Below are positions 1 to 64,000 of a stretch of 64,000 nt of DNA, piece after piece. How positions within the stretch are numbered: the first letter of the stretch is position 1; every line of letters begins with the position of its first letter. The stretch lies in sequence record NC_052661.1; one strand, 5' to 3'. The notes under the pieces are model-generated. The model was not told the origin of the DNA. It made no database searches and worked only from the letters and a program-made list of their open reading frames with translations. The translations under genes were made by a program, and so were the position numbers. This DNA is from Escherichia phage ukendt.

Positions 1-17
1 TTATTTCATAAAACCGC

Positions 18-77
18 TTGCAATACTGCAAAAATAAAGTAAACTATATTCATCAAGGCGGGGAATGGTCCGCCGCC
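18..77 (+). promoter_or_regulatory. sigma70-type promoter (TTGCAA/TAAACT) plus GC-rich hairpin at predicted transcript 5' end
   Basis: -35 at 18-23, -10 at 40-45, inverted repeat GGCGG..CCGCC 57-77, then RBS and ATG at 102. Confidence 0.5.
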
Positions 78-101
78 TAACAAAGAGAAGAGGAAAACAT
101 C

Positions 102-275
102 ATGATCACTTTCGCTACCCGTGAAGCCGCTCGCAACGTTGCACGTAAAGTTAACGCCGCCAACCTGGGCGCTACACTTAAAGCCCCGGTGAAAGATGAA
201 TCAGGCAAATGGATCTTCCCTGGTCTGCGTCATGCTGACAAGTTAGGTACTTTAAGCCTTAAAAATAATCGTTGA
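102..275 (+). CDS. hypothetical small protein (57 aa, MITFATREAARN...)
   Basis: ATG after RBS gaagaggaaaac; N-terminus MITFA shared with next ORF; below ORF-track size cutoff. Confidence 0.5.
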   Translation: MITFATREAARNVARKVNAANLGATLKAPVKDESGKWIFPGLRHADKLGTLSLKNNR

Positions 276-306
276 CTTTTCGTTATAGCGCCTTACAATG
301 GGCGCT
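272..306 (+). promoter_or_regulatory. promoter (TTGACT) with hairpin TAGCGCC-N7-GGCGCTA
   Basis: -35 TTGACT 272-277 overlaps stop of previous ORF; perfect 7-bp inverted repeat 286-306. Confidence 0.45.
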
Positions 307-342
307 ATAGAGAAGAGAAACCACTATTAACAAGGAAACATC

Positions 343-564
343 ATGATTACTTTTGCTATTGTCGCCGTTGTTGCTGGTCAGGTTTACGTAAATGATACAT
401 TCACCACAGAAGACAAGGCAGCAGGAGACATCACCGCCGCTTATAATGAGTGCAAGGCAGTAGAAAGGATGTTAGCGCCTTGTATGCTAATGAGTGAACG
501 CCAGGACGGAATAACAGTATTTACTAACATTGAAACAGGGTACCAAATGGTAGTAACAAAATAA
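343..564 (+). CDS. hypothetical small protein (73 aa)
   Basis: ORF track; RBS aaggaaa; N-terminal MITFA like ORF 102-275. Confidence 0.55.
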   Translation: MITFAIVAVVAGQVYVNDTFTTEDKAAGDITAAYNECKAVERMLAPCMLMSERQDGITVFTNIETGYQMVVTK

Positions 565-567
565 AGC

Positions 568-626
568 TTGACACCGATTTAATTTTTAGTAAACTGTTAC
601 ACGTAGGGCGGGAATAGTTCCCGCTC
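568..626 (+). promoter_or_regulatory. promoter TTGACA-N16-TAAACT plus hairpin GGGCGGG-AATAGTT-CCCGCTC
   Basis: -35 568-573, -10 590-595, hairpin 606-626. Confidence 0.6.
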
Positions 627-643
627 AAAAAGAGAGAAAGACC

Positions 644-997
644 ATGAAAGCACAAAATGCAATTAAAGAGTACATCCTTGCCGCTATCGATTTTAATGAT
701 TACGGTATTACAACCGAAAAAGAGAAGATCGCGGAATTGATGCGCCGTTTTAATTCCGAGTACTGGTACCCTGATAACCAATCACGTTTTAATTATAGTA
801 TTGTTAAAGCACTTGCATCATGGTTACAAGGCTTGCCATCAGATATCAATATCGCTTTCGAATATTGGGAAATTGATCGCCTGTTAACATCCTGGGGATA
901 CATTAAAGAGAATAGCAGCGATGATAAAATCCAACGAGAAAGGGAAAATTATTGGCTTTATATTGCAGGCGTGATCCTTGCTTGCTCTTATGAATGA
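644..997 (+). CDS. hypothetical protein (117 aa)
   Basis: ORF track; RBS agagagaaag 6 nt upstream. Confidence 0.55.
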   Translation: MKAQNAIKEYILAAIDFNDYGITTEKEKIAELMRRFNSEYWYPDNQSRFNYSIVKALASWLQGLPSDINIAFEYWEIDRLLTSWGYIKENSSDDKIQRERENYWLYIAGVILACSYE

Positions 998-1003
998 TAA
1001 ACC

Positions 1004-1056
1004 TTGACAATTTTACAAAACAGTTTAAATTAACAATATAGCGGCAATGGTGCCGC
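1004..1056 (+). promoter_or_regulatory. promoter TTGACA plus hairpin GCGGC-AATGGT-GCCGC
   Basis: -35 1004-1009; hairpin 1041-1056. Confidence 0.55.
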
Positions 1057-1076
1057 TCATATGAAGAGGAAACAAA

Positions 1077-1223
1077 ATGAATACATCTAATCGCGCAGAA
1101 AAAATTCAATCTTCCAAGATCCGCAAGGCCTGGAACGAGGAAGTGATCCGCAAAGGCGACAAGCGCAATAAAACAAAGCGCGGGAAGAGTGACAAATATA
1201 ATTGGATGGATTTAGAGGATTAA
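1077..1223 (+). CDS. hypothetical small basic protein (48 aa)
   Basis: ATG after RBS gaagaggaaac; Lys/Arg-rich; followed by intrinsic terminator. Confidence 0.45.
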   Translation: MNTSNRAEKIQSSKIRKAWNEEVIRKGDKRNKTKRGKSDKYNWMDLED

Positions 1224-1231
1224 CATAACAA

Positions 1232-1257
1232 GGGCGCATCAAGCGCCCTTTCTTTTT
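1232..1257 (+). terminator. rho-independent terminator GGGCGC-loop-GCGCCC-TTTCTTTTT
   Basis: GC stem plus T-tract; same sequence recurs at 5857-5882. Confidence 0.7.
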
Positions 1258-1278
1258 ACATGTAGAGGATAAACAAAA

Positions 1279-1464
1279 ATGATTTTAAACGAGCTTAAAA
1301 CAGCCTACAACGCAACATTAAAAATAGCCGTGCGTTACCGTGATGCGTACGGTTTTATCGCGCAGGGCGTGATCCTGGGCTTTTCTGACGATGGTTTGAT
1401 CTATGTTGATGCACATCACAACAAGGTTAAACCGGAAAACGTTATCAATATAAAATATCTTTAA
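1279..1464 (+). CDS. hypothetical protein (61 aa)
   Basis: ORF track; RBS agaggataaac. Confidence 0.5.
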   Translation: MILNELKTAYNATLKIAVRYRDAYGFIAQGVILGFSDDGLIYVDAHHNKVKPENVINIKYL

Positions 1465-1470
1465 AAGTGG

Positions 1471-1527
1471 TTGACACCATAACCGGACCTGTTAAACTGT
1501 ATTACATCAGGCGGGGAATAGTTCCCC
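1471..1527 (+). promoter_or_regulatory. promoter TTGACA-N16-TAAACT plus hairpin GGGG-AATAGTT-CCCC
   Basis: -35 1471-1476, -10 1493-1498, hairpin 1513-1527. Confidence 0.55.
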
Positions 1528-1550
1528 CACCATACAAAAAGGTAAATATT

Positions 1551-1757
1551 ATGATCACCGCAAAACAAGAAAAAATCATTATCGACGTTGCAGCCGTTGC
1601 CGCTATTGCTATTATTGGATCTTATTATGATACCCGTTTCCCGTCGGCTATGCATGAGATCGCCGCCGTTGCATCAGTCGGCGTGCTGTTTTACGTTGGT
1701 AAACGCTATTTATCACCAATGATTAACAAGCTGACACCGTGGAAAAATAAAGGTTGA
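1551..1757 (+). CDS. hypothetical small membrane protein (68 aa)
   Basis: In-frame ATG after RBS aaaaaggtaaat; track ORF from 1467 would span the promoter; two hydrophobic segments. Confidence 0.5.
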   Translation: MITAKQEKIIIDVAAVAAIAIIGSYYDTRFPSAMHEIAAVASVGVLFYVGKRYLSPMINKLTPWKNKG

Positions 1758-1808
1758 TCCTGTTTTATATTGTGTTATAGTTATCGTGTAGGGCGGCAAT
1801 GGTGCCGC
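1754..1808 (+). promoter_or_regulatory. promoter (TTGATC) plus hairpin GCGGC-AATGGT-GCCGC
   Basis: hairpin 1793-1808 preceded by GTAGG box. Confidence 0.5.
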
Positions 1809-1829
1809 GCCCCCTTTGAGGATGAAATC

Positions 1830-2114
1830 ATGAGTAAAGCTAACACCGTGCTAATGTTTTCCCTGATTAATGATCCCGCTTACTTGTCCAACATGACGCA
1901 GGAGGGTAACACATTAACGGCAACATTCACCAATAAGCTTGACCGAGTGATCATCATCTCACTGAAAACAGTTAGTAAAGGCTTTTACTCGTTAGCTTAT
2001 CATTGGATCACCGATACCGATGAGACAAGCCAGGACTATAGCGCCCCTTTCCCTGAATCAATGGCACGGGAGATCATCGCCGCCGTTGTAAATGATGGTT
2101 TGTTTACTGCATAA
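1830..2114 (+). CDS. hypothetical protein (94 aa)
   Basis: In-frame ATG after RBS tttgaggatgaa, downstream of hairpin; track ORF start 1770 lies inside the promoter. Confidence 0.5.
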   Translation: MSKANTVLMFSLINDPAYLSNMTQEGNTLTATFTNKLDRVIIISLKTVSKGFYSLAYHWITDTDETSQDYSAPFPESMAREIIAAVVNDGLFTA

Positions 2115-2131
2115 ATAATTTAGAAAAAGGC

Positions 2132-2188
2132 TTGCAATCATTTTGAGATAGTGTATATTTAATTCATAGGGCGGCGGGAATAGTTCCC
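2132..2188 (+). promoter_or_regulatory. promoter TTGCAA plus ATAGGGCGGCGGG-AATAGTT-CCC element
   Basis: -35 2132-2137; conserved box 2168-2188. Confidence 0.5.
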
Positions 2189-2211
2189 AAAGCAAACGAG
2201 AGGATTACACG

Positions 2212-2331
2212 ATGAGCAAGTACACAGTAGAATACACGGTAGAAAATCCGGCAGTATCCGAAGGTAAAAAGATGACATTTGCCATCAGTATAATCGCTTT
2301 CGTTGTCACTATCTTATCAATCATCTTATAA
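2212..2331 (+). CDS. hypothetical hydrophobic peptide (39 aa)
   Basis: ATG after RBS gagaggatta; C-terminal hydrophobic stretch. Confidence 0.35.
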   Translation: MSKYTVEYTVENPAVSEGKKMTFAISIIAFVVTILSIIL

Positions 2332-2341
2332 GGTGCACACC

Positions 2342-2503
2342 ATGAAAACAACAGATATTATCAAAGAGATCGCCCTTGCCGCTGGCGTTGAGATCGAGGA
2401 AGTGATCGCGCTCAATCTTACAGAAAACGATCTGCGCAACTATGAAGCGGAAAGCGTGAAAGCAAGCGGTGCGATCCTGGCATATAATCCGGCTAACAAG
2501 TAA
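2342..2503 (+). CDS. hypothetical small protein (53 aa)
   Basis: In-frame ATG after RBS taaggtg; track ORF begins upstream at 2303. Confidence 0.45.
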   Translation: MKTTDIIKEIALAAGVEIEEVIALNLTENDLRNYEAESVKASGAILAYNPANK

Positions 2504-2512
2504 GGGGATAAC

Positions 2513-2623
2513 ATGAATCCGAAAGATATGCAAGCATGGAAAGGGTACGACGATCTGAGCGCCTTGCGTAATAAGTCCAGCCGTAACCTTAGACGATTGC
2601 AAGCAAAGAAAAAGAAAAAATAG
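2513..2623 (+). CDS. hypothetical basic peptide (36 aa)
   Basis: ATG after RBS taaggggataac; Lys-rich C-terminus. Confidence 0.3.
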   Translation: MNPKDMQAWKGYDDLSALRNKSSRNLRRLQAKKKKK

Positions 2624-2624
2624 T

Positions 2625-2680
2625 TTGACAAGTCCGCTTAATCTGATAATATGTATCTTGTAGGGCGGCAATGGTGCCGC
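2625..2680 (+). promoter_or_regulatory. promoter TTGACA-N16-TAATAT plus hairpin GCGGC-AATGGT-GCCGC
   Basis: -35 2625-2630; hairpin 2665-2680. Confidence 0.6.
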
Positions 2681-2701
2681 TCACAAGAAGAGAGAAAAAT
2701 C

Positions 2702-2986
2702 ATGAAAATCACAAAAAGCCTAACTAATTATGCAGCACGTCGCGGATTATGTTTAACCGTTGAAAACTTAGGGAAAGAAGACTTTTTGTGTTTTTGGGAG
2801 CTTGAAAACGATTGCGAGTGGATGTTTTCCTATTCTATCTGCGAAGATCAAAACGGTTGTTTGTTAACCTGGCGCGGTAATATTTATTTACCGGAAGAAA
2901 TTAAAGAGGAATTACCAGGTACGATCATGACAGAGAGACAGCTTAAGGAAATGATTAATTTTGTAGGGCAAAACATTAAAAAATAA
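2702..2986 (+). CDS. hypothetical protein (94 aa)
   Basis: In-frame ATG after RBS agagagaaaaatc. Confidence 0.5.
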   Translation: MKITKSLTNYAARRGLCLTVENLGKEDFLCFWELENDCEWMFSYSICEDQNGCLLTWRGNIYLPEEIKEELPGTIMTERQLKEMINFVGQNIKK

Positions 2987-2987
2987 T

Positions 2988-3049
2988 TTGACAGCACGCA
3001 AACAACGTAGTAAAGTTTACCACATAGGGCGGCGGAATGGTCCACCGCT
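2988..3049 (+). promoter_or_regulatory. promoter TTGACA-N17-TAAAGT plus imperfect GGCGGCGG-AATGGT-CCACCGC hairpin
   Basis: -35 2988-2993; conserved CATAGGGCGG box. Confidence 0.55.
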
Positions 3050-3071
3050 CACAACAGAAGAGAAACAAATC

Positions 3072-3242
3072 ATGATCCCGACTATGTTTTATGTATCGCG
3101 CAAAGGTCACAATATTTTTTGGTCTGAAGATTTAAATGAAGCCATGACGTTTGCCCGTGATCGTGTTGCTATCGGTGGCGTTAACATCACCGTAACCGAT
3201 GAAAATGGCATTGAATACTATAACGGCGACGATGAAGAGTAA
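3072..3242 (+). CDS. hypothetical small protein (56 aa)
   Basis: In-frame ATG after RBS agaagagaaacaaatc. Confidence 0.45.
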   Translation: MIPTMFYVSRKGHNIFWSEDLNEAMTFARDRVAIGGVNITVTDENGIEYYNGDDEE

Positions 3243-3249
3243 TTAATGA

Positions 3250-3267
3250 GGCGGGGAGTACCCCGCC
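3250..3267 (+). promoter_or_regulatory. GC hairpin GGCGGGG-AGTA-CCCCGCC with no recognisable -35/-10
   Basis: perfect 7-bp stem right after stop of previous gene, before RBS of next. Confidence 0.4.
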
Positions 3268-3286
3268 GTCAATAAAGAGGTAAATC

Positions 3287-3556
3287 ATGAAAATATCATT
3301 GGACGTTGCAATCAAGGCCATCGAATCCGGTTACATCCTGGTAAAAGATGATAAGGCTAAAATAGTGCATCATGTTAACAAGGAAACAGGCGAGAGCATG
3401 ATCACATATAAAGCCGCCTACTTTCTCCAATCAGTAGCAGATCCGCGCGTACAACGCCAGGTTACAGCGGCTATTGCTAAAAAATTATGTGCTTTACAGG
3501 GTGCAAGTTTTAACGAGATTGCCCCGTGTTTTGAGTGGTCAAGCTTGAAAAAATAA
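3287..3556 (+). CDS. hypothetical protein (89 aa)
   Basis: ORF track; RBS aaagaggtaaatc. Confidence 0.55.
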   Translation: MKISLDVAIKAIESGYILVKDDKAKIVHHVNKETGESMITYKAAYFLQSVADPRVQRQVTAAIAKKLCALQGASFNEIAPCFEWSSLKK

Positions 3557-3557
3557 T

Positions 3558-3619
3558 TTGACAACAATTATAAATCGGGTAGAATGTATTTCGTAGGGCG
3601 GGGCAATAAGGCAACGCCC
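3558..3619 (+). promoter_or_regulatory. promoter TTGACA-N16-TAGAAT plus GGGCG..CGCCC hairpin
   Basis: -35 3558-3563; GTAGGGCGG box 3594-3619. Confidence 0.55.
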
Positions 3620-3634
3620 ATTAATGAGGGTAGA

Positions 3635-3742
3635 ATGATGTTAGAGAAAATTTTCACGGTTGTAATAGTGGGCCTGGCGTTATCGGTTGGAGTGGTTGCA
3701 ACTATGGCTAACATGATCCTATCTTCCCACGGTATCGGCTAA
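3635..3742 (+). CDS. hypothetical hydrophobic peptide (35 aa)
   Basis: ATG after RBS tgagggtaga; single predicted TM segment. Confidence 0.3.
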   Translation: MMLEKIFTVVIVGLALSVGVVATMANMILSSHGIG

Positions 3743-3752
3743 GGTGAAACAA

Positions 3753-3968
3753 ATGATCACGAATAAGACAGGTAAAACGGAATTTTTACGCGGCTTGCAA
3801 GTTGGTAAACCTGAGATCTGGCATTGTACTAAATCCGCGCATAATGAAATGAAAGATTTTACCGCTACTTTACAACGTGTTAAAATATCTATCACACAGA
3901 AAAAAGCCTTGTTAGTAGTAGAAAACGAGATCCCGCAAACTATTATTATTGTCGAGCGTACAGCATGA
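3753..3968 (+). CDS. hypothetical protein (71 aa)
   Basis: ATG after RBS aaggtga; track start 3744 is an upstream GTG. Confidence 0.45.
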   Translation: MITNKTGKTEFLRGLQVGKPEIWHCTKSAHNEMKDFTATLQRVKISITQKKALLVVENEIPQTIIIVERTA

Positions 3969-4351
3969 AAACAGAAATCATTATTGAAATCATCAACGGT
4001 TATAAAGAAGCCTTTATTTTTGCTGAATCAGCAAGGGATCATGAAGGTAATTTTATTGAAAACTTAGACGATTATGATTTTTCTCCTAGCGCGGACGAAC
4101 GGATCGCCCAGGATGTAACAGCCTTTATTAATGCTAATCTTGCCGCTATCTCTGAGGCAATGAGCGACGGCGCAACAGCCAACCAGATCGGGAATGATTT
4201 ACATTTTACCCGTAACGGTCACGGCGTAGGCTTTTGGGATCGCCCTGAAATATACACCACTAACACGGCGAACCGCCTAACCAATGCAGCTAAGTTTATG
4301 CCGAACGTGTCGGCTTACATTGGTGAAGATAATTTGATTTATATTGAATAA
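3965..4351 (+). CDS. hypothetical protein (128 aa)
   Basis: ORF track; ATGA start/stop overlap with upstream gene. Confidence 0.55.
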   Translation: MKTEIIIEIINGYKEAFIFAESARDHEGNFIENLDDYDFSPSADERIAQDVTAFINANLAAISEAMSDGATANQIGNDLHFTRNGHGVGFWDRPEIYTTNTANRLTNAAKFMPNVSAYIGEDNLIYIE

Positions 4352-4357
4352 AAAGTA

Positions 4358-4414
4358 TTGACACAGATCGCCAGTGTGCTAATATTTACCACGTAGGGCG
4401 GCAATGGTGCCGCC
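4358..4414 (+). promoter_or_regulatory. promoter TTGACA-N17-TAATAT plus hairpin GGCGGC-AATGGT-GCCGCC
   Basis: -35 4358-4363; perfect hairpin 4397-4414. Confidence 0.6.
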
Positions 4415-4432
4415 GATAATGAGGAAAGTAAA

Positions 4433-4732
4433 ATGGAAACTATCGCTATTGTTACCGTAGAAAAACTGGTTGTTGGTGATGTATTCGCGTTAATGGTGCC
4501 TAACAGCAGCAAGCTGGGCGCTTATGAAGTAATGGATCATAAAAATGAATCATTTGGCGACGGTTGCACAATGGCGGTAAAATCTTTAAAGGATGGAATT
4601 ATCCGCCAGGCTAACTGGCACAAAGGGAATCAAGTCGGTTTAATATCAGCTAATTTCTTGCCAGAAGAGCAAACGTTAGACCAACTATCAGGCGGTAAGA
4701 CGTTAGCCGAACTACTGGAAACAGCGATCTAA
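4433..4732 (+). CDS. hypothetical protein (99 aa)
   Basis: ORF track; RBS aatgaggaaagt. Confidence 0.55.
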   Translation: METIAIVTVEKLVVGDVFALMVPNSSKLGAYEVMDHKNESFGDGCTMAVKSLKDGIIRQANWHKGNQVGLISANFLPEEQTLDQLSGGKTLAELLETAI

Positions 4733-4740
4733 TCGACAAG

Positions 4741-4756
4741 GGGCGGCAACGCCCCC
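4741..4756 (+). promoter_or_regulatory. GC hairpin GGGGCG-GCAA-CGCCCC (tetraloop) with no promoter
   Basis: perfect 6-bp stem between two cistrons. Confidence 0.4.
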
Positions 4757-4785
4757 ATTAAACGCAATAGGAAGAGGATAGACAC

Positions 4786-5076
4786 ATGAAAAAGATGATC
4801 GCAGTAGTTGCCCTGGTTGTTGGTATTAACGCGCCTGTAATGGCGAAAGAGTTGCCAGAATCCATCACGTTAACCGATATCAACGCAATAAACCGGATCG
4901 GCGTTAATTATCGCCTATGCCTTGCCGCTAAAACTTTCCAGGACGGCACAACAGAGTACTACGGATTCGAGGGTACCCGCTGCGGTGAGCTTGCACGCGA
5001 CCTTAAGGAAGATCCAGACCTTGAGGCCATACCGATGACCGTAAACGGTAAAGCTTACGTAAACCGCCAACAATGA
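4786..5076 (+). CDS. hypothetical secreted protein (96 aa, N-terminal signal peptide)
   Basis: ORF track; MKKMIAVVALVVGINAPVMA signal-like N-terminus. Confidence 0.55.
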   Translation: MKKMIAVVALVVGINAPVMAKELPESITLTDINAINRIGVNYRLCLAAKTFQDGTTEYYGFEGTRCGELARDLKEDPDLEAIPMTVNGKAYVNRQQ

Positions 5077-5207
5077 GAAAGGTAATCATCACAATGGGGA
5101 TCGTAGTAGCAACGCTGGCGCTTATCCCCTTCATGGTTGAACATGTGCTGATCAGTGTTGTCCTTGTAGTCAGTGACCTATTGGAAACGGTTGGCACCTG
5201 GTTTTAA
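5073..5207 (+). CDS. hypothetical small membrane protein (44 aa)
   Basis: ATGA overlap with upstream stop; hydrophobic. Confidence 0.35.
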   Translation: MRKVIITMGIVVATLALIPFMVEHVLISVVLVVSDLLETVGTWF

Positions 5208-5222
5208 GATAATAAATAGGGC

Positions 5223-5280
5223 TTGCAATAGTCCTATTTTTTGTTATACTTATTGAACGGGCGGCACCTGGGAGCAGGGG
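5223..5280 (+). promoter_or_regulatory. promoter TTGCAA plus degenerate GGGCGGC box, no ORF immediately downstream
   Basis: -35 5223-5228; followed by about 120 nt without an ORF. Confidence 0.35.
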
Positions 5281-5381
5281 AAGATAATCACCGGAAGACC
5301 CCGCTATATATTGATAACTAACGCCTATCAAACAACAAAACATCAAAGGAACAAACTATCAAATCTTTACAATTCTACCTA

Positions 5382-5424
5382 TTGACACCGGATCACGCTT
5401 ACATTATTATTTATCACGTAGGGC
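5382..5424 (+). promoter_or_regulatory. promoter TTGACA with CACGTAGGGC box but no hairpin
   Basis: -35 5382-5387; box 5415-5424. Confidence 0.5.
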
Positions 5425-5456
5425 AAATCATTTTAAACGGTAAACGAGGAATCACC

Positions 5457-5840
5457 ATGAGCAATATCATCAACCTGGCAGCGACTGTAAACGGTAAAGA
5501 CTTTAACGGCGCTGTAGACCGTGATCCTATGTGGTGCTTGTCAGTGTTTAAAGGTGACTTGGTTGAAGTTAGAACAACCGAAGGGTATAGCGATGATTAT
5601 AAATGCGAGATCCATTTACATAACTGGTACACGGGTAAAACTTATGCGCTGAATCATGCGTTTATCGGCAAGGTTGAATATAGAGAAATGATCGACGATG
5701 AAACGGGGCAGGATTTTAGCGAAAACGTTTATATTCGTTCCGAGACATTAGCCGAACGTTTGATCGAGAAAATGAAAGCAAAAAATAAAATTAATTTATC
5801 TCATTGGATTGATATAACAAACGATCCAGCTTATCAGTAA
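5457..5840 (+). CDS. hypothetical protein (127 aa)
   Basis: In-frame ATG after RBS aacgaggaatcacc; track ORF from 5382 would span the promoter. Confidence 0.55.
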   Translation: MSNIINLAATVNGKDFNGAVDRDPMWCLSVFKGDLVEVRTTEGYSDDYKCEIHLHNWYTGKTYALNHAFIGKVEYREMIDDETGQDFSENVYIRSETLAERLIEKMKAKNKINLSHWIDITNDPAYQ

Positions 5841-5856
5841 ATAACATTTCATACCA

Positions 5857-5882
5857 GGGCGCACAAAGCGCCCTTTCTTTTT
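5857..5882 (+). terminator. rho-independent terminator, same sequence as 1232-1257
   Basis: GGGCGC-ACAAA-GCGCCC plus TTTCTTTTT. Confidence 0.7.
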
Positions 5883-5889
5883 GCCCGAA

Positions 5890-7370
5890 CAATGTTGATA
5901 GCTTTCGCCTATGAAAAACCGACACAGAACAAAACTGAATAAATCACGGTATCAAGCTAATCGACCATTAAACGAATAACCATACATCCCAGGGCAACAG
6001 GCTGTTAGAGAGCTATTTAGAGCGGTTAAAATCGATCAACAACCAACAACAAACCATCAAAAACACCCTTTTACCTCCTTTCTAGTGCAATGATAACCAT
6101 TATCATCTACCCATGATTATCTATGCAATATAAGCGCATAATTATAATGTTGATAATAGTTCGCAACAACTAACCAACAAACAACATAAAACAATAAGCA
6201 AACTAATCATAATCAAAGGAATAATAGCAAGATGATTGATAACGACAAACAATCAAACCATGATGAATACTAAGCAAAACAACGATAACACGACAAAACA
6301 ACCAACTAACGAACAATAACAAACGAAACCATTAAAATAACAACTATTAGCAAAATAGTGCCTAAATGAAATCATTACAAAACGAATCATTCACAGGATC
6401 ATCATTAGCACGCTATGCCGGACACATAGCGAGCTAATAATAAGCCAACTACACCCCAACAATCATAACCATCGGTGACGGTTATTTCTTGTTACTGCGT
6501 AGCTTGCAATAATTGCAAGCGTAATGACGCTTACACTTATTGCGCTGGCTTATTATTAGCATTATATGTAATTACCAAGATCATAACATTAGCGCAATAA
6601 CAATAATCATTGTGGTAATTACAAGATGAAATCATTAGCAAGATGAATAATTGCACGTAGCAACATGAGCGAATAGCGACAGGTTGCATAGTGTGCACAT
6701 AGTGTATAAACATACAAGAAAATAAAGGCTAATCTTTTGGGGGCGAATACTATCGCGTAGCGATATGTTGAGCACCTTCTCTTAAACGTAAATAAAATCA
6801 GAAAATTCTTGATTTATTTTAGTTTTTATGTTAATAAACGTTTAAATAATAATCATTCTCATATAAATAATAGTCTGCTTGTCATGAGCGGGATTAGTTG
6901 ACAATGTTCCGTCATATGATGAAGTTGCCAAACCATTGATAAATAAGTGTTTGTGTGATTTATAATCAAGTGGCCCACCTTGTCGCTATGTTGGCATGAG
7001 CCTTGCATAAGTCATTGAATACGAATGATAATTATTCTCATTCGCATGATATTTGGGAATTGTCGCTGCGTGGACCTGACGGCCCGAAAATTCGCGTTAA
7101 GCACTTCTTACGTATGCGCCATGATTTTTGCCATATGATATTGATTCTATTAGATATTCTTGCCATGAAACAAGGTGTGTCGAAATAATCTCTCCCCGTA
7201 GATATTTTGGGTTACTTTTTATACAAGAGTGGGGTGTCAAAAATAATCGGTATATATGGGATAATTGATAGGAATCCCCTATGGTAATTCGATTGTAATT
7301 CCTTAAGATTGATCGTATGATGTTGGTGATTGATGATTGCCATGAAAGATGGCTAACGATGAGAGGAGAT
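5890..7370. other. 1.5-kb ORF-free region: A+C-skewed tract (about 5930-6430), 19-bp palindrome GCTTGCAATAATTGCAAGC (6503-6521), ATCATTAGCA-like direct repeats
   Basis: no ORF with RBS; strong strand compositional asymmetry; palindromes and repeats read directly. Confidence 0.5.
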
Positions 7371-7374
7371 TGTC

Positions 7375-7749
7375 ATGCAAGAGAGTAAAAATATTCCGTT
7401 GAGTAGTGCAACATTGCTTCGCTTCTATAAAGCATGGATTGCCAACTATCCTGCAATGAATCGCACAACGAGTGGCTTATGTGGTTGTCTGGTAGATTAT
7501 GTAGATGATTTTGTTGGTGAGACAACTAGAGAAGAAGATAGAAGATGGCGTGATCATTTGTTGGACCGTTTGAAATATGAAATGAGGAAACAATTTACAT
7601 GTGCAGGGCTGGACTACAATCTTCCGTTCAATGCAGATTGCATGGATTACCTTTCAGAGTGTATAAACTTGGCGTGTCATACCAACACGTTACGTCTTCA
7701 ATGGGTGAAAGATCGGATTGAAGATGCAAATAATGCTTGCATTGAATAA
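7375..7749 (+). CDS. hypothetical protein, member 1 of WVKDR paralog family
   Basis: ORF track; RBS gagaggag; shares FY..W...GLC....PF....WVKDRI pattern with 11626, 14846, 18145, 19450. Confidence 0.6.
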   Translation: MQESKNIPLSSATLLRFYKAWIANYPAMNRTTSGLCGCLVDYVDDFVGETTREEDRRWRDHLLDRLKYEMRKQFTCAGLDYNLPFNADCMDYLSECINLACHTNTLRLQWVKDRIEDANNACIE

Positions 7750-7798
7750 AGATGTTTGTATAATGGATGACATAACAGATAGCCAATGAGGAGATGAA

Positions 7799-8008
7799 AT
7801 GAAGAATTTGAAAACTGTCACAATGTTCTTGACTGATCCTACACGTGTGCAAGCACTGGCTAAAGCCAGCCGTGTAGCTGTAGAATTCCAAAACTTTAAG
7901 CCGTCCGTTGTGACAGGCAGTGAAACGTGTGTTATCGATTTCATTAACGAATACTTCCGAGGGAATCCGGTTGGTCGTTACTTTATTAAGGGTCTGAAGG
8001 ATGCATAA
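7799..8008 (+). CDS. hypothetical protein (69 aa)
   Basis: ORF track; RBS gaggagatgaa. Confidence 0.5.
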   Translation: MKNLKTVTMFLTDPTRVQALAKASRVAVEFQNFKPSVVTGSETCVIDFINEYFRGNPVGRYFIKGLKDA

Positions 8009-8231
8009 CATGAAACGCATGAAAATTCGTATTGAGAATGGTGGTGGTTATAAAGGATTGGCACATGCAAAATTTCCACTTGTGTTGGAAGCTACAGTGG
8101 AATACAGTGGGCTTGCTCATGTGCGATTCTCGAAGATGATGGAAGTGCAGGAATGGTTTTGGGACGAGATAGATGCACGAGAAGGAGAAGATTATGTTTT
8201 CTTTCCTCACGAATATAACATTGTCTATTAA
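8001..8231 (+). CDS. hypothetical protein (76 aa), DYVFF-motif pair with 12336
   Basis: ORF track; MKIRI...WF.E...EG.DYVFF shared with 12336-12557. Confidence 0.5.
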   Translation: MHNMKRMKIRIENGGGYKGLAHAKFPLVLEATVEYSGLAHVRFSKMMEVQEWFWDEIDAREGEDYVFFPHEYNIVY

Positions 8232-8234
8232 AGG

Positions 8235-8483
8235 TTGTGTGCAATGATCACACCACAACAGAATGAAGCAGCAATGGATCTTCTTGATAGTTTGTATTTC
8301 GATAATTGGTACTCTGAATGTGAATGGATGAATGTGCAAACTCTGAAAGAGAAGACAGAAGCGTTGATTACCGTAGATCAATTTCTTGCAGAGACGGAAA
8401 GAATGAATTATGATATGGCATCTCGCGCACGACGCGTTTCCATTTTCAATAAAATGTTAGCATTATGGGGAGGTAGAAAATGA
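8235..8483 (+). CDS. hypothetical protein (82 aa)
   Basis: ORF track. Confidence 0.5.
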   Translation: MCAMITPQQNEAAMDLLDSLYFDNWYSECEWMNVQTLKEKTEALITVDQFLAETERMNYDMASRARRVSIFNKMLALWGGRK

Positions 8484-8941
8484 GACAATTCACTATACTG
8501 GCAGCTTATGTGCAATGTGTTCACGACTATGTTAGTGCTCATACAGGTGTGCTGGAAGTTACCAGTAAAATTGAAGGTAATATGGGTACTGTCTGTGTGC
8601 AACATACTTTATCCAATGTGCCGTTTAAAGTGTTCACTGTTGTAGCTGCCGATTACAATCGTGTAGATGTGCGTTTCTTGGATCATAATTTTCGTAACGC
8701 ACTAGATAATATCGAAGATTATCTTCCCGTGAAACCTTTGTCATTTCCACCGAGTCGTGCAAATAATGTAGTGACAAACCTTAATGAAAGGAATGTGGCT
8801 ATGCACAAAAAAGTTCGTCAATTGAAAATGCTGATGGAAATGCAAGAAGAGATTGAAAAAGAACTGAAAGAAGATTTCGGTATGCTTCCAAAAGACGCTT
8901 TGAAATGGTATGATGAACTAGGAGGAGAAAGTTATGAATAA
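8480..8941 (+). CDS. hypothetical protein (153 aa)
   Basis: ORF track; RBS ggaggtagaaa; ATGA overlap. Confidence 0.55.
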   Translation: MRQFTILAAYVQCVHDYVSAHTGVLEVTSKIEGNMGTVCVQHTLSNVPFKVFTVVAADYNRVDVRFLDHNFRNALDNIEDYLPVKPLSFPPSRANNVVTNLNERNVAMHKKVRQLKMLMEMQEEIEKELKEDFGMLPKDALKWYDELGGESYE

Positions 8942-9128
8942 AGGAACTACTGTATATTTAGTGACTAAGAACACCCCAGGTTGGAATCAGTGCACAACAA
9001 CTCCATATAAAGTCTGTGCAACACTGGAATTAGCACAACGTGCAGAAGCAGAAGTTGATGCTATGCAATACAGCTACGGTGAAATCATTCCTTTTACTCT
9101 TGAACAAGAAGGAGCACATCATGTTTAA
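8934..9128 (+). CDS. hypothetical protein (64 aa)
   Basis: ORF track; RBS ggaggagaaagtt. Confidence 0.5.
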   Translation: MNKGTTVYLVTKNTPGWNQCTTTPYKVCATLELAQRAEAEVDAMQYSYGEIIPFTLEQEGAHHV

Positions 9129-9906
9129 AGTAGGTTTTGTTTATAATTTCAAATCGGAAGATACCAAAAAGAATTTTGGTAAAGCCAGTATTCGTAACGC
9201 TTTCTTTGTAGGTTGCATTCAAGATAGTAAGTTTAAAGTTTTAGATGTTGATTTTCTAGGTTCTGTGTCAAAGGTGAAGGTATTAGACACAAATAAGATC
9301 ATCGAAGGTAGTTCTGGGCTTTTTCCTGAAGGCTATAAGCTTGTAAGTTGTATAGATTATAGTCGTTTTGAAGAACATCCTCCTGAAGATTATGAGGATT
9401 CTCCTACAGGAGGTTGTGTCTTTGTAGAAGGTGGTGTCTATAAGTTTGCAAGTGAACAAGATCGTAAGCTTTTCGCCAATTATATTGACGGCGGACAAAC
9501 GACAAACAATGTAAACCGAAAAATTTCCGATCTTATTGGCGATGATCCTTTCGTGATCACAAAGATGGTTGGACAAGATGTAACAGCAATCCGTAGGCTT
9601 GTATGTAATACAAATCATGTAGCAGGTGAAGGTTGGTTCAAGGAAGCTTGTGCGCTGCTAATCAAAAGTGATAACCCTTATTTTAAAAATATTAAAGATG
9701 TTGTTGAGCCTAAACAAGAGGAACCCGCAGCGAATTTTAAACACTATGCTATTGTTAAAGGTATGAATGTCCAACTGGTGTCACATTCTTACGAAGAGAT
9801 CGCCACAGAAGCAAAAAAGATGAAGGAAGAATACCCAATTTCTACTGTTGAGATCTATGAGCGTATTGGTGTTGTTAGTATTGAGCCTACTGCGGTAATA
9901 AAATAA
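9121..9906 (+). CDS. hypothetical protein (261 aa), N-terminus MFKV paralogous to 9916
   Basis: In-frame ATG after RBS aaggagcacatc; track start 9040 overlaps upstream gene. Confidence 0.55.
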   Translation: MFKVGFVYNFKSEDTKKNFGKASIRNAFFVGCIQDSKFKVLDVDFLGSVSKVKVLDTNKIIEGSSGLFPEGYKLVSCIDYSRFEEHPPEDYEDSPTGGCVFVEGGVYKFASEQDRKLFANYIDGGQTTNNVNRKISDLIGDDPFVITKMVGQDVTAIRRLVCNTNHVAGEGWFKEACALLIKSDNPYFKNIKDVVEPKQEEPAANFKHYAIVKGMNVQLVSHSYEEIATEAKKMKEEYPISTVEIYERIGVVSIEPTAVIK

Positions 9907-9915
9907 GGAGCTATT

Positions 9916-10353
9916 ATGTTCAAAGTTAATGCTGTTTACTGTTTCAAAAGCAAAGCTGCATGTGAAGCTTTCTCTATGATCTCTGATGAAAATTTCAAAA
10001 TGGCAGCTTTGATTGAAGGGTCTTGTTTCCGCGTCGAAGATGTTAGTGAATCAGGGTCTGTTTGCTCATTGACTTTATTGGACAGCGGAGATATTATTGA
10101 AGCTGGACAGTATCCGTTCAGAAGTTGGGAGATATTGTTAGCTCGCGGAGAGCGTAACTTTTTTATGTGCGTGTCTGCGGGGGAAGTTGTGAAAGAAACT
10201 AAGGATGTTTCTGTTTACAATTCTGAATTTATAAGTTATAGTGAGTATCAACATCTGGAAGGCATTGTTGGTCACTTGTTATCTCTGATTGACATTGAAT
10301 GTGACTTGCCTGAATCATTGAAAGAAGAGTTGAAAGCATTAGATCTGCTGTAA
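9916..10353 (+). CDS. hypothetical protein (145 aa), MFKV-type N-terminus
   Basis: ORF track; RBS aataaggagctatt. Confidence 0.55.
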   Translation: MFKVNAVYCFKSKAACEAFSMISDENFKMAALIEGSCFRVEDVSESGSVCSLTLLDSGDIIEAGQYPFRSWEILLARGERNFFMCVSAGEVVKETKDVSVYNSEFISYSEYQHLEGIVGHLLSLIDIECDLPESLKEELKALDLL

Positions 10354-10380
10354 TGTTCCGCACAACGAAAGGAGAATAAA

Positions 10381-10680
10381 ATGAATCTGACCGAACAGTT
10401 ACGCCGTATTGCAAAAGAAGCTTCCTTCAACTTCCCTGTTGAAGAAGTGATCGAGACATGTTTTGCTGAAGCACGAGCGGGAAACTCTTCAAGAAATTTC
10501 ACGCCATCTGATTTTGGTCTGGATAATTCCCCTACCCACCCAGGGGAGATCTACAATCAGGTGAAGTGGATGGATGAAGCAGTAGCAATTCTTCGTGAGC
10601 GTGGGCTTATTGTTTATAAAGAAATGGATCTGAACGGGGCATACGAGTGGATCACTATTGATTGGTCGGAGGTGAAATAA
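10381..10680 (+). CDS. hypothetical protein (99 aa)
   Basis: ORF track; RBS aaaggagaataaa. Confidence 0.55.
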   Translation: MNLTEQLRRIAKEASFNFPVEEVIETCFAEARAGNSSRNFTPSDFGLDNSPTHPGEIYNQVKWMDEAVAILRERGLIVYKEMDLNGAYEWITIDWSEVK

Positions 10681-10889
10681 TGGTTACTATCACATTGACA
10701 GTTACACAAGAGCAAGCAGAAGAATTACGTGATGCAGTGGCATACATGGGACGCTCTTATTATATGCCTTATAAATCACAAGATGTTTTTGCTACAGCCA
10801 TTGAGAAAGCTTTAAACAAATATCGAGAAACTCATGCCGTTCCTAAAGTATCAGCAGAAGAGTTTGGCACTTGGCACGAAGTTAACTAA
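10680..10889 (+). CDS. hypothetical protein (69 aa)
   Basis: In-frame ATG after RBS ggaggtgaaata; 1-nt overlap with upstream stop. Confidence 0.5.
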   Translation: MVTITLTVTQEQAEELRDAVAYMGRSYYMPYKSQDVFATAIEKALNKYRETHAVPKVSAEEFGTWHEVN

Positions 10890-10899
10890 GGAGGTATCG

Positions 10900-11133
10900 A
10901 TGAAAGGTAACAAGATGAAAGTTAATCAGGTACCGAGTGCATACACTTTGTGGCTTGCGCGAGCGTTACACCAGACGATCAAAAATCCTAAGAAGCCAAT
11001 GAAGAGTGGGAAGAAGTTTATGTCTAAGGGCAAAACAACCTTTGGCTTCACTCGTATGTCTGTTAAGATGGAAAGGCTGGGGTACAAGCCAAACTACGCT
11101 CGTTACCCTTCCGAATACAACTGGTTTGACTAA
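10900..11133 (+). CDS. hypothetical basic protein (77 aa)
   Basis: In-frame ATG after RBS taaggaggtatcg. Confidence 0.5.
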   Translation: MKGNKMKVNQVPSAYTLWLARALHQTIKNPKKPMKSGKKFMSKGKTTFGFTRMSVKMERLGYKPNYARYPSEYNWFD

Positions 11134-11148
11134 AGAGGAGAACAAAAC

Positions 11149-11433
11149 ATGAAAACATCTATTCGCGTGAAACATGATCCGAACAGCAGTTACCCATACG
11201 TGTATGTTGAACGTCATGAAGGGGACTATTACACCATAAAACGTAAAGTCCCAACTGACACAGGGTTTAACTTCGATGTTATCGCACTGGATGATCAAGG
11301 TGTTGATAATCTGGTGAATGCATTACTCGCATTGAAGGAAGTACGACATGAAAATCAGACTAAAGGTAAAGTGGCTTTCGATTCTTGTGATCGTTTAGCC
11401 GAAGAGATTGCCGAATGGCGTGATACTCACTAA
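11149..11433 (+). CDS. hypothetical protein (94 aa)
   Basis: ORF track; RBS aaagaggagaacaaaac. Confidence 0.55.
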   Translation: MKTSIRVKHDPNSSYPYVYVERHEGDYYTIKRKVPTDTGFNFDVIALDDQGVDNLVNALLALKEVRHENQTKGKVAFDSCDRLAEEIAEWRDTH

Positions 11434-11448
11434 AACAGGAGAAAGATT

Positions 11449-11625
11449 ATGGCTACTTTTCAACAACTCAAAGATGTTTCACGTTTAGTAAGAAAAATCC
11501 GAGAAGCAGACGCTGCTGTGCGGAATGCATTAACGCCAGCAGAGCGTGAAGATCTTGAAGAGGAGGTGAAAACAGCCGAGAATGCTTTTGCTGCGTATCT
11601 TTCAACACTGTACACAGGAGGTTAA
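11449..11625 (+). CDS. hypothetical protein (58 aa)
   Basis: ATG after RBS aacaggagaaagatt; fills gap between track ORFs. Confidence 0.45.
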   Translation: MATFQQLKDVSRLVRKIREADAAVRNALTPAEREDLEEEVKTAENAFAAYLSTLYTGG

Positions 11626-11940
11626 ATGTCAGAAGAACTTAAAGAATTTTATCAGGCATATCATAACTGGCTGTTAGCTGGTGCTCCAGATAATAATCCT
11701 TTCTGGCACGATAAAGGGTTATGTAGTTGCCTCTACCTTTGGACTGGTGGTTACGATGATCTAAATTATGAAATGCAAATGCAATTTCGAGAAGCAGGGT
11801 TGTCTGAAGAATACCCGTTTGATGACGGGGACAGGTTTAAATATGATTTTGCACAAAGAAACGGGCTGCTACATTTGAATGCTGCCCGTATAAAATGGGT
11901 AAAAGATCATGCTACACAGGAGGATGTGCAATGCCTATAG
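11626..11940 (+). CDS. hypothetical protein, WVKDR paralog family member 2
   Basis: ORF track; conserved GLCSCL and KWVKDH motifs. Confidence 0.6.
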   Translation: MSEELKEFYQAYHNWLLAGAPDNNPFWHDKGLCSCLYLWTGGYDDLNYEMQMQFREAGLSEEYPFDDGDRFKYDFAQRNGLLHLNAARIKWVKDHATQEDVQCL

Positions 11941-12131
11941 TGTTTGTTTTCTTGGCGATTGTTATTGTAGTTCTTTTCGCTGCATGGCTTTGGGATTTTG
12001 ACCCAGGAGCCGCGCAGCAAAGAGCTACAGACTTGAAAGAACAATGTATTGTGCTCAAACATGAACGAAATGCGGAGAAATTTCTTGACCTGGAGTGTGA
12101 TCGCCTTGTAAGATACAAGCAAGATAAATAA
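11931..12131 (+). CDS. hypothetical membrane protein (66 aa)
   Basis: In-frame ATG; hydrophobic MPIVFVFLAIVIVVLFAAWLW. Confidence 0.45.
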   Translation: MPIVFVFLAIVIVVLFAAWLWDFDPGAAQQRATDLKEQCIVLKHERNAEKFLDLECDRLVRYKQDK

Positions 12132-12145
12132 CCTTGAGGTGCAAA

Positions 12146-12334
12146 ATGGTAATTGAGATTAAACTTGAATATGCTGGGGCTGTTGCCTTGATCGCACAAA
12201 TGCTTGGAGCAAAGATTGAAGAAGTGTATATCAATGCCTGGAGCGTAGAGATTGATGTTCCTATGGATAACATTGCTAATCGCTTGCTGGTAGCAGAGTG
12301 TGAACGCACCAACATAATCTACAAAGGAGCATAA
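12146..12334 (+). CDS. hypothetical protein (62 aa)
   Basis: In-frame ATG; track start 12134 is TTG. Confidence 0.45.
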   Translation: MVIEIKLEYAGAVALIAQMLGAKIEEVYINAWSVEIDVPMDNIANRLLVAECERTNIIYKGA

Positions 12335-12335
12335 T

Positions 12336-12557
12336 ATGAAAATTAGAGTTTGTGATGTATTGGGTTATGTTGGTTTTGAGAATGTTCAGATTCCTTTTGT
12401 TGTTGAAGCACATCTTGTTAGCGATGATATGACAACATTCTTTGTTACGATAGAAGAAATGTCTAAAGTTGAGGGATGGGAGTGGTTTGAAGAAGATGTT
12501 TGGGAAGGTTGTGATTACGTATTTTTCTCTGACGAAGTGAATGTTCTTTCGGAGTAG
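12336..12557 (+). CDS. hypothetical protein (73 aa), DYVFF-motif pair with 8001
   Basis: ORF track; RBS caaaggagcataat. Confidence 0.5.
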   Translation: MKIRVCDVLGYVGFENVQIPFVVEAHLVSDDMTTFFVTIEEMSKVEGWEWFEEDVWEGCDYVFFSDEVNVLSE

Positions 12558-12559
12558 GT

Positions 12560-12766
12560 ATGTCTTGTTTTACAAAAGCAGTGTCCATATGTAAGAAACA
12601 GTATGAAAGTGATTACGGAATATTTAATCTTCCAGTGGATCATACGGAGTATTGTTCATGTGGTGGCAGGATGAAGAAAACAGTGATTTATGCGGATAAT
12701 GGAGATGAACTTGTTCCGGTTATGGTTTGCAAAGCTTGTCATTCTGTTAAAACATTAAAAGCGTAA
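12560..12766 (+). CDS. hypothetical Cys-rich (zinc-ribbon-like) protein (68 aa)
   Basis: ORF track; CSCGG...CKACH pattern. Confidence 0.5.
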   Translation: MSCFTKAVSICKKQYESDYGIFNLPVDHTEYCSCGGRMKKTVIYADNGDELVPVMVCKACHSVKTLKA

Positions 12767-12861
12767 GGAGTCGGGACACCCGACGATTGGAGCTAAAAAT
12801 TTTGCGTACAACCCTTTCCGCCCAACAGGGGCGCGTCGGGTAAATAAAGAGGAGAGTTTAT

Positions 12862-13260
12862 ATGAAAAAGATCATCGTAGGTTTCTTGTTACTCATTGCA
12901 TCACTTGGAACAGCAAGTGCGTCTCAAGTTTATGAGTGTGTGTCAGATGTGGTTGTTAAAAATCTGAAAGGTGAAGTGATTTCTGGTCCTAAGAAAATGG
13001 CTTCTGTTATCATTAATAAAGATAACTCCTTTATCCTTAAAAATTCGGGTGGTGCTTTGATGAGTGGCATTCTGCAATACACAGGAGAAAAAAGTAAAGA
13101 TGGTAGTGCTATGTACGGTTCACAACAGTTTATTGGCACTACTGAAGTTGTGATGATGCGCACAGAGTATCGAGACACTTTGGCTTGGTTTGCATTTCTA
13201 AAAAATGATAAAACAATAACGAATGTTCTTACTCTAGAAGCTGATTGCACGCAACGATAA
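12862..13260 (+). CDS. hypothetical secreted protein or lipoprotein (132 aa)
   Basis: ORF track; signal-like N-terminus MKKIIVGFLLLIASLGTASA. Confidence 0.55.
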   Translation: MKKIIVGFLLLIASLGTASASQVYECVSDVVVKNLKGEVISGPKKMASVIINKDNSFILKNSGGALMSGILQYTGEKSKDGSAMYGSQQFIGTTEVVMMRTEYRDTLAWFAFLKNDKTITNVLTLEADCTQR

Positions 13261-13269
13261 GGGGTATTT

Positions 13270-13716
13270 ATGACTAAAATGAGACATTATGCTGTAAACT
13301 GTAACGATGTTTGGCGTTTGTGTCCTGATGATCCGACAGAAGGCACATTTGTAAGATATGAGGATTATAAAGAGTTATCAGATGCTGTGATCGCATTGTT
13401 AACTGATATCCGTTCACGTTATCCAGGACAAGATTTCACTTGCCCTCACATCAAACTTCTTGCTTGTCTGGTAGAAGGTGAGAAAGAAGTGGAAGATGGC
13501 TTCAAGCGTGTAGAGTATCAAGGTGAAACTTTAGAGGTTCCTGAATTTGTTAATTATATTGCAACAGATTCGAGTGGCGAGCGTTATGGCTACAGCCATA
13601 AGCCAGAGATTCCTGATTGGATTCCCGCTTGGAGATATTCCGTTAGTACCGGAGACTATATCTTCCTTGGTGTAGGTAGTAGTAAGGATTGGCGTTTCTC
13701 TTTGACAGAGGTTTAA
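13270..13716 (+). CDS. hypothetical protein (148 aa)
   Basis: ORF track. Confidence 0.55.
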   Translation: MTKMRHYAVNCNDVWRLCPDDPTEGTFVRYEDYKELSDAVIALLTDIRSRYPGQDFTCPHIKLLACLVEGEKEVEDGFKRVEYQGETLEVPEFVNYIATDSSGERYGYSHKPEIPDWIPAWRYSVSTGDYIFLGVGSSKDWRFSLTEV

Positions 13717-13720
13717 TAAT

Positions 13721-13984
13721 ATGAAAGAGACATTGCCAGCAGCATACCGTTTGAATGATGAACGTATTTGGGAGTGGACCGACGTTTCTTGTTTTTACCC
13801 TGAAATAGTTCAATATTGGCGAGCGAAAGGGTGTGTTGTAGTTATCAACCCTTGTGGACCAGTAGATGAAGATTGCTTGTATCTCGATGGAAAGTGGCAC
13901 AGTTATTGTCGCTGGCCTTTTGAGTGGATGTGTAAAGAAGATCTCCCAGAGGGTTGGGAGTATCCAAAAGCAAATAGGAGATAA
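13721..13984 (+). CDS. hypothetical protein (87 aa)
   Basis: ORF track. Confidence 0.5.
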   Translation: MKETLPAAYRLNDERIWEWTDVSCFYPEIVQYWRAKGCVVVINPCGPVDEDCLYLDGKWHSYCRWPFEWMCKEDLPEGWEYPKANRR

Positions 13985-13985
13985 T

Positions 13986-14348
13986 ATGTCTAAAGATTTT
14001 GTTGAAGTGTTTGTCAAAGACGAAGAAACTGGTTTAGGCACAGGTTTCATTTGTGAAGAAACCTTTAAGCGTGAACAAGAAAAAGCTATTCTTATGCGAA
14101 ACTATGATCACGCATTAGAACAATGGAAAAATGCAGAACAAAAATGCAAAAACCTTTATGCAGAAAATAGAAAACTACAAGATCAAATGGAGTTGTTAGC
14201 TATCAGTTTACGATCTCTCATTTTGGCTGTAGAAGATGGTTTTAAAAATCCAGATGGTTTTCCTGTGAGCGATATTGAACATGATTTGTATCTTGCTCGT
14301 GGTGCTTACTTTTATGTTAAACAGAAGTCTGTAGAAGGAGAGAAGTGA
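13986..14348 (+). CDS. hypothetical protein (120 aa)
   Basis: In-frame ATG after RBS aataggagataat; track start 13866 overlaps upstream gene. Confidence 0.5.
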   Translation: MSKDFVEVFVKDEETGLGTGFICEETFKREQEKAILMRNYDHALEQWKNAEQKCKNLYAENRKLQDQMELLAISLRSLILAVEDGFKNPDGFPVSDIEHDLYLARGAYFYVKQKSVEGEK

Positions 14349-14545
14349 TGGAAGAAAAACTGGAACGTATTATCGAGTTAGCCATGTCTATTGGCTACGA
14401 CGATTGTTTTATCCAAACTATTGGAGAAACACAGAACGATTACGACTCTTGGGTGAAAGAGTTGGAAGAACTCAAAACTTCCTTGATTGCTGACTTTGCT
14501 GAAGCAGAGGATAAAGCAGATCGTTACAACTATCTGTGTCGATAA
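14348..14545 (+). CDS. hypothetical protein (65 aa)
   Basis: TGATG overlap with upstream stop; RBS gaaggagagaag. Confidence 0.5.
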   Translation: MEEKLERIIELAMSIGYDDCFIQTIGETQNDYDSWVKELEELKTSLIADFAEAEDKADRYNYLCR

Positions 14546-14548
14546 ACC

Positions 14549-14585
14549 TTGACATTTATTTTATGTATGGTATACATACATTATC
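14549..14585 (+). promoter_or_regulatory. putative sigma70 promoter (TTGACA)
   Basis: -35 at 14549-14554 in intergenic gap before 14608 gene. Confidence 0.4.
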
Positions 14586-14607
14586 AACGTGAGCAAGGTG
14601 GTGTAAT

Positions 14608-14880
14608 ATGAATAAAGATCGGTTTCTTTCTTTAGTCGCGGAAGCGCCTTTTGATGTTCTTGGGGTGAGATTATGGAAAGACAGAAACTATGGGTTAGAT
14701 GTTCAAACATATTCTCTTTGGTTGGTTGGGGAGCACAGCTTAGATGAAAGCTTGTGCATGGGTAGGGATTCTCGTTCCCTTTGTTTAAAGTTCAGAAGCT
14801 TAGAACGCGCAAACAAAGAGCAAGAAAAACTAACGAGGTGGCTAAATGAAAACAAGCACAGGGTTGATGGAGTTTTATAA
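14608..14880 (+). CDS. hypothetical protein (90 aa)
   Basis: ORF track; RBS aaggtggtgtaat. Confidence 0.5.
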   Translation: MNKDRFLSLVAEAPFDVLGVRLWKDRNYGLDVQTYSLWLVGEHSLDESLCMGRDSRSLCLKFRSLERANKEQEKLTRWLNENKHRVDGVL

Positions 14881-15172
14881 AATTTATCTAGCATGGATTG
14901 ATGTTGGTGCTCCTGATGGTAAACCTTTTCGGCGGGATTGTGGTTTGTGTGCCAACTTGTTCGATTATGTGCACAGAGGTAATTACAACCCCATTATAAC
15001 AACCTTGTCAGATGAAATGCACGCACAGTTTTACCATAAAGGGTTGAATCAAGGACTCCCTTTCAATGAGAACTACGATGCATATGTCTTAGAGTCAGAT
15101 GCAGATGCCTGTCACCTGAACGTGGACAGAATTAATTGGGTAAGAGATCGTATTGCAGAGGAGGATGAATAA
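14846..15172 (+). CDS. hypothetical protein, WVKDR paralog family member 3
   Basis: ORF track; GLCANL and NWVRDRI motifs. Confidence 0.6.
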   Translation: MKTSTGLMEFYKIYLAWIDVGAPDGKPFRRDCGLCANLFDYVHRGNYNPIITTLSDEMHAQFYHKGLNQGLPFNENYDAYVLESDADACHLNVDRINWVRDRIAEEDE

Positions 15173-15399
15173 TGTCGGATTATAACTGGTATGAACTTGA
15201 AGCTGTTTGTCAGTTTTATGATTCAATAGTTCTACGTGATCCAATCTGTCAAGAATTGAGTCGCCGTGCAAGTGCATTGGCAATCCGTGTTAAAATAAAT
15301 GGTTGGAACCCAGACTTGGAAAAAGAGTTGGAATTTCTCTTAGAAACAACACGTGTCTTCCACAAAGTGTTCCCTGAATGGTTCGAGATGGAAGAATGA
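15172..15399 (+). CDS. hypothetical protein (75 aa)
   Basis: ORF track; TAATG overlap. Confidence 0.5.
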   Translation: MSDYNWYELEAVCQFYDSIVLRDPICQELSRRASALAIRVKINGWNPDLEKELEFLLETTRVFHKVFPEWFEMEE

Positions 15400-15617
15400 T
15401 CATGTGGATTGTACGTCTTAAATATGATGGCCCTGATCCTTGGGTGCATAACGTTTGCGGTTGTGATTCCGAAGAAGCAGCACATAAAGCAGGAAGAGCA
15501 GTAAGTGCCTTCTATAATGACAAACCTTTTTGTTTAGAAATGGCAGGTGTGGTTTGTATGAGCATGTTCGAATACTACTCTTATGAAATCAAAGAACACC
15601 AAGGGGAATGGAAATAA
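15396..15617 (+). CDS. hypothetical Cys-containing protein (73 aa)
   Basis: In-frame ATG; ATGA overlap with upstream gene. Confidence 0.45.
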   Translation: MIMWIVRLKYDGPDPWVHNVCGCDSEEAAHKAGRAVSAFYNDKPFCLEMAGVVCMSMFEYYSYEIKEHQGEWK

Positions 15618-15621
15618 ATCG

Positions 15622-15650
15622 TTGACAGAAGGATCTGTCTTTGTCATAAT
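15622..15650 (+). promoter_or_regulatory. putative promoter TTGACA-N17-CATAAT
   Basis: hexamers at 15622-15627 and 15645-15650. Confidence 0.45.
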
Positions 15651-15679
15651 CATCTCATCGAAACAAAGAGGAGAAAATC

Positions 15680-16093
15680 ATGAAAAAGTTTATTTGCACC
15701 CGTTCCACTAACAGTGATATCCTTGTAGGTAAGGTTATCAAAGGAGAACTCTTCCATGCAAATGGTAAGAAATATATTCTGCTGAAAGATTCTTTCAACG
15801 GGGAATATCCGCGCTGCACTTTCTTCAATTACAACACTCCATTTGCTTTAGAAGGAGATGCTTGGGAATGGGCTGAACTCAATCCTTGTTATGAGGAAGA
15901 AGAATCTATGTTCTTAGGTTTAAACGTTTACCGTGTAGATTACACCATGTGCGGAGCGGAACATTCTGTTCGCGTAGAAGCCGAATCCAAACTACAAGCA
16001 CCTTTCAAGGCAGGATTGACTTTGGGTCATTGTTTGGCAAACATTGAAGATGTTGTGATCCAAAGAGTTGTTTTAGAGAAAGAGGCTATTTGA
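15680..16093 (+). CDS. hypothetical protein (137 aa)
   Basis: ORF track; RBS caaagaggagaaaatc. Confidence 0.55.
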   Translation: MKKFICTRSTNSDILVGKVIKGELFHANGKKYILLKDSFNGEYPRCTFFNYNTPFALEGDAWEWAELNPCYEEEESMFLGLNVYRVDYTMCGAEHSVRVEAESKLQAPFKAGLTLGHCLANIEDVVIQRVVLEKEAI

Positions 16094-16147
16094 CAGAAGA
16101 CGGTACAATATTTAAAATATAAAGATTAACCACAAAAGGAGAGAAAC

Positions 16148-16447
16148 ATGCAAGTTGAAGACCTGATCAAGATTCTGAATAAAGCCAAAGAGAAGGGTGC
16201 TATCAAAGACTGGAAACGTGAAACAAGTGAAGATTTATCTCATTGTTGTCGAGAATTTTACATTGAAGGTATTGCTAACGATCATTATACTATTGAATGG
16301 TATATTAACTTAATGACTCTTAAACACGGTTCATTTGAGGTTTGGTTTGATGACATTGATGTAAATGGTTTTCATCCTGGCTATAAAATCGCTATGCAGT
16401 TATCTTATCGTAGAGAAGTTGTAGCACATTTGGGTTTACATAACTAA
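16148..16447 (+). CDS. hypothetical protein (99 aa)
   Basis: ORF track; RBS caaaaggagagaaac. Confidence 0.55.
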   Translation: MQVEDLIKILNKAKEKGAIKDWKRETSEDLSHCCREFYIEGIANDHYTIEWYINLMTLKHGSFEVWFDDIDVNGFHPGYKIAMQLSYRREVVAHLGLHN

Positions 16448-16457
16448 GGAGAAAAGA

Positions 16458-16781
16458 ATGCAAGCAGTTGTTAACGAAGCTATTATGAACTTATCCTTCT
16501 TGTTAGCTGGTTTAGGAGGTGTTCTCATAGGTTTGGCTCTTATCTGGTGTATTCGTCGATTAATCGGGTACCGACAAAAAGGTGTTTCATGTTTTGTATC
16601 TTACAATTTTACAACTGCTTACAGCAATGAGGTTGGATCTGGTAATGCTCAAGCATTTTTACCAACATATCCTCCTACGGTGGAAGATATTCGAAACTTG
16701 GAAGTAGAACTTATGGGACTAAGTGATAACTATACATCTCTCGTTATTCAAAATATTTTTCGACTAAAACAGGAGGCGTGA
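16458..16781 (+). CDS. hypothetical membrane protein (107 aa)
   Basis: ORF track; hydrophobic N-terminal segment. Confidence 0.5.
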   Translation: MQAVVNEAIMNLSFLLAGLGGVLIGLALIWCIRRLIGYRQKGVSCFVSYNFTTAYSNEVGSGNAQAFLPTYPPTVEDIRNLEVELMGLSDNYTSLVIQNIFRLKQEA

Positions 16782-16994
16782 ATGAAGGCACATTACCCTC
16801 ATCCCTTTGATCCTAAAAACAAAGCCGTAATTCTTCGTCAGTGGCAACGGGTTTGTCGTACTAAATGTCCAATTAATAGCCAACACAATGTGGACAAGGA
16901 TTATCTTGGGACATTTGTTGAATACACTTACATAGACAAAAACAAGCGTAAACAACATGTCGAGGAATACTGCTTAAAAGTAGAATGGCTGTAA
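16782..16994 (+). CDS. hypothetical protein (70 aa)
   Basis: ORF track; RBS aaacaggaggcgtga. Confidence 0.5.
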   Translation: MKAHYPHPFDPKNKAVILRQWQRVCRTKCPINSQHNVDKDYLGTFVEYTYIDKNKRKQHVEEYCLKVEWL

Positions 16995-17006
16995 ATAATA
17001 AATACC

Positions 17007-17035
17007 TTGACAAGTGTTTATTCGTTTTGTAAAGT
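17007..17035 (+). promoter_or_regulatory. putative promoter TTGACA-N17-TAAAGT
   Basis: hexamers 17007-17012 and 17030-17035 upstream of recombinase gene. Confidence 0.45.
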
Positions 17036-17064
17036 GAGAATACAGCAATGGTTTAGGAGTGGTT

Positions 17065-17736
17065 ATGAAAAAGTTTGTTGTTTACAGTCGTCTTTCTAAA
17101 CAGAAAAAAGGTGAGGCACAATATGGTATGGAGAGCCAAGAGAACGATATCCGTTACTTCTTAGACTCTGTGCCTGACGCTGAAGTTATTGGTCAATTTT
17201 CTGAATACTATTCGGGTAAGGGCGATTGGAAGCAACGTAAGGAACTGGTTAAAGCGGTTGAAATGTGTAAAGCTACCGGAGCAACTTTATTGGTAGCTAA
17301 AGTTGACCGCTTGGGTCGTAACAACGCCTCCGTAGCAACTCTCCTAGAAATGATCGATGTTAAGATAGCCATCATGCCAGACGCAGATAAAATGGTTATA
17401 CAGCTTCTGTCTGTTTTGGCTGAACAAGAAGTTAGAGGTATTGCTGATCGTATTAAAAAGGGTCTTGCTGTAGCAAAAAGCAAAGGTGTTTTATTAGGCA
17501 GTGCTAATCCTAAAACTGCCGCTGCACGTAGAAAAGGAAAAATGGAATACAACTCTGTTAAAGCAGACGCTTTTGCAGAGACATTCCGTGAACGCTTGGA
17601 GATCCTTAGAGATTTAAATACACCTTACAAAACTATTGCTGAAAAATTTAATAGTAAGAAAATAGCAACAGCACGTGGTGGTAAATGGGATGCTAAGACT
17701 GTTTCTCGTTTGTGTGCCAGACTGAACATTAAATAG
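17065..17736 (+). CDS. serine recombinase (resolvase/invertase family)
   Basis: YSRLSKQ catalytic-Ser context, VAKVDRLGRN and ADRIKKG motifs, C-terminal HTH; track start 17059 is GTG. Confidence 0.75.
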   Translation: MKKFVVYSRLSKQKKGEAQYGMESQENDIRYFLDSVPDAEVIGQFSEYYSGKGDWKQRKELVKAVEMCKATGATLLVAKVDRLGRNNASVATLLEMIDVKIAIMPDADKMVIQLLSVLAEQEVRGIADRIKKGLAVAKSKGVLLGSANPKTAAARRKGKMEYNSVKADAFAETFRERLEILRDLNTPYKTIAEKFNSKKIATARGGKWDAKTVSRLCARLNIK

Positions 17737-17744
17737 GAGAGGAT

Positions 17745-18167
17745 ATGAAACAAGAAAATGAATCTGTAGATCACTTAATCATGCTGTCAGCCCTTTTTGC
17801 AGGATGGGACGTATTTTTTGAAAATTTGTTCAATTCTGCTACAGATGGTTCCGATTTTATGCGCCAGTTTAAACGACGAACTGTTGAGGACTATGCTTTC
17901 TATTCAGGTCGGATTGAAAAAGGTTACGAAGATACAAATACAACACTCACCATTAAAGTTTTAGATGTGATGTTTAGTGTTATAGATGCTATCGACGAAA
18001 GTCTTCCGATCCTAGACAATTGTAATACGAAAGCCTATGTTTACAAAATAGCTCGTGCTTATGTGTCTGCAAACAGTTGCCTTCTTTCCACCCAGATTGC
18101 CGTGAACAATCTTGCCAACTTGTTCGATGAAGGAGAAACTTTTTATGACAATCGATTTGAAGTGTAA
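17745..18167 (+). CDS. hypothetical protein (140 aa)
   Basis: ORF track; RBS taggagaggat. Confidence 0.5.
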   Translation: MKQENESVDHLIMLSALFAGWDVFFENLFNSATDGSDFMRQFKRRTVEDYAFYSGRIEKGYEDTNTTLTIKVLDVMFSVIDAIDESLPILDNCNTKAYVYKIARAYVSANSCLLSTQIAVNNLANLFDEGETFYDNRFEV

Positions 18168-18510
18168 GAGGATTCTTTTAGATTTCTATAATAATTGGTT
18201 AGAACACCTCCGTCTCTTTCCAAGAGAAAGTGGTTACGCTGATGTTGGCTTATGCCGAGGTCTACGTATGTATATAAGTGATGAATTTCGGGCCGAGCAT
18301 TCTTTAGCATATTCTGTTTATGGTATGCAATTAGCCAGTTTTGAAAACGCTGGCTTAGATACAACTTTCCCATTTAACACAGCAAAATCTTTTGAGCAAG
18401 AGTGTAAGGAAAAACGTTGCATGTTTAATGAAAAACGTGTACAGTGGGTTAAGGATCGAGTTAAACAACTGGAACAAGAGTTGGATTTCTTCTATGATGA
18501 GGCAGAATAA
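18145..18510 (+). CDS. hypothetical protein, WVKDR paralog family member 4
   Basis: In-frame ATG after RBS gaaggagaaac; GLCRGL and QWVKDRV motifs. Confidence 0.6.
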   Translation: MTIDLKCKRILLDFYNNWLEHLRLFPRESGYADVGLCRGLRMYISDEFRAEHSLAYSVYGMQLASFENAGLDTTFPFNTAKSFEQECKEKRCMFNEKRVQWVKDRVKQLEQELDFFYDEAE

Positions 18511-18782
18511 TGGATAGACAAACCTTAAAAACAATGGCAGATGCCACTAATTCCCCGTACTTTGAAAAAGTAAGTAAATTGGTAGCTCAAGCCGCAGAGG
18601 AAGGATATTATAACATAAACATCCACAACCCAAGTCTTATACTAGAAATGCCAAGTGATAAGAAGATACAAGAGAGTATCTGTGAAGGTATTGTTAGTTA
18701 CTGGCGCGAGCGTGGGTGTGGTGCAAACATGGCTTTAGACAGTGCAAACATTGTAAGATATATAAATATTTCTTGGGGGTGA
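18510..18782 (+). CDS. hypothetical protein (90 aa)
   Basis: ORF track. Confidence 0.5.
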   Translation: MDRQTLKTMADATNSPYFEKVSKLVAQAAEEGYYNINIHNPSLILEMPSDKKIQESICEGIVSYWRERGCGANMALDSANIVRYINISWG

Positions 18783-18786
18783 TTTT

Positions 18787-19398
18787 ATGATTCAATGCAC
18801 TCATATCCAAATTACTTGGAGAGATGAACTTTACCATTTGGGACAATTTACTGTAGGGGAAACATACCCTATCATTAAACATAATCCTAACATCGCAAAC
18901 TTTGACAGGATGGTTCTTGTTGAGGACGATCTAGGTCAAACTTATTCTTTAGATCTAAAATATCCGTTTTCTTACGGCTACGATTGGATCGTTACTTTTG
19001 AAGACGTGGAGGAAAATAAAACAATGAACGAAAAAAATTCTTGGTATTATCGTTGTGAACTGCCACCAGTAGGTGAAAAGGTTATCTTTGTCCCTGATTT
19101 GGAAAGATATTCTTGGGACAGTTCTTATTCTGTTCCTAAAGAAGGCACCGAAGTTGAAGTTATTGCACATCGCACAACTTCGCATGGTAACGATGTAGCA
19201 GTTGTTTTCTGGGATGATGAAGGCGCTGCTTGTGCAGGTGGCTTTGTTGCAGGTAATTTTGAACCCCTGCCAGATCCTTTGAAGGAGGCAATTTTAGGCG
19301 TAGCTTCTTTTGGACTCTCTTACACATCTGCACAAGAGATCGTAGAAGGTATTTTAAACGGTACCGTTCCAAACGAAATTTTTAAACAGATTAAATAA
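18787..19398 (+). CDS. hypothetical protein (203 aa)
   Basis: ORF track. Confidence 0.55.
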   Translation: MIQCTHIQITWRDELYHLGQFTVGETYPIIKHNPNIANFDRMVLVEDDLGQTYSLDLKYPFSYGYDWIVTFEDVEENKTMNEKNSWYYRCELPPVGEKVIFVPDLERYSWDSSYSVPKEGTEVEVIAHRTTSHGNDVAVVFWDDEGAACAGGFVAGNFEPLPDPLKEAILGVASFGLSYTSAQEIVEGILNGTVPNEIFKQIK

Positions 19399-19449
19399 TA
19401 GTTGCACCCCGTTCTGCGGGGTGTTATTGTATATGTAAAGGAGGCGCTA

Positions 19450-19788
19450 ATGTATTACACTGAAGACTACATATTGTATAACTTTTTTAAAGGTTGGTTG
19501 AAATGGGCGGAACAAGCTCCTGTCGGAGATTGTGTTTTTCCTTGGGATTCTCGTCAAGGCTTGTGTCGTTGTTTGGAAGATTGGCTTATAACCACAAACT
19601 ACAATTCAGAAACTAAGAAATCTACATCAAACAGATTAAAAATGTTATTTGAAGAAGATGGTTTAGATCCAATTTATCCTTTCGGTGCTGAAAGCTTCCA
19701 CAATAGTCTTTTTCTTGGCACTCAACATTATGACAAAGATCGCGTAGATTGGGTAAAAGAAAAGGTAGCACAGTATGAATGGGGCTAA
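19450..19788 (+). CDS. hypothetical protein, WVKDR paralog family member 5
   Basis: In-frame ATG after RBS aaaggaggcgcta; GLCRCL and DWVKEKV motifs. Confidence 0.6.
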   Translation: MYYTEDYILYNFFKGWLKWAEQAPVGDCVFPWDSRQGLCRCLEDWLITTNYNSETKKSTSNRLKMLFEEDGLDPIYPFGAESFHNSLFLGTQHYDKDRVDWVKEKVAQYEWG

Positions 19789-19978
19789 GACTTATCATCG
19801 TTGGTTAGAAAGTTATATTAAGAAATGTGAACTTGGTGTTCCAGGTTATACTTACGACACGGACGAGATTCTTGATGAGATGGAAGTTTGGTTTAAAGAG
19901 CCTCGTGAACTATTGTCAAATATTCTAATGGCTTGGGATGGTACAGCACAAAGCATCGGAGGAGGTAGAAATGAGTAA
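19775..19978 (+). CDS. hypothetical protein (67 aa)
   Basis: ORF track; overlaps upstream gene end. Confidence 0.45.
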   Translation: MNGAKTYHRWLESYIKKCELGVPGYTYDTDEILDEMEVWFKEPRELLSNILMAWDGTAQSIGGGRNE

Positions 19979-20105
19979 GAAATTGTTTAATATTCGTGAG
20001 AACCGTGATGGATCGTTCTCTGTAGTTAATGAGTTTAACGTTTCGGTTGGGACTTTTATTACTAAACGTCAAGCAGAACAAGTAAGAGATACTTTAAACA
20101 AGTAA
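19971..20105 (+). CDS. hypothetical small protein (44 aa)
   Basis: ATG after RBS ggaggaggtagaa. Confidence 0.4.
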   Translation: MSKKLFNIRENRDGSFSVVNEFNVSVGTFITKRQAEQVRDTLNK

Positions 20106-20122
20106 GTTTTTAAGGGGGACTT

Positions 20123-20542
20123 ATGTTAGGTAAGATCAAAGCTTTTTTCAAACGTATTATTGAAGGAAGTCCAACAGAAGGTGCATTAGGAAGATCTCTA
20201 ACAGGAGAACCACTTTCCATAATTTCTATCAGTCGGTATGGTGGATATTCAATTCGACAAACACCTTTAGGTATAGAAGGTAGTATGCTTTCTTGGACAA
20301 TATCTCAAGTTGGTGATAACAGACTTGCAGCTATAGCGTTACTTCGTGGGGAGTATGACTACTGTTTATCAGCATCTTGTAAAAAGCACCTCATAGAGCA
20401 CATTAGAGACAGAGTAGAAAGAGAAGGCGGATACTTCTTCGAAACTAAGAGAAACGAACAAGGAACTCTTGACTTCACTAAGGTTTACTGGGACAATCAT
20501 ACTCGTCAAACTGTTGAACAACTTCTGGAGGAAAGATGTTAA
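20123..20542 (+). CDS. hypothetical protein (139 aa)
   Basis: ORF track; RBS taagggggactt. Confidence 0.55.
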   Translation: MLGKIKAFFKRIIEGSPTEGALGRSLTGEPLSIISISRYGGYSIRQTPLGIEGSMLSWTISQVGDNRLAAIALLRGEYDYCLSASCKKHLIEHIRDRVEREGGYFFETKRNEQGTLDFTKVYWDNHTRQTVEQLLEERC

Positions 20543-20745
20543 AAGCTTTTGCTATATACTCTACTGTAGGATTCTTTTATTGGATTATAGTTATTGTTGG
20601 ATGTTGGTTAGGTTCTTCTGTTGTGATGGGAGAATGGTTAACATACAATGTATTTGAATGGGATGTATTTTGTAGATCATTACTTGTTATATGGACTGTT
20701 ATTGTTTGTTGGATAACTGTTAGTCTAACATTAGATCTATACTGA
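20536..20745 (+). CDS. hypothetical membrane protein (69 aa)
   Basis: ORF track; two hydrophobic segments. Confidence 0.5.
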   Translation: MLKAFAIYSTVGFFYWIIVIVGCWLGSSVVMGEWLTYNVFEWDVFCRSLLVIWTVIVCWITVSLTLDLY

Positions 20746-20749
20746 TTAA

Positions 20750-21100
20750 TAGATGGTAGATAGATGATTATAGTTTATCTACCTTCACTTACGTTTCATA
20801 CCTCACTATCGTGAGTAACATGAAACATTATTATATAGAAATCTACTACTCGCTATCGCTCGTAAACATATGTTTAGGGTACCATATTTTTTTGAAAAAG
20901 TCAATGCTGGTTCACCTATCAATTATGTGTTTAAGATAAGTCTTACCTATCAATCCAATTCTTACTTTATATTACACCCATAGTAAGACTATTCTTATGG
21001 TTATTAATCACCTTCTTCTGTAGAATGTAATTAGATCCTTGACAAACTCACAAAGCTTGTGTTACATTATGTCTCACAGGTGAATAATACCGAACAGGAG
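20750..21100. other. intergenic region with several short inverted repeats (GGTAGATA/TATCTACC, AGTCTTAC/GTAAGACT, CTCAC/GTGAG) and a TTGACA promoter at 21039
   Basis: no ORF; inverted repeats read directly. Confidence 0.45.
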
Positions 21101-21105
21101 GAAGA

Positions 21106-21321
21106 ATGAGTTCCAATTTTCTATACAAAGCAAAAGATTCACGAGATGGAGAGAACCATTGGTGGTTGATCACAGAAGATGGTGTTATCATCCTACCGTG
21201 GGACGGAGAGACGAAAGTTCAAATACTAGAGAAAGTAAAAGGCGTTAGTTTTAATGTTAGTCATGACATAACAACTTTCAAAGCTTTTGCTATGAATCCT
21301 AGTCTTATTGCTGAATGGTAA
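21106..21321 (+). CDS. hypothetical protein (71 aa), C-terminal LIAEW
   Basis: ORF track; RBS gaacaggaggaaga. Confidence 0.5.
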   Translation: MSSNFLYKAKDSRDGENHWWLITEDGVIILPWDGETKVQILEKVKGVSFNVSHDITTFKAFAMNPSLIAEW

Positions 21322-21334
21322 TCCAGGAGAAAAT

Positions 21335-21553
21335 ATGACTAAAATGTATGCAGCCGTTGATAAGCTGGATGGGTCTGATTCTGTTTTTATTTTGAATAAA
21401 ATGGGTGTCTTAGTTTATGCCCGAACTTCTCAAAACATAGAGCACCAAGTGGAAGCAGCACAAATTTTAGAGCAAATAACCCCTCCATACCTATACTCAA
21501 ATGTTGAGCGTTTTAACGATGCACTTGGTTTGACGTTAATAGCGGAATGGTAA
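21335..21553 (+). CDS. hypothetical protein (72 aa), C-terminal LIAEW like upstream gene
   Basis: In-frame ATG after RBS ccaggagaaaat. Confidence 0.5.
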   Translation: MTKMYAAVDKLDGSDSVFILNKMGVLVYARTSQNIEHQVEAAQILEQITPPYLYSNVERFNDALGLTLIAEW

Positions 21554-21753
21554 TAATGGCGAAAATGTTGGAAATTGATAATGTCGTAACAATCACTACG
21601 TCCATACCTTGTCCTCCTATACCTTGCCCCTATTGTGGTGGTGCAGGATATGTTATGGCAGATGTAGGTCAAATTTACGAGTGTAACCCGTGCAAAACCA
21701 CAGGCTATATCGAAATAGAATCAGAGGAGAAACACTATGAGCCAAAACGCTAA
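21547..21753 (+). CDS. hypothetical Cys-rich protein (68 aa)
   Basis: ORF track; CPPIPCPYCGG...CNPCK. Confidence 0.5.
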   Translation: MVIMAKMLEIDNVVTITTSIPCPPIPCPYCGGAGYVMADVGQIYECNPCKTTGYIEIESEEKHYEPKR

Positions 21754-22186
21754 AGAAAAAGAAGTAATCACGGCAATCCGTCAGATGGAAGGTGCCGAAA
21801 ACAATGCTTTTGTTACTAAGATTCTTCTTAATATCTTTGAAGATATTATTTTAAACAATCCTGGTCATAAAGATTATCAGTATGATGTTATGATGGGTGC
21901 TTTGCTTGAGATTAACAAAAACACTTTTGCTGAATATGAGCAACACATGCTTTTACCAGAGGAAGATCAGGATTATTTGTTATCTGGTGCTTTAAGTGCA
22001 CAAGAAAATTTCTACCACGTTCTTAATATGGCTTATGCAGATGAACTGGCTGTATCCCTTGAAGAGCGGATTCAAATGGTCCGTGATGTAATGAATGAAC
22101 AGATCCAAGAAGTTGAAGATTTGGTAGCAGAACCTTTAGCAGAAGTTCGTGCAGCTATTGAAAAACAAAAAGGAACTCAATCATGA
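21737..22186 (+). CDS. hypothetical protein (149 aa)
   Basis: ORF track; RBS gaggagaaacact. Confidence 0.55.
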   Translation: MSQNAKEKEVITAIRQMEGAENNAFVTKILLNIFEDIILNNPGHKDYQYDVMMGALLEINKNTFAEYEQHMLLPEEDQDYLLSGALSAQENFYHVLNMAYADELAVSLEERIQMVRDVMNEQIQEVEDLVAEPLAEVRAAIEKQKGTQS

Positions 22187-22350
22187 TGCAAGTAGGTGAT
22201 GTGGTTTGTCTTAAAGGTGCAAACAAACAAATGACAGTAATAGAAAGTTATGGCGAATCTTGTAAAGTAACGTGGTTCGATGAAAACGGAGAGTTGCAAC
22301 ACGCTATATTCGATCAAAAAGCTTTGCGGAAGGTTGAAGAAAAAGAATGA
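22183..22350 (+). CDS. hypothetical small protein (55 aa)
   Basis: ATGA overlap with upstream stop and with next start. Confidence 0.4.
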   Translation: MMQVGDVVCLKGANKQMTVIESYGESCKVTWFDENGELQHAIFDQKALRKVEEKE

Positions 22351-22610
22351 GCTATCCGTCAATATTCTTCTGTTTTGTAGATCTTGAAAACGAATCTTTA
22401 ATCGTTGATAGTGATGGTTACTTCACTTATTGGGAATCCGAGCACGAAACTATAAGTGTAGTGAAAGAAATTATGCAAACTAATCCAAACCTACCAGCAC
22501 ATAAGTACGGTATTGCAAAAGTGTTTGTTACTAAAACAGAGTACACAAAAGAGCGAAGCACTTTGTATCATAATATTGAAGTGATTCACTATTTCAAAGA
22601 TGTTATTTAG
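22347..22610 (+). CDS. hypothetical protein (87 aa)
   Basis: ORF track. Confidence 0.5.
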   Translation: MSYPSIFFCFVDLENESLIVDSDGYFTYWESEHETISVVKEIMQTNPNLPAHKYGIAKVFVTKTEYTKERSTLYHNIEVIHYFKDVI

Positions 22611-22618
22611 GAGGTTAT

Positions 22619-23227
22619 ATGGAAGAGAAGATTTGGGATGGTAAAGATCCTTTAGAAGTGGGACATGTAGCACGTGTCAAAAAATCTACTACAGGCCCTG
22701 GTTTTTCTGGTTTGTATCATATACCAGAAGAGGGTCAGCACGTTACAATTTTGGCTCGTGACAAACAAAACGGATCAACACCTGTGTGGATTGTTCGTTG
22801 GTATGACAAAGATCTTAACATTTGCTTGTCACCTATTATGGCTCATTTGCTGGAAGCCCCTTGCTCTGAAGAAGCTCTCATTTTTGTTTCGGCTTTTCAG
22901 AAAGCCACAGGTTTAACATTAGATGCAAAAGATGTGCAAAAAGCATTTGACATTATTCAGGAAGACAACGATACTACATCTAACGACGAACTGGTTGAAG
23001 TTACAATCTTATCTTCAGCAGATATTCGAGAGATTGATAATTGTGATTTTCCAATCACATTTAAAATGTCACAGAAAGACGTGCAGTCATCTGGAAGTTG
23101 TTTTGGTATACCTCGTTGGTTTTTTGATTCTATCAAAAATTCTACTACAGAGGGATCAGATTATGATCAAGATGACATGCTTTGGTTCTTAAAAAACCGA
23201 GAGATTGTTCTCTCACCACTTAAGTAA
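22619..23227 (+). CDS. hypothetical protein (202 aa)
   Basis: ORF track; RBS ttaggaggttat. Confidence 0.55.
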   Translation: MEEKIWDGKDPLEVGHVARVKKSTTGPGFSGLYHIPEEGQHVTILARDKQNGSTPVWIVRWYDKDLNICLSPIMAHLLEAPCSEEALIFVSAFQKATGLTLDAKDVQKAFDIIQEDNDTTSNDELVEVTILSSADIREIDNCDFPITFKMSQKDVQSSGSCFGIPRWFFDSIKNSTTEGSDYDQDDMLWFLKNREIVLSPLK

Positions 23228-23236
23228 GGAGAAATA

Positions 23237-23338
23237 ATGGTTTCATTTATCGTAGGTGTAGTTGTAGGCTATCTTATTAACAAATATCAAGACGTTATCA
23301 CGGCAAAAGTAAAAGACATTTTAGACTCATCTAAATAA
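23237..23338 (+). CDS. hypothetical peptide (33 aa)
   Basis: ATG after RBS taaggagaaata; followed by hairpin terminator. Confidence 0.35.
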   Translation: MVSFIVGVVVGYLINKYQDVITAKVKDILDSSK

Positions 23339-23347
23339 TCTATCAAA

Positions 23348-23376
23348 GCTGCATCTTCAATAGGTGCAGCCTTTTA
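23348..23376 (+). terminator. putative intrinsic terminator GCTGCA-loop-TGCAGC plus T-rich tail
   Basis: inverted repeat followed by CTTTTA. Confidence 0.4.
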
Positions 23377-23390
23377 AAAGGAGATACGGC

Positions 23391-23564
23391 ATGACTAAAC
23401 GCACTGATTTTAAATGTATGCATTGTGGGAAATCTTTTGGGGATCATCAAGCTCGCACATTCAATTGTCCACGTAAAGGTCGCGGAAATTTTAAAGGTTT
23501 TAATCCCGCACATGTTTATTCTCCAGATTACGATAAACCAGAAGAAGAAAAATTTGTTATTTAA
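23391..23564 (+). CDS. hypothetical zinc-finger-like protein (57 aa)
   Basis: ATG after RBS aaaggagatacggc; CMHCG...CPRKG. Confidence 0.45.
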   Translation: MTKRTDFKCMHCGKSFGDHQARTFNCPRKGRGNFKGFNPAHVYSPDYDKPEEEKFVI

Positions 23565-23576
23565 TAAGGAGGTAAT

Positions 23577-23858
23577 ATGGAACTCGTTCAAGAACTGTAT
23601 AATGCTTTAGGAGCAAAAGGAAAAGATTGGCCCGAACATGCGCTTATTGCTATAAGAGACTCCGATGGTGAGATTAAGTTTTCAAGCGTAAGTAAAGAGC
23701 ACATTGTACAAACAAAACTGGGTATTTATATGCGTGGAACTTATTGCTTATTCAACACCAGAATGGTAGAAGCCCCTGTTATCGAGGATGGAACAAAAGG
23801 TTGCCCCACAATCGTAACAAAAGCTGAATATGAGAAGTTTTTCTACGCTAAGGCTTGA
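23577..23858 (+). CDS. hypothetical protein (93 aa)
   Basis: ORF track; RBS taaggaggtaat. Confidence 0.55.
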   Translation: MELVQELYNALGAKGKDWPEHALIAIRDSDGEIKFSSVSKEHIVQTKLGIYMRGTYCLFNTRMVEAPVIEDGTKGCPTIVTKAEYEKFFYAKA

Positions 23859-23903
23859 CACAGAAACAATACTATAGGATAGTGATTCTATCGTAGCAAT
23901 AGA

Positions 23904-23925
23904 ACCCGCTTCGGCGGGTTTTTTC
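23904..23925 (+). terminator. rho-independent terminator ACCCGC-TTCG-GCGGGT-TTTTT
   Basis: GC stem with TTCG loop plus T-tract. Confidence 0.7.
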
Positions 23926-23949
23926 ATATCTGTAGCAATAGGAGGTCGT

Positions 23950-24180
23950 GTGTTAAATAAAATCGAAGAAGGTTGTATGGCATTTTTGGTAGATAACCCG
24001 TTTCCGTTTATGGTTAAGATCCATGTAGGAGAGTATTTAGGTAATGACGAATGGGATTGTAGTATCAATAGCGAAATGCACTACTACCAACCAACAATAC
24101 TTAAGACGGATCAAATGGCGCGTATTACAGTAGAGGATGAATTGATCATTGAGTTATACGAGAGAGCACTGCACAAATAA
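23950..24180 (+). CDS. hypothetical protein (76 aa; start uncertain, GTG 23950 or ATG 23977)
   Basis: ORF track. Confidence 0.4.
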   Translation: MLNKIEEGCMAFLVDNPFPFMVKIHVGEYLGNDEWDCSINSEMHYYQPTILKTDQMARITVEDELIIELYERALHK

Positions 24181-24224
24181 GCTAGAACCCACCTAAATCG
24201 AACAGAGACGCTCTAAAATAGAAA

Positions 24225-24250
24225 AGGCACCCACTTGGGTGCCTTTGTTT
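24225..24250. terminator. bidirectional terminator AGGCACCC-ACTT-GGGTGCCT between convergent gene blocks
   Basis: perfect 8-bp stem flanked by T-runs on both strands at the plus/minus block junction. Confidence 0.65.
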
Positions 24251-24522
24251 TATTCTTCGTTAGATTGCGTTTCAGATGCGTTAAATTCGGTTTCAGTACA
24301 ACTTGCTAGGTAACTTATATTTTGCATCACTACAACTACAGGTGTTTGAAGTTTATCTTCTAGCCCCGCAGCTACTTGAGCCAAGGCATTATCAATATTT
24401 GATTTCCTAACACCTGTTCCATGTCCTGTTGCCAAGTAAAGATTACCTTCCCCTTTTTGTGTAGCATTAGCAAAGTAGTAAACGTAATGTGCAAGGTAGT
24501 AATCACGGATTTCTTCAGTCAT
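24250..24522 (-). CDS. hypothetical protein (90 aa)
   Basis: ORF track. Confidence 0.45.
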   Translation of the reverse strand: MTEEIRDYYLAHYVYYFANATQKGEGNLYLATGHGTGVRKSNIDNALAQVAAGLEDKLQTPVVVVMQNISYLASCTETEFNASETQSNEE

Positions 24523-24542
24523 TTTATTCTCCTAATAAGAAA

Positions 24543-24560
24543 GGGGCCGAAGCCCCTTGA
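24543..24560 (-). terminator. hairpin GGGGC-CGAA-GCCCC (identical copies at 36631 and 42797)
   Basis: palindromic stem-loop followed by T-run in minus sense. Confidence 0.5.
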
Positions 24561-24565
24561 GTGGT

Positions 24566-25366
24566 TTATTTGTTTAAATGGTCTTCAACCATTTTGATAA
24601 AGCCTTCATCACTGAAGACTGTTCCTGCTTTCTCTCGGTAGACAAGCACTCCACGTTCTTCGTAGAGAGTTTGTTCTACAAAATTCAAACCTGGGTTAAC
24701 TACAACCATCTTAACCCCAATATTCAGGGCAGGGAAGAGTTCCCAGTTGAAGTTGATTACTTGGTTAGAGCAGCCTACAACGATAACCATATCTTGTGAT
24801 GTTAGTTGATCCAGTTTGTGATACATGTCTGTGTAGAGCGGTGCATTCTCACCAAAAAACACCACATTAGGCTTCACATATTTGTAATCGTCTACATCAA
24901 TAGCTGCGTAACCCACATCTTTGATAATTTTGTTATCAACAACAACTTCTGGCAAGAAACCATGAACGTGCAATATTTCTTCTCTATCGATTCCAGCGCG
25001 TTCTAATAGATCGTCAACGTTAGTAGTGATGTTAATAATCCTTTCTGCACCGTATTTTTCGAACCATTCTCCAATCTGAAGATGTGCTGGATTCGGGTCA
25101 ACTTTCTCTAATTCCACGCGACGTTTATTGTAGAAGTCGTGAGTTTTACGGTAGAGGTTATATCCTTCCACATCTAAGCCACCCATAGCATCAGGAATAC
25201 CCTGTTCTTGCTGATAACCGTCACGGAAGTTGAAAATGTCACAGACTTCTGTCAAATCGTATTCATCCCATAATGCCTTTCCAGAATCTGTTTCTGTGCG
25301 AAATGTTTGGATTCCGCTGTCAGCACTTAGTCCCGCACCACTAATAAAATATACACGTCTTGGCAT
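24566..25366 (-). CDS. Sir2-like NAD-dependent deacylase/ADP-ribosyltransferase family protein
   Basis: sirtuin motifs GAGLSADSGIQTFR, ITTNVDDLLERAG, HVHG, KPNVVFFGE; no Cys4 zinc module. Confidence 0.65.
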   Translation of the reverse strand: MPRRVYFISGAGLSADSGIQTFRTETDSGKALWDEYDLTEVCDIFNFRDGYQQEQGIPDAMGGLDVEGYNLYRKTHDFYNKRRVELEKVDPNPAHLQIGEWFEKYGAERIINITTNVDDLLERAGIDREEILHVHGFLPEVVVDNKIIKDVGYAAIDVDDYKYVKPNVVFFGENAPLYTDMYHKLDQLTSQDMVIVVGCSNQVINFNWELFPALNIGVKMVVVNPGLNFVEQTLYEERGVLVYREKAGTVFSDEGFIKMVEDHLNK

Positions 25367-25839
25367 TATTCGTCCTCCTCAAATGGATCATAAGAATCAT
25401 ATTCGTAAGTATCATCTTCTGAAAATTCTACTTCAAAATAAATATCAAACTCTGCAAATAGACAGAGGATGTTAGACATGCTATAATAATTATCGTAGGC
25501 AGATTCAGCTTCATAATAAACATAAAGCAAATGGTTAGCCTTATCATCTTCCAAATATTTCCCGTCTGCATAAGCATAATCCGCATATGCTTTACCTGCA
25601 TCTTCTACAAAGGAACGATCAAGCAGAGTAGGAAAGGGTTTCTCTTTTTCTTTTAGTTTGCTCACCAACCAATGTGCAATCTCACTCCAGTCTGCATCCA
25701 TTCCACTGAAACAACTGGCACCTTCACCAAATTCTGCTTCTCCTAAGTCCCCTTTAATAGTAACTACAGTAGAGCTATTGTAACCGCAATCTTCACAGTC
25801 TGAATAACTATTGTGGACATTAATTTCTACTTGAAACAT
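25366..25839 (-). CDS. hypothetical acidic protein (157 aa)
   Basis: ORF track. Confidence 0.5.
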   Translation of the reverse strand: MFQVEINVHNSYSDCEDCGYNSSTVVTIKGDLGEAEFGEGASCFSGMDADWSEIAHWLVSKLKEKEKPFPTLLDRSFVEDAGKAYADYAYADGKYLEDDKANHLLYVYYEAESAYDNYYSMSNILCLFAEFDIYFEVEFSEDDTYEYDSYDPFEEDE

Positions 25840-25896
25840 ATTCCCTCCTATAAAGAAAAGCCCCCTGAAACAGGAGGCTTTGTTCAGATGTTGGCA

Positions 25897-26550
25897 CTAT
25901 ACCAGACTTTGTAGGTATTTGTCAAGGGCTTCTTGATCACCTTGGCAAACATAGCAACGGAAGTCTTGAGACGAAGGTTGTTTATTTTCATCCCAATCCC
26001 AATAAACATTACCTTTATAACGTGAGCCAGGAAACTCAAAAGAGGCTGTATGTGTAATGTATCCTGGGCCACCAGTGAAATCACAGAATGAGAATTGAGG
26101 GTATGCCGCCTTTACTGCCTCAATAAACCAAGCTTTACGATCTAATGCTTCATTGATGCTATATGCATGTCTCTCCATTTCTTCCCAAGTTTTCCAGACA
26201 CTTCTCTCATCAGGAGAAAAGACAAGCCATTCTGGAAGGTAGAGAGTGTCATAGTAATCATCATATTCGATCTCGGAGGCGCACGAAGCTGACTCCTCCA
26301 GTTTTGAGTAATCAAAAGCCGAATATACCCACCAACCATCTTCCAGTAAGGCTTTGATAGGGACGAAGCCTTTATCAACATATTGATCGAATTGTTTGAC
26401 ACGGTGGCTTGTGCAGTCTTCAAACTCACATTCTAAACGATAGGCACCTTTTCGACGAGCCTCAAGACCGTGTGTACTGAAAATAACAACACTTCCTTCA
26501 CCATCGTTACGATCTACTTGATAAGCAACTACTGGTTTTGAATTTGACAT
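25897..26550 (-). CDS. hypothetical protein (217 aa)
   Basis: ORF track. Confidence 0.5.
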   Translation of the reverse strand: MSNSKPVVAYQVDRNDGEGSVVIFSTHGLEARRKGAYRLECEFEDCTSHRVKQFDQYVDKGFVPIKALLEDGWWVYSAFDYSKLEESASCASEIEYDDYYDTLYLPEWLVFSPDERSVWKTWEEMERHAYSINEALDRKAWFIEAVKAAYPQFSFCDFTGGPGYITHTASFEFPGSRYKGNVYWDWDENKQPSSQDFRCYVCQGDQEALDKYLQSLV

Positions 26551-27233
26551 TATTTCTCCTTATCTAGAAGATTGTTAGACAAAAACACGGCACGAGCAAA
26601 ACCACGTGCGGTTAGGGATCTAAGTTGTTTTGTTTTTGCACTAGCTCCACCTAAGCTTTTCCAACCCCAGAAGCAGCCTATATGATCTACTGGTTTCTTC
26701 ACTGGTTGAACAAAACCATTGCCGTGCCAAATACAAGTTTTCTTTGTATACCCATCACGGGTAGGCATTTTAGGATGAAAGCTCCCTTCCTCTTCAAACA
26801 AATACCCACCATACTCATAAGGATCAAAGTAAAAATCGGGTTTACGCCATAAGGTTGAAAGTTTACCTACTGGGTTCTCAATCATCCAAGGAACATTATA
26901 TTTGTTACCCAAAGCTTCCACTACACGAATATTAGCTAAAGCTTCATCCAATTCCTCTGTGCTACGTTCGTGTTTGCTACCACTACCTGCTAACATAGTG
27001 CAAGGTGGAAATCCAAAAATAATATCGGGTTTAGGTATCCCATGATCTTCAGGGTTGAATGTAGAATCTATCCAAGCATTCACATAGGTTATGTTTGGGT
27101 GCTCCATCCTAACCTCGTATTTACCGTGATCCCCTTCATCAGCGTTTACACAAAAACACTTGTGACCTGCTTCGGCATAACGTAACACCATGATCCCAGA
27201 TCCGTCAAACATAGACAAAACTGTTTTACTCAT
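26550..27233 (-). CDS. DNA cytosine-C5 methyltransferase-like protein (short, atypical)
   Basis: motif I FDGSG, motif IV GFPPCT (PCQ-like), motif VI ENPVG; start placed at MSKTV after RBS ggagggg. Confidence 0.4.
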   Translation of the reverse strand: MSKTVLSMFDGSGIMVLRYAEAGHKCFCVNADEGDHGKYEVRMEHPNITYVNAWIDSTFNPEDHGIPKPDIIFGFPPCTMLAGSGSKHERSTEELDEALANIRVVEALGNKYNVPWMIENPVGKLSTLWRKPDFYFDPYEYGGYLFEEEGSFHPKMPTRDGYTKKTCIWHGNGFVQPVKKPVDHIGCFWGWKSLGGASAKTKQLRSLTARGFARAVFLSNNLLDKEK

Positions 27234-27639
27234 TACCCCTCCATTCAAGACAAGCCATAACTTTACGCCAATCACTTTCTGTAAGAAAAATCTCGTTTGC
27301 TTTCTTCCACAAATCTAAATCGTGAAGGGTTGGAATACGATATGTTAGTTCACAGAATCTATGCTCTTCTTCTGTAATATAACCAAAATGCAGAGCCACA
27401 TCGTGAAACCAACACCAACCATGCATCTCTCGAACAACATGGTCATGCTGAGACATTGTTTTATGCCGTAAACCTAACCAACAAGGAACAGATACTTTAG
27501 TAGTCTTTAATCTGTGATCAACAATATTAGAGTATTCAATAATAGCTGTCAGTTTCAATCGTGCTTTTTCTAAATCCTCGTGGGTCACTTTGAAATAACT
27601 TTCTGAAAGATATCCACACATATTAATAACCTCCTTCAA
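27226..27639 (-). CDS. hypothetical protein (137 aa)
   Basis: ORF track. Confidence 0.45.
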   Translation of the reverse strand: MKEVINMCGYLSESYFKVTHEDLEKARLKLTAIIEYSNIVDHRLKTTKVSVPCWLGLRHKTMSQHDHVVREMHGWCWFHDVALHFGYITEEEHRFCELTYRIPTLHDLDLWKKANEIFLTESDWRKVMACLEWRGNE

Positions 27640-28564
27640 AAGGCTTAACTACATGTTGATTAGCTTTAAAACGTTCAACATAGTCGTTTTCACCCATGTT
27701 TTCATATAGCTTAGTAACAACATAAAAGTTTTCCCAAGCATATTCCCTAAACCAACCACTAGTGATGGATGTGCAGACTTTAGATAAAGCCATTATAAAA
27801 CTTTGCTTAGGGGTTGGACCTCCGATCTCTCCACCGAAAGGAATTTGTGAACGTTCCAAAGCCAAAACACACGCTTCTTCATAAACACCTAACAGGCGCA
27901 CATGTTTTGGTTGAGCAAAAAACTTTTCTTTGCTGGTCATAACTTCACTTCCATCCTTCATATAAGATTTATATGCTGGAGCATCCATTACTGCGATTGC
28001 TTCATGAATAGAGTCATGATCATAAACATACGGAACCTCATCACCTTTAAAGAAGTCTTTACTTCTCACGTTTAAGTTTGGATGAGAGTAAGTGTATGTT
28101 TCTTTCTCACGCAACTCATAAATACTCTTAAGATTTTCTGGGATCTTTGCGCCTAGTGATCGCATGAAATGAATATCTTTCATAGTTTTAAAGAAGTGAG
28201 GACTATCCTTTTTAAAACGATGACTCATTTTAAGAAGGTAGAGCACATCTAAAGGAGCAACAACGTGTCCAGCGTAAGTTCGACGAATATCATCAGAGTC
28301 TTCACAATAACTAATCAAAGCTTCTGTGCTATCTCCTTGAGAAGCAATATCGTATTCCAAGTGTGCACCAGCTATCATTTTGACATGGCCCTTGTTCCCT
28401 TTACGCTCTACAAGTTCAACAAACTCATCTTGAGAGAACATTTTTGATAATTCTTCCCACTCTTGTTCTGTACAGAGATAATCTAAATCTACACAAGGGC
28501 GATACAAGTCTTTTCCCATGTCCATAGCATGAATTTGTAATGCACGGCTACCAATTAACACCAT
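27623..28564 (-). CDS. hypothetical protein with possible Pol-beta-type nucleotidyltransferase signature
   Basis: N-terminal IGSRAL...VDLDYL resembles the hG[GS]..Dh[DE]h minimal NTase motif. Confidence 0.35.
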   Translation of the reverse strand: MVLIGSRALQIHAMDMGKDLYRPCVDLDYLCTEQEWEELSKMFSQDEFVELVERKGNKGHVKMIAGAHLEYDIASQGDSTEALISYCEDSDDIRRTYAGHVVAPLDVLYLLKMSHRFKKDSPHFFKTMKDIHFMRSLGAKIPENLKSIYELREKETYTYSHPNLNVRSKDFFKGDEVPYVYDHDSIHEAIAVMDAPAYKSYMKDGSEVMTSKEKFFAQPKHVRLLGVYEEACVLALERSQIPFGGEIGGPTPKQSFIMALSKVCTSITSGWFREYAWENFYVVTKLYENMGENDYVERFKANQHVVKPFEGGY

Positions 28565-28624
28565 AATATTTCTCCTCTATTGGTTGATAGGTTAAGTTTA
28601 TCAAGCTTCCAGATTTCTGTCAAT

Positions 28625-28644
28625 AAAAAACCCGCCGAAGCGGG
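28625..28644 (-). terminator. rho-independent terminator CCCGC-CGAA-GCGGG
   Basis: stem-loop followed by T6 in minus sense. Confidence 0.6.
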
Positions 28645-28654
28645 TTATTATTTA

Positions 28655-28927
28655 CTAACACATTGAGGAAGAAGAGATCCAAACACCTCTTGTGGTTAAA
28701 CCATTTTCATCCAACTCTACACCATAATCTTCACAAATGAAATCAATATAGTGATCTGCGGCTGGCGTTCCTGTAGGGTAATAAGTTTCTCCGTTACCGT
28801 AGTCACCTATCCAAGCTTGTTCCTGAAACTGTTCACAAAGTTCTTCAATCTCCTTACGAAACTTTCTTTGTGCTTGTTCCATCTCTTTAACTTTCTTTTT
28901 TATCAGCAGTTCGCCTTCAGACTCCAC
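28655..28927 (-). CDS. hypothetical small acidic protein, C-terminal W-x-SSS-x-C
   Basis: ORF track; C-terminus GVWISSSSMC paralogous to 28937 and 29442. Confidence 0.5.
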   Translation of the reverse strand: MESEGELLIKKKVKEMEQAQRKFRKEIEELCEQFQEQAWIGDYGNGETYYPTGTPAADHYIDFICEDYGVELDENGLTTRGVWISSSSMC

Positions 28928-28936
28928 AATCTCTCC

Positions 28937-29197
28937 TTAACAGCTACTACTGTGCCAAACGCCTTGAGAATTAACGACGAAACCATCATCACCTTCACCA
29001 TAACAAGAAGAGGATTGCCAATCTTCAAAACAGATTGCGTCATTTTCTAAACTAAGACCAAAACCAGCATCTTCAGCTTCTTTTGTAAGTTCGTCCACTA
29101 AAGCCATAATAGCTTGGGCTTTTTCAGTTAATTCTTCAACATTACGATCACTCATTAGTATTTCTCCTCTGGTTGGAAAACTGAACGACAAGCCCAC
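28937..29197 (-). CDS. hypothetical small acidic protein, C-terminal GVWHSSSC
   Basis: ORF track; paralog of 28655. Confidence 0.5.
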   Translation of the reverse strand: MGLSFSFPTRGEILMSDRNVEELTEKAQAIMALVDELTKEAEDAGFGLSLENDAICFEDWQSSSCYGEGDDGFVVNSQGVWHSSSC

Positions 29198-29469
29198 ATA
29201 CTAGCTTCTTTTAAATGTTTAATAGCACAACGGATTTGATCAATACGTTCGTATGCAAGATCTAATTCTTTTTCTGTGCCGTCAAAAGACCCATGATATG
29301 CTTCACAATACTCTTCCTCTAAAGCTTTGAAGATTAAACCTAAACGCTCTTCTGCATCTTTAATAGCGTTAACCTTGCCAATCTTATCGTCAGTATGCGC
29401 CTTATAACCTTTGATATCTTCGATTCCCACTTTACCTCCTATTAACAACTTAAAGAAGATGGGTGCCAA
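29155..29469 (-). CDS. hypothetical protein (104 aa)
   Basis: ORF track. Confidence 0.45.
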   Translation of the reverse strand: MAPIFFKLLIGGKVGIEDIKGYKAHTDDKIGKVNAIKDAEERLGLIFKALEEEYCEAYHGSFDGTEKELDLAYERIDQIRCAIKHLKEASMWACRSVFQPEEKY

Positions 29470-29639
29470 TTTGTTCCAGTATTCTCATTTTCATCTTCTG
29501 GATCATAATAGCCACCCATCCCATATTCAGGGGAGAAACGGAAACCTTTACCAGTCTCATCTGCTAACTGCTCTGCTTCCGCTAAAGCCTCATAAGCTGC
29601 TTTTACGGCTTCTTCTACTGTTTTAAACTTGGTCGTCAT
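29442..29639 (-). CDS. hypothetical small acidic protein, C-terminal WHPSSLSC
   Basis: ORF track; third member of the SSC-tail family. Confidence 0.45.
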   Translation of the reverse strand: MTTKFKTVEEAVKAAYEALAEAEQLADETGKGFRFSPEYGMGGYYDPEDENENTGTNWHPSSLSC

Positions 29640-29913
29640 AAAATTTCTCCTCTCCTAAAGACATGTTGACATGAAATGCACGATATGTAAATTCGTTGTC
29701 CGTTGTGTTTGAATAAAACTCAAATTGAACAACACCGTCTTGAGAAGACAGATACATGCCAATTTGAACTGTTCCTTCTGGTACCAGGTAAGCATACTCT
29801 GGACGTAGTGTTACATTGTAAAAATAAAGTTCCCCAACACCCATTTCATCCCAAGCTTCCCAAGCGGTAACGAAGTTACTTTCAAAACTTGTTACTGATC
29901 TGAACTCTGCCAT
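29623..29913 (-). CDS. hypothetical protein (96 aa)
   Basis: ORF track. Confidence 0.5.
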   Translation of the reverse strand: MAEFRSVTSFESNFVTAWEAWDEMGVGELYFYNVTLRPEYAYLVPEGTVQIGMYLSSQDGVVQFEFYSNTTDNEFTYRAFHVNMSLGEEKFYDDQV

Positions 29914-30404
29914 AAAACCTCCTCAATCTTGTAGTTTGACTCCATCTCCAACACATTTCCACGAACGTCTCTCCGAAGAAAGGCATAAGCTTTATTAGGT
30001 ATTGTAGACTCATATTTAACCATATCTGGCACAGCAAAAGATACTACTACTCCTGCTGGGCTTCTGTCAAGAGCCTTATTAATATTTCTAAGGATATCGT
30101 TAGCCAAGATTTCTGCCAATTCTCCAAGAACGGTTTCGGTTATATCTTTATATCCCATTAAGTATTTGTTGATATCTTTCATCTCTGTATTGTTCAGAGT
30201 ATAATCCAAAGGATAGAAATTCAAAGCGGAGTCACTTTTATGTGTCCACATGAAATGCACCCGATCCGAGCAGAATCGTAACCCTCTTTGAAGAATATCT
30301 TCTACAACAGGCAGAATTTCTTTTGTCACATCATTAACCATGTTGTAATCTAAGATTTCTGCCAAGTTTGTTCTTTGTTCACCACGTTTACGTTTAGGAA
30401 TCAC
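29892..30404 (-). CDS. hypothetical protein (170 aa)
   Basis: ORF track. Confidence 0.5.
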   Translation of the reverse strand: MIPKRKRGEQRTNLAEILDYNMVNDVTKEILPVVEDILQRGLRFCSDRVHFMWTHKSDSALNFYPLDYTLNNTEMKDINKYLMGYKDITETVLGELAEILANDILRNINKALDRSPAGVVVSFAVPDMVKYESTIPNKAYAFLRRDVRGNVLEMESNYKIEEVLWQSSDQ

Positions 30405-30975
30405 TTGTTATTGCCCTCATTACCAAAGGTCGTAGAAAATCGTAAATCTCTTGTTTTGTTTTCCCACGAATGTTTAAACAAGGAACATTATTGGCTTTAG
30501 CTATCTTCCAAGCCGTAGCTGTTCCGCCTTTTGCATCCCCATGTTTATCAGTATTAGCACAAGCCAACAAGAAACACGATGGAGCAGGATTCTCCAAATC
30601 TCTGCCTAACACCTGATGCACATTACGTTGGTGCAATTTTCTAGCACCCTGCTTAAGCTTTTCATAAGCTGGGTGAACATCTTTGATCCATTGCACAGAG
30701 ATAGCATAGTTCATTGTATCTGGTTTTGCAAGAACAATAACATCACCTGGAATCTGATTACCTTTGAAATTTTCCCAAGGAACATAAATCTCCTTGTTAG
30801 TAGGATTTTCAGACTCTTGGACACCTGTTTCAAAAGCAGAATCACTACCCTCTGCCTTCCCAGACCTTAATTTAAACCCAAGGTTTGAAAGCCATTTCCC
30901 TATGCCTACCATCAAAGCCCACTCTTCTTCAGATATATCTCTACTTCCAACTCCCGTATAGAACAGTTCTGCCAT
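30394..30975 (-). CDS. DprA/Smf-like (SLOG-type) Rossmann-fold protein
   Basis: GVGSRDIS ... SGKAEGSDSAFETG resembles the DprA GSR / SG.A.G.D signature; start at MAELFY after RBS gaggtga. Confidence 0.35.
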   Translation of the reverse strand: MAELFYTGVGSRDISEEEWALMVGIGKWLSNLGFKLRSGKAEGSDSAFETGVQESENPTNKEIYVPWENFKGNQIPGDVIVLAKPDTMNYAISVQWIKDVHPAYEKLKQGARKLHQRNVHQVLGRDLENPAPSCFLLACANTDKHGDAKGGTATAWKIAKANNVPCLNIRGKTKQEIYDFLRPLVMRAITSDS

Positions 30976-30982
30976 AATCACC

Positions 30983-31291
30983 TCAACAAGTAATTTCAAA
31001 AGGTGTATAGGGTTCCGTATTTCTCATGATCCAAGGACTGCTAGGATTGCTCGGATCATAAGGACCAAAAGGTTTTATGGTAGGTTGTGTTTCTTTCTTC
31101 TGAATCTCTTCAAAAATACGACGAAGTTCAGAATATTCTTGATCCACCATAAGATTCGGTGCATCCGATTCTACAGTTTGCAGGTTATCTTCCTTAAAAA
31201 CAATCTCACGAACAAGATTAACATCTTCTGTTTCTAAGATAACTTCTTTACGGATATTACCTACACTTTGAATAATTGTAATCTTATACAT
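30983..31291 (-). CDS. hypothetical protein (102 aa)
   Basis: ORF track. Confidence 0.5.
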   Translation of the reverse strand: MYKITIIQSVGNIRKEVILETEDVNLVREIVFKEDNLQTVESDAPNLMVDQEYSELRRIFEEIQKKETQPTIKPFGPYDPSNPSSPWIMRNTEPYTPFEITC

Positions 31292-32034
31292 TAATCCTCC
31301 TCAAGAGTTGAATAAAATTGAAGACCACCGTCCATATCGAAATAAGCAAATGTTAAGTTATTATTGAACACAGATCCAGTATCCATATAAACACGATTCG
31401 CATTGATAATAGGTGTTTTTACATAAGAGTGTCCATGGAACACATAGTCCACACCCATCACAACAGGAAGTTTCATTCCCTCTTTAGCACAGTCCACCAT
31501 ATCTCTGTCCCACATAAGTGCTTCAGCAAAACGGTTTTCCTGTGTTTTTGTCATCTTCAAAGTGTATTCTGGAATATCTGTTACAGGGAGATATTCCAAA
31601 GAAGATGGATACCCACCATGAATAAACGCAAGTTTCATGCCTCTGTAGTTAACAATGAGAACAACAGGTAAATCTTCTGTCATCATTGCTAAGGCTGTAG
31701 CTCCTTCTTCACCACATTCTTCAAGGACTGTATATCCTCCATTTTGATACCAACACTCGAAGTAGCTACGATCTCCTTCCAGCATACCTTTAATCATCAT
31801 GTCTTCATGATTTCCACGAATAGCGTAGCGATTGTGTTTACGAGTAAATTCTAAAACACAACGAAAGTTTTGCTTTCCACGGTCAGTAAGATCTCCTAAA
31901 GATACAACTACATCTGTATCTCGGATACCTAACTTTGCCTTTCCTTTTTCATACAAATTATAACAACCGTGTAGATCTCCAATTATAAAAAGATCTTGAT
32001 CGCTTTTAACAGTAATTTCTCTATGTATGATCAC
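31291..32034 (-). CDS. Ser/Thr protein phosphatase (calcineurin-like metallophosphatase)
   Basis: GDLHG, GDLTDRG, GNHE motifs. Confidence 0.8.
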   Translation of the reverse strand: MIIHREITVKSDQDLFIIGDLHGCYNLYEKGKAKLGIRDTDVVVSLGDLTDRGKQNFRCVLEFTRKHNRYAIRGNHEDMMIKGMLEGDRSYFECWYQNGGYTVLEECGEEGATALAMMTEDLPVVLIVNYRGMKLAFIHGGYPSSLEYLPVTDIPEYTLKMTKTQENRFAEALMWDRDMVDCAKEGMKLPVVMGVDYVFHGHSYVKTPIINANRVYMDTGSVFNNNLTFAYFDMDGGLQFYSTLEED

Positions 32035-32360
32035 TTATCCTCCTCAAAATCTAAGAAAATAAAAATATTCACCTTTCCTTCAATCTCTTGTTCTAAAACA
32101 AGATCGGCAAATTCTGCATAAGCTTTCTCTTCAACTTTTTCAATATGCTCTGCGGCATCTTTAAAAGGTGTATCCCCATCCACCTTTACTAATAAGAAAA
32201 GAGATCGCATTTCGACGCTTTTACTGTTACGAGGAAGGAAATCTACAGCTTCAACAATTCTCCAACCCAAATAGCCAGGAGTTTTATGAATCTCCCCTAA
32301 ATGCTTTTCTAAGATTTTACGACCCTCGTCGATAAGGGCTTGTTCTGTAGTAATTTCCAT
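32031..32360 (-). CDS. hypothetical protein (109 aa)
   Basis: ORF track. Confidence 0.5.
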   Translation of the reverse strand: MEITTEQALIDEGRKILEKHLGEIHKTPGYLGWRIVEAVDFLPRNSKSVEMRSLFLLVKVDGDTPFKDAAEHIEKVEEKAYAEFADLVLEQEIEGKVNIFIFLDFEEDK

Positions 32361-32370
32361 TCCTTCCTCC

Positions 32371-32961
32371 TCAAATTATTAACGAAACCGCATGACTAAA
32401 TTTTGGTTCAGATATAACCTCTGCTACAGTCACATATGTATCGTGCAGCCAAAAAGATTCTACTCTACAAACACAAATACCGTTGATAATGAAATCTACA
32501 CAGGCTTTATTATTTTCGCACACTTGTTGTCTATAAACAACCCCTAAAGAGTCATAAAGTGATCTCACTGTTGCTACCATTTCATCTGTTTCATCTTCGT
32601 GCGAAACAAAGAAAACGAATACAGACAAGTTGTTAGCGAAAGTACTGCTATTCTCTACTTCAACCGACTTACAAGGTAAAAAGGAGTAATATTTACCGTT
32701 AGGTATCAATTTCGCCTCAACCTGGTTAAGTATGCTTTGAGATGGTTTTGTTACATAAAAAAGATTTTCTGTTGGGTTTTCAACATTACTCCTTACTATG
32801 CAACGAGTGGGGTTCGAAGGATCAAAAACATGATCGAAATCGACACACACAGGTAAGTTAACAACTTTAAACTTTTTGCTAAGAATGCTTACTGCGGTAA
32901 AAATCAAACCAGCGTTTATTTTGCCAGTGAAAGTTGAACGCATAACTACTCCTCGGATCAT
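32371..32961 (-). CDS. hypothetical protein (196 aa)
   Basis: ORF track. Confidence 0.5.
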   Translation of the reverse strand: MIRGVVMRSTFTGKINAGLIFTAVSILSKKFKVVNLPVCVDFDHVFDPSNPTRCIVRSNVENPTENLFYVTKPSQSILNQVEAKLIPNGKYYSFLPCKSVEVENSSTFANNLSVFVFFVSHEDETDEMVATVRSLYDSLGVVYRQQVCENNKACVDFIINGICVCRVESFWLHDTYVTVAEVISEPKFSHAVSLII

Positions 32962-33152
32962 TCTACCAAAGAGAATTCCGCCTCTTCCAGGTAGATTACA
33001 GACCTTGTTGCATGATATTTAACGCTCCAGAAATTACCTTCGCGCCGTAAAAGTATCTCATTCACATCAAGATTGCTTAGAAAAACCATATAACTTAAAG
33101 CTTGTTGACGCGTTGAGAATTGTTTCTCTAAAAGTTCTTCTCCGCTCTGCAT
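32958..33152 (-). CDS. hypothetical protein (64 aa)
   Basis: ORF track. Confidence 0.45.
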   Translation of the reverse strand: MQSGEELLEKQFSTRQQALSYMVFLSNLDVNEILLRREGNFWSVKYHATRSVIYLEEAEFSLVE

Positions 33153-33198
33153 AATCCCTCCTTAAAAATACTCCCTCCGAGAAGGGAGTATAAGTATA

Positions 33199-33402
33199 TC
33201 ACGTAGTTGTTATGTTGTCTTCTTGGATACCAGAATCCACTTCTGCAAACATATCTTCTGCACTGTAATTATTTCCAGTCCAGCGTGATAGAAGGATAGC
33301 ACCAATCTCTTTTGCATGAGATTCAGACTCCGCATAAACGTTAGTCCCAGTGTCACCTTTTTTCTTTTCATGTGCATAAATGCAGTAATAATTGTAAGCC
33401 AT
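33199..33402 (-). CDS. hypothetical protein (67 aa)
   Basis: ORF track. Confidence 0.45.
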   Translation of the reverse strand: MAYNYYCIYAHEKKKGDTGTNVYAESESHAKEIGAILLSRWTGNNYSAEDMFAEVDSGIQEDNITTT

Positions 33403-33638
33403 TAGTCTTCCCAGTCATTGTCCTCGGTAGAGTGAACCAAAGCTCGCACGATGCCGCCATAGTCTACTGCTTGGTTTGCAGCATGTTCGGCATAAACTTC
33501 AATAGCTTTTTTGAAGAAAAGAGCAGTAGCTGCTTCAATATTATCCATTTCACCCTCTACATCAGTAGAAAGTGAAAGGTTGAGGCTTTCATCTACTTCA
33601 TCAAAATCAATAGCCACTGTCATAATTAGTTTACCCAT
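33402..33638 (-). CDS. hypothetical acidic protein (78 aa)
   Basis: ORF track. Confidence 0.45.
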   Translation of the reverse strand: MGKLIMTVAIDFDEVDESLNLSLSTDVEGEMDNIEAATALFFKKAIEVYAEHAANQAVDYGGIVRALVHSTEDNDWED

Positions 33639-33650
33639 AGTTCACACTCC

Positions 33651-34160
33651 TTAAACAAAATAAAATGGTTGAGAGAGGCCCAAACGATTCTTTGGGTCGT
33701 ATACATACCAAGCGTATGCTGTCTTATCTGTTCCACCTGCAACAAACGAAGGCCGTTCTGAAAGAACTATAAGGTTTGTCGGTGGATTCTTTTGATGGAA
33801 CTCTCGTCGTTTCTTTGACTCCAAGAAGCCCAACCGAAGAAGATAAATACAAACATCCGCCTCTTTTAAGCTCTTTTCCAAGAACTCCATTGCTAACTTA
33901 AATGGAGGGTTTGTGATTATAATGTCGGGACGATTTTCCCACTCGTGACTAAAATAATCCTTACCTTCTTCAAGTTCACAATATTCTGAACCTTCAGGAA
34001 AATGGCGATAAATCGCTTCAGCTTCACCTCTGCAAGGTTCTGCAAAAACCCAACCTTCTTCCTTTAGATTTTTGAAATCTATAACACTAAACAAACTATT
34101 GATTGCTTTTTGCGGTGTAGGATAATAATCGCTCGTTGGGCGATCATAATCTAATGCCAT
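33651..34160 (-). CDS. putative N6-adenine methyltransferase (NPPF motif)
   Basis: DIIITNPPF catalytic motif IV; small (169 aa). Confidence 0.55.
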   Translation of the reverse strand: MALDYDRPTSDYYPTPQKAINSLFSVIDFKNLKEEGWVFAEPCRGEAEAIYRHFPEGSEYCELEEGKDYFSHEWENRPDIIITNPPFKLAMEFLEKSLKEADVCIYLLRLGFLESKKRREFHQKNPPTNLIVLSERPSFVAGGTDKTAYAWYVYDPKNRLGLSQPFYFV

Positions 34161-34578
34161 CTAAAATCTCCTCTTTTGTAATATTATCCAACTCTTTAAA
34201 AGATGAAATCTCGTTTAATAATCCTATTTGATCAGCCTCTAGAGGATAAGTGTTTTTATCTGTTTTTCTAGACAGAATATCCTCAACAAACTTATCAATA
34301 GCCAAAGAAGAATCATAAAATTTTAAAAGTTGGTAATCCATAGGAGATATTTTGTCATCTCTTAGAAATATTTCTAACATGTTTTCAGGAGTATCGTGGT
34401 TTAGTTTATGTTCACCAAAAATATTAACTTCGTAAACATCTTTGCCAAACCAACGTTTCTTCTTTTCAACAGTATAGGTTTTTGCCACCAGACCATCTAA
34501 ACAGTTTCTTGCCCTCTTACATGTTTGACGGTAAGAGTGGATAGCGCCTTCAACAAACTTAGCAGGAACTTGTAACAT
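34144..34578 (-). CDS. hypothetical protein (144 aa)
   Basis: ORF track. Confidence 0.5.
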   Translation of the reverse strand: MLQVPAKFVEGAIHSYRQTCKRARNCLDGLVAKTYTVEKKKRWFGKDVYEVNIFGEHKLNHDTPENMLEIFLRDDKISPMDYQLLKFYDSSLAIDKFVEDILSRKTDKNTYPLEADQIGLLNEISSFKELDNITKEEILDGIRL

Positions 34579-34602
34579 TATTAATCTCCTATGTTTAAGA
34601 AA

Positions 34603-34618
34603 TGCCCCCGAAGGGGCA
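34603..34618 (-). terminator. rho-independent terminator TGCCCC-CGAA-GGGGCA
   Basis: stem-loop followed by TTTCTT in minus sense, downstream of the HslV-like gene. Confidence 0.6.
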
Positions 34619-34623
34619 GTTTG

Positions 34624-35316
34624 TTAAATAGCGGTTCCTTCGAAATCCGCCACATTTACGAGATTAATATTTTCAGATTTAGAAGTCAAGTTGTTTTCTG
34701 CAACAGATTTTTCTTCAGTATCCGCCTCGTTACCTGCCACGTTACGAGGTTCTTCTTCACCGTAGGGATTACCGAATTTCAAAAGATTGATCAATTCTTC
34801 TTTGGAGAAGTTTTCTAAATCATCGTCTGTTAATTCAATAATCTCGTCTTGTTCTTCAACAAATGTTTCACCACCAGAAAAAGCATCTCGCTTTTTAGCT
34901 ACTTCCATAGCTTGTTCTGGTGTTGCCCCTGCGTCAAGAGCAGCTAAAGCAAAGTCTGACCCACTTCCTACTGCATAATATTCTTCATCAATCGGATATG
35001 CACGTGTTGGGTTGTTACCTTCGTGCAGGAAAATACGCCCGTCTGGATGAACAACAAGTGCAATAAACTCTTCATCTTCTTTATCTGGATCAGAGTGAAT
35101 CATCAAACCAGGGACAGCATCACGTGCTGCTTCGCACTGTAGATTTTGTTCAAACCATTGAAAGAAAGAAAGCACGGAGGTCAGACGACCAGCACCACCT
35201 ACAAGGTAATCTCCAATTTTTCGGACCTTTTTGAAATTAATAGAATCTACACGTCCACCAAAAGTTACCTTACCGTCACTCAAAATCTTATTTTTGGTTG
35301 CAATAATTGTCGTCAC
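34624..35316 (-). CDS. HslV-like Ntn-hydrolase peptidase with acidic C-terminal extension
   Basis: N-terminal MTTIIA (Thr nucleophile), KKVRK, GGAG, AVGSGSDFALAALDAG align in order with E. coli HslV as recalled. Confidence 0.65.
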   Translation of the reverse strand: MTTIIATKNKILSDGKVTFGGRVDSINFKKVRKIGDYLVGGAGRLTSVLSFFQWFEQNLQCEAARDAVPGLMIHSDPDKEDEEFIALVVHPDGRIFLHEGNNPTRAYPIDEEYYAVGSGSDFALAALDAGATPEQAMEVAKKRDAFSGGETFVEEQDEIIELTDDDLENFSKEELINLLKFGNPYGEEEPRNVAGNEADTEEKSVAENNLTSKSENINLVNVADFEGTAI

Positions 35317-35819
35317 TATTCTTCCTCCTCTGTTAATGTTTTAAGAACCGCTTTCCCGCCATTCACATATTTGCAGATGTATTCTATCGCACGTAGTGTC
35401 TCTTTGTCAACAAAAATTTGATCAGACGTTGCGAGCGGGTTATTAAGAAGATCACTACAATCACGAACAAGCAGTGCTTTCTTATTAAACAAATTACTTA
35501 AGAACAGTAACTTCGCCTCTTCTTCTGTTATGTGCAGAAGGCTAGGATCGGAGCCAGCTATTCCTATTATACAATCAAACAAGCTTTCTTTACTATCAGA
35601 AAGTTCTTGAAAATGGTTTAAAAGCCAATCTTCTCCTAGACACCAACATTTAAACATTTCCAGCTTATCTCGGAGGGTCATATTCTCTAAAGTAAGAGCA
35701 ATCTCTTTTTCAATATGGTTTACACAAATTTGACGAAATTCGTTAGGTTTTACGAGTCCCGTTTGATAGCACTCATCTATACCGCTTCTTCCGATAGCTA
35801 TTGTTGCTACACCCATCAA
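35316..35819 (-). CDS. hypothetical protein (167 aa)
   Basis: ORF track. Confidence 0.5.
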   Translation of the reverse strand: MMGVATIAIGRSGIDECYQTGLVKPNEFRQICVNHIEKEIALTLENMTLRDKLEMFKCWCLGEDWLLNHFQELSDSKESLFDCIIGIAGSDPSLLHITEEEAKLLFLSNLFNKKALLVRDCSDLLNNPLATSDQIFVDKETLRAIEYICKYVNGGKAVLKTLTEEEE

Positions 35820-35851
35820 TCCTCCTTATAAATGGCTTCCCTGCCACGTTA

Positions 35852-36610
35852 TTAAATAAACACTTCAGTAATCAGTTTAGACAAACGTCCACGTTTATTA
35901 TCGTCCGTTGTCAGTTCAACATATCCAATAAAATCTACAATTGGCTCACGAACACCTTCTTCATTCTCTGGATATAAAAGTTCCAAAATTTGATGCAGAC
36001 CATTGCTACGTTTTTTAATTGCATATGTCTGGCGAACATCGCCTAATACAATAACATGCGTATTAATACCTGCACGTTCAATAAGAAGTTTAAGTGTTTC
36101 TGTTGACATAAGTTGTGCTTCGTCAATAATGACGATTGTATTATCCAGGGTAGCCCCCAACAAATAGTTAGGAATATTCAATTCGATCTTACCTGATCCA
36201 ATATCGTTTTCCAATTTGTTAGCTGTCATGAATTGCTGGAAAATACGTTTTGTAGATTCATAGTGTGCTGCTAGTTTATCTGTTTTATCCCCAGACAAGA
36301 AACCAATCTGGTCATCTCCGACTTCAGTAGGGTTCTTGATAAAAAGTAGTTTACGGAAGTCTCCTGAACGAAGCATCTGCAAAGCTTTCCATAAAGCAAC
36401 AGAGGTTTTACCAGTCCCTGCCGGAGCATTTACAACAGTCAGATCATTCCAAATCATGCTTTGAACAATCTTATTTTGGTCCCCTTCAGGCATAAATTCA
36501 TCTAAACGGTAATCGTCATTACCTACCGCTTTTGCTGCATAACGGCTTTCAATCTTTGCTGAATTAGCCAGTTTCTGCCGTTGTGTTTTAGCTGCGGTTT
36601 TATTTCCCAT
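35852..36610 (-). CDS. phoH: PhoH-like ATPase
   Basis: Walker A APAGTGKTS and PhoH-like layout; start placed at MGNK after RBS aaggag because the upstream ATG lies inside a hairpin. Confidence 0.75.
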   Translation of the reverse strand: MGNKTAAKTQRQKLANSAKIESRYAAKAVGNDDYRLDEFMPEGDQNKIVQSMIWNDLTVVNAPAGTGKTSVALWKALQMLRSGDFRKLLFIKNPTEVGDDQIGFLSGDKTDKLAAHYESTKRIFQQFMTANKLENDIGSGKIELNIPNYLLGATLDNTIVIIDEAQLMSTETLKLLIERAGINTHVIVLGDVRQTYAIKKRSNGLHQILELLYPENEEGVREPIVDFIGYVELTTDDNKRGRLSKLITEVFI

Positions 36611-36630
36611 AGTAGCACTCCTTTTAGAAG

Positions 36631-36644
36631 GGGCCGAAGCCCCT
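36631..36644 (-). terminator. hairpin GGGGC-CGAA-GCCCC after the lysozyme gene
   Basis: identical to hairpins at 24543 and 42797. Confidence 0.45.
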
Positions 36645-36647
36645 TTA

Positions 36648-37148
36648 TTAGTTGTAAGCATCTAAAGTTCCAGAAGTCAGAACTTTAATTACTCGTTCAG
36701 CACGGTTTGGCGTCTGGCTATACCATCGGCTTTTACGCATGTTTTTACCTGCTTGAGTATAATATGCATTGCTGATTAAAGTCAAGCTATTTTTAAACCC
36801 TTCAGCACCTTTTAACCCCAACTGGAAAACCATGTTGATTATTCCCAATTTACGAGTATCACTCACCTTATCATAGATTGGTGATAAGATAGCACTGTTT
36901 TTTATGTCTCTCTTCACTTTTGCAACATCGTCAGCAAAGATTTGACGGGCTTCTTTTTCTGTGATAACTCCATTGGTCTTACGACCAAGGAGATTATCTA
37001 AGATTTGAATAGCCTTTGCTTTATCTTTTATTTTAGTCAGAAGGTGTCCTATGCCGACTGTCCAATAACCAAGATGATCTTGGTAAACAGTAAGCTTCAG
37101 TCCTTCATCGACTCGTAGCATATCAAACTCATCTACTACTTTAGCCAT
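36648..37148 (-). CDS. T4-type lysozyme (GH24 endolysin)
   Basis: MLRVDEGLKLTVYQDHLGYWTVGIGHLL matches the T4 lysozyme catalytic region. Confidence 0.9.
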   Translation of the reverse strand: MAKVVDEFDMLRVDEGLKLTVYQDHLGYWTVGIGHLLTKIKDKAKAIQILDNLLGRKTNGVITEKEARQIFADDVAKVKRDIKNSAILSPIYDKVSDTRKLGIINMVFQLGLKGAEGFKNSLTLISNAYYTQAGKNMRKSRWYSQTPNRAERVIKVLTSGTLDAYN

Positions 37149-37155
37149 TTACTTC

Positions 37156-37302
37156 CTATTCGTCGTCTCCTACTCCGTGATCCAACTCATTAAACAACAG
37201 ATGTTCTGGAGAAGTTTCACGTTTTGGTTTCGTTTTCTTTATGTTGGACTTCAGCTCATTTGCCAAAGCACGAGAAAAGATCTTACGTTTCTGTTTACTT
37301 TT
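37156..37302 (-). CDS. hypothetical small basic protein (48 aa)
   Basis: ATG after RBS ggagtaacaatt; not in ORF track. Confidence 0.35.
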   Translation of the reverse strand, partial: KSKQKRKIFSRALANELKSNIKKTKPKRETSPEHLLFNELDHGVGDDE

Positions 37303-37310
37303 CATAATTG

Positions 37311-37571
37311 TTACTCCGCAATTTGAGCCATGAGATCACGCAGTTCGGTAAAACCGCCTACGTATGTTACCTCCCCGTTCACTTCAGACAGAATTTGTGG
37401 AAATGTGCGTGGAGGAACTCCGGTAAGATCAACAACTGTTTTAGTCATTGATTCTAAATCGTAGTCTTGGTCAAGACTTAAATATTCAAACTGTTTATTG
37501 CGCATGGTTAATAGTTGTTTTGACATTTCGCAAAATTGACAGTTAGGTTTACCAAAAATTACAAATTCCAT
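37311..37571 (-). CDS. glutaredoxin/NrdH-like redoxin
   Basis: CQFC active-site motif in a small thioredoxin-fold protein adjacent to rml and nrd genes. Confidence 0.75.
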   Translation of the reverse strand: MEFVIFGKPNCQFCEMSKQLLTMRNKQFEYLSLDQDYDLESMTKTVVDLTGVPPRTFPQILSEVNGEVTYVGGFTELRDLMAQIAE

Positions 37572-38413
37572 TACCTCTCCTTATTAAGTAATACTGCTAA
37601 AGACCGTTCAATACCTTTATTTAAATCTGATTTTGTAAGATAGTGACTGGTTACTAATTGTGACTTCACCGGACGTGCTGCTGGAGCATTATAGGTTGAA
37701 GCTGATACCGCCGATATCTTAACAGGTTCTGGCATCTGTGTCAAGATCTTTTCCGCAAACTCCGCCCAAGAAATAAGATGGCTTCCTGCAAAATGGTAAG
37801 TCTTAACAGACCTTGACCAACCTGTTTTTAATACTTCAAAAATAGCTTCTGCTAAATCTGGAGCATATGTTGGACAAGAGAACTGATCAGCAACAATAAT
37901 AAAATCACGTTGTCCATCATTATAGCGAGACAACATGGTTTTTAGAAAGTTATTTCCAAATTCGCTATATACCGAGGCTGTTCGAATAATATATGCATTT
38001 GGGTTAACTCCTCGCACCATTTTTTCACCAAGTTCTTTCGTATACCCATAATTGTTTATTGGGTTAGGTGTAGTATCTTCAAAAATAGGATGAGAATAAT
38101 TAAAAATATAGTCTGTAGAAATATGCACAAAATCAATTTTAAGTTTACTGCACACTGCTGCAATGTTTGCAGGGCCGTAGGCATTAACAGCCAAAGCAGT
38201 AGCAAAATCATGTTCTGCTTTATCTACAGCCGTATAAGCAGCGCAATTAATAACACCATCTACATAATCTTCAATAATAGCGTTGCGCACGGCTTCAAAA
38301 TTTGTAATATCTACACGTTCTTTAGGATAAATTAAAGATACGTTTGAAGGAGCCACTTTACGTAAAGCTTGTCCCAGTTGTCCATTACCACCCAATACCA
38401 GATATGTTAGCAT
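37571..38413 (-). CDS. rmlD: dTDP-4-dehydrorhamnose reductase
   Basis: N-terminal GGNGQLG Rossmann motif, RmlD-like length, last gene of the rml operon. Confidence 0.8.
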   Translation of the reverse strand: MLTYLVLGGNGQLGQALRKVAPSNVSLIYPKERVDITNFEAVRNAIIEDYVDGVINCAAYTAVDKAEHDFATALAVNAYGPANIAAVCSKLKIDFVHISTDYIFNYSHPIFEDTTPNPINNYGYTKELGEKMVRGVNPNAYIIRTASVYSEFGNNFLKTMLSRYNDGQRDFIIVADQFSCPTYAPDLAEAIFEVLKTGWSRSVKTYHFAGSHLISWAEFAEKILTQMPEPVKISAVSASTYNAPAARPVKSQLVTSHYLTKSDLNKGIERSLAVLLNKER

Positions 38414-38973
38414 ACACCCTCACTACGTAGCTGTTGAAAAGACTTAGCCATTGCATCTTTTGTTGATAAGATAGGTTTAAAATCTTCGTCAAAAATCATA
38501 TCGAAGCCCCAATCAATCCCTATATCAGGATCATCCCAACGTAAACTTTGCTCGCTGGAAGGGTCGTATGGAGTTGTGCATTTGTATTCGAAGATAGCAT
38601 CCATACTCAAGACTATAAAGCCATGTGCCAAACCAGGTGGAAGCCAGAACTGTGTATGGTGTCGTGCACGAAGAACAACACCGTCCCAAGCACCGTAAGT
38701 TGGACTGTCTTTACGTAAGTCTACAGCGAAATCCAATACTTCACCACTTACACAACGAACAAGCTTGCCTTGTGGATTATTTGTTTGGAAGTGCATTCCT
38801 CGCAAAACACCGAAGTTTGATTTAGACATGTTATCTTGAACGAAAGTTTGTTTACCAATAATATCTTCGTATTTTTGTTCATTGTATGTTTCTAAAAAGA
38901 AACCACGATCATCTTTATAAACGTCTGGTTTGATAATTACCGCACCTTCGATTTTTGTTTTTTCTACTTTCAT
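38407..38973 (-). CDS. rmlC: dTDP-4-dehydrorhamnose 3,5-epimerase
   Basis: [10 protein letters not shown] and RGMHFQ motifs; start at MKVEK with ATGA overlap to rmlA stop. Confidence 0.85.
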
Positions 38974-39848
38974 TTTCTCTCCGCTAATTTGAGTAGGTAT
39001 TGCCCGTACTCTGTTTTCTTCAGTGAGTTTCCATGGTACACCAAAGTCTCTAAAGAAATCCACCCTTTTTTGAAAGCAATTTCTTCCAGGCACGCAATCT
39101 TCAATCCTTGGCAGTTCTCAATAGTCTGCACGAATTGACCAGCTTCCATCAGACTGGCGTGTGTTCCTGTGTCAAGCCAAGTAAATCCTCGTCCGAGAAC
39201 TTCTACTTGTAACTTCCTGTCTTCGAGGTAGCTGCGATTGATATCTGTGATCTCCAGTTCTCCACGCGAGGAAGGGGTTACTTCTAGTGCGCGTTGAACA
39301 ACAGAATTATCATAGAAATACAAACCTGTGACAGCATAATCTGATTTAGGATTTTCAGGTTTCTCTTCAATAGAAATAGCTTGACGATTACTCCCAAATT
39401 CAACCACGCCGAATCGTTCAGGATCTTTCACCAAATACCCAAAGATACAAGCTCCGCCCCAAACATCTACCATCTCACTGGCATTAATCAGTAGTTTACC
39501 AAAGCTTTGTCCGAAGAATAGGTTGTCACCTAAAATAAGAGCAACAGAGTCTTCTCCGATAAAATCTTTACCGATGATGAAAGCCTCCGCAAGACCTCGT
39601 GGCTCGGATTGGATTGCGTAAGTGAGTTTTATCCCAAACATAGACCCATCTCCGAGAAGATACTTAAAGTCTTCCTGATCGCCTGGTGTGGTGATGATTA
39701 AGATATCTTTAATGTCAGCCAACATCAATACCGATAAAGGGTAGTAGATCATGGGTTTGTCATACACAGGGAGCAATTGCTTGCTCACACTGCGTGTTAC
39801 CGGATGAAGGCGGGTTCCACTTCCTCCCGCCAAAATAATACCTTTCAT
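38970..39848 (-). CDS. rmlA: glucose-1-phosphate thymidylyltransferase
   Basis: [19 protein letters not shown]-terminal motif. Confidence 0.9.
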
Positions 39849-39856
39849 AACCCTCC

Positions 39857-40849
39857 TTAAATCTTCTCACTCCACCATTGAGGGTTGTTTAAGTACCATT
39901 CAATCGTTGAGTAGAGATCTTGTTCAAATGTAGAGTTTGCACTCCAACCCAGTTCAGACTCTATTTTAGAAGGATTGATTTCATAACGCAAGTCATGTCC
40001 TTTACGATCTTCAACAAAAGTTATCAAGTTGGAAGAAGGGTAGGTTCCTGCTTCTGGATGTACAGCATCCATGTAGTCACAAACCATATAGATGATCTCC
40101 ATATTGGTTTTGGGATTACGTGTTCCAATATTATACGTTTGACCTGGTTCTCCACCTGTTGCCACTTGAAGAATAGCTCGCGCATGATCCTCCACAAAAA
40201 GCCAGTCTCGCACCTGATCGCCTTTACCATACACTGGAATCTTTTTATTCGTCAAGATACTTGTGATGATTTTTGGGATCAGCTTTTCTGGATGTTGATA
40301 AGGTCCAAAGTTATTGGAGCAGTTGGTTATCACAACAGGTAAGTCGTAGGTACGGTGCCAAGCTTTCACAAGATGGTCAGATGCTGCCTTAGACGCACTG
40401 TACGGGCTTGAAGGGGCATAAGCTGTCTCTTCGGTAAAAGGAACGCCAGAGTCTGCCATATCGCCGTACACTTCGTCTGTGGAGACGTGTACGAACATCT
40501 TCAGTTTATTCTTTGGGAGGAGCCTTGCAGCTTCCAATAAATTGTATGTACCAATAATATTGGAGTCGATGAAAGCTCGTGGATTCTTGATAGAATTATC
40601 CACATGACTCTCTGCCGCTAAGTGAATGATGAAATCGGGATTGCACTCTACTACTAAACTTTTGACCTGGGCTTCGTTTGCCAAATCTGTTATACTTAGT
40701 TTAGCGTGAGTGATATCGCCTACATTCTTAATGTCTGCTGCATAGCTCATCTTATCAACGACAAAAACTTCGTTATTGGGATCTTGACAAAGAGAGCGCA
40801 CCACGGCGCTCCCAATAAAACCAAGACCACCTGTTACCAGATAGCGCAT
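39857..40849 (-). CDS. rmlB: dTDP-glucose 4,6-dehydratase
   Basis: [13 protein letters not shown] Rossmann motif and SDR catalytic region. Confidence 0.9.
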
Positions 40850-40858
40850 ACGTTCTCC

Positions 40859-41185
40859 TTACCAGACGTTTTGTGATACTAACGTTTCAGTTTCAATATT
40901 ATACTTATTAAGTAGTTCAAAATAGACCTCATTTGCTTTTTTATTTAAGCTTGTGAGGTCTATGGCACAAGCACCACAACCGCTACACAGCTTGATACCG
41001 AAGACACAATCTTCAGGATCTGCATCATACCACGGGGAAATGTTTTCCAAGCCCAAACCTTCGCAGAGAAACCAATTAAAGTCCCCATCGAACTGGTCTT
41101 CGACTTGTGGATCGTCTCCAAATATTTCTTTCCATTTATCATATGGTGCACCCTGTAACATACGCCATTCGATATCAATACCCAT
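40859..41185 (-). CDS. hypothetical Cys-containing protein (108 aa)
   Basis: ORF track. Confidence 0.5.
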   Translation of the reverse strand: MGIDIEWRMLQGAPYDKWKEIFGDDPQVEDQFDGDFNWFLCEGLGLENISPWYDADPEDCVFGIKLCSGCGACAIDLTSLNKKANEVYFELLNKYNIETETLVSQNVW

Positions 41186-41339
41186 TTTTCATCTCCTCCT
41201 CTTCTTGAGCAGCTTTAATAATTGCTTCATAAATATCGTAAGCAATGCCTCCACAACATCTAGCTTCGAAAGCTATTGCTTCTGCAATGTGATCTGTTAA
41301 TTCTCGTGGAATGCGAACATACTCTTTTTCACTCTCCAT
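41175..41339 (-). CDS. hypothetical small protein (54 aa)
   Basis: ATG after RBS ggaggtagaag; stop overlaps next start; not in ORF track. Confidence 0.4.
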   Translation of the reverse strand: MESEKEYVRIPRELTDHIAEAIAFEARCCGGIAYDIYEAIIKAAQEEEEMKNGY

Positions 41340-41481
41340 CTTCTACCTCCAACCCTTCTTTTTCAAAGATTACTACTCGTCCTTCACCATGACAATTCAG
41401 GCAAGGAAATGTTACCATAATCTCCACTTCCATTTGTCCAGTCCCACCACACACAGGACAAAAAATAAGTTTTTCAGCCAT
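41329..41481 (-). CDS. hypothetical zinc-ribbon protein (50 aa)
   Basis: CPVCGG...CLNCHG; RBS aaggaggaata; not in ORF track. Confidence 0.45.
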   Translation of the reverse strand: MAEKLIFCPVCGGTGQMEVEIMVTFPCLNCHGEGRVVIFEKEGLEVEDGE

Positions 41482-41690
41482 TATTCCTCCTTAATTATTT
41501 CAAACTTGGCAACACCATTTACAATAATATGACCACAAGACATAACTCCTAACCAAGGATCGCCGTTTTTCTTCAGGCGTTTACCGAATACATCACAAAA
41601 ACCATTCTTCATTTCGGAGGCTTCATAAGAAGCCCCTTTGTCAAAAACGTCTTTGAATGTGTCGATTATACCAACACATCTCAGAATCAT
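41481..41690 (-). CDS. hypothetical protein (69 aa)
   Basis: ORF track. Confidence 0.45.
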   Translation of the reverse strand: MILRCVGIIDTFKDVFDKGASYEASEMKNGFCDVFGKRLKKNGDPWLGVMSCGHIIVNGVAKFEIIKEE

Positions 41691-42775
41691 TAGAAGTCAA
41701 GCTCCTCATCATCAGAAAGATCTTTGTTAGCTGAATTCAACTTGTAATTAGTTAACTGAATCTCTTGGGCTGCTGACTGAATCAAATCAGGATTCAACCA
41801 TTTTTCCATCCAAGCTAAAGGACTATGTTTAGGTGCTTTAAACTTGGCTTTCATTTTCAATCGACGATAAATAGGAGCAGCATTGAAATAAACCCACTGT
41901 TTAGACAATTCGGCGTTAAGACCTACAATAAAACGACCTTCACTAAACAGGTAGTCACACCACTGTTCCTCTTGTTCAACAACAGTGTCGAGGATCAAAG
42001 TCAACTCTTCAATATTGTCTTCGTAAATTTTACGCCAAATTGGGTCATGCATCAATGCATCAATTACAGCATAATCCATCTTAACATGCAAGATTTCATC
42101 TAGCATAATTTTCTGGATCAGTTTACAAGCCCCAACAAACAGTTGTTGTTCTGCCATAGCAAAAGTAGCAGAGAAGGAAGATATGAACTGAATACCTTCT
42201 AATCCAATCAGGGCTACCATCCCTTTAAGAATCAGCAATCGAAGTTCATCGTTAGCTTCAATCAATCCTAGAGCATACTTATGACCAGCTTCTTCCAACT
42301 GACCCATGATATCAGCAATGATACCCATACGATTGAAAATTTTATCATTAATCATAATCTGATTGATGACTTCAATTGGATCTGGAGTACATTGACGGAT
42401 TATTTCAGAATATGTTAACGCATGGAGAACTTCCATTTCACTCTGCTTCATCATCATAGCACAGGCTTCATTGTTACTCAAGAATGGAGAGAACAAAGTG
42501 ATGATTGATTTTGCAAGAGAATCATTTTCCCATTGGAACGATAAGTTTTTAATCATAACATCATAGTTGTTTTTAGAACAAGCTACGAAATCTTTACGTG
42601 TCTGATCCAGATTGACTTCATTCTCATCCCAATCTTGTGCTTTTTGAAGTTTGTAGAGTTTATGCATTTCTGGATAAGTTACGTTAACAGAATCAAAAAT
42701 CCCTAATTGTTCTCCTAAAAATACTGGATATTTTCCTGTTTTGTAAACTTCATTGTGTAAATTAATTGCTGCCAT
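41690..42775 (-). CDS. nrdB: ribonucleotide reductase class Ia beta subunit
   Basis: R2-type diiron/tyrosyl region and length. Confidence 0.9.
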   Translation of the reverse strand: MAAINLHNEVYKTGKYPVFLGEQLGIFDSVNVTYPEMHKLYKLQKAQDWDENEVNLDQTRKDFVACSKNNYDVMIKNLSFQWENDSLAKSIITLFSPFLSNNEACAMMMKQSEMEVLHALTYSEIIRQCTPDPIEVINQIMINDKIFNRMGIIADIMGQLEEAGHKYALGLIEANDELRLLILKGMVALIGLEGIQFISSFSATFAMAEQQLFVGACKLIQKIMLDEILHVKMDYAVIDALMHDPIWRKIYEDNIEELTLILDTVVEQEEQWCDYLFSEGRFIVGLNAELSKQWVYFNAAPIYRRLKMKAKFKAPKHSPLAWMEKWLNPDLIQSAAQEIQLTNYKLNSANKDLSDDEELDF

Positions 42776-42796
42776 TTAAAATTCTCCTCAATAAAA

Positions 42797-42810
42797 AGGG
42801 GCCGAAGCCC
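42797..42810 (-). terminator. hairpin GGGGC-CGAA-GCCCC between nrdA and nrdB
   Basis: identical stem-loop followed by T5 in minus sense; possible attenuator. Confidence 0.5.
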
Positions 42811-42819
42811 CTAGTTTCA

Positions 42820-45060
42820 TCACATCTTGCAAGCTTCACAACCACCATCAGAATCTTCTTGTGCTAAAGAATCTGCTGATTTTGTTCTACTATTAAGGTA
42901 ATACAATGACTTACCACCCAGTCTAGCAAAGTTCAAAATAAATTTCATCTCTTCTTTAACTGATAAACGTCCCCCTACCAATTTAGAATAATCTAACCAA
43001 GAATCACAAGAAATTCCTTGGTCCGTAAACTTGGTAAAGATACCATACATTTCTGCAAGATCTTTAGCCGGAGTATCCCAGGCGGACTGGTAAAACATTT
43101 TCAGTTTTTCATAGTCTGGAACAATAAATAATACACTACCTTTCTGACTTTGTTTATACATAATAGTATCACGAACAGGATACAGAGAGTTAGTAGTATT
43201 GCTTACCAAACTGCTGGACTCATTAGGTGCAATAGCAGCCAAGACACTGTTACGGATACCACCTTGTTCAATGATTTCAGCACGTAAGCCTTCCCAGTCC
43301 ATTTTAAGATCAAAATTACCGATACTGTCTACTGTTTTAGCATAAGTGTCAATTGGTAGCCAACCTTGAGGCCATTTGGTTTTATCGATCCATTCCGCAT
43401 TGCCTTTTTCCTTAGCCAGACGCAGAGAGGCTTTTGCCAACCAAAAGTAATGACGTTCTGCAAGTTCATGCATTAATTTTTTAGCATAAGCATCTGAATA
43501 ATTTACAAAATTACTTGCCAAGTAATGCGCTAAGTTTGTAATGCCTACACCAATAGATCTACGTGCTTTAGCAGTTATTTCGTTATGTTTAAATGGATAA
43601 TCCATTGTTTCAATAACGTTGTCAATTGTCAATACAGTGTAGTATGCAACATCCTCATATTCTTCAGGTAAGACACGACCAGCAACAATAGAAGATAAGA
43701 AGCATAAAGCCAATTCTTGATCTTCTGTATTCTCACCAGTAAAGAGATCCGGCATACTGTGGAAAGCTTTAGTTGGTAAGAAGATCTCTTGACACAGGTT
43801 TGATTGATACACCGTATCCAGGAAAGGTGTATGGTTGTTAACGTTGTCAGCAAAGAACATGTAAATACGTCCTGTTTCTGCACGTTGAACAATAATCTCT
43901 GTCAGAAGATCACGAGCCTTAACAAATTTTTTCTTAATGCGACGACGGCTTACTTTGTCATAAACTGCATCAAACTCTTCTTCACTTTTATACAAAGCTT
44001 CATAAAGTTCAGGAGCATCATCACAACTAACTAACATCCAGTCTTCGTTTTTTGCTGCTCGACGCAAGAACGAACGGTTAACAACAATAGAATAATCTAG
44101 TTTGTCTACTCGTTTATCTATAGGTGTTGTTGGATTCTTCAGTCGAATCAGATCGTCGAAGTCTGGTTCAAGTATGGTAAAGGTAACTGTAGCACTACCT
44201 CCACGGCTTGCTTGCTTCGAAGCTCCAACACTATCTTCCATCCATTTCAGATACGGAAGAAGACCACCATGAATAATACGATTATTCTTAACACCTTGAC
44301 CTGTGGCACGAGTTTGAAGATTAACACCAATACCTGCGTTATTCAACGTATACTCATGAGCTAAGTAATTAGCAATGGCTAAAGATTCTGCCGTATCGTC
44401 TGCACGGAATAAACAACAAGACGCACTTCCTTTGATTGGAGTTCGTAGAGTTGTCAGATACGGCGATGGCAGATTAATCTTAAGATCGCTAACATAAGTA
44501 TAAAGTTTTTTAATATCTTCTATACGGCGTTCTTTTGGTTGGATCTCCATAACCTTCATTGCGATACCAATGAAAAGAAACTGTGGAGACTCATGCACCA
44601 CATCGTTTACTGCATCTCGAATAAGATATTTATCTACCATCTGACGTAAAACAGAATAACCATAAGTTAGATTTTTATTATGCTTTACAATCTTACCGAT
44701 TTCTTTGATCTCTTCATCAGTATAATCCATTTTAGCCCAATGTCCACGTTCTACCATATCATGATAAAAGGTATTCAGTGAAGGGATACTGTGGTATCCC
44801 CCATGAGCCTGTTTGTAAATCATACCCAGAAGAAGCCTTCCTGCCATATCACTGTAAGCTTGTGTTTTCTTGTCAATACACGCTGCAATCATTGCTTTAT
44901 GCAGATCACGTGTAGACACACCGTCATAACACCGCTTCACAGCTTCTAATTCAATTTCAGACCAGTTTAGTTTACCTGCTGCAAATTCAGACCACTTGCG
45001 AAGTTTTTCTGGATTAAACTCCTCTGTCTTACCGTTAGATTTAGTTACAAAACGAATCAA
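42820..45060 (-). CDS. nrdA: ribonucleotide reductase class Ia alpha subunit
   Basis: N-terminal ATP-cone, SNLCQEI catalytic motif, 746 aa. Confidence 0.9.
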   Translation of the reverse strand: MIRFVTKSNGKTEEFNPEKLRKWSEFAAGKLNWSEIELEAVKRCYDGVSTRDLHKAMIAACIDKKTQAYSDMAGRLLLGMIYKQAHGGYHSIPSLNTFYHDMVERGHWAKMDYTDEEIKEIGKIVKHNKNLTYGYSVLRQMVDKYLIRDAVNDVVHESPQFLFIGIAMKVMEIQPKERRIEDIKKLYTYVSDLKINLPSPYLTTLRTPIKGSASCCLFRADDTAESLAIANYLAHEYTLNNAGIGVNLQTRATGQGVKNNRIIHGGLLPYLKWMEDSVGASKQASRGGSATVTFTILEPDFDDLIRLKNPTTPIDKRVDKLDYSIVVNRSFLRRAAKNEDWMLVSCDDAPELYEALYKSEEEFDAVYDKVSRRRIKKKFVKARDLLTEIIVQRAETGRIYMFFADNVNNHTPFLDTVYQSNLCQEIFLPTKAFHSMPDLFTGENTEDQELALCFLSSIVAGRVLPEEYEDVAYYTVLTIDNVIETMDYPFKHNEITAKARRSIGVGITNLAHYLASNFVNYSDAYAKKLMHELAERHYFWLAKASLRLAKEKGNAEWIDKTKWPQGWLPIDTYAKTVDSIGNFDLKMDWEGLRAEIIEQGGIRNSVLAAIAPNESSSLVSNTTNSLYPVRDTIMYKQSQKGSVLFIVPDYEKLKMFYQSAWDTPAKDLAEMYGIFTKFTDQGISCDSWLDYSKLVGGRLSVKEEMKFILNFARLGGKSLYYLNSRTKSADSLAQEDSDGGCEACKM

Positions 45061-45076
45061 CTTCTCCTCCCTATTA

Positions 45077-45331
45077 TTAATGCATATTCAAAACATCTAC
45101 ATCATAACCGAACTTCATTTCATTAAAAAGTCCATTAGCATATAGAAAACCTTCAAAATGAGTTATGTCATCAAACCCTTTTGCTTTTGCTCGACGGTCT
45201 GCTTCTTGTCTTTTAGGAGATAAACGTTTTGAAGTGTCTAGAATTACAGTTACATTACAACCAACAGTTTCATCAAAATAGACTTCGATTTCACAGCCTT
45301 CATATTTATTATCAGTCATTGTCCCTCTCAT
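45077..45331 (-). CDS. hypothetical protein (84 aa)
   Basis: ORF track. Confidence 0.5.
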   Translation of the reverse strand: MRGTMTDNKYEGCEIEVYFDETVGCNVTVILDTSKRLSPKRQEADRRAKAKGFDDITHFEGFLYANGLFNEMKFGYDVDVLNMH

Positions 45332-45739
45332 TGATTAGTATCATCTGCTTTCGCAGGATCATAAGAGTTACCGAAATCATCCATCTTAATATGTGACGCA
45401 CCCCAACCTGTAAATTCTTCATCACCAAAATGAAAAATATCATTTTCTTGATAGATTCGTTTAAAACCACAATTAGGTGAAACAGGGAAAGTGAAAAGCG
45501 TTGTATTTGCAAACACTACTCGCTTATCGTTATTGCTTCGGATATTCACATTACGCTCAACAGAATAGTGTGAATCTTCAGCCATACCCAGCATTACAAG
45601 CGACGCTCTAATAACAGCATTTTGTTTCTCGTGTGGGATATTACCATTGTGTTTATTTGATTCTAGTTTCCAGATAGGGGTAGACATTACAGTAGACATG
45701 CTTACGGTAGCCCAAGTTGTAGTATTTACTAATGACATA
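45328..45739 (-). CDS. hypothetical protein (136 aa)
   Basis: Start at MSLVNT after RBS aaggagaaaat. Confidence 0.5.
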
Positions 45740-45836
45740 TTTTCTCCTTCATTTTGAATGGGAGGACTCACCTCCTCCCAGTATTGTGCTATATTATACT
45801 AAAACTAATACTAAAGTCAATAACTATTTAAACAGA

Positions 45837-46835
45837 TCACCATTTAGTATGATTTGTTAAAAGTTGACGATGTTGAATCCAGCCTTTGAAATTGCCAGAC
45901 CAAAACTTACCATTACGATCTACATGGGTAATACCTGGTTCCCAAGAGTTAAAATCCCAAGGAGCATTGATAAACAAATCTTCAAAACAGTTCTCTCCAT
46001 ATTGTTCGCATGTTTCTTGAATTGGAGTGGCTTGATGTTCAAACGGAGAAGCATGAACCTTGCGCCCAGTCAGCAAGCGACCATAGATATCTAAAGCTTT
46101 ATCTTTAGTTGCATTTAAACGACGATAGCTAACCTGTGCACAACATGAAGCTGAAATAGCTTTGGCTTCTTCCAAAGTAAGCACAACAACTTCTCCAGAT
46201 TCATCTTGAACGTAGTATCCACCAAAAACAAAATGATCGTCACCTTCTGTGCCAATATTATCGTAGAAATGGTCTACATAAGGTGTGTGCCATTGCCCTG
46301 GTTTCAGAACTTCTGGTGTAGATCCTTCATACTCTTTGTGCATCTCTTTAGCCAAAGCTTCGATAGTAGGATCGGCTTCTTTGTCATCACGTAGCCACCA
46401 GAAATTTTCATATTCTGTTGCTGTCAGAACTGTTTTAATTCGTTGGAAAGGTTCCAGAAGACGGTTTGCAACTTGTTTGTGGTACCCTGCCAAAGAGAAT
46501 TCTTCTGCAAAACGTGCTGCACTAAGCGCGGCAAGATCCCACCACTCTTGAGCAGTATAACCTGCATCAATAAGAGCGTCATGATCAACACCTTTATCCT
46601 GCATACCAGGTTGGTTAGCCCCAAAACGATAAGGACGAGCAGGTTGATTTCGCACCATTTCAATCAGTGTTTTAACAGGTATAGCACGGCTAGAAGCAGC
46701 ATTACGACTGAACAGGCGGTGAGTCATCAATTCTGAATGAATAATACGTGGATATTCTAGTTCAAAAGTTACAATCTCTTTTCCGTCTTCAGTGATGGAA
46801 TGCGCAATAATACTAGCCGAAATCTGTTTTGTCAT
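45837..46835 (-). CDS. thyX: flavin-dependent thymidylate synthase (ThyX family, long form)
   Basis: ThyX signature THRLFSRNAASSRAIP (RHR..S) and C-terminal HASPFEH; 332 aa. Confidence 0.8.
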   Translation of the reverse strand: MTKQISASIIAHSITEDGKEIVTFELEYPRIIHSELMTHRLFSRNAASSRAIPVKTLIEMVRNQPARPYRFGANQPGMQDKGVDHDALIDAGYTAQEWWDLAALSAARFAEEFSLAGYHKQVANRLLEPFQRIKTVLTATEYENFWWLRDDKEADPTIEALAKEMHKEYEGSTPEVLKPGQWHTPYVDHFYDNIGTEGDDHFVFGGYYVQDESGEVVVLTLEEAKAISASCCAQVSYRRLNATKDKALDIYGRLLTGRKVHASPFEHQATPIQETCEQYGENCFEDLFINAPWDFNSWEPGITHVDRNGKFWSGNFKGWIQHRQLLTNHTKW

Positions 46836-46844
46836 TTTTTCTCC

Positions 46845-47453
46845 TTAGTTTTTAAAATTGTTCAAAGTGTTAAAAACATCCAAACATGTTAGCCACTGAT
46901 CTTCTAAACCTGTGATCACAACATTTGGTTTTTTCTTTAGTTCTTCTAGATGGTTATCTTTATAAGGCGTATTAAAATATATTTTAACCACTTCATCTGG
47001 AAAATATAGTAGGTTATCAGCCCTGTCATCTATTGCTATATCACAAGGCAATAAGTATTTTTCTTTCGTAGCAAAAAAGCCGTTACCAGATCCTTTGCTA
47101 AAATCAATCGTATCTAACGTTCTTAAAACATGCTTATGTTTAGAACTTAAGTGACCACCTTTTGTCACACTTGCGATCAAAAGATTGCTACCTTTCCTTG
47201 AAACATACTTTAAGAAATCTGGCATACCTGGAACAAAACCCATTGTATCATAGAGATGAGGATTATCCAGAAATCCGTAAGGATCTATATTGAACTCCTC
47301 CCTGAAACCAGGAAAGTAGTTGGTAAGATCATAGTCTGCATTTTTTGTGAATGTGTCTATCTTAACACCAAGTCCACTAATCTTATTCAACCATTCTAAC
47401 CAAGCAATATCTAATGGAGCCACAACTAAATCCCAATCACATACTATCTGCAT
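46845..47453 (-). CDS. putative 5'(3')-deoxyribonucleotidase (HAD-like)
   Basis: N-terminal DWD in place of the HAD DxD motif; identification tentative. Confidence 0.45.
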   Translation of the reverse strand: MQIVCDWDLVVAPLDIAWLEWLNKISGLGVKIDTFTKNADYDLTNYFPGFREEFNIDPYGFLDNPHLYDTMGFVPGMPDFLKYVSRKGSNLLIASVTKGGHLSSKHKHVLRTLDTIDFSKGSGNGFFATKEKYLLPCDIAIDDRADNLLYFPDEVVKIYFNTPYKDNHLEELKKKPNVVITGLEDQWLTCLDVFNTLNNFKN

Positions 47454-47489
47454 AAAACCTCCTCTCTCTTTTAGTATAGTTATCTTATA

Positions 47490-48065
47490 CTAACTTTCAA
47501 TTTCCTGCAATAGGATTTTGACTATTTGTTTACGGCGTTTTGCTACTGTGCTTTCAGGTTCTATTTTACGCTTCTTCAGCCACGCTTTATCTTTCTTAGC
47601 TCTACACAAAGCTATCGCTTCTTTTTCAGCTTTTGCTTCTTCAAAAGATATGTCTTGCTTGTCTGCATAAGCAAGAATAGAGTTGCACAATTTACAAACC
47701 ATTCGCAAATCTTCTTCTTTCACATAGATCAAACGGAAAACAAAAAGGGGAATATCCTCAAAACATTGAAGTTGTTTTGCTGCGTGAATATGATCCACTT
47801 GGAAGTCTTTCATTCCTCCTTTATGTCCACATATTTCGCACTCACAATTCCAAACTTGTTTTGGTTTTCCAGTTTTCTTGTCTATCATTACATTGCCGTC
47901 TTTATCTACACGATCAACTTTAAAACGCCTTGCATTGATAACCTTAATTTTATTAGGGTGTCTCATCCATGCTTTTCTAAAACATCCCCTAAGATAAGTA
48001 TAAAATTCAGCTTGTGTTTTCCAGGGTGTTCCTTCACCCCACATTATTTTTGGTTCACCTGCCAA
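47490..48065 (-). CDS. HNH endonuclease-like protein
   Basis: CECEICGHKGG...VDHIHAAKQ HNH motif. Confidence 0.6.
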   Translation of the reverse strand: MAGEPKIMWGEGTPWKTQAEFYTYLRGCFRKAWMRHPNKIKVINARRFKVDRVDKDGNVMIDKKTGKPKQVWNCECEICGHKGGMKDFQVDHIHAAKQLQCFEDIPLFVFRLIYVKEEDLRMVCKLCNSILAYADKQDISFEEAKAEKEAIALCRAKKDKAWLKKRKIEPESTVAKRRKQIVKILLQEIES

Positions 48066-48232
48066 TATTGCTCACCTTTTTAGCTGTATATTCCCCTGGT
48101 GGGATATTATGTTTAAAAAACAAAAGGCGGTCTAACCCCGCCTTGCACATTGTTTCTGGAATAGTCAAAGTTAGTAAAAGTTTATCACCTTTTCGGTTGA
48201 ATATTTTATAAACTTCTCCTGCTCCATATTGT

Positions 48233-48634
48233 TTAGTATTGCTCGCCACTAATACGTTCCTTAAGTTGTTTAATAGCTTCAACTGCATCTACATAAGAAG
48301 AGTTATACATGTGTTTCAGTGCCACTCGGATTAAAGGATCTTTTGTGAAGAAATCAATAAGAAGCATAGCTTGATCATGTTTAGCTGCATTTGTCATAGA
48401 TGGATAATTTTCACGAACCATATACGTGTTATTTTGCATAAGGGTTCTTTCTAGTTCAATACAATGAATAGCTTTATCTAGGTTAATCTGACGTTCACCT
48501 TTAATACGTGTTGCATATTTTGCCAATTTGCAAAAACAAGGTGTGCCACCAACCAAATAAGCTAGTTCAATAGGTTGCATTGCCATTTTTGTGTAGTGAT
48601 CACCGTCAACCTGATTATCAAAAGCATTAGACAT
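48233..48634 (-). CDS. hypothetical protein (133 aa)
   Basis: ORF track. Confidence 0.5.
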   Translation of the reverse strand: MSNAFDNQVDGDHYTKMAMQPIELAYLVGGTPCFCKLAKYATRIKGERQINLDKAIHCIELERTLMQNNTYMVRENYPSMTNAAKHDQAMLLIDFFTKDPLIRVALKHMYNSSYVDAVEAIKQLKERISGEQY

Positions 48635-48890
48635 AATTTTCCTCCTGAATTCCTACTGCGCCTTCTTCTGGGTAGTCTGTATAATAAGCTACCCTACCTT
48701 GATAGATAACATCACCATCATTATTGTAGATTGCTGTATCTTCTTGAATTGTTATTTCAACATCAAGTAAATCTGGGTCTTTCTCGATGGTATAGTTCAA
48801 ACCTAACATTTCAAACAGTTCGAAAATTTCGTTACCTGTTAATGTAATGCTCATATTTCCTCCTTTTATTGTGGTTAGCAGAGTATACAC
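48627..48890 (-). CDS. hypothetical protein (87 aa)
   Basis: ORF track. Confidence 0.5.
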   Translation of the reverse strand: MYTLLTTIKGGNMSITLTGNEIFELFEMLGLNYTIEKDPDLLDVEITIQEDTAIYNNDGDVIYQGRVAYYTDYPEEGAVGIQEENYV

Positions 48891-48940
48891 TAATATAAAA
48901 TTTTTGTCAATAAAAAAGGGAGCAATAAGCTCCCTGATTA

Positions 48941-49900
48941 TTAGATTCCAATGATAGTTGCTGCTCGTTTATCCTTGGATCTGGTGTTTGCTCTACTACG
49001 TGACAAACCTCCGCAAGATTCACAACGAATGATATCGAAAGAACTTACCGCAGTGTGGTATTGTTTACCAGTAACAACGTGAACGTGATCACTGCCACAA
49101 CGAGAACAACGGACCTTCTCATCTGGGTAATAAGCGGATAAGTTAGGATGCTGCGGAATCCACGGAAGGATTTTCATATACAAATCACGGAGTGAAACAA
49201 CATCACCATCATTGTAAATCTGCATACGTTCAAAAGCATCACGATCACCTTCACAACATGCTTTCCATAAAGGGAACCCCTCGTTATCCAGTTTTTCACT
49301 TTCTGTTTCGAAATATGCTCCCATTTCTTTAAGGGAGTTGGAAGGAAGTGCAAATTGTTTCTTAGCTGCCTTCAATGTATCAACAACTACATAATTAGAA
49401 GGAGGAGCCATATCGTGATATGCAAATCGTTGGTTAATGTATGCACGGTCAAACTTATATCCGTTGTGTGCCACAACTACATCTGCCTCATTCAGAAGGT
49501 TCCAAAGATCTTGGCAAAGCTCCCAATCATCTGTATGATCAATATCAAAAAGAGGATAAGAAGACAAGTTCTTACCTTCTACCTCACCAGTATACAGGTC
49601 AGCAGAAGAGTAAGATAACAAATAACCCCTACGAATTACTTGATCTGGAGAAATGAAGGCTTTGAATCGACGGAAAGTATATGCAATCTCTGGTGCAGTT
49701 TCAACATCAATAATTTTAATAACTGGTTGTTTCTTTTTAACTGGCTCTTGTTTACTTGCTCCAAATCGTGCAAGGAAATCGTTCACTGTGCTTTTTCTTG
49801 TTGGACTACCTAAAACAATTGCTGCAATATTGCGAGAAGACATACCCTCTGCACTCATACTAAGGATATCTGCTTTCTGCTCTTCTGTTAATCTGCTCAC
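48941..49900 (-). CDS. DnaQ-like (DEDD) 3'-5' exonuclease with N-terminal HTH and C-terminal zinc ribbon
   Basis: Exo I IDVETAPE and Exo II VVAHNGYKFD motifs; CSRCG...CESCGG. Confidence 0.55.
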   Translation of the reverse strand: MSRLTEEQKADILSMSAEGMSSRNIAAIVLGSPTRKSTVNDFLARFGASKQEPVKKKQPVIKIIDVETAPEIAYTFRRFKAFISPDQVIRRGYLLSYSSADLYTGEVEGKNLSSYPLFDIDHTDDWELCQDLWNLLNEADVVVAHNGYKFDRAYINQRFAYHDMAPPSNYVVVDTLKAAKKQFALPSNSLKEMGAYFETESEKLDNEGFPLWKACCEGDRDAFERMQIYNDGDVVSLRDLYMKILPWIPQHPNLSAYYPDEKVRCSRCGSDHVHVVTGKQYHTAVSSFDIIRCESCGGLSRSRANTRSKDKRAATIIGI

Positions 49901-51015
49901 TCTGCCTCCTGTTGCGAGATGTATGACTGAAGCATACTCTCAAATGTTGTATCGTCATTATCCCAGCGTTTCATGTATACCAACTGGAAAATTGTTTCTA
50001 TCCATTCATCTGTTGTCATATGGACTTCTTCTCCATCCCAAGAAGTAAAATTAACACCATCTGGGAACCATGAGTAGTAAGTATCTTTAACTGTTTGGAA
50101 AAGTTCTGCTTGAGTTTTACAAGCTGAAAGAAGATTAAAACAAGTAATATCTCCGAACTTAATATCAAAATCTTGATAAGGTCGGATACTATCTGTTTTA
50201 TCTCCCATTAGCATCTGATATGCTAACCAGTAACTGCCCCAACCTTTAACTTCTTTCTTTTTACCTTTATCTACGATCCATATATCGCCAATAGACTCGT
50301 CAATAAGAATTATATCTGGATTTTTAAATACTCCATCCTCTTTGTAGAAATTAAAAAGGATACTAGGAGTATGTAAACTATCTTTATCTATAGACACTAC
50401 GATATAAGAAAATTTACCCGTCCTTTTATAATCTTTATAACCTTGGAAACCATACTTCTCTAACTCATCATCAGCTTCTATTACAGTAACAACATCACCA
50501 TTGTGGAACTCCACAAGATAATCTTTGGTTTCTGAAAGCTGAAGTGGTTTGATATCTAATCGTTCAGATTTATATTCTACAGGCATTTTGAAGGCGTGTC
50601 TGAAAGTTTTTCCTACGCCAATAACTCCGCAATATTTTTCTAAACGTAGATGTTTTAGAATACCTAAGACTTTTGTTTTAGCTGCTTGGAAGGTGTGTCC
50701 GATATCTTCTGGCGGGTATTGCTTATCAATGATTTCGAACTCTTCCTTTGTGAAGGGACGTTTGTTTTTGGAGGCTCTTTCTGCATTTGTATCTCCTAGC
50801 CAACCTCCAATTTTAGTCTTGCTTTTACCCCAAAACTCTGTCTTATTTTTAAATTCCTTTTGAGCACCTGAAGGGATGTGCTTCGCAATGATTGTTCTTT
50901 TCTCTAATGCAGACGCTGCTTGGAAAGCGATCTGATCATAATCAATTGCAGCTATTGTTTCTTCGTTGACATATAAATGAAGATCTTCAGGTTTAATTAA
51001 AATATAACCGCTAAT
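49897..51015 (-). CDS. 5'-3' exonuclease / flap endonuclease; start codon non-canonical or unresolved
   Basis: FEN motifs GVGKTFR...EYKSER, VIEADDE, LMGDKTDSIRPY; FEN-like N-terminal residues lie upstream of the first ATG (50586) in a stretch with no in-frame ATG/GTG/TTG; 5' end set at ATT 51015 after AGGGGGA. Confidence 0.7.
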   Translation of the reverse strand: MSGYILIKPEDLHLYVNEETIAAIDYDQIAFQAASALEKRTIIAKHIPSGAQKEFKNKTEFWGKSKTKIGGWLGDTNAERASKNKRPFTKEEFEIIDKQYPPEDIGHTFQAAKTKVLGILKHLRLEKYCGVIGVGKTFRHAFKMPVEYKSERLDIKPLQLSETKDYLVEFHNGDVVTVIEADDELEKYGFQGYKDYKRTGKFSYIVVSIDKDSLHTPSILFNFYKEDGVFKNPDIILIDESIGDIWIVDKGKKKEVKGWGSYWLAYQMLMGDKTDSIRPYQDFDIKFGDITCFNLLSACKTQAELFQTVKDTYYSWFPDGVNFTSWDGEEVHMTTDEWIETIFQLVYMKRWDNDDTTFESMLQSYISQQEAE

Positions 51016-51027
51016 ATTTCCCCCTAA

Positions 51028-51237
51028 TTATTCATCGTCATCCTCTGTTGAGAATGTTTTAGTATACGGACATTGACGACTTTTCGGGATTGCTATAACT
51101 TCATCTTGGTTAGCGTTAGAATAGTAACAATATTTTGTATTGCCATTAACTTCAGAATCAGACAAGATTAAAGTAATTTGACCTGCTGCTACTGTGAAAC
51201 TAAAAGCTAAAAGAATGACTGTTAGAATCTTTTTCAT
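51028..51237 (-). CDS. hypothetical secreted protein (69 aa)
   Basis: ORF track; signal-like MKKILTVILLAFSFTVAAG. Confidence 0.5.
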   Translation of the reverse strand: MKKILTVILLAFSFTVAAGQITLILSDSEVNGNTKYCYYSNANQDEVIAIPKSRQCPYTKTFSTEDDDE

Positions 51238-51309
51238 AACGCCTCCTAAAAAGCCTACCTCATTAAGTAGGTAGGCATAGTATCATAACTAATCCCGCAA
51301 GTCAAGAAC

Positions 51310-52188
51310 TTATTTAAGGATTGTTGCTTTGGTTAAATCTTCCATCAGACCTCGAATCTCATTGAAGCACAGAAGGACTGAAGCTTCAATACTGCCTTCT
51401 TCGTCTGCAAAATATTTCGGAAAACGTAGTTTAGAAAGTTTAAACTCTTTATCCACTACAAAATCTACAACACCGTCATATTCAAGACCGATTGCAACAA
51501 CATCTTTACCATCTTCTTTTAGTTCGACAGCTTTAGACTCGTATAGGGATTCTTTACTCCAAACAACAACGCCCTCGCTATCCTCCATTTTGATATAATT
51601 TCCTAGAGTAATACGATCTGCTTCGTGATTCTCCAGCAATTCACCAAAACCTTTTACAATAGCTTCTTCGTGCACACTAAAACCTACCGAAGGGAAAGTC
51701 CCCAGAACGGAACGGAGGAAAGAAGTAATCTCTTCTGCAACCTTTTTACTTCCATTAAGAACATAAAGAAGATTCGTAGTTTTATCCAAGACAACATAGT
51801 TAAAGAAATCTTCAGGTTCTGTTTCAGGCAATAGTGCAAATTCAATATCTTCTTTCATTGCTTTGACTACTTCTTTATCGACATAAAACTCTTTACCCTC
51901 GCTCTCCATATCCTGACGCATTTCTTCTAGACGTTCATTCAGAATACGTTTAACTTTCTTTTTATCTACCTTCTTCACAGATTGACCTACATTAAGCAGT
52001 TCAAGATCTGAAAACTCTTTTACAAATTTGGAGTCATCTTCGAAACGAACAAGACCGATAGTGTGTGACTGGGAGCCTTCTGCTGTTACAAATTCCAGAG
52101 GAATATCTGTAATGTTGTTAAGGGATGCTACAGAAGCATTGTCACCAACAACCATAGGCAGAGCGGATTTAAAAGATTTTACAAACAT
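51310..52188 (-). CDS. hypothetical protein (292 aa), possibly RdgC-like
   Basis: ORF track; weak resemblance to RdgC from memory. Confidence 0.35.
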   Translation of the reverse strand: MFVKSFKSALPMVVGDNASVASLNNITDIPLEFVTAEGSQSHTIGLVRFEDDSKFVKEFSDLELLNVGQSVKKVDKKKVKRILNERLEEMRQDMESEGKEFYVDKEVVKAMKEDIEFALLPETEPEDFFNYVVLDKTTNLLYVLNGSKKVAEEITSFLRSVLGTFPSVGFSVHEEAIVKGFGELLENHEADRITLGNYIKMEDSEGVVVWSKESLYESKAVELKEDGKDVVAIGLEYDGVVDFVVDKEFKLSKLRFPKYFADEEGSIEASVLLCFNEIRGLMEDLTKATILK

Positions 52189-52244
52189 GTTTCCTCCTAT
52201 TTAATACATCTCACATTACCGCCCGTAAAGGGCGGCTTACAACA

Positions 52245-52970
52245 TTACTTGTTAATAATACCTGCAATATTAGGTTTGACAAAGGTCGATGGTTTCATGA
52301 TCTTACCTTTATCATCAAAGAACACATACACTTTCTGTTTTTCATTATAAACAGCATGAACACCAGTGTATGCCCCTTCTGGACGATTGGCATTTCGTTC
52401 TTCAATTGCAGCGCATTCTTGTGCAATGGCTGAATCGATATCCGAAGTTTTCCAAGTTTTCAGCAACTGTTGTTTAGTTGGATACTTGGAATCATTACTT
52501 TTCAATACCTCTTTAATAACTTTCTTTTCTGGATATTTTGAACGGATTAGAGTGTCACGAGACATACGCATAATACCAGCAGCCATTAGTGCCATTTGAA
52601 CTGGCTCTGTAAATGTTTGTTCCAAAGCATCAAAATCAGTATACACAGTTGGAGTAAAAACATCGCCTACAGCATAGTCCAAGAAATTCATCGTATGTTC
52701 TTCACCAAAGAACATGTAAGTCAGATAACTGGATACTACAAAAATATCTGCTGCTGCGTCCAAGAGTTCTACATGATCGTTTACTTTCGCGGCTGTTTCA
52801 TACTCTTTAAGTTCTTCACGAACGAATCCGATTTGGGACATAAATAGCTCTTGAGTGAATTCAGGTTGTTCACCACCTCGTGCTTTGGCATTCCAATCAA
52901 TCACGTGCTTTGCTGCATTTTTGAAAAATTCAGTATCGAATTTAATATCTTTAAAAAAATTCTCGATCAT
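52245..52970 (-). CDS. hypothetical protein (241 aa), possibly an all-alpha NTP pyrophosphohydrolase
   Basis: ORF track; EELKEYE...ELLDAAAD acidic helix pattern only. Confidence 0.3.
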   Translation of the reverse strand: MIENFFKDIKFDTEFFKNAAKHVIDWNAKARGGEQPEFTQELFMSQIGFVREELKEYETAAKVNDHVELLDAAADIFVVSSYLTYMFFGEEHTMNFLDYAVGDVFTPTVYTDFDALEQTFTEPVQMALMAAGIMRMSRDTLIRSKYPEKKVIKEVLKSNDSKYPTKQQLLKTWKTSDIDSAIAQECAAIEERNANRPEGAYTGVHAVYNEKQKVYVFFDDKGKIMKPSTFVKPNIAGIINK

Positions 52971-52979
52971 TATAACTCC

Positions 52980-53162
52980 TTATTTAAAATAGCTTTCTAG
53001 AAAGTTGCTAATATTTACTACAGTCTCACCCATGTAAATTCCTGCGAAACCGAAAACAAGCATACGTGGAATATTGAAATACCATTTATCCGCTGGAAAA
53101 GATGCCAGAATTACAATAGCAATTGCTATCAGCATCATAAGAATTGTTGCTAAAATTATCAT
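52980..53162 (-). CDS. hypothetical small membrane protein
   Basis: Start at internal Met after RBS ctggagg; hydrophobic. Confidence 0.4.
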   Translation of the reverse strand: MIILATILMMLIAIAIVILASFPADKWYFNIPRMLVFGFAGIYMGETVVNISNFLESYFK

Positions 53163-53353
53163 AAAAATGCCTCCAGGTATTTTGAACAATGATAAGCTAA
53201 GAAACAAGAAACTACCGCATACCCAACTCCAGACATACATGAATCAATCACAACACATACGGTTCTTTTCTTTGAATTCTTAGGAAAGTTTTCCGAAGCA
53301 TTCATACAATAAAAAGAAAGCACACTGAAAACAATTAAAATGGCTAAGAACAT
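53159..53353 (-). CDS. hypothetical small membrane protein (64 aa)
   Basis: ORF track. Confidence 0.4.
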   Translation of the reverse strand: MFLAILIVFSVLSFYCMNASENFPKNSKKRTVCVVIDSCMSGVGYAVVSCFLAYHCSKYLEAFL

Positions 53354-53362
53354 TTTTCCTCC

Positions 53363-54490
53363 TTACTCTGCTGGTTCCCAAGTGCCTGGGATCATTTCTC
53401 GAATACGAACACCAACAGGTTTTGTTGGAATACCTTCATCTGAAAATTCTTCATACTCTATTTCAACGAACTGATTAATCAAGGTAGAAGCATTCTCTGC
53501 TTTACGATAATTGATAGTCTCATGAGCATCTTTACGCATTAAGAATTCGACTACTTTACCATTTTCCATCTCACCTGTCAACACTCCATCACCATTTTTA
53601 TCACTTTTTGAATTTGTTACTTTAACTTCAAGGGTGTGGCGAGGCTTACGTTTAATAACGTCATAAGAACGTTTATCAAATTCGTAAACTCCGTTAGCAT
53701 TACGATATACTACACCTTCAGCTTTCTCAAGTAAAGCTTTTTCATAGAAAGCATCAAACTGTTCTTGGTTTTCAATATACTCTGTATGAACTACGCAAAT
53801 AAGCTCGTCAAGACCATAATCTTCAACTACTGCCTTAAGAGCAGCAAGAACATCAACACGTTTTTCAAACGGTAGATCTGGAACTGGAATATCATATACG
53901 TAATAATTCAGCAAAGGTGTATTTGCATTATGCTTCTTCCAGGCACTGTTAATTTGTTGCAGACTAAGGACACCTAACCCAGCAAACACTTCACCATCAA
54001 GAGGATGACCAACAACTTCACTAATAAAGTTTGGAATACCTTTCCAATGAGGTGGCAGGTTATACACTTCCCCAGCTTTTGATAAACACTCTCCTTTCAT
54101 GTTAATCATAGAACGTAACCCGTTCAGTTTGTATTGTGCATAACCAGGGAACACAACCCTTTCAGGATAATCTTTATAATCCTGGCATTTCATTGGTGTG
54201 GAAGGAACATGGTTTTCAGCTTCTTCTTTTGTTTTATAATAGCCATTCTTTAACTGTTTTGTCCATTTGGCAAAAGCTTCAAGTTCAGCTTGTTCTTCCG
54301 GTGTTGTTTCATTGGAACGACCAATGTTTTTTGCTTCTGCTGTATAAGATTTTTCTGTGATTTTTCCACCTACTCTTCCATGAGCTACAGTAACAACTGC
54401 ACCATCTGTATACACTGTCCACTGTTTAAGTTTTCCTTTTGAATCTTTACCATACAGCGTTTGATTTGTTTGTTGCATCAGTCCTCCCAT
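53363..54490 (-). CDS. ATP-dependent polynucleotide ligase (nucleotidyltransferase superfamily; DNA or RNA ligase)
   Basis: motif I KLNGLR, motif IV EGVVYR, motif V K-x-K. Confidence 0.55.
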   Translation of the reverse strand: MGGLMQQTNQTLYGKDSKGKLKQWTVYTDGAVVTVAHGRVGGKITEKSYTAEAKNIGRSNETTPEEQAELEAFAKWTKQLKNGYYKTKEEAENHVPSTPMKCQDYKDYPERVVFPGYAQYKLNGLRSMINMKGECLSKAGEVYNLPPHWKGIPNFISEVVGHPLDGEVFAGLGVLSLQQINSAWKKHNANTPLLNYYVYDIPVPDLPFEKRVDVLAALKAVVEDYGLDELICVVHTEYIENQEQFDAFYEKALLEKAEGVVYRNANGVYEFDKRSYDVIKRKPRHTLEVKVTNSKSDKNGDGVLTGEMENGKVVEFLMRKDAHETINYRKAENASTLINQFVEIEYEEFSDEGIPTKPVGVRIREMIPGTWEPAE

Positions 54491-54699
54491 TTAAAAACTG
54501 AAATTTTCAATCTATTACACACTTCATCCAAATCTGCGTCGAGTAACGTTGTAGATGTTGCCAATATGTAATCAATGCTTGTGAAACCTTGTCCTTTGGC
54601 ATAGTCAAGCATATCTTCATACATATCTTCAAGATCACCGTCATCAAAAGTAGCTAGAAAATCCTCGTCTCCGCTACGAACATAAAATGCAGTACTCAT
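54478..54699 (-). CDS. hypothetical acidic protein (73 aa)
   Basis: ORF track. Confidence 0.45.
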   Translation of the reverse strand: MSTAFYVRSGDEDFLATFDDGDLEDMYEDMLDYAKGQGFTSIDYILATSTTLLDADLDEVCNRLKISVFKWED

Positions 54700-54887
54700 T
54701 CTTCTTCATCCCAAGATTCAAAAGCACAACAATCATCGGTTTCTATAATACCAACACGTCCGCAGGTATTGCAAGTGATTTTATCCCCGTAGAATAAATA
54801 ATTTTTATCACCCTCTGTGTTTACAGTTATGTCATTACTACCACAAGGGCAAGTCAGCCAACCAACAACAACGATATCTTTTTTCAT
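54696..54887 (-). CDS. hypothetical zinc-ribbon protein (63 aa)
   Basis: ORF track; CPCG...CNTCG. Confidence 0.45.
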   Translation of the reverse strand: MKKDIVVVGWLTCPCGSNDITVNTEGDKNYLFYGDKITCNTCGRVGIIETDDCCAFESWDEEE

Positions 54888-54896
54888 AATCCCTCC

Positions 54897-55223
54897 TTAA
54901 GCGTTAAGTTCGTTGTTGAGTTCGTAAATCTCTTCTTGAAGAGCATCAATCTCTTCCTCCAAACGGGAGATCTCTTCTCTTAGATATACCATTTCGGATT
55001 CTTTCTCTTCTAATTCATTTTCAAATTTTACTTTATTAGCCTCATTTTCATAATGCAGTTCAGCGTAATCATCACGCATTTGTTCAATAAGATGAATCAG
55101 AGACAAGATATAATTGTCTCCCGTTTCATCACGCCACTCTTCACCGTGACGGAGAACGGTAATTCGTCCAGTATCTTCATCTAAAATTGTCTCATATTTA
55201 CGATCATCTGTATAAATCTGCAT
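54897..55223 (-). CDS. hypothetical coiled-coil protein (108 aa)
   Basis: ORF track. Confidence 0.45.
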   Translation of the reverse strand: MQIYTDDRKYETILDEDTGRITVLRHGEEWRDETGDNYILSLIHLIEQMRDDYAELHYENEANKVKFENELEEKESEMVYLREEISRLEEEIDALQEEIYELNNELNA

Positions 55224-55232
55224 TATTTCTCC

Positions 55233-55637
55233 TTATTGAAGTTTAAGTGAACCACGAAGACGTTTCTCTTGCTGATCACGGATATATTGTGGAACCTCGT
55301 GAATTGAATCATTACCGTGCCTATTTTCAACAACTAAAGAGATAACTTGATAACCAAACTCTTCAGCAAGAGCTAGATAAGGTTTAAGTTCTTTCTCTGT
55401 GGTTGAAGTATTAGAAACAATAATCTTGTTAAGATTAGATGCCATAGCATCACGAACAATACCCTGACACCATGCGTGTGCTTTACCTACATTTTCTGGC
55501 TTCCAATCGTAAACACCACTCTCTGTGTAATGATATTGATCTGCCTCACAGATAGGCCAATAACCTTCAGAAATAATTTCTGCTACTGTAGATTTACCAG
55601 CACCTGAAACGCCACGTAAAATGATAAGTTGTTTCAT
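55233..55637 (-). CDS. P-loop polynucleotide kinase-like protein (T4 Pnk kinase-domain-like)
   Basis: Walker A GVSGAGKST in a 134-aa protein immediately downstream of the RNA ligase. Confidence 0.55.
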   Translation of the reverse strand: MKQLIILRGVSGAGKSTVAEIISEGYWPICEADQYHYTESGVYDWKPENVGKAHAWCQGIVRDAMASNLNKIIVSNTSTTEKELKPYLALAEEFGYQVISLVVENRHGNDSIHEVPQYIRDQQEKRLRGSLKLQ

Positions 55638-56570
55638 TTATCCTCCAAAAAAGTTTTCGATTTTTTCACGTCGCTCTTGCTGATTTAAAGCAGCCCATTG
55701 AATCTTCGTAAAATTATTTCGAATCCATTCTAACAAAGCGTAATATTCTTCGTCAACCATTTGTTTGGCATTTTTTGGATTATCCCAAATCAGATCCCAC
55801 TTTTTATCTCCACCGCGCATAAGAAACTTCTTAGTAAGATAGTGTGGTGATTTAATTTTTAAAAGTAAGTTGAACGGATAGTTTGTTTCACGAACTACAA
55901 ACCCTTCGTGTTTACAATGTTTAGACATTTCAACAACATCTGAAAACTTAACCATTGGATGAACTTCAGGACGCTTAAATTTGGTGACAGAAGCAATTCC
56001 ATCAAGAGCACCTTCAGGTAACATAAAACTTGTCCCATCAGGATTTTGAATTCTGGCACCAATTAAGTATGCACCTGGTTCTTCTTCGACAATATGCGGA
56101 TCAGAAGGATCACAGATTTCAAAAAGGAAAGTTGCTTTTGCGCTCTCTGTCCATTTGATGAAATGTTCTATGTCATCACACTCTGAAACAATATGATTCT
56201 TTGCAATACTTGCAAAATCTGATTCAAGGCTTCCTGTTGTCGATACAATAAGTTGACCTTTATATACACCTACAGAGGCCATAAAACCATTTACTTTACG
56301 AACCACATCTACAAGTTCATCCGCTGGTAGATCTGTGCCATTCTCAAAACGATTAAAAATCTTAGTGAAAGGCCAAATAACAACATTGTCATCAGCATCA
56401 ACAACGATTCCGCGACATTCTAGAAGACGAGAATCAATGCTCCATAAGTTATCCCAGAAAACTTTGTTCTTATACTTAAGAACAGATAGACCAGAATACT
56501 CTCCTTCTTTATATGTTTTCTTATGAACTAAACCTTTTTCAACCAAATCGTCGCAATTAAATTTAGTCAC
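55638..56570 (-). CDS. RNA ligase (T4 Rnl1-like)
   Basis: LECRGIVVD...FNRFEN and motif I KVNGFM resemble T4 RnlA as recalled; EGFVVR and LKIK motifs. Confidence 0.7.
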   Translation of the reverse strand: MTKFNCDDLVEKGLVHKKTYKEGEYSGLSVLKYKNKVFWDNLWSIDSRLLECRGIVVDADDNVVIWPFTKIFNRFENGTDLPADELVDVVRKVNGFMASVGVYKGQLIVSTTGSLESDFASIAKNHIVSECDDIEHFIKWTESAKATFLFEICDPSDPHIVEEEPGAYLIGARIQNPDGTSFMLPEGALDGIASVTKFKRPEVHPMVKFSDVVEMSKHCKHEGFVVRETNYPFNLLLKIKSPHYLTKKFLMRGGDKKWDLIWDNPKNAKQMVDEEYYALLEWIRNNFTKIQWAALNQQERREKIENFFGG

Positions 56571-56571
56571 A

Positions 56572-57123
56572 TTACTCTCCTTTGATTATTTTGTGATGGT
56601 CTACAGTCACGATATCTCGTTTACTCATCATAGAAATTATCTCATCAAAATGCAAGATTTTTCCGTGTGCATCCCAACCCACATCTAACATTTTACCATA
56701 AGCTTCATCAGGGAAAGATCCGTGGGAATGCCCATGTAGCATGATTGATCCACGACCTTGTTTATTCCAGGAGGCAATAGGGTAATGACTTAAGACGAAG
56801 AACAGCTTCTGGTATTTCACTTCGTCATAATACACCACTTCGCCATACTCTGCAAGCACTTCTCGGTGTTTGCTGTAGTCATGGTTCCCAACACAGTAGG
56901 TGATATCTCCTTGGAGACGGGAAGCAATTTTACGGGTATCTTCTTCAGTTCCGAAACAGAAGTCGCCCAAATGCCACATCTTAACACCAGGAGTAGTAGC
57001 ACATTTGTTCCATGCTTCGATCAAGGCTTCTGTCATGTGGTCCATATCTTCCCACGGACGATATTCAGGAGCAAACTCTCGAATACGTTTATGCATAAAA
57101 TGCAAATCGCTTGTAATAAACAT
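56572..57123 (-). CDS. calcineurin-like metallophosphoesterase
   Basis: DLHF, GDFCFG, GNHD, GHSH metal-binding motifs. Confidence 0.7.
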   Translation of the reverse strand: MFITSDLHFMHKRIREFAPEYRPWEDMDHMTEALIEAWNKCATTPGVKMWHLGDFCFGTEEDTRKIASRLQGDITYCVGNHDYSKHREVLAEYGEVVYYDEVKYQKLFFVLSHYPIASWNKQGRGSIMLHGHSHGSFPDEAYGKMLDVGWDAHGKILHFDEIISMMSKRDIVTVDHHKIIKGE

Positions 57124-57479
57124 TAGTATAATCCCTCGCTAAATAATTCATGATCGTGACCATTACGCTCATGGTCGATCTGGTCAGCATTTTCCGCGAT
57201 GATGTAAGCATCCGCACGACTCCACCAATTGTAATACTGATCGATAAAGCCTTGATTATCTGGTGTGCACAAAGTTTTGTTGATTACACCTGCTTCTTTC
57301 AACACGTTTAACTGTGCATATAGTACAGGATTTGCATGTCGAACACAAGGAATAATTAACTCTTCACCATTATTCAAAATATACTTATTTGCAGCACAGA
57401 CGATAACACGTTGCGCATAATGACCCTCACCCATCCAGGTAAGAGGTTGGTAACAAATATTGTTTTCAATACCACTCAT
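57123..57479 (-). CDS. hypothetical protein (118 aa)
   Basis: ORF track. Confidence 0.5.
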   Translation of the reverse strand: MSGIENNICYQPLTWMGEGHYAQRVIVCAANKYILNNGEELIIPCVRHANPVLYAQLNVLKEAGVINKTLCTPDNQGFIDQYYNWWSRADAYIIAENADQIDHERNGHDHELFSEGLY

Positions 57480-57638
57480 TGTTTCCTAATCCTCCTCTCT
57501 TAAGTTATCCTCGAAAAAACTAGTGTCTGGAAGTAAAAGATCATTACTTGTGTCGGGCCAATCCTCTTCTTCTCGGTAGATAAAGTAACCTTCGTCCTCT
57601 TCTTGTTCCGACCAAACCGAATGATGCATGTTCTCTCC

Positions 57639-57995
57639 TTAATAGTGCACACGAATCATTTTAATACCATAACGCAGCATGGATTCTTTTGCAAGCATGA
57701 ATTTATCCCCAGCGGCGGGATTAGAAGTATGCACGAAAATGGTAGGTGAACCAAAGCAAGGTTTACCAAACGCCAAAAGTTCTTCCAGGCGCAGGAAAAC
57801 ATCATACCCATCTTGGTCAGAATCTTCACCCAAATCGTTGTCAAAATGCCACTCGTCTACAAAACGATAACCCTTCTGCACCTCGTTCATGTAGCGAGAG
57901 GCAAGAAGTTCCTGTGATGTTTTAAACCAGATTGCATCTGGACAACCATAATCTTTTGGATCACGTAAATCATCAAGCCAAATAATAGTACCCAT
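57639..57995 (-). CDS. hypothetical protein (118 aa)
   Basis: ORF track. Confidence 0.5.
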   Translation of the reverse strand: MGTIIWLDDLRDPKDYGCPDAIWFKTSQELLASRYMNEVQKGYRFVDEWHFDNDLGEDSDQDGYDVFLRLEELLAFGKPCFGSPTIFVHTSNPAAGDKFMLAKESMLRYGIKMIRVHY

Positions 57996-58005
57996 ATAAC
58001 CTCCT

Positions 58006-58476
58006 CTAAGCTGGCATGATTAAAAAAGAACTCTCCACTTCAAAATGCCAATCATCTACAAGCCCTGATTCCCAATCCTTCTCTTCATGGAAAGAGCAAA
58101 TCCAACGGTACATACCTGGCGGTGTATTCTCAACATCTTCTGGCAACCCATAATCCAAAGCTGTCTTACCGTTCTCGGTAAAACCAGGATGGAGATTAGG
58201 AGCTTTCAGTACAGAAACCATACCTCCAACATCTACAGCCACGATCCACTCTGTCATGTATGGGCTGTCATATTGAGGCTCATCAGAACCTACCTCAACA
58301 GCCTCTGTGCGTAAGATGATAATAGCCTGCTCTGTGATTGGGGCTTTGACAATATACCCGTGATCCTCAAAAAGATCGATAACCTCGAACTCATCGCCGT
58401 TTTCGATACCATAGCTCTTATTCAAAGAGATAAACTTCGGGTTATCATCGTAAGCTTTAGTTACTTTAATTTTCAT
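58006..58476 (-). CDS. hypothetical protein (156 aa)
   Basis: ORF track. Confidence 0.5.
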   Translation of the reverse strand: MKIKVTKAYDDNPKFISLNKSYGIENGDEFEVIDLFEDHGYIVKAPITEQAIIILRTEAVEVGSDEPQYDSPYMTEWIVAVDVGGMVSVLKAPNLHPGFTENGKTALDYGLPEDVENTPPGMYRWICSFHEEKDWESGLVDDWHFEVESSFLIMPA

Positions 58477-58697
58477 TTTTCCTCCTTCACTTTAACCTCA
58501 AATTCTACAGGCTTACCCTCAATGTAAAAACACTGATACTCTGCCTTATCATCCTCATCACGAGGCCAAGTTACCAAGGAGTTATAGCAATCTTCTGGTG
58601 CTTTGAAGATGGTTTTAGTCTCCACAGTAACATTCCCATTAAGTGTTGCCAATACCACCCACCCAGCTACAGGGATCATAGTGCCTCCACTTTCCAC
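58473..58697 (-). CDS. hypothetical protein (74 aa)
   Basis: ORF track. Confidence 0.45.
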   Translation of the reverse strand: MESGGTMIPVAGWVVLATLNGNVTVETKTIFKAPEDCYNSLVTWPRDEDDKAEYQCFYIEGKPVEFEVKVKEEK

Positions 58698-58858
58698 GTT
58701 TTACCCTTATCAACCAAGGTCTTTGCTACAGCATACTCCTTCCCATTAACAATGAAATAATAAACTATAAAAGATTTTCCGATTGTTACTGTCTTAGTAA
58801 CCTCTACGCGTTTAACACCTTGCATGTATTTCGCCTTACCGGAATAAAGTAAAATCAT
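58676..58858 (-). CDS. hypothetical protein (60 aa)
   Basis: ORF track. Confidence 0.4.
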   Translation of the reverse strand: MILLYSGKAKYMQGVKRVEVTKTVTIGKSFIVYYFIVNGKEYAVAKTLVDKGKTWKVEAL

Positions 58859-59136
58859 TTTGCATTCCTCTTATTATTGATAACATCCATAGCAGTATAT
58901 GGTTTATTAGTGCCATGATACTCCAGAATCATTGGAGAGCCTTCTTGCACTACTTCAAAAATACCATAAACAGAACTTTCAGCAAATACCATTTGCTTCG
59001 TGCCTTCATCGTTTACAACGAGAGAAAACTTCTTGCCTGTCCCGTTGAGGATCTCGTATTTCTTGCCAGCAGTGAATAATCCAGAGTACCACTCGTTATC
59101 TGTTGCTTTTACACACTTCAGGAAAGTCTTGATCAT
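58855..59136 (-). CDS. hypothetical protein (93 aa)
   Basis: ORF track. Confidence 0.45.
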   Translation of the reverse strand: MIKTFLKCVKATDNEWYSGLFTAGKKYEILNGTGKKFSLVVNDEGTKQMVFAESSVYGIFEVVQEGSPMILEYHGTNKPYTAMDVINNKRNAK

Positions 59137-59486
59137 TTCTTTTTGCTCCTCTTTTTAGATTTCTCATACAAACCTAACACAGCCGCCTCTTTTGCACAAG
59201 TAGGAACTGAAGTCATTCCTCTTCGTTTTGCTTCTGGTAGTTGCAAAGTCCATATTCCCCACCAATAAATTTGGTCTGCCGTGAGTGGTTCAGCCATTGG
59301 ATCTGCCTCCTGCTCCTCAAGACGTTGCAACGCTTCTTCAATCTTCTCGATTGGTGTGTCAAAGACGAATGCCTCCGTATCAAATTTATCTTTCTTAGGA
59401 ACTGATTTGGCTACTTTGAGAACCTCGTTTTTCGGTTTCTTAGTAACGTTCTTTGGCTTTGATAACTTCTTCGGTGTTTTCGCCAC
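59133..59486 (-). CDS. hypothetical Lys-rich basic protein (117 aa)
   Basis: ORF track; basic N- and C-termini. Confidence 0.45.
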   Translation of the reverse strand: MAKTPKKLSKPKNVTKKPKNEVLKVAKSVPKKDKFDTEAFVFDTPIEKIEEALQRLEEQEADPMAEPLTADQIYWWGIWTLQLPEAKRRGMTSVPTCAKEAAVLGLYEKSKKRSKKK

Positions 59487-59679
59487 TTACTACCTCCATA
59501 CGATCTAAAAAGTCATTCACAAATCTCCAGTAACGTTGACCTGTTCTAAGATCTTCATAGATAACCACAGGATCAAACACTTTAGATATTCCGGCAGGTT
59601 TTGGAAATTCCACTACCGTATATAAACCACCTTTTGCTACACAAGAATAGGTTACGCCTGTAATTGGATAGTTGCTCAT
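59440..59679 (-). CDS. hypothetical protein (79 aa)
   Basis: ORF track. Confidence 0.45.
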   Translation of the reverse strand: MSNYPITGVTYSCVAKGGLYTVVEFPKPAGISKVFDPVVIYEDLRTGQRYWRFVNDFLDRMEVVSGENTEEVIKAKERY

Positions 59680-59870
59680 TTCTTTACGTACTCCATGATT
59701 GGGGTATGGTCGCCAGTAAGTGTAACACGGCTGTAGGACACATCTTGTGTCTTCAGTGTATCAATCCACTCTAAGAAGTGTTCTTTCGCTTCTGTGTAGT
59801 TCTGTGTGCCTTTAACAACGTGTATACCATCTAGAGTTACACGGAATACCATTTGAATAACGTCTTTCAT
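59676..59870 (-). CDS. hypothetical protein (64 aa)
   Basis: ORF track. Confidence 0.45.
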   Translation of the reverse strand: MKDVIQMVFRVTLDGIHVVKGTQNYTEAKEHFLEWIDTLKTQDVSYSRVTLTGDHTPIMEYVKK

Positions 59871-59983
59871 TTCTTACCTCCTTTGTTGTCAAAATAACTT
59901 ACCAGAACATCGTGAACCACACACATGGCAAAAATCAGAACAATTGTTGTCAGGACTGGATTCTCACTAATTAGTGCTATCAT
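59867..59983 (-). CDS. hypothetical small membrane peptide
   Basis: Internal Met start chosen to limit overlap with upstream gene. Confidence 0.3.
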   Translation of the reverse strand: MIALISENPVLTTIVLIFAMCVVHDVLVSYFDNKGGKK

Positions 59984-60290
59984 CTTTAACCACCTCCAAT
60001 TGCCTTTCGAGTTTGACTTTGTTTGAGAACTGATAATGACACAACTTACATTGCATGTCAACAATCTGATCGTGATTTAACCCTACAATTTTAACTTCCT
60101 TTGCACCATCCCATTCCAAATACTCAAAGCCATCCAAATGATTACTCTTGTCCAACAGGAATGCTATCTGCTGCCATTCAATCTGAATATCATTTAAATG
60201 ATATGCTGCACAGAAGATATCCTCATAGTAAAAGACGACCATTGTCATTGCTTCGTCCAGTACAACTACCTCTTGTCTTGTAAATCTCAT
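59967..60290 (-). CDS. hypothetical protein (107 aa), first gene of minus-strand block
   Basis: ORF track. Confidence 0.5.
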   Translation of the reverse strand: MRFTRQEVVVLDEAMTMVVFYYEDIFCAAYHLNDIQIEWQQIAFLLDKSNHLDGFEYLEWDGAKEVKIVGLNHDQIVDMQCKLCHYQFSNKVKLERQLEVVKDDSTN

Positions 60291-60299
60291 TCTAGCCTC

Positions 60300-60770
60300 C
60301 TAAACGCGTCTCTGACGCACTTTTTATATATAAGATGATAAATCACCTTACCTAGTAAGTAAACTTGCTCTACGAGCCTCTTATGAAGCTTATGTTATAG
60401 GCTATACTATTGCTACCTGTTTAAGCAAGGTTTTTGCACACAGAAAATAATTTTTAATAAAACTCTTGACTTTTGTGTTCGAAGTATGCTACCCTAGAAA
60501 TCTATTAACGAGCGAAGCGAGTTAAGGTTTTAGGTTGTTGATGTAGTACTCTGTACTCAAGTACTGTACTCCGTACTAGATTAATAATTATTAAATATTA
60601 ATAATAAATAATTATTAGATCTAACAAACAGGTACAGTGTATCAGAACTGGTACGTACAGATCAACTTCTATCAATTAAAAAATAAAATAATAAATTATT
60701 ATAAATAATACTTGATCTATAGATCAGTATGAAGTATAGTACGGAACATCTTAACAAGAATGGAGGTGTG
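60300..60770. other. divergent intergenic control region with GTACT repeat cluster (60544-60577) and AT-only palindromes (60581-60618)
   Basis: no ORFs; GTACT occurs 5 times in 34 bp; TTAATAATTATTAA is a perfect palindrome. Confidence 0.5.
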
Positions 60771-60772
60771 CA

Positions 60773-60958
60773 ATGATTAGTGAGAATCCGTGCAAATGGC
60801 ATCATGTGCCTATTAAAGATTGTATGTCTTGTAATCCACGTTCTATTTATAACATTGCATCTTATGATGATGACAATGTGTTAGACGATGATGAAGGCTG
60901 GGAGGATTTAGATTGGACTGGTTATGAAACCAAAAAGGATAAAATTATTCCTAGTTGA
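60773..60958 (+). CDS. hypothetical protein (61 aa)
   Basis: ORF track; RBS gaatggaggtgtgca. Confidence 0.5.
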   Translation: MISENPCKWHHVPIKDCMSCNPRSIYNIASYDDDNVLDDDEGWEDLDWTGYETKKDKIIPS

Positions 60959-60995
60959 CTTAAGATATCCTTCGTGCTAAACTAGAAATGAGGAG

Positions 60996-61247
60996 ATGCC
61001 GATCACTCCCCATTTGGGGTTCGAAGGATATATGCAAAATAGCTTTTATTTTAGGTGCCGTGCTTGTAATAGGCATTTGACAAACCACTCCAGACGTGAT
61101 AAAAATGGAGTCATCAAGGAATCAGACCTCTGTTCTATTTGCACAGGTTTGGCTTTTGATGATAGTCCCGAAAGGGTTTATCAGCATCAATGTATAACAG
61201 ACGTTCTCGTGTCAAACTTGGTAGAGGACGAACAACTAACAGATTAG
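60996..61247 (+). CDS. hypothetical zinc-finger protein (83 aa)
   Basis: ORF track; CRACNRH...CSIC. Confidence 0.5.
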   Translation: MPITPHLGFEGYMQNSFYFRCRACNRHLTNHSRRDKNGVIKESDLCSICTGLAFDDSPERVYQHQCITDVLVSNLVEDEQLTD

Positions 61248-61255
61248 GAGGAACA

Positions 61256-61504
61256 ATGTCTCTATTAGAAAAACACGTGTTTGAAGATGGTAACGGCAAT
61301 GCAGTTTTTCTTTTCCATCCAGAAAAATACACATCTGAAAACAATGGTACAACTTCTATTGTAATCACTAAAGATGTTAAAGTTATTGATTTCTTGGCTC
61401 TGATGCGAGAGATGGATCTTGAAATTAATACTTTTAACGCAGAAGCTTTGGTTGTTGCTCTTCTGGAAAAGAAAGATAGTGAAGAAGTAGCAGAATATGC
61501 TTAA
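61256..61504 (+). CDS. hypothetical protein (82 aa)
   Basis: In-frame ATG after RBS attaggaggaaca. Confidence 0.5.
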   Translation: MSLLEKHVFEDGNGNAVFLFHPEKYTSENNGTTSIVITKDVKVIDFLALMREMDLEINTFNAEALVVALLEKKDSEEVAEYA

Positions 61505-61512
61505 ATAACTAT

Positions 61513-61542
61513 TGACAAACGTATCCTTCATATGTTAGGATA
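61513..61542 (+). promoter_or_regulatory. promoter TTGACA with TG-n-TAGGAT, upstream of tRNA cluster
   Basis: -35 61513-61518; same TATGTTA(R)GAT architecture as 62100 and 63828. Confidence 0.5.
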
Positions 61543-61751
61543 CGTTCATCAAGTGTGGTAACAGGGTCGTTGACTTTTGTTAAGAGAGGCTTGCACTGCG
61601 GATAGTGTTAGAGACTACTTCTTCAGAGGTTAGCTACCAAAGAGGAAAAGGAATAGTCTCGGCTCAAGAACTTTTACGCTGAAAGTTGGGCTTGGTCTTA
61701 GAGAATGTAGCGGTTCTCTACAATCGTCAGCGTCTCTGTTACCACATTTAT

Positions 61752-61823
61752 GGCCCTGTAGCTCAATGGGAGAGCTGTCGGCTCATAACCGATAGGTAGC
61801 TGGATCGAAACCAGCCAGGGCCA
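61752..61823 (+). tRNA. tRNA, anticodon CAT (elongator Met or lysidine-modified Ile2)
   Basis: cloverleaf folded by eye; anticodon loop CUCAUAA; T-arm GCTGG-ATCGAAA-CCAGC; CCA encoded. Confidence 0.75.
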
Positions 61824-61828
61824 CCAAC

Positions 61829-61900
61829 GTCTTTATGGTGTAATGGATAGCACAGGAGTCTTCTAAACTCTTAGTCAAGGTTCGATTCCTTGTAAAGACA
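61829..61900 (+). tRNA. tRNA-Arg (anticodon TCT)
   Basis: acceptor GTCTTTA/TAAAGAC; loop CTTCTAA; T-loop TTCGATT. Confidence 0.75.
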
Positions 61901-62099
61901 CCAGAACATTTTAACATGAATTAGCTCAAGTGATTTGAACCCACTACTGATCATGGTGGCAGAGAATGAGGTAAGTATGTCAGACATTATAAACAAAGGC
62001 CACGGTTATATTAGAAGACATAAATGCTCGAAGAGCACCGTTCGCTGAGAACGGGGGTTGGTGGAGTCACCATTCATGGTAAAATGTTTTAAAAAACTA

Positions 62100-62128
62100 T
62101 TGACAACTAACACTATTTTATGTTAGAT
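62100..62128 (+). promoter_or_regulatory. promoter TTGACA-N17-TTAGAT inside tRNA cluster
   Basis: hexamers 62100-62105 and 62123-62128, immediately before tRNA-Ser. Confidence 0.5.
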
Positions 62129-62137
62129 TATAAGCAT

Positions 62138-62225
62138 GGAAGGGCAAATCGACGTGGCGACGAAAACGGTCTTGAAAACCGCCGAGCTTGAAAGAGCCTT
62201 GGGAGTTCGACTCTCCCTCCTTCCG
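62138..62225 (+). tRNA. tRNA-Ser (anticodon TGA), class II
   Basis: acceptor GGAAGGG, loop CUUGAAA, long variable arm, discriminator G, CCA encoded; D-arm irregular. Confidence 0.7.
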
Positions 62226-62232
62226 CCAGATT

Positions 62233-62315
62233 GGTAGATTGGTGAAATGGTAGCCACGACAGTTTGCTAAACTGTAGTCGGAAACGGCGTGTAGGTTCGA
62301 GTCCTACATCTACCG
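62233..62315 (+). tRNA. tRNA-Ser (anticodon GCT), class II
   Basis: stem ACAGT/ACTGT, loop TTGCTAA, long variable arm, discriminator G. Confidence 0.75.
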
Positions 62316-62448
62316 CCAAGTTCTTTTTAATGTAGCTTACTTTAGCAGAGTAAATCTTCGGCAAGTGGCGGTAACCACTTTACCGATACCTCATAGTTAG
62401 TGGTGTGAACACTGGCTATTTTAAAAAGAATTTAAATATTAGTATTTA

Positions 62449-62533
62449 GGTGAGTTAATTCCGTAGGGGTAGCGGGGCAGACTGTAAATCTGTTATCATT
62501 GCGATTCGGGTGGTTCGACTCCATCACTCACCA
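62449..62533 (+). tRNA. tRNA-Tyr (anticodon GTA), class II
   Basis: loop CTGTAAA, long variable arm, discriminator A; 5-nt spacer between acceptor and D-stem is atypical. Confidence 0.65.
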
Positions 62534-62542
62534 CCAAATTAA

Positions 62543-62625
62543 GATGAGTTGGCTGAATGGTTTAAGCGGCGGACTGTTAATCCGTGTTCGAAAGAACAAT
62601 ATAGGTTCGAATCCTATACTCATCG
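62543..62625 (+). tRNA. atypical tRNA: Ser-type class II body with anticodon GTT (Asn codons)
   Basis: acceptor GATGAGT/ACTCATC, 3-bp D-stem, stem GCGGA/TCCGT, loop CTGTTAA, 15-nt variable arm, discriminator G. Confidence 0.6.
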
Positions 62626-62635
62626 CCAGAATTAT

Positions 62636-62711
62636 GGACTTGTAGAGTTAAGGTAAACCCCCAGTCGCCAATAGGCTTCTGGAATTGCAGGTATCGAATC
62701 CTGCCGAGTCC
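62636..62711 (+). tRNA. tRNA-like element (acceptor and T-arm pair, anticodon arm not foldable); possible pseudo-tRNA
   Basis: GGACTTG/CGAGTCC acceptor pairing and GCAGG..CCTGC T-stem with 8-nt loop; no canonical anticodon stem found. Confidence 0.25.
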
Positions 62712-62718
62712 CAGCATT

Positions 62719-62790
62719 GCTCCTATAGTATAATGGCTATTACAACGGTTTTGTAATCCGTGGATCTCTGTTCGATTCAGTGTGGGAGCA
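62719..62790 (+). tRNA. tRNA-Thr (anticodon TGT)
   Basis: acceptor GCTCCTA/TGGGAGC, loop TTTGTAA, T-loop TTCGATT; a few stem mismatches. Confidence 0.65.
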
Positions 62791-63065
62791 CCAACACAAC
62801 ATTAAGAGCACTGTGATTGATCGTCGTATCCTGTGCACAAGGTCTGCTCGAAAGACAGTGTTCTTAGTATTGTGTTGATCACAAAAAGAGTCACCCGAAA
62901 CTTGACCGGAGTAGGGTTGGATGGGGCAAAATGAGAAGCGGCTCTCCCATCGACAGCAACGAAGAATAATATTTGACTTTGGTTTTGTATTATTTAAGTT
63001 AGCTTACCGAACGTAGGGCTAGTCACCCAACGGGATACTCGTCACTGTCCCAATCAATAAAAGTC

Positions 63066-63095
63066 TTGACAACAAATAGTAAAATGTAGTATAGT
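63066..63095 (+). promoter_or_regulatory. promoter TTGACA-N18-TATAGT before tRNA-Gly
   Basis: hexamers 63066-63071 and 63090-63095. Confidence 0.5.
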
Positions 63096-63106
63096 AAAGA
63101 TATAGG

Positions 63107-63177
63107 GCGTTCTTGGTGTAGCGGTAGCATTCCGTCCTTCCAAGTCGGCGGCACGAGTTCGATCCTCGTAGAACGCT
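63107..63177 (+). tRNA. tRNA-Gly (anticodon TCC)
   Basis: acceptor GCGTTCT/AGAACGC, loop CTTCCAA, T-arm ACGAG-TTCGATC-CTCGT, discriminator T; D-arm weak. Confidence 0.6.
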
Positions 63178-63277
63178 CCAAATTATTTAATAAAGGGTTG
63201 CCAGAAAACTTTCTCTTTTACTCATGGTTTTCTCCTTCTCTCACACTTCTTCTGGTTGCCCTTCATTAAATGATTTT

Positions 63278-63350
63278 TGGTTTGTAGTGTAGTCCGGTAG
63301 CACACGACACTTTGACTGTCGTAGGTTTGGTTCAAATCCAGACAGACCAG
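63278..63350 (+). tRNA. tRNA-Gln (anticodon TTG)
   Basis: U1-A72 start, stem CGACA/TGTCG, loop CTTTGAC, discriminator G, CCA encoded. Confidence 0.75.
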
Positions 63351-63358
63351 CCATATAA

Positions 63359-63432
63359 CGGAATTTAGCTCAGTTTGGTAGAGTGTACGCTTTGGGAGCG
63401 TATTGTCGCAGGTTCGAATCCTGCAATTCCGA
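63359..63432 (+). tRNA. tRNA-Pro (anticodon TGG)
   Basis: acceptor CGGAATT/AATTCCG, stem TACGC/GCGTA, loop TTTGGGA, T-arm GCAGG-TTCGAAT-CCTGC. Confidence 0.8.
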
Positions 63433-63441
63433 CCAATTAAA

Positions 63442-63512
63442 TGTTTCGTAGTTCAATGGTAGAACCCACGACTGATAATCGTGAGACACAAGTTCGATTC
63501 TTGTCGAAACAA
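63442..63512 (+). tRNA. tRNA-Ile (anticodon GAT)
   Basis: acceptor TGTTTCG/CGAAACA, D-stem GTTC/GAAC, stem CACGA/TCGTG, loop CTGATAA. Confidence 0.75.
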
Positions 63513-63517
63513 CCAGT

Positions 63518-63587
63518 TTCCCGTTAGACTTACAGGATAAGAGTTCCACAGCTTATTGTGATGCTGGTTCGAATCCAGCACGGGATA
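63518..63587 (+). tRNA. tRNA-like element with canonical T-arm but non-canonical anticodon arm; possible pseudo-tRNA
   Basis: T-arm GCTGG-TTCGAAT-CCAGC and acceptor pairing present; only a 5-bp stem with 4-nt loop (CACAG-CTTA-TTGTG) found. Confidence 0.3.
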
Positions 63588-63593
63588 CATAAT

Positions 63594-63669
63594 AGCGGGA
63601 TAGAGGAGTCTGGTCGTCCTCGCCAGTTTCATATGCTGGAGATCATTGGTTCAAATCCGATTCCCGCCT
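63594..63669 (+). tRNA. tRNA, anticodon CAT, initiator-like (1:72 mismatch, T-loop TTCAAAT)
   Basis: acceptor AGCGGGA/TCCCGCC with A1-C72 mismatch, D-stem GAGG/CCTC, stem CCAGT/GCTGG, loop TTCATAT. Confidence 0.6.
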
Positions 63670-63787
63670 CCAAATATCGCTTGCCAGCGGTATCTTTGAA
63701 GACCTTGCCTGGTTCCTTCTAAGATGGAGGGGTGCGACTCCTTAACGCACAATTATAATAAAGCATTTCAAATTAACAGTATTTATT

Positions 63788-63811
63788 AGCCTCCTTATTG
63801 GAGGCTTTTTG
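63788..63811 (+). terminator. rho-independent terminator AGCCTCC-TTATT-GGAGGCT-TTTT
   Basis: perfect 7-bp stem plus T-tract after tRNA cluster. Confidence 0.75.
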
Positions 63812-63827
63812 CTATCTATTGAATAAA

Positions 63828-63855
63828 ACTTGACTTATTATTTTTTATATGTTAA
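63828..63855 (+). promoter_or_regulatory. promoter TTGACT with TG-n-TAAGAT
   Basis: same architecture as 61513 and 62100; followed by RBS aggagg and ATG 63881. Confidence 0.5.
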
Positions 63856-63880
63856 GATAAAGTTTAGGAGGATTTTATTA

Positions 63881-64000
63881 TGCCTAAACTAAAACGTGGT
63901 CGTGGAAGACCAACAGCCGAAATGCAACAGATCTACGCAATGGATGCGGCGCAAGCAAGTGTAAAAGAATTATTTGCAGAGCATTATTTAGAAGCTATGC
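63881..64000 (+). CDS. hypothetical protein, 5' partial at window edge; N-terminal KRGRGRP AT-hook-like motif
   Basis: ATG after RBS aggaggatttt; ORF runs off the window. Confidence 0.5.

Follow-up and report, generated by a model that had tools for sequence, protein, structure and literature searches.

Bacterial immune systems very often act by cutting RNA, as do anticodon nucleases, HEPN effectors, Cas13 and type III CRISPR systems, and toxin RNases. A 64,000-nucleotide stretch of Escherichia phage ukendt (NC_052661.1), referred to here as the window, raises the question of whether three abutting minus-strand genes encode a repair unit for RNA cut in this way, with separate proteins to heal the 5′ end, heal the 3′ end, and seal the break.

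Operon organization

The candidate repair genes encode a 183-residue phosphoesterase (56572..57123), a 310-residue RNA ligase with a GTG start (55638..56570), and a 134-residue kinase (55233..55637). The preliminary description had proposed these three ORFs and a second ligase gene, and the coordinates of all four on the minus strand were reproduced exactly. The phage is a Phapecoctavirus, and the trio is part of a long operon that runs leftward; ORF boundaries are identical in the annotation of GenBank relatives. The stop codon of the upstream gene, P839, overlaps the phosphoesterase start in the sequence TAATG at 57123, a single nucleotide separates the phosphoesterase stop from the ligase GTG (56570), and the ligase stop (55638) directly abuts the kinase ATG (55637). 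A GGAG-type Shine-Dalgarno sequence precedes each start. The packing of the three genes is translational coupling visible in the DNA.

The same operon includes an upstream gene overlooked in the preliminary description that encodes a 118-residue cREC (cyclic-phosphate-processing receiver) domain protein (57639..57995, minus strand; PF20274, 3.4e-13, 50.5 bits against a cut-off of 27). Between cREC and P839, a small, very acidic ORF of 47 residues read from the sequence (57486..57629, minus strand) is part of the same transcription unit and appears in the annotation of relatives as a CDS of 144 nt. P839 itself (118 residues, 57123..57479, minus strand) matches the phrog_839 profile (4.1e-47), its homologs carry PF26092, and its conserved motifs are VCAAN, RH, QGFID, and ELFSExLY; a search by sequence for a solved relative found none. 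P839 is an operon neighbor and not a consistent partner of the repair module (ligase and kinase occur in only 2 of 80 P839-anchored loci). The tRNA gene cluster also noted in the preliminary description (61752..63672) consists of 10 tRNAs by ARAGORN and 11 by Rfam, the latter set including a weak extra one at 62449-62533. It lies on the plus strand, opposite to the repair genes and 3.8 kb beyond the cREC gene, and is context only.

Family assignments and catalytic motifs

The ligase is a member of the Rnl1 family of ATP-dependent RNA ligases by domain and motif criteria, and its sequence predicts RNA-sealing activity. Residues 51-244 cover the entire PF09511 model (positions 1-227 of 227; 3.8e-15, 56.8 bits against a curated cut-off of 28.3), and the protein matches phrog_562 (2.3e-70). 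The family profile matched only T4 Rnl1 structures in the PDB (2c5u, 9do4, and 5tt6; best 8.3e-13), and no Pnkp or Pnkp1-system ligase structure was matched in this search. A predicted covalent lysine, on which the preliminary description had made the assignment depend, is retained as K92 (encoded at 56295-56297), which aligns in the profile alignment to 2c5u with the motif I AMP acceptor K99 of T4. The remaining nucleotidyltransferase positions also align (window/T4: G95/G102, and E151/E159, E222-G223/E227-G228, and K238 and K240/K240 and K242 of motifs III, IV, and V), as do the Rnl1-specific residues R53/R54 and K70 and F72/K75 and F77. K92, E151, E222-G223, K238/K240, R53, and K70/F72 show no variation across four distant homologs. 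The set of T4 Rnl1 residues regarded as essential reportedly comes from mutagenesis by the Shuman laboratory; the T4 K119 position is not conserved and is T112 in the window ligase. The alignment stops at residue 250 of the 374-residue T4 protein, and tRNA specificity of the window ligase cannot be assumed because most of the T4 carboxy-terminal domain is missing.

The kinase has a P-loop of the form G9-x-x-G12-x-G14-K15-S16, with K15 encoded at 55593-55595, and a putative general base, D33, whose aligned counterpart in Pnkp1 is the first Asp of the NRDDF motif. It contains the GxxGxGK[ST] motif and the general-base Asp (D35 in T4, D38 in Cth) of the T4 Pnk / CthPnk clade. Across 20 homologs, G12, G14, K15, and D33 never vary, and the position of T4 Pnk R38 is not conserved. 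The protein matches AAA_33 (2.7e-10) and phrog_2071 (2e-56). The preliminary description had raised a nucleotide or NMP kinase as the alternative identity; the nearest structures are polynucleotide kinases, not nucleoside or NMP kinases. The protein consists of the kinase domain only, without the HAD (DxDxT) 3′-phosphatase domain, and the 120 homologs listed all have 82-145 residues. These features identify a stand-alone polynucleotide 5′-hydroxyl kinase-like protein that is predicted to phosphorylate 5′-OH RNA.

The phosphoesterase is a stand-alone binuclear metallophosphoesterase that the preliminary description had likened to Pnkp. It belongs instead to the aq_1665 / COG4186 / phrog_547 family (phrog_547, 8.8e-56; family profile against PDB 1xm7, 5.5e-17), outside the lambda-phosphatase/Pnkp clade and outside the clade with proven 2′,3′-cyclic phosphodiesterase activity. 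A confident structure model was obtained. The DxH, GD, GNH[D/E], H, GH, and GHxH motifs and the beta-sandwich fold are present, and the dinuclear metal site is complete and invariant in 25 homologs. We propose this protein as the enzyme that heals 2′,3′-cyclic-phosphate or 3′-phosphate ends. The 1xm7 structure is Aquifex aeolicus aq_1665, a structural-genomics protein for which our literature search found no biochemical paper, and therefore no function can be transferred from it.

Linkage of the three genes in phages and bacteria

The gene neighborhoods provide strong evidence for a functional link among the kinase, the phosphoesterase, and the ligase. Anchoring on the ligase gave 78 diverse viral loci (30-87% ligase identity), of which 70 have the kinase, 67 the phosphoesterase, and 62 all three genes. 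The partners share the strand of the ligase almost without exception (kinase 69/70, phosphoesterase 66/67), and the gene order is shuffled, with at least four orders among the viral loci. Campylobacter and Moraxella have a kinase-ligase fusion followed by a phosphoesterase of the same family. Among 65 bacterial loci, the kinase domain accompanies the ligase in 62, typically as one ORF of ~500 residues (confirmed in one locus, L171), and a phosphoesterase gene comes next in 61. The bacterial cassette is chromosomal, lies outside prophages, and is flanked by housekeeping genes. Metagenomes contain kinase-phosphoesterase-ligase, kinase-ligase, ligase-kinase, and phosphoesterase-ligase fusions, and every fusion seen joins the kinase or phosphoesterase to an RNA ligase.

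The cREC gene is found in only 5 of the 78 viral loci and in 0 of the 65 bacterial loci. It is adjacent to the ligase in three loci (L008, L009, and L012), in the first two of which it sits between ligase and kinase, and a Vequintavirus homolog directly follows the RNA ligase; the cREC-ligase linkage is present in two phage subfamilies. The available text of Iyer et al. 2021 (PMC7824862) predicts a role for cREC and notes its operonic links to RNA ligases. cREC is probably a lineage-specific fourth component of the repair system with a predicted enzymatic activity.

Proposed repair pathway and alternatives

The split heal-and-seal module suggested in the preliminary description is supported by the ligase motifs, the kinase fold, and the co-occurrence of the genes, variously ordered or fused, in phages and bacteria that are only distantly related. 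We estimate a probability of about 0.7 that the three abutting genes are such an RNA repair unit, likely restoring tRNAs or other translation RNAs cut by RNases. The 134-residue kinase would phosphorylate the 5′-OH, and the aq_1665-type enzyme would strip the cyclic or 3′-phosphate to leave a 3′-OH, possibly after cREC has opened the cyclic phosphate in the Phapecoctavirus lineage. The ligase would then become adenylylated on K92, pass AMP to the 5′-phosphate, and seal the nick. The sequence analysis establishes the families and folds, the intact motifs, the operon, and the linkage with its fusions; the enzymatic activities, RNA and in particular tRNA as the substrate, the sequence of steps, and the counter-defense role are inferred from these. 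T4 Pnkp and Rnl1 are well established as a countermeasure to the PrrC anticodon nuclease (summarized in PMC7824862, PMC12445682, and PMC4933390). By analogy, a counter-defense role is plausible in which the trio mends tRNAs, or other RNAs of translation, after cleavage by toxin RNases or by RNases of host abortive-infection systems. Several E. coli tRNA-targeting defenses (OLD-type Toprim nucleases) leave 5′-P/3′-OH ends that need no healing. Our literature search found no biochemistry or genetics on the trio module.

It is unlikely that the ligase and kinase repair RNA with a different 3′-healing enzyme, namely cREC and/or the lambda-phosphatase-type enzyme encoded elsewhere in the window (31294-32034), leaving the aq_1665-type enzyme to act on another substrate such as nucleotide second messengers or DNA ends. 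PMC2190708 documents 2′,3′-cyclic phosphodiesterase activity for lambda-phosphatase, and where relatives of the window ligase are fused to a phosphoesterase domain, that domain resembles lambda-phosphatase and not aq_1665. The aq_1665 family is broader than the module, with an RNA ligase in only 30 of 80 phosphoesterase-anchored loci, and its structural neighbors after 1xm7 include nucleases and phosphodiesterases. The phosphoesterase was also retained in a close relative that lost the ligase and kinase, a pattern seen in ~9 of 120 GenBank relatives. These observations are outweighed by the placement of the aq_1665-type gene beside the ligase and on its strand in the great majority of viral and bacterial loci, where cREC is mostly undetected, by its position as the only other gene of the bacterial two-gene cassette, and by the one-nucleotide spacing in the window.

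The ligase-kinase pair is dispensable and is replaced in some close relatives, as is typical of accessory counter-defense genes; in other lineages the neighbors of the trio are often NAD-salvage-like and Macro genes; and T4, the sole experimentally understood precedent, is a counter-defense system. These three points make it quite improbable that the trio instead matures or remodels phage or host RNAs through tRNA precursor processing, circularization, or recycling in host RNA turnover. Such a function would fit the 10-11 tRNA genes nearby and the chromosomal bacterial version, whose housekeeping surroundings suggest general RNA maintenance. It would also fit Pseudomonas phage PAK_P3, which provokes massive turnover of RNA and turns on the host rtcAB operon (PMC4933390); the group of this phage is among the ligase tblastn matches.

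The second KxNGxR ligase placed 1 kb away in the preliminary description exists and has a KLNGLR motif (residues 121-126, beginning at K121 when numbered from the ATG at 54490; relatives annotate the start at 54478), but it is an ATP-dependent DNA ligase outside the RNA module (53363..54490, minus strand; PF01068, 1e-9, 38.8 bits against a cut-off of 26.2; phrog_114, 1.3e-74; NCBIfam DNA ligase PRK09125, 1.5e-15). Exonuclease and RdgC-like genes are close to it, and T4 Pnk is also active on DNA, all of which could point to a kinase and phosphoesterase that heal DNA ends in a PNKP-type repair with the Rnl1-like protein incidental. We consider this very unlikely: only 22 of 78 loci have the DNA ligase no more than 6 kb from the RNA ligase, compared to 67-70 for the RNA ligase partners, all fusions are to RNA ligases, and the PdeM match is far under its cut-off (16.5 versus 150 bits). 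A tail-fiber function, suggested only by a label that PHROG and GenBank carry over from T4 gp63 ("RNA ligase and tail fiber protein attachment catalyst"), is barely credible for a ligase whose gene is annotated amid replication and nucleotide-metabolism genes and not tail genes, which has a kinase and a phosphoesterase as its conserved companions, and whose homologs in bacterial chromosomes outside prophages are fused to the kinase.

Significance and comparison with known systems

The three genes are already named in GenBank records and the general concept is published; the trio version is widespread and contains an uncharacterized phosphoesterase family. Burroughs and Aravind are said to have predicted phage RNA repair systems by comparative genomics in 2016. 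The available text of Iyer et al. 2021 (PMC7824862) describes Rnl1/Rnl2 ligases, polynucleotide kinases, phosphoesterases, and cREC that counter tRNA cleavage, and mentions occasional calcineurin-like phosphatases. As far as this text goes, the survey covers jumbo phages without experiments, whereas the window phage is of the 150-kb Phapecoctavirus lineage, and it includes neither this lineage nor the aq_1665 family, the bacterial kinase-ligase cassette, or co-occurrence statistics.

A tentative, broader reading is that the trio, with its many unrelated phage groups and the bacterial fusion cassette, is one distinct and very widespread RNA repair pathway, and that in enterobacterial myoviruses it forms with cREC a four-part system that may defeat several RNA-cutting immune effectors and not only PrrC-type anticodon nucleases. 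The phage groups named for this reading infect E. coli, Pseudomonas, Vibrio, Klebsiella, and Acinetobacter. The trio is present in hundreds of sequenced phages, including, from the BASEL collection, Vequintavirus and phi92-like phages that infect K-12, and therefore knock-outs and defense-system panels are immediately feasible. Such work could reveal which defenses are neutralized by repair and which by phage-encoded replacement tRNAs, and would bear on the predicted cREC activity and on the function of the aq_1665 metallophosphoesterase family. It might also supply RNA work with small, separate enzymes for healing and sealing ends. If the broader reading is true, the orphan aq_1665 family would gain its first function. 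The gain would be incremental if this is merely a T4-like pathway with swapped parts.

To our knowledge, genetic proof of RNA repair by a phage exists only for T4 Pnkp (pseT) with Rnl1 (gene 63). The window ligase belongs to the same family (PF09511) as T4 Rnl1, its only solved relative, and the same three chemical steps are required. In T4, the kinase is fused to a HAD 3′-phosphatase, whereas the window kinase stands alone and an unrelated metallophosphoesterase would take the place of the phosphatase. The window ligase is 64 residues shorter and does not reach orthology to T4 RnlA (NCBIfam equivalog TIGR02308, 24.1 bits against a cut-off of 242). The window genes are contiguous, and pseT and gene 63 are presumably not.

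Bacterial Pnkp (C. thermocellum Pnkp-Hen1) and the Pnkp1-Rnl-Hen1 system likewise combine a kinase, a binuclear metallophosphoesterase, and an ATP-dependent ligase. No Hen1-like methyltransferase domain was found in the ten ORFs scanned at 52245-57995, and methyltransferases elsewhere in the genome are labeled DNA methyltransferases by annotation only. Relatives of the window ligase include kinase-phosphoesterase-ligase fusions with the same domain order as bacterial Pnkp. In contrast to these bacterial systems, the window ligase is of the Rnl1 type, and the activities that bacterial Pnkp carries on a single polypeptide are distributed over three separate proteins.

Organization of the locus

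The preliminary description had placed four ORFs on the minus strand, a metallophosphoesterase (56572-57123), an Rnl1-type RNA ligase (55638-56570), a polynucleotide kinase-like protein (55233-55637) and a second ligase (53363-54490), and all were found at exactly these coordinates. The first three genes are tightly coupled. The stop codon of the preceding gene, which encodes a PF26092/phrog_839 protein (P839; 57123-57479, minus strand), overlaps the phosphoesterase start as TAATG at 57123. The phosphoesterase stop lies 1 nt from the GTG start of the ligase (56570), the ligase stop is abutted by the kinase ATG (55637), and each of the three starts has a Shine-Dalgarno sequence inside the gene before it. 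Scans of positions 52900-61800 found no excess of consensus promoters (32 compared to 28.1 ± 4.4 in shuffled sequence) or terminators (8 compared to 4.8 ± 2.5), and the claim therefore extends only to genes that share an orientation and are coupled in a long leftward block.

For a 4.6-kb region of the window, matches were obtained in 125 phage records. Most belong to Phapecoctavirus or Justusliebigvirus (subfamily Stephanstirmvirinae), which are E. coli myoviruses of roughly 150 kb of the phAPEC8/phi92 type. Escherichia phage Mt1B1_P17 is 99.2% identical to this region. The three genes are already partly annotated in public records. Several GenBank entries, including Schickermooser, name all three, and others carry the labels "ATPase," "hypothetical protein," or "RNA ligase and tail fiber protein attachment catalyst." NCBIfam gives an equivalog-level match for none of the six proteins scanned. 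The part of Mt1B1_P17 equivalent to the window's first half (L230:14238-15053 and L230:6663-7235) contains annotated Sir2-family, 190-aa "histidyl tRNA synthetase" fragment-like and PhoH-like proteins. Three records named "Campylobacter phage" list C. jejuni as the host, and these labels look doubtful: MG065650.1 (B15) has about 99% DNA identity to this Phapecoctavirus, and MG065644.1 and MG065666.1 (A147 and A12a) have a ligase match like that of Vequintavirus-type coliphages, at about 48% protein identity.

Assignment of the three enzymes

The Pfam RNA_lig_T4_1 model is covered in its entirety by the ligase (56.8 bits). A single-sequence phmmer search of the PDB with the ligase returned no match, and a profile built from four homologs of 41-49% identity (Vequintavirus, Pakpunavirus and a Vibrio Thalassavirus) retrieved T4 Rnl1 structures only, with a best E value of 8.3e-13. 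The profile alignment places K92 on the covalent lysine of the T4 enzyme, K99; absence of this lysine, which would have refuted the preliminary description, is thus not observed. R53, K70/F72 and G95 align to T4 R54, K75/F77 and G102, and E151, E222-G223 and K238/K240 align to E159, E227-G228 and K240/K242; the position of T4 K119 is an invariant Thr in this family. The score against the T4 RnlA equivalog model is 24 bits compared to a 242-bit cut-off, so the relationship is not at the ortholog level. Searched exhaustively, a set of 1.84 billion representative proteins yielded 2128 ligase relatives, 324 of them at E ≤ 1e-30, and most are about 300 aa long. The tail-fibre attachment label was rejected on gene context, which consists of the phage neighbours and of bacterial chromosomal homologs fused to a kinase.

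The kinase matches AAA_33 (2.7e-10) and the PHROG "polynucleotide kinase" profile (7.9e-8), which as sequence profiles are soft evidence alone. Its assignment was made by profile and structure comparison because a single-sequence phmmer search of the PDB gave only marginal P-loop matches. The top PDB profile matches are Pnkp1, a Mucorales Trl1 kinase, CthPnk and T4 Pnk, with E values from 3e-4 to 2e-2. The structural neighbours are led by the C. thermocellum Pnkp kinase domain (15.7) and T4 Pnk (15.6 and 15.5), followed by PSTK (13.5) and Pnkp1 (13.1), whereas adenylate, uridylate and thymidylate kinases score 7.6-9.0. This separation supports the Pnk-like identity proposed in the preliminary description over a nucleotide or NMP kinase. 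The P-loop and D33, which occupies the general-base position of T4 D35, are invariant, and at the position of T4 R38 the family has His or varies. Among the close homologs listed, all 120 are stand-alone proteins of 82-145 aa, mostly 131-145 aa.

The dinuclear-metal ligands of the phosphoesterase are all invariant in 25 homologs. Its family profile matches Aquifex aq_1665 (PDB 1xm7) at 5.5e-17 and nothing else in the PDB convincingly. Structure comparison agrees, with 1xm7 at 18.5 followed by LpxH (11.7), YfcE (11.4), MJ0936 (11.0) and lambda-phosphatase (9.6). The CthPnkp phosphatase domain ranks 39th at 8.1, and the suggestion that this enzyme is more like bacterial Pnkp has to be given up: the resemblance is at the superfamily level only. 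A weak NCBIfam match to PdeM (16.5 compared to 150 bits) was not counted as evidence. The literature searched contained nothing relevant on the biochemistry of aq_1665, 1XM7 or COG4186. A further metallophosphoesterase is encoded in the window (31294-32034, minus strand); it is of the lambda-phosphatase/NinI type and is named "NinI-like serine-threonine phosphatase" in a RefSeq relative. For the lambda-phosphatase clade, 2',3'-cyclic phosphodiesterase activity has been demonstrated (PMC2190708), which makes this enzyme an alternative candidate for healing the 3' end.

Linkage of the genes and their neighbours

The functional linkage of the kinase, phosphoesterase and ligase is the strongest result of the analysis. 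ORFs were scanned with family HMMs in 78 viral loci encoding ligase relatives of 30-87% identity. A partner kinase lies within 6 kb in 70 of the 78, on the same strand in 69 of these 70 and within 150 bp in 50; a partner phosphoesterase lies within 6 kb in 67, on the same strand in 66 and within 1 kb in 61. The complete trio is present within 6 kb in 62 loci. Gene order varies among kinase-ligase-phosphoesterase (25), phosphoesterase-ligase-kinase (21), ligase-kinase-phosphoesterase (8) and ligase-phosphoesterase-kinase (5). The phosphoesterase family is broader than the module, since the best 80 loci anchored on it contain the ligase in only 30 cases and the kinase in 22. The ligase and kinase are also lost or exchanged as a pair. 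The ligase-kinase segment is found in 111 GenBank phage records compared to 120 for the phosphoesterase-P839 segment, and the pair is missing from about 9 of these 120 relatives. A 153-kb contig from a close Phapecoctavirus-like relative (L231) has an HExxH-containing ORF of 112 aa in their place (L231:5914-6252) and retains P839, the phosphoesterase, the DNA ligase and a cyclic-phosphate-processing receiver (cREC) gene.

The cREC domain protein of the window (57639-57995, minus strand; PF20274, 50.5 bits) is encoded upstream of the three genes, and an acidic 47-aa ORF (57486-57629) and the P839 gene lie between it and the phosphoesterase. Iyer et al. 2021 (PMC7824862) defined cREC as an enzyme predicted to process cyclic phosphates and pointed out its linkage to RNA ligases in operons. 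The gene is directly 3' of the ligase in Vequintavirus and sits between ligase and kinase in two other comparison loci (L008 and L009). Its detection in only 5 of 78 viral ligase loci and in none of 65 bacterial loci argues for a lineage-specific addition. In Vequintavirus, a Sir2 gene comes immediately after the ligase-cREC pair and is itself followed by a MazG-like family member.

P839 was rejected as a module component, as ligase and kinase occur in only 2 of 80 loci anchored on it. Its family is found widely among large phages, T4-like genomes of about 170 kb included, and carries a signature that is strongly conserved and looks enzymatic (VCAAN, RH, QGFID and ELFSExLY); P0204 is a tandem-duplicated homolog. 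The "anti-restriction nuclease" label in some records derives from ACLAME. Solved structures lend it no support, and no relative of P839 was found among them. The second KxNGxR ligase, read in the preliminary description as part of RNA repair, is instead a phage ATP-dependent DNA ligase by Pfam, PHROG and NCBIfam, and only 22 of 78 viral loci have it near the RNA ligase. Just downstream of it are a MazG-like nucleotide pyrophosphohydrolase (52245-52970, minus strand; PF01503, phrog_671), of the same family as the one behind Sir2 in Vequintavirus, and an ORF annotated in relatives as an RdgC-like/recombination-associated exonuclease (51310-52188, minus strand).

The Pakpunavirus and Thalassavirus modules lie beside PRPP-synthetase-like and nicotinate/nicotinamide phosphoribosyltransferase-like genes, as in Pseudomonas phage K5 (L004:4846-7672) and Vibrio phage Gary (L005:6570-7442). 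These neighbours may resemble the phage NAD+ reconstitution pathway. PRPP-synthetase-like (20), phosphoribosyltransferase-like (27) and Macro-domain (22) genes recur among the 78 ligase loci, counts that lineage synteny may inflate, and they possibly mark an NAD+-reconstitution counter-defence neighbourhood.

Among the tRNAs clustered in the window is tRNA-Thr(UGU), which P2 Old preferentially targets; tRNA-Lys is absent. A weak eleventh tRNA (62449-62533, plus strand; Rfam 39 bits) was missed by ARAGORN and is annotated as a pseudo-tRNA with a GTA anticodon in RefSeq relatives.

Bacterial cassettes and the proposed repair pathway

The kinase and ligase are typically one fused ORF of about 500 aa in the 65 bacterial loci sampled (Campylobacter species and Moraxella osloensis), and an aq_1665-type phosphoesterase gene follows immediately in 61. 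In the fused protein of the two-gene Moraxella osloensis CP083409 cassette (L171:5344-7614), AAA_33 spans residues 20-130 and RNA_lig_T4_1 spans residues 244-447; chromosomal cassettes in Campylobacter spp. make up L172-L227. The flanks are housekeeping rather than prophage genes, and the cassette appears to be a cellular system for RNA repair that differs from both Pnkp-Hen1 and RtcAB. The 1.84-billion-protein search also contains kinase-phosphoesterase-ligase proteins of 700-812 aa and kinase-ligase, ligase-kinase and phosphoesterase-ligase fusions. The fused phosphoesterase domain is of the PF00149/lambda-phosphatase type and is not matched by the aq_1665 HMM. One ligase family is thus paired with two phosphoesterase clades, as expected if the aq_1665-type enzyme non-orthologously replaces a Pnkp-type 2',3'-phosphoesterase.

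A split heal-and-seal RNA repair unit is the main reading of these data. In a broken RNA, the 5' end would be healed by the kinase and the 3' end by the phosphoesterase, in the latter case perhaps once cREC, where present, has opened the cyclic phosphate; sealing by the Rnl1-type ligase would come last. Toprim-type defence nucleases produce 5'-P/3'-OH ends that a ligase can join, and P2 Old excises the anticodon arm and thereby defeats repair (PMC12445682). The presence of end-healing enzymes therefore suggests that the selective pressure comes from effectors that generate cyclic phosphates.

The literature searched contained no experimental characterization of a split system with a minimal kinase, a short Rnl1-type ligase, an aq_1665-type phosphoesterase and optional cREC, and the Burroughs and Aravind 2016 survey may already catalogue the three genes. 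The rV5 and BASEL papers make no mention of an RNA ligase or polynucleotide kinase, and the rV5, phAPEC8 and phi92 papers searched contained nothing relevant on either enzyme. Systems of this kind are familiar from T4 Pnkp and Rnl1, bacterial Pnkp-Hen1 and comparative-genomic surveys. Compared to T4, the window kinase is the Pnk kinase domain alone, without the HAD phosphatase, and the ligase lacks most of the C-terminal domain of Rnl1.

Follow-up and report, generated by a model that had tools for sequence, protein, structure and literature searches.

A probable divergent early control region with lineage-specific GTACT and AT-only repeats in a phAPEC8-like phage of Escherichia coli

Strong sigma-70 promoters, such as rrnB P1 and the T4 early promoters, are accompanied by UP elements or AT-rich upstream regions, and the temperate phages 186 and P22 carry face-to-face promoters or antisense pairs (pR/pL in coliphage 186, Pant/Psar in P22). 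At the T7 primary origin of replication, the promoters phi1.1A/B precede an AT-rich stretch of 61 bp, and T4 oriF and oriG combine a middle promoter with a downstream unwinding element. Iterons, as found in the lambda ori, phage P1 oriR, and plasmid origins, are 17–22 bp long, lie in helical phase, are conserved, and adjoin the gene of their initiator. For the myovirus rV5, four transcription blocks with two divergent and two convergent points were described, together with host sigma-70-type promoters, many of which have an extended -10, and with GC-skew changes that coincide with changes in gene orientation (PMC3606486). At one divergent point of rV5, the bidirectional promoters that had been expected were not found (PMC3606486). 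The phAPEC8-like phage analyzed here resembles rV5, a member of a different subfamily, in its four-block architecture, its predicted host sigma-70 promoters, and the match between GC skew and gene orientation; however, the leader box of promoter P1, the face-to-face promoter PL2, the GTACT array, and the AT-only tracts presented below are not described in the rV5 paper (PMC3606486). Phapecoctaviruses are used in phage-therapy cocktails, and our search of the literature on Phapecoctavirus promoters, origins, and transcriptomes found nothing specific.

The window, that is, the whole analyzed stretch of 64,000 nucleotides, was placed by comparison with GenBank, in which about 60 Phapecoctavirus genomes matched the region and its flanks at 95–99% identity. 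Relatives within this genus (Stephanstirmvirinae) include phAPEC8, ESCO13, and nepoznato, and by its sequence the window is assignable to a Phapecoctavirus, a phAPEC8-like myovirus of E. coli. Genes in the window lie on the plus strand up to 23.2 kb, on the minus strand from 23.3 to 60.29 kb, and again on the plus strand from 60773, where they lead to an array of ten tRNA genes. Between the minus-strand gene start at 60290 and the plus-strand gene start at 60773, no ORF of at least 40 amino acids was present on coding-consistent strands; the stretch from 60291 to 60772 is empty of ORFs, as an earlier note on this DNA had claimed. The genes of 536P1, a complete and near-identical genome of 149.5 kb, form four blocks and hence two divergent and two convergent points, and of the two divergent points the region studied here is the larger; among the ORF-free gaps of that genome it ranks second in size. 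Our main reading, which we consider probable at roughly 60%, is that a Phapecoctavirus has its major divergent control region for early transcription here, and that slippage within the phAPEC8-like lineage added the GTACT array and AT tract 1. The features of the region, in window coordinates, are as follows.

60306–60318, minus strand: small stem-loop, GCGTC-TCT-GACGC, within the 5′ leader that precedes the start codon (60290) of the first minus-strand gene.
60335–60363, minus strand: PL, TTTACT-17-TATCAT, a predicted sigma-70-like promoter from a consensus scan, next to the minus-strand genes.
60466–60495, plus strand: P1, TTGACT-N15-TGcTACCCT, a strong predicted extended -10 promoter with a predicted start near 60502–60504.
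60505–60525, plus strand: leader box, TTAA-CGAGCGAAGCGAG-TTAA, a mini-hairpin about 7 nt into the predicted P1 transcript.
60521–60537, no strand: short tandem unit TTAAGGT(TT), about two copies here.
60545–60578, no strand: GTACT array, five GTACT in a degenerate heptad repeat, GTACTCN.
60580–60617, no strand: AT tract 1, 38 bp of A/T only, a near-palindrome that contains TTAATAATTATTAA.
60636–60665, minus strand: PL2, TTGATC-N15-TGaTACACT, a predicted extended -10 promoter that faces P1, with a predicted start at about 60629.
60674–60710, no strand: AT tract 2, 37 bp of A/T only, between the -35 elements of PL2 and P2.
60712–60740, plus strand: P2, TTGATC-17-TATAGT, a promoter-like site from a consensus scan, just 5′ of the first plus-strand gene.
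60762–60775, plus strand: ribosome-binding site GGAGG, with the ATG that opens the first plus-strand gene (61 aa, phrog_26411).

None of the ~60 matching GenBank records gives this region a functional annotation. A bare "repeat_region" lies inside it in nepoznato, tuntematon, and anhysbys (five listed records, including RefSeq copies), spanning part of AT tract 2 and P2 in nepoznato and AT tract 1 with neighbouring sequence in anhysbys; all three are phages from Danish wastewater. Pfam and PHROGs searches with eight small flanking proteins yielded no informative family and no DNA-binding family, the Rfam 15 covariance models applied to 59500–62000 with E up to 1 returned tRNAs only, and inspection of the region by eye gave no convincing match to DnaA or LexA boxes. 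The GenBank record of phage nieznany starts inside the region, and a direct terminal repeat of 342 bp is described for a relative, BME3 (Justusliebigvirus; PMC12210895), which could suggest that a physical genome end or packaging site, either a short direct terminal repeat or pac, is located here. We rejected this explanation, which is extremely improbable, on two grounds: the terminal repeat opens the BME3 record, and the first 1.5 kb of that record has its homologue at window positions 5823–7055, outside the region; and the ends of the nieznany record overlap by ~200 bp, one copy carrying an internal deletion, which is an assembly artefact at the AT repeats.

The evidence for promoter function is statistical in the case of P1. 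A strict extended -10 pattern (TTGACW, 14–15 nt, TGnTAnnnT), which P1 matches exactly, occurred 12 times in the window against 0.29 expected in shuffles, and 11 of these matches were co-oriented with the local genes, the exception being an antisense paralogue of P1 at 20904. This excess, together with the co-orientation, indicates that the strict promoter class is real and that P1 is a member of it. In our alignment of close relatives, which comprised ten phAPEC8-like genomes, P1 had a single variable column, and P1 and the leader box are both kept in phiWec190 and in Citrobacter phage Tr1. A scan of metagenomes for the P1 -10 element plus the box recovered 34 loci with a complete P1. The box itself is built from a GC/GC stem, a G-N-A loop, tandem G·A pairs, and a closing pair, and three copies are present per genome. 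Its core, CGAGCG/AGCGAG, was identical in 27 distinct sequences, across which the closing pair covaried (C-G in 15, A-U in 8, broken in 4), and the loop N varied among homologues, being A, C, T, G, or two bases. Sequences of the type d(GCGNAGC) form GNA-loop mini-hairpins, and the box core likewise reads GC-GNA-GC with a free N; unlike these DNA hairpins, the box is probably an RNA element that sits at a transcript's 5′ end, and it is flanked by tandem G·A pairs and a covarying closing pair. The presence of the box in unrelated viruses was set aside, given that the seven IMG/VR matches to a 17-base pattern were close to chance.

The loose promoter scan was not enriched over shuffles (9 against 8.3), and PL, PL2, and P2, as predicted promoters, rest on conservation rather than statistics. 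PL was invariant in the ten relatives; phiWec190 retains its -10 region (GATGATAAATCACC), and Tr1 does so for the most part. The stem-loop at 60306–60318 was also invariant in the ten relatives, and Tr1 has GCTC-TCTGT-GAGC at this position, so that the stem is kept with different letters. The hexamers of PL2 were invariant or nearly so among the same genomes. In a search for PL2 equivalents that allowed two mismatches in the -35, a minus-strand extended -10 promoter, for example TTGACT-N15-TGATACATT, lay 163–166 bp from the P1 -35 in 10 of 12 loci of other lineages; the corresponding P1-to-PL2 distance is 200 bp in the phAPEC8-like lineage, which also has a second AT run. The -35 of P2 was invariant among the relatives and its -10 read TACAGT in most of them, and the P2 position is taken by TTGACT-N15-TGTTAGAGT in phiWec190 and by TTGACC...TATAGT in Tr1, a rightward promoter of the P2 type being present in the lineages inspected. 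P2 also overlaps a perfect palindrome, TGATCTATAGATCA (60713–60726).

The ten-genome alignment showed next to no variation in PL and P1, in the core of the box, in AT tract 1, or in the block that carries PL2. In phiWec190, a diverged Phapecoctavirus, and in Tr1, P1 is retained together with its box, as are P2, an AT-rich run, motifs that contain GATC, and an extended -10 element pointing left; the GTACT array and AT tract 1 are missing from both. The block between the AT tracts, a mixed sequence with GATC and GTAC sites, carries PL2, and the -35 elements at 60660–60665 (minus strand) and 60712–60717 (plus strand) flank the 37-bp AT-only tract in a back-to-back arrangement that is the same in other lineages. 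The maintenance of this layout in distant relatives indicates a conserved design, in which P1 faces PL2 and PL2 stands back to back with P2 across an AT-rich spacer. A divergent promoter hub had been one of several functions proposed in the earlier note, and it is this proposal that our data support, through the enrichment of the P1 class (12 against 0.29) and through the conserved positions of P1, PL2, and the AT-rich spacer in distant relatives. The sole terminator-like site between 59.5 and 62 kb was the hairpin at 60306–60318, with none after the GTACT array or the AT tracts; an intrinsic terminator at the repeats was rejected, as no GC-rich stem with a T run is found there.

The anatomy, statistics, conservation pattern, and variability of the region are shown by our data, whereas firing of these promoters is inferred. 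Host sigma-70 RNA polymerase would set out to the right from P1 and P2 and to the left from PL2 and PL, and both early blocks would thereby be opened to transcription. Relative to PL2 as well as to P2, AT tract 2 occupies about -40 to -80, which is the position of a UP-like element or of a bendable spacer common to the two back-to-back promoters, and it may act as such between them. It is alike to UP elements in occupying this position, whereas it is longer than a canonical UP element and would serve two promoters. An AT-rich run of 8–47 bp was found at the tract-2-equivalent position in nearly all lineages, and of the two AT tracts, only tract 2 is conserved.

P1 and PL2 face each other at a distance of ~125 bp, and ~125 nt would consequently be transcribed from both strands. 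The GTACT array and AT tract 1 would be located within this doubly transcribed zone, and interference between P1 and PL2, or antisense pairing of their transcripts, is possible. Convergent promoters ~100–125 bp apart with overlapping transcripts (predicted ones in our case) are likewise found in coliphage 186 pR/pL and P22 Pant/Psar; in contrast to these, the phage here is virulent and has no known repressor, and its promoters are predicted. It has to be considered whether P1 yields a short noncoding RNA, containing the box and the GUACU and AU hairpins, complementary, as an antisense, to the initial ~125 nt of the RNA from PL2, so that P1 and PL2 regulate each other by pairing or polymerase collision in the manner of the 186 and P22 pairs. 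The face-to-face geometry, conserved across lineages, would suit such an RNA element, and the P1 RNA at 60503–60625 folded better than shuffles (z -2.3), particularly in its first 43 nt (z -3.6). The P1 paralogue at 20904 would also give rise to a strongly structured RNA, antisense to plus-strand genes (z -3.5). When the array was folded as RNA, one stem was formed by copies 1 and 5 and another by copies 2 and 4 (-11.7 kcal/mol, z -2.0). The outer GUACU stem formed by copies 1 and 5 was retained in 10 of 10 relatives, with a G·U pair in phage KKP 3954, and this retention makes a modest structural role of the array possible. However, the inner stem is disrupted in KKP 3954, no intrinsic terminator beyond the hairpins and no Rfam match were identified, and further P1-plus-box copies immediately precede protein-coding genes, so that an mRNA leader may be all that the cassette is. 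We regard a regulatory RNA element as unlikely and retain the reading of a divergent early control region.

The GTACT array had first drawn attention as five copies at about 7-bp spacing, and this description was accurate: the copies start at 60546, 60553, 60561, 60566, and 60573, with spacings of 7, 8, 5, and 7 bp (five copies in 32 bp). The array can also be read as a diverged 20-bp duplication. It holds 5 of the 18 GTACT present in 64 kb, and 9 of the 72 GTAC sites of the window fall within 60546–60742 (~200 bp). GTAC, which this genome avoids, has an observed/expected ratio of 0.40 and belongs to the four most depleted tetranucleotides (GTAC, GGCC, CCGG, and CTAG; 0.37–0.46), a depletion that makes the cluster more striking, not less. 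Two checks suggested in the earlier note, enrichment of the motif over shuffled sequence and its recurrence elsewhere, gave clear outcomes: triple GTACT with gaps of 0–3 bp had three matches, all in the array, against 0.00 in 100 shuffles, and the complete genome 536P1 contained no second GTAC cluster, with 10 sites in 200 bp here and 3 in the next best window. In IMG/VR, GTACT heptad arrays were found at 79 loci, and the control pentamers GTCAT and CATGT at >120 and 25 loci, respectively. These control counts indicate that heptad arrays of whatever pentamer are common in viral contigs, and GTACT heptad arrays were accordingly rejected as a special recurrent phage motif.

A pentamer that recurs five times within 32 bp against an expectation of zero, a palindromic core, and a location between two facing promoters are what might be expected of an operator, bound by a phage early protein or by a host regulator such as TrpR, that would block or balance P1 and PL2. 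GNACT is the half-site of TrpR, whose dimer site consists of inverted GNACT half-sites 8 bp apart (PMC9413887). A TrpR operator was rejected after a search for GNACT-N8-AGTNC with at most one mismatch, which had no match in 60540–60580 and 11 matches in the window against 19.6 expected. An operator of any kind is very unlikely in our view: the 5–8 bp spacings are out of helical phase, the small flanking proteins are without DNA-binding family matches, and the array is absent in sister lineages, has 3–5 copies in close relatives, and is down to one intact copy in the viable KKP 3954. The proposal of the earlier note that the array represents iterated binding sites for a regulator or initiator protein is not supported, given its absence in sister lineages, variable copy number, and near-erasure in KKP 3954. 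As initiator sites in particular, a 5-bp core at 5–8 bp spacing is unlike iterons. The locus does share with iteron origins the presence of short direct repeats beside an AT-rich stretch with GATC sites; it differs from them in that the 5-bp core recurs at 7, 8, 5, and 7 bp, varies in number, is not conserved among relatives, and appears dispensable. Among the eight small flanking proteins, no initiator was recognised.

Among the ten genomes, the most variable segments were the GTACT array and the TTAAGGT unit. GTACT is present in 5 copies in most genomes, 4 in phAPEC8, 3 in dw-ec (which has a 14-bp deletion), and 1 in KKP 3954, and an extra copy of TTAAGGT was found in UP17 and Ro121lw (7 bp) and in anhysbys (9 bp). 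In KKP 3954, one GTACT is intact and the rest now read ATACT, ATATT, GTCAT, and GTATT, and three more GTAC sites of the region, outside the array, are altered as well. GTAC losses in this phage affected 7 of 10 cluster sites and 8 of 22 aligned flanking sites in a comparison of 40 kb at 97.9% identity, the flanking sites having changed mostly to GTAT or ATAC, and 17 of its 914 substitutions lay in GTAC sites. Sequencing errors linked to methylation are an unlikely source of these losses, as 6 of 8 coding GTAC changes were synonymous, similar to the background (600 synonymous to 242 nonsynonymous), which indicates true substitutions. Since the cluster was not exempt from the GTAC purge in a viable phage, it is not essential that the array consist of GTAC. 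Orthologous regions contained 0–2 GTAC sites in other lineages versus 9–10 in the phAPEC8-like lineage, and the GTACT array and AT tract 1, as judged from these comparisons, are additions specific to the latter.

AT tract 1 contains a period-7 unit, ATTAATA, in 5.6 copies (Tandem Repeats Finder). The palindromy of AT-only sequence reported in the earlier note is real: TTAATAATTATTAA, at 60581–60594, is a perfect palindrome, and the tract overall is a near-palindrome, its 18-nt arms (60582–60599 and 60600–60617) being 89% complementary, which is only modestly beyond chance for AT-only DNA. A 14-bp palindrome is itself not rare within AT-only sequence (~1/128 per position), and the fold of the tract as single-stranded DNA was only modestly above shuffles (z -2.5). 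The three adjoining arrays of ~7-bp units (TTAAGGT, GTACTCN, and ATTAATA) have probably grown by replication slippage in leader DNA that tolerates it, and the GTACT array and AT tract 1 are apparently dispensable simple repeats that at most add hairpins to two overlapping leaders and ease DNA opening. Two observations count against our main reading. A GTAC-rich array inside a GTAC-avoiding genome is odd for neutral DNA, and AT tract 1, absent from phiWec190, Tr1, and other lineages, is nearly invariant in the ten relatives, which for a slippage-prone sequence hints at some constraint.

The AT tracts also raise the question of replication, the earlier note having named a DNA-unwinding element or origin among its candidate functions. 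They are the two longest AT-only runs of the window and of the whole ~150-kb genome, and they include the least stable 40-bp windows genome-wide (z 5.07 for tract 1 and ~4.7 for tract 2); the 150 bp that hold both represent the duplex-stability minimum of the 149.5-kb genome, with a z of 5.07 compared with 3.59 for the next. The site is unique and intergenic, P1 lies 80 bp upstream of AT tract 1, so that a promoter stands directly 5′ of an AT-rich unwinding element, and GATC sites are ~4–5 times denser here in three lineages. Pfam matches in 536P1 to DNA_pol_A and to Toprim_2 plus DnaB_C correspond to a family-A polymerase and a fused Toprim-DnaB primase-helicase, a predicted T7-like replisome that would work without the need of an initiator protein. 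Such features would be compatible with a transcription-activated origin of the T7 primary or T4 oriF/oriG type, in which transcription from P1 (and PL2) would open the AT tracts, an RNA–DNA hybrid would prime the family-A polymerase, and the displaced strand would take up a gp4-like primase-helicase; pause, hairpin, or primase sites might in that case be provided by the GTAC heptads. The locus resembles the T7 and T4 origins in having a strong promoter shortly upstream of an easily melted, AT-rich intergenic stretch, and T7 also in its replisome. It differs from them in that transcription would be carried out by host RNA polymerase, the P1-proximal AT tract is lineage-specific, and the conserved AT tract lies between back-to-back promoters.

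The global cumulative GC-skew minimum at the left edge of the region might appear to strengthen the case for an origin. However, GC skew had the same slope in all four blocks and flipped at each orientation change, which means that it reports transcription direction and is uninformative on the origin, as in rV5 (PMC3606486), and we rejected it as origin evidence. AT tract 1 and the GTACT array are moreover missing in sister lineages, the AT-rich run is just 8–13 bp in some relatives, AT tract 2 lies where a spacer between back-to-back promoters is expected, and our literature search found no experimental origin data for this phage group. A transcription-activated origin is possible but unlikely, and the region is the single best candidate for an origin site. 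A broader and more doubtful conjecture is that the primary origin of phAPEC8/rV5-like phages is made up of P1 with the invariant hairpin of its leader, of PL2 opposite to it, and of the AT-rich zone. P1 RNA would then prime the family-A polymerase at the AT tracts, the PL2 transcript would provide antisense control, and the heptad arrays of the phAPEC8 lineage would tune the ease with which the site opens. If true, the site would parallel the T7 primary origin or ColE1, with host RNA polymerase as its driver.

Collectively, our findings favour the reading of an ordinary phage early control region, previously undescribed, and the result is a predicted promoter map, specific enough to be tested, for the chief region of early control in these phages. 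The GTACT cluster, being apparently dispensable, may offer a safe site for engineering, and the GTAC purge in KKP 3954 presents a clean natural case of ongoing restriction-site avoidance. Of greater interest are two by-products shared by related genera: the P1 leader cassette, a conserved promoter-plus-leader unit with three copies per genome, and the pair of promoters that stand face to face.

The promoter-plus-leader cassette, which joins P1, a predicted rightward extended -10 promoter, to the box, a leader mini-hairpin, has a conserved layout (TGcTACCCTA, short hairpin, CGAGCG-N(1-2)-AGCGAG) and occurs in three copies per genome, as well as at 34 metagenome loci from related phages. The copies are as follows, 536P1 being a complete near-identical genome:

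Window 60487-60525: cassette copy 1
Window 20845-20882, minus strand: cassette copy 2
536P1 genome position ~74749, minus strand: cassette copy 3

Across 27 distinct sequences, the cassette core was unchanged, the loop base varied freely and the closing pair covaried, being C-G in 15 and A-U in 8 of them.

The second copy of P1 and the box (window 20735-20904, minus strand) opposes the surrounding plus-strand genes, and a promoter on the plus strand (21039-21068) is arranged back to back with it. The predicted transcript of this second copy folded at -35 kcal/mol (z, -3.5), with none of 200 shuffles equally good, and an Rfam search of this transcript returned no matches. In a metagenome orthologue (L345), the stems, as read by eye, were apparently kept with changed letters. 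The minus-strand transcript is a candidate antisense or non-coding RNA.

Four tetranucleotides (GTAC, GGCC, CCGG, and CTAG) were depleted across the whole window, at 0.37-0.46 of expectation. In KKP 3954, a viable close relative, GTAC density was halved (0.49 versus 0.92 per kb). The sites were lost by mostly synonymous G-to-A and C-to-T substitutions, and a purge of this restriction site is apparently still under way in that phage. A weaker second concentration of GTAC was noted at window 40350-40548 (5 sites/200 bp), within a 330-aa minus-strand ORF.

Window 5840-7628 comprises 1.8 kb without any ORF of at least 70 aa. The homologue of window 5823-7055 (72-79% identity) is the first 1.5 kb of the Justusliebigvirus BME3, whose record opens with a direct terminal repeat of 342 bp; window 5823-7055 is likely to be the genome-end or packaging region of phage ukendt. 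Beyond the window, 536P1 encodes a family-A DNA polymerase ORF (42387-45719, minus strand; 1110 aa) with a Pfam match limited to residues 845-1009; judging by its sequence, the middle of this ORF may be an insertion, for example an intein or a homing endonuclease.

Among the database records of relatives, GenBank genomes 98-99% identical to this E. coli phage are named after other hosts (Campylobacter phage B15, Acinetobacter phage ABPW7, and Klebsiella phage ZCKP1), and the more distant Pseudomonas phage PsgM04F was also matched under a non-E. coli label. The host labels of these four records look doubtful or a sign of contamination. The ends of the nieznany record overlap, partly collapsed, and fall inside the divergent control region.

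Four further promoters of the strict extended -10 class, all rightward, were predicted to the right of P1, scattered among small ORFs and tRNA genes:

Window 60955-60983: strict extended -10 promoter, rightward
Window 61512-61541: strict extended -10 promoter, rightward
Window 62100-62129: strict extended -10 promoter, rightward
Window 63830-63858: strict extended -10 promoter, rightward

From this interspersed arrangement, we infer that predicted strong promoters, arrayed in tandem, drive the early and tRNA region.

Follow-up and report, generated by a model that had tools for sequence, protein, structure and literature searches.

Organization of the cluster

The region between 61512 and 63812 of the window (the whole 64,000-nt stretch analysed) is the tRNA cluster of a Phapecoctavirus, a phAPEC8-like coliphage with myovirus morphology. 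It is 98.9% identical to phage AV126, and at least 80% of it is covered in 62 phage records, with top identities of 98–99%. The clusters of Phapecoctavirus and Justusliebigvirus (phAPEC8, ESCO13, ASO2A, phi92) occupy the same locus; the tRNA cluster as such is known and annotated, and the novelty lies in the spacers, which are probably conserved structured RNAs, including one candidate counter-defence RNA. The transcription signals are the following:

61512–61541, + strand: promoter P1, TTGACA-N18-TAGGAT with TG upstream of the −10 (scan; exact match to the phage promoter pattern)
62100–62129, + strand: promoter P2 (scan and phage promoter pattern)
63066–63095, + strand: promoter P3, TTGACA-N18-TATAGT (11 of 12 consensus positions in the scan)
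63788–63812, + strand: intrinsic terminator, AGCCTCC-TTATT-GGAGGCT followed by TTTTTGC (scan)

The scan recovered all three promoters and the terminator proposed in the earlier note. The promoters are of the sigma-70 type, and their positions are shared with Phapecoctavirus and Justusliebigvirus relatives: in both genera, P2 lies just upstream of tRNA-Ser (TGA) and P3 before tRNA-Gly. As for P1, phiWec179 and PsgM04F keep its −35 and extended −10, with a variable intervening spacer. There are 11 occurrences of the pattern TTGAC...TGnTAnnAT in the window, where 2.2 would be expected, and the hairpin at 63788–63812 is a rho-independent terminator in the annotation of MZ726793 (the near-identical phage ASO2A). 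That the locus is a tRNA cluster with an operon structure is close to certain.

tRNA genes

61752–61826, + strand: tRNA, anticodon CAT, probably tRNA-Ile2 (lysidine, reads AUA) (ARAGORN; Rfam, 64.5 bits)
61829–61903, + strand: tRNA-Arg (TCT) (ARAGORN, Rfam, MZ726793 annotation)
62138–62228, + strand: tRNA-Ser (TGA), non-canonical D arm (tRNAscan-SE annotation in MZ726793)
62233–62318, + strand: tRNA-Ser (GCT) (ARAGORN, Rfam, MZ726793 annotation)
62449–62536, + strand: tRNA-Tyr (GTA) (Rfam; tRNAscan-SE annotation in MZ726793)
62543–62628, + strand: tRNA, anticodon GTT (Asn), G73 discriminator, class II variable arm (ARAGORN, Rfam)
62719–62793, + strand: tRNA-Thr (TGT) (ARAGORN, Rfam, MZ726793 annotation)
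63107–63180, + strand: tRNA-Gly (TCC) (ARAGORN, Rfam, MZ726793 annotation)
63278–63353, + strand: tRNA-Gln (TTG) (ARAGORN, Rfam, MZ726793 annotation)
63359–63435, + strand: tRNA-Pro (TGG) (ARAGORN, Rfam, MZ726793 annotation)
63442–63515, + strand: tRNA-Ile (GAT) (ARAGORN, Rfam, MZ726793 annotation)
63594–63672, + strand: tRNA, anticodon CAT, initiator-like (A1·C72 mismatch, U73, extended D stem) (ARAGORN, Rfam)

All 12 tRNA genes that had been folded by hand are supported: ARAGORN recovers 10 of the 12, 11 exceed the gathering score of Rfam RF00005 (39–72 bits), and the tRNAscan-SE annotation of MZ726793 has exactly the same 12 anticodons, so that each call is backed by at least one source. 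CCA is encoded in all 12 genes.

The weakest call is tRNA-Ser (TGA), which ARAGORN does not call in the window and which is matched solely by the Rfam tRNA-Sec model, with 37.4 bits (gathering score 47). ARAGORN finds a tRNA-Ser (TGA) at the equivalent position of PsgM04F, BME3 and phi92, as an allele of different sequence; the version in the window is 94.5% conserved with respect to phiWec179 and is unlike the T5/phi92 type. Regarding tRNA-Tyr, the Rfam match spans 62449–62533 with 39 bits (gathering score 29), and the identity with the T5 tRNA-Tyr is 84% over 81 nt. The cluster is a mosaic: tRNA-Tyr, tRNA-Asn and tRNA-Pro diverge strongly between close relatives; tRNA-Arg (TCT) is 100% identical in phiWec179. 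The GTT tRNA is 86 nt long, and the 4-bp stem of its variable arm covaries across the window, phi92, PVP-SE1 and HildyBeyeler; leaving it without an amino acid, as had been done at first, was a sensible caution given this class II architecture and its long variable arm.

Of the two CAT tRNAs, the first is labelled Ile-CAT by tRNAscan-SE in MZ726793, and its nearest T5 counterpart among CAT tRNAs is tRNA-Ile2 (identity 0.71), which points to tRNA-Ile2 as the probable assignment. It has an unusual T-loop, AUCGAAA. The second is closest to the annotated fMet of T5 (identity 0.68), with T5 Met and Ile2 more distant, and its orthologue in JohannJBalmer is annotated as tRNA-fMet.

Codon usage was compared with that of a 49-kb E. 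coli sample. The phage tRNAs read mainly A/U-ending codons, which are 1.4–3 times commoner in the phage, whose GC content is 39%; the enrichment is 3.1-fold for ACA, 2.8 for GGA, 2.6 for TAT, 2.4 for ATA, 2.1 for AGA and 2.0 for AAT, and the phage tRNAs read six of the nine most enriched codons. However, CTA, TGT and CCT are enriched to the same degree although the phage has no tRNA for them, and for the G34 tRNAs the cognate codons ending in C show no enrichment in this comparison. The comparison, which the earlier note had suggested, thus supports codon compensation in part. Another explanation, possible but tentative, is that the phage retains its tRNAs chiefly as substitutes for host tRNAs lost to tRNA-targeting defences or host shut-off, rather than for codon compensation; it agrees with the unusual tRNA bodies (the class II Asn, the odd T-loop of the first CAT tRNA, the non-canonical Ser-TGA) and with the candidate anti-defence RNA, element C, borne by the same island, but every codon read by the U34 tRNAs is enriched in the phage, which speaks against it.

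tRNA-like elements

62635–62716, + strand: element D, anticodon-less tRNA-like RNA (homology to T5 'RNA3', covariation, covariance model)
63517–63590, + strand: element G, second anticodon-less tRNA-like RNA (element D model, 24.6 bits, E = 7e-7)

Both tRNA-like elements noticed previously proved to be real, being 97.6% (D) and 94.6% (G) conserved with respect to a relative. Element D has a cloverleaf-like structure that is 95% paired, with double changes in 10 of 21 pairs against 0–3 in slid controls; its covariance model scores 77–91 bits in T5-like phages and Stephanstirmvirinae. It has motifs in common with T5 RNA3, and both lie directly 3′ of tRNA-Asn; by these features D is a true homologue of RNA3. 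Element G has a canonical T arm, an acceptor stem of 6–7 bp, and the UAGA linker and 3-bp D stem of element D; where the anticodon arm would be, there is a short stem.

Structured RNAs in the spacers

61543–61751, + strand: element A, ~200-nt structured leader RNA with a ~22-bp closing helix (fold, covariation)
61904–62096, + strand: element B, ~190-nt structured RNA (fold z = −3.9, homologues, covariation)
62318–62433, + strand: element C, four-helix structured RNA (covariation, antisense identity to ibfA)
62794–62880, + strand: element E1, long irregular hairpin with invariant internal loops (fold z = −3.9, covariation)
62881–63065, + strand: E2, spacer (z = −0.8; 74% identical in phiWec179)
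63181–63277, + strand: element F, ~30-bp hairpin with a C/U-rich apical region (fold z = −5.2, covariation)
63673–63760, + strand: H, conserved sequence 3′ of the last tRNA (~90% identical in Justusliebigvirus)

The spacers highlighted in the earlier note hold up: their hairpins are real, and covariation-backed structures in five spacers agree with its suggestion of processing signals or small RNAs; its list, however, omitted 62319–62448, where the most informative element, C, is found. None of the elements has a match in Rfam, and no spacer contains a conserved ORF. In public records of related clusters A–G are never annotated; the features given are tRNAs alone, or else spurious small ORFs placed across the spacers.

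Elements A, B, C, E1 and F are predicted to be structured RNAs, with compensatory changes in support. Element A, whose 3′ end adjoins the 5′ end of the first tRNA, has a minimum free energy of −78 kcal/mol (z = −6.4) and double compensatory changes in 8 of 66 consensus pairs with respect to phiWec179 and PsgM04F; its closing helix is invariant, its interior is 79% identical, and it was found in Phapecoctavirus only. Homologues of element B, ~71% identical, occur in the tRNA clusters of the Seunavirus PVP-SE1, GAP31, SSE121 and Csp-D17; in their alignment the single-stranded motifs are invariant and at least three helices have compensatory changes. E1 is 100% identical in phiWec179, where the adjoining E2 is only 74% identical; it has ~30 homologues (30–50 kb IMG/VR (pro)phage contigs, a Klebsiella siphophage, Sashavirus), frequently joined to the 5′ end of tRNA-Arg-UCU, and covariation in 7 of 24 pairs. 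Element F is 98% identical in phiWec179, and its stem covaries with the Justusliebigvirus version around an invariant core, CTCATGGTTTTCTCCTTC. Within F, positions 63219–63238 form a 20-nt perfect complement to the ribosome-binding site and start codon of E. coli gapC. As for E2, neither the fold nor an ORF comparison detected structure or coding signal, and its sole ATG ORF (62921–63016) is not conserved. H adjoins a different last tRNA in Justusliebigvirus and shows no compensatory changes, so that a structure is unsupported.

The near-perfect long helices of A, E1 and F (~14–30 bp), the end-pairing helices that close B and C, and the absence of structural signal in E2 and H would all be expected if the spacers merely processed and spaced the tRNAs, with RNase III or RNase E sites in the helices and the excised pieces degraded; the same idea fits the T4 tRNA cluster, where RNase III is reported to cleave upstream of the first tRNA. 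This explanation is nonetheless unlikely: the loops and internal loops of B, E1 and F are more conserved than the stems; D, E1, F and G are ~95–100% conserved with adjoining spacers at 74–79%; the modules B, C, D and E1 turn up again in tRNA clusters of phage families that are not related, beside different tRNAs; and their T5 homologues or analogues are annotated as stable RNAs. It is somewhat probable that the spacer modules accumulate as discrete functional RNAs.

Element C and the plasmid gene ibfA

ColIb aborts the infection of T5, with the A2 protein as the classical trigger (PMC10644984), and the interval nt 13401–13745 of ColIb-P9 is named as ibfA, inhibitor of T5 and BF23 (PMC8004404); the 345-nt ORF was taken as the effective gene on the basis of this plasmid annotation and the RefSeq name 'abortive infection protein'. 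The core of IbfA (114 aa) is strongly hydrophobic, in keeping with a reported loss of membrane potential; the protein matches no PADLOC or NCBIfam entry. The ibfA region is present in ~400 PLSDB plasmids, and four diverged alleles have 61–84% protein identity.

Element C is antisense to the 3′ end of ibfA (the last ~19 codons, the stop codon and the 3′ flank). Its P2–P3 core (62337–62391) corresponds exactly, as reverse complement, to the final 17 sense codons and the stop of the ColIb-P9 gene, with 55/55 nt identity to ColIb-P9-type plasmids when these are read on the antisense strand. The match to the ibfA 3′ query is found in 133 phage records, including phAPEC8 itself (78 nt at 97.4%), and the features annotated at the matched sites are 'none' or 'hypothetical protein' throughout. 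An alignment of 15 distinct copies from four phage lineages has 99.7% of pair cells paired, with double changes in seven pairs against 0–1 in slid controls; plasmids score 55–59 bits with the covariance model. Each of the four ibfA alleles is matched by phage C units at 90–100% identity, spread over Phapecoctavirus, Justusliebigvirus, Vequintavirus and T5-like phages, and two phages have a tandem pair of units, each matching a different allele; such tracking would be unexpected for a mere spacer. The predicted C/ibfA heteroduplex is 68 kcal/mol more stable than both separate folds.

C is perfectly antisense to the end of a gene annotated for abortive infection of T5 and BF23; therefore, it is probably an RNA counter-defence. 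That it acts against IbfA is put at about an even chance; it would do so as an antisense RNA or as the mimic of an antitoxin, after excision from the precursor of the tRNAs. Against this reading, an antisense RNA cannot neutralise IbfA already made before infection.

Phage tRNA clusters are recombination hot spots with homing endonucleases, so passive sharing of segments between plasmid and phage, with no antisense function either way, could also account for the identity. The mosaic nature of the cluster, the HNH/homing endonuclease genes that interrupt related clusters, the 98% identity of the block C plus tRNA-Tyr between the phage of the window and an rV5-like phage, and the transfer of tRNA-region DNA promoted by SegB-type endonucleases (PMC2330249) are in line with it. 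What makes it improbable is that phage copies include only the 3′-terminal ~60–115 nt of ibfA, never more, in a constant orientation relative to the tRNAs and inside a phage-specific closing helix; moreover, compensatory changes maintain the pairing in the phages, and also in the plasmid gene even where amino acids change as a result, and the four alleles are matched independently, with two-unit versions.

A plasmid that tracks the phage would show allele matching just as well, and Abi systems require a phage-specific trigger; C might be what is sensed, its pairing with the 3′ end of the ibfA mRNA activating or stabilising ibfA expression. This is highly improbable: the classical trigger is A2, and T5 has no element C by covariance model or sequence comparison, although other T5-like phages (HildyBeyeler, Spc35, phiLLS) do; besides, a purely harmful element would be lost, and the structure of C is kept in four phage lineages, with tandem duplication.

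Comparison with known systems and proposed mechanism

The T5 tRNA region (GenBank AY543070) has eight annotated stable RNAs among its tRNAs: RNAI, RNAIII, RNAIV, RNA2H, RNAX, and the tRNA-like RNA1, RNA2 and RNA3. As in the window, the tRNAs alternate with other RNAs that pair at their two ends, and several sigma-70 promoters lie inside the cluster, which in T5 has HNH endonucleases; no homologue of A, B, C, E1 or F was detected among the T5 RNAs. In T4, one primary transcript is the source of eight tRNAs plus two stable RNAs whose function is unknown, and the homing endonuclease SegB mobilises the region (PMC2330249). The likeness to T4 (species I and II RNAs) is one of organization, and T4 has a single transcription unit against three in the island.

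As for C, pseudo-ToxI, which acts against ToxIN, and RNA anti-CRISPRs are phage-borne non-coding copies of part of a defence locus that neutralise the defence, and copy expansion has been observed for pseudo-ToxI, resembling the two-unit C. C differs in complementing the coding 3′ end of the effector gene, not an antitoxin or CRISPR repeat; no toxin-binding role can be deduced for it, and no ToxN/AbiQ-type protein is involved. In the Bacillus subtilis type I pairs txpA/RatA and bsrG/SR4, toxin mRNA and antisense RNA overlap at the 3′ end of the former; small hydrophobic membrane toxins, 3′-end antisense and, in both partners, hairpins suited to loop–loop initiation are common to these pairs and C/ibfA, although IbfA is larger than typical type I toxins and C is phage-encoded, whereas the Bacillus antisense genes lie next to the toxin gene. 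A plasmid-encoded ibfA antisense RNA may exist; its candidate promoter has a weak −10 (3/6) and failed the promoter scan.

In conclusion, the locus is likely an early-type 'tRNA-plus-RNA island' of a phAPEC8-like myovirus, which is the best overall explanation. Judging by sequence and conservation, host sigma-70 RNA polymerase would start at 61512, 62100 and 63066 and stop at the 63788 terminator. If T4 and T5 are a guide, host tRNA-processing enzymes would cut the precursors, with RNase P acting at every tRNA 5′ end, 3′ trimming halting at the encoded CCA, and RNase III probably cleaving the long helices that close A, E1 and F. These cuts would release the 12 tRNAs and, as by-products, the discrete structured RNAs A, B, C, D, E1, F and G. 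The tRNAs serve mainly A/U-ending codons, and they may in addition make up for host tRNAs that tRNA-targeting defences destroy; the non-tRNA modules, whose recurrence across families is observed, would be cargo RNAs moving between phage tRNA clusters. Beside the observed complementarity, RNA structure and allele matching of C, its expression and its effect on IbfA are what we infer: C would pair with the ibfA mRNA, for which the likeness to type I systems would make RNase III-dependent decay the expected outcome, or mimic a plasmid antisense antitoxin RNA. The membrane-toxic IbfA would then not be made, and the phage would therefore escape abortive infection.

Locus, promoters and tRNA genes

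Over 61300-64000 the identity to Escherichia phage AV126 is 98.9%. At least 80% of this region is covered in 62 phage records, of which the nearest reach 98-99% identity; ESCO13, ASO2A and further Phapecoctavirus members (subfamily Stephanstirmvirinae) are among them, so that the locus can be assigned as the tRNA cluster of a ~150-kb virulent phAPEC8-type coliphage. The earlier note had described twelve tRNA genes under phage promoters, an observation that is confirmed and whose interpretation is supported: the anticodon set is identical in the tRNAscan-SE-annotated ASO2A record, and a scan recovered the promoters at 61512, 62100 and 63066 together with the terminator at 63788. Regarding the promoters, the extended -10 pattern is five-fold over-represented in the window, and the three predicted starts have sigma-70 -35 and -10 hexamers at 16-18 bp spacing and conserved positions; they are common to phiWec179/PsgM04F (diverged Phapecoctavirus relatives) and to the Justusliebigvirus phages phi92, BME3, JohannJBalmer and inny, where they precede the first tRNA block, Ser-TGA and Gly. 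Taken alone, such a tRNA cluster is routine annotation, already present in dozens of genomes.

ARAGORN called 10 tRNAs in the window, and 11 of the 12 genes pass the gathering score (29 bits) of the Rfam tRNA model RF00005 at 39-72 bits, Tyr-GTA being added at 39; CCA is encoded in all twelve. The tRNAscan-SE annotation of ASO2A lists CAT (as Ile2), Arg-TCT, Ser-TGA, Ser-GCT, Tyr-GTA, Asn-GTT, Thr-TGT, Gly-TCC, Gln-TTG, Pro-TGG, Ile-GAT and Met-CAT. The least secure call is Ser-TGA (62138-62228), because its sole Rfam match is the tRNA-Sec model at 37.4 bits, under the 47-bit gathering score of that model, ARAGORN gave no call for it in the window, it has an odd D arm and is a different allele from the tRNA-Ser(TGA) of relatives, and the phi92 RefSeq record flags its own tRNA-Ser(TGA), again a different allele from that of the window, as a pseudogene. 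The gene is 94.5% conserved, it is called by tRNAscan-SE in MZ726793, the GenBank record of ASO2A, and in three relatives ARAGORN places a tRNA-Ser(TGA) at the matching position.

As for the two CAT genes, the nearest T5 relative of the first is tRNA-Ile2, and that of the last is the tRNA annotated fMet. The last has A1.C72, with 1:72 unpaired, and the T5 annotated fMet has U1.U72; its anticodon stem (CCAGU/GCUGG) lacks the three consecutive G:C pairs of the canonical initiator, and it is therefore called initiator-like rather than initiator. The first (61752-61826) has the T loop AUCGAAA, not UUCGAAU, with A at the usual T54 position.

The GTT tRNA (62543-62628) is 86 nt long and has a class II body: its base-paired variable arm, at 15 nt, exceeds the 10 nt taken as the limit for this class, and a tetraloop caps a stem of 4 bp that covaries across four phage lineages (window, phi92, PVP-SE1 and HildyBeyeler). 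Outside the window, the class II GTT tRNAs of 85-86 nt lie at L008 3310-3394, L023 5607-5691 and L007 4042-4127. The gene carries the anticodon GUU and the discriminator G73, the identity elements of tRNA-Asn, and class II tRNAs are normally those of Leu, Ser and Tyr (PMC9976931). For an Asn tRNA such a body is unusual, the T5 tRNA-Asn being instead an ordinary 78-nt class I tRNA, and literature searches found no paper on class II tRNA-Asn in phages; the GTT tRNA could in principle also serve as a SerRS substrate.

Codon usage, proposed in the earlier note as a check, was compared between the phage ORFs of the window and a 49-kb E. coli sample, and it bears out codon compensation in part, the pattern being mixed. 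Eight over-used codons are each read by a phage tRNA (ACA 3.1x, GGA 2.8x, TAT 2.6x, ATA 2.4x, AGA 2.1x, AAT 2.0x, CCA 1.7x and AGT 1.7x); against this, CTA, TGT and CCT are likewise over-used and have no dedicated phage tRNA. Alternatively, the tRNAs may replace those lost to tRNA-targeting defences.

Structured modules between the tRNAs

The stretches between and after the tRNAs, in three of which the earlier note saw long hairpins as possible processing signals or small RNAs, are conserved structured modules; they fold more strongly than shuffled controls, with the exceptions of E2, which shares one spacer with E1, and H, the last stretch.

Modules of the tRNA cluster (window coordinates)
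A, 61543-61751: 8 of 66 pairs with double compensatory changes; closing helix of ~22 bp invariant
B, 61904-62096: four Seunavirus phages have homologues (~71% identity) within their tRNA clusters; loops invariant, stems compensatory
C, 62318-62433, tRNA strand: between Ser-GCT and Tyr
D, 62635-62716: cloverleaf without anticodon loop; UAGA linker, 3-bp D stem, 8-nt T loop; double changes in 10 of 21 pairs
E1, 62794-62880: homologues in ~30 IMG/VR contigs (30-50 kb), one Klebsiella siphophage and one Sashavirus; stems covary, internal loops invariant
F, 63181-63277: stem covaries with the Justusliebigvirus version; C/U-rich core invariant
G, 63517-63590: architecture as in D; recognised weakly by the D model

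Compared with phiWec179, the Phapecoctavirus reference whose cluster has diverged to about 85%, the modules separate into two groups: identity is 74-79% for A, B, C and E2, and 95-100%, on par with the tRNAs, for D, E1, F and G. Each module has a tRNA on either side, or else a promoter on one side and a tRNA on the other, so that host tRNA-processing enzymes would excise discrete RNAs. A rival reading, in which the spacers are processing signals only, ranks below an antisense role for C.

Element C and its match to ibfA

The masked spacers were searched against 5,426 complete E. coli genomes, and the core of C was matched in 188 plasmids among them. The matched stretch is the 3' terminus of a gene of 345 nt that runs on the other strand; some records call its 114-aa product 'abortive infection protein'. 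ColIb-P9 encodes the identical protein (NC_002122, nt 13,401-13,745), and the gene there is ibfA, annotated as inhibiting T5 and BF23. Window and plasmid agree at 55 of 55 nt, which take in the final 17 sense codons of ibfA along with its stop codon. phAPEC8 itself matches the ibfA region over 78 nt at 97.4%, the match is present in 133 phage records, and in the C variants of phi92 and phiWec179/PsgM04F the homology runs on into the plasmid 3' flank; a complementarity of 55-78 nt at 97-100% is far beyond chance. The ibfA region is found in ~400 PLSDB plasmids, and those examined are IncI1, IncI-gamma/K and IncF plasmids from Escherichia, Salmonella, Klebsiella and Shigella.

On the phage side, 15 distinct copies of C were collected from Phapecoctavirus, Justusliebigvirus, rV5-like Vequintavirus and T5-like phages, and in these four lineages all copies lie inside tRNA clusters, on the tRNA strand. 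They share a structure of four helices (P1-P4), with 99.7% of pair cells paired and double changes in 7 pairs, versus 0-1 in slid controls. The covariance model of C recognises the plasmids at 55-59 bits on the strand antisense to ibfA; P2 and P3 are preserved there, and P1 and P4, which are specific to the phages, are lacking. The model gave no match in the tRNA region of T5, and the core motif is missing from the T5 genome contig in IMG/VR. A scan of IMG/VR with the C core returned 4 contigs, one of them a chance coding match.

No terminator is predicted between the second promoter (62100) and C downstream of it, and we infer that the C strand is transcribed. The predicted heteroduplex of C with ibfA mRNA is 68 kcal/mol more stable than both separate folds. 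IbfA has no PADLOC and no NCBIfam family, and literature searches found no link between ColIb ibfA and phage sequences. At the level of sequence comparison, the relationship of C to the classical Abi (abortive infection) system is well supported.

All plasmid alleles examined have, directly 3' of the ibfA stop codon, the motif TTGACA-N17-TAGCGT/TAGCTT pointing back into ibfA (L248 960-1001 in ColIb-P9; L246, L247 and L249). It is a possible promoter for a plasmid antisense RNA, which would start where the homology to C begins; its -10 is weak, and the consensus promoter scan did not call it near ibfA.

Matching of C variants to ibfA alleles

The four IbfA alleles are only 61-84% identical as proteins, and their differences in the P3 hairpin are compensatory, altering the protein sequence (VVTAT, MAATI, MVGAI). 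Each allele has near-identical C partners, spread over phage genera.

Phage C partners of the four ibfA alleles (identity/length of match)
ColIb-P9 allele: window, AV126 and ASO2A 100%/53-55 nt; O157 typing phage 4 100%/55 nt; JohannJBalmer and Nernie 96.6%/58 nt
pE1 allele: phi92 96.6%/58 nt; T5-like HildyBeyeler 94%/54 nt
pKMi012 allele: pEC-M2929 98%/57 nt; BME3 96%/54 nt; phiLLS 92%; Spc35 90%
pRHB41-C22_2 allele: first unit of a two-unit C, in inny 92%/51 nt and in IMG/VR contig L011 90%/51 nt

The C elements of inny (L016 2423-2603) and L011 (7206-7391) contain two tandem P2-P3 units, each matching a different allele; as for the second unit, that of inny agrees at 100% with the pKMi012 allele over 56 nt, and that of L011 at 100% with the ColIb-P9 allele over 58 nt.

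Possible action of C and competing explanations

Cells with ColIb abort infection by T5 and BF23, with the pre-early protein A2 as the trigger; the phenomenon dates from the 1960s-70s, and according to a 2023 paper the gene products and mechanism of ColIb Abi are still unassigned (PMC10644984). The core of IbfA is strongly hydrophobic, which fits a membrane effector. C would be made early from strong promoters and would pair with the 3' end of the ibfA mRNA, in a duplex covering the stop codon; this duplex would be a substrate of RNase III, and its cutting would leave a non-stop mRNA. Or, in a variant of this scheme, C would mimic a plasmid antisense antitoxin RNA. That C acts against IbfA is, on the sequences compared, close to an even bet. 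C could also be an RNA that the Abi system senses; this reading has against it the described protein trigger A2 of T5, a phage that lacks C, and is ranked lower than antisense action.

The joint proposal goes further: C would be an antisense RNA excised from the tRNA precursor and silencing ibfA, its variants would keep pace with at least four alleles, an arms race fought at the RNA level in four phage lineages, and phage tRNA islands in general would serve as platforms for launching RNA anti-defence cargo, further candidates being B, D, E1, F and G. Taken as a whole this is tentative, its chances falling somewhat short of even.

The cluster in relatives is visibly mosaic. ASO2A has an extra 88-nt module between tRNA-Gln and tRNA-Pro (L001 3563-3650), with its own closing helix AAAGGT...ACCTTT, which is present in many close relatives and missing from the window (corresponding site 63354-63358). 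E. coli O157 typing phage 4 (rV5-like, L006 3000-3222) has a block of C and tRNA-Tyr ~98% identical to that of the window, in which the Tyr gene has a replaced 3' acceptor strand and is not called by ARAGORN; it has the look of a module that was transferred recently and whose tRNA has decayed. Within phiWec179 (L003 2545-2673) and PsgM04F, a 42-codon ORF with a strong GGAGG ribosome-binding site replaces the Asn gene (62543-62628 in the window), and tRNA-Tyr is a different allele (56% identity), the adjacent D being kept at 97.6%. Genes for HNH or homing endonucleases, and in ZCKP1 a ~800-bp insert annotated as an XRE-family antidote protein, interrupt the same cluster in relatives, namely nepoznato (H84), ZCKP1 (H81), JohannJBalmer (L014 2640-3020) and T5 (L009). 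These interruptions fit module shuffling. Passive recombination in such a mosaic, homing-endonuclease-rich region could account for the identity of C and ibfA; this explanation has the allele-by-allele partners of C on the other side of the balance, and it too is ranked below antisense action.

The other modules

Element D is homologous in sequence and structure to the T5 'RNA3, putative tRNA-like RNA' (83 bits with the covariance model), and both lie directly 3' of tRNA-Asn; phiWec179 keeps D despite its replaced tRNA-Asn. D thus joins the T5 RNA3 family, which gains a new member, and going by the T5 GenBank annotation it may accumulate as a stable RNA. Among tRNAs, the D model recognises the first CAT tRNA (61752-61826) best, at 34 bits. 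In IMG/VR, most of 104 matches to the D-arm motif were outside the D family, and the motif was discarded. A BLAST comparison of the annotated T5 stable RNAs with the window gave the RNA3-D match only, otherwise T-arm noise.

As for E1, its homologues often abut the 5' end of tRNA-Arg-UCU. E1-like hairpins were seen in (pro)phage contigs of 30-50 kb (L060 8070-8228, L028, L035, L057 and others) and in two E. coli chromosomes (H191 and H214); at L060, the one locus detailed, the hairpin lies between divergent portal and terminase genes and joins the 5' end of tRNA-Arg-UCU without spacer, and in other loci a conserved GC hairpin follows it in place of this tRNA. A scan of genome contigs with the E1 core gave 83 matches in unrelated taxa, about the number estimated by chance for 17 specified bases, and is thus uninformative.

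The invariant core of F (63219-63238, complement; L245 301-320) is perfectly complementary over 20 nt to the start region of E. coli gapC, taking in its Shine-Dalgarno sequence, its start codon and the two codons after it (AGGAGAAAACCATGAGTAAA); this match was found in 3,829 of the 5,426 complete genomes. Justusliebigvirus F retains a 16-nt core, which could likewise pair, one G.U pair included, with the start of phi92 gp110. The RNAduplex energy of F with the gapC start region was no better than for shuffled controls, so F as a second antisense RNA is a lead resting on the 20-nt exact match. A tiny minus-strand ORF of F with a strong RBS is conserved in nucleotides and frameshifted, hence not coding.

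Stretch H (63673-63760; L008 5177-5252) is ~90% conserved between Phapecoctavirus and Justusliebigvirus despite a different preceding tRNA (Met versus Ile), and it contains a T-arm-like GGAG-GGGUGCGA-CUCC; covariation was not seen in it, and no convincing fold was obtained for it as a tRNA-like element.

Searches with Rfam 15 (E up to 10) of the window and three related loci gave no non-tRNA match near the gathering score for A, B, C, D, E1, F, G or H, and HDV-like, theta or other self-cleaving ribozymes had no Rfam support as candidates for the elements directly 3' of tRNAs. The 5,426 E. coli genomes had no match for A, B, D, E2, G, H or the 88-nt module of ASO2A. No spacer ORF is conserved among relatives; small ORFs were rejected as genes for poor RBS, stops or frameshifts in relatives, or lack of a homologue. 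B, C, E1 and F are families absent from Rfam and from the literature searched.

Relation to known systems and significance

The T5 GenBank record has eight stable RNAs of unknown function among its tRNAs, a precedent for the modules described here, and the T4 primary transcript yields eight tRNAs and the species I and II RNAs (PMC2330249). Stable RNAs interleaved in tRNA clusters are a known kind, as T4 and T5 illustrate. An antisense RNA against a defence-effector mRNA, inside a tRNA operon and diversified by allele, would, if the sequence match is read correctly, be a novel form of RNA counter-defence. Its logic resembles that of pseudo-ToxI and RNA anti-CRISPRs, and its mechanism that of 3'-overlapping type I antitoxins. 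Pseudo-ToxI, a mimic of a type III toxin-antitoxin antitoxin, is made of tandem repeats resembling the RNA antitoxin of a ToxN/AbiQ-type toxin; C falls outside this type, because it consists of a single unit (of two units in inny and L011), its match is to the 3' end of a coding sequence, and no PADLOC model fits IbfA.

In conclusion, the unannotated third of such tRNA clusters consists of conserved, mobile, structured RNA families found in no database; through them the T4/T5 'stable RNAs of unknown function' gain counterparts in many modern phage genomes, therapy candidates among them. C gives one spacer RNA a concrete, testable target, and it is a ready-made tool for probing IbfA regulation; the allele-by-allele match to the ibfA 3' end points to the 114-aa membrane protein as the Abi effector. 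If true, the proposed action would amount to counter-defence by antisense silencing of a defence-effector mRNA, and it would explain why some T5-like phages, and not T5, may ignore common ColIb-type plasmids.
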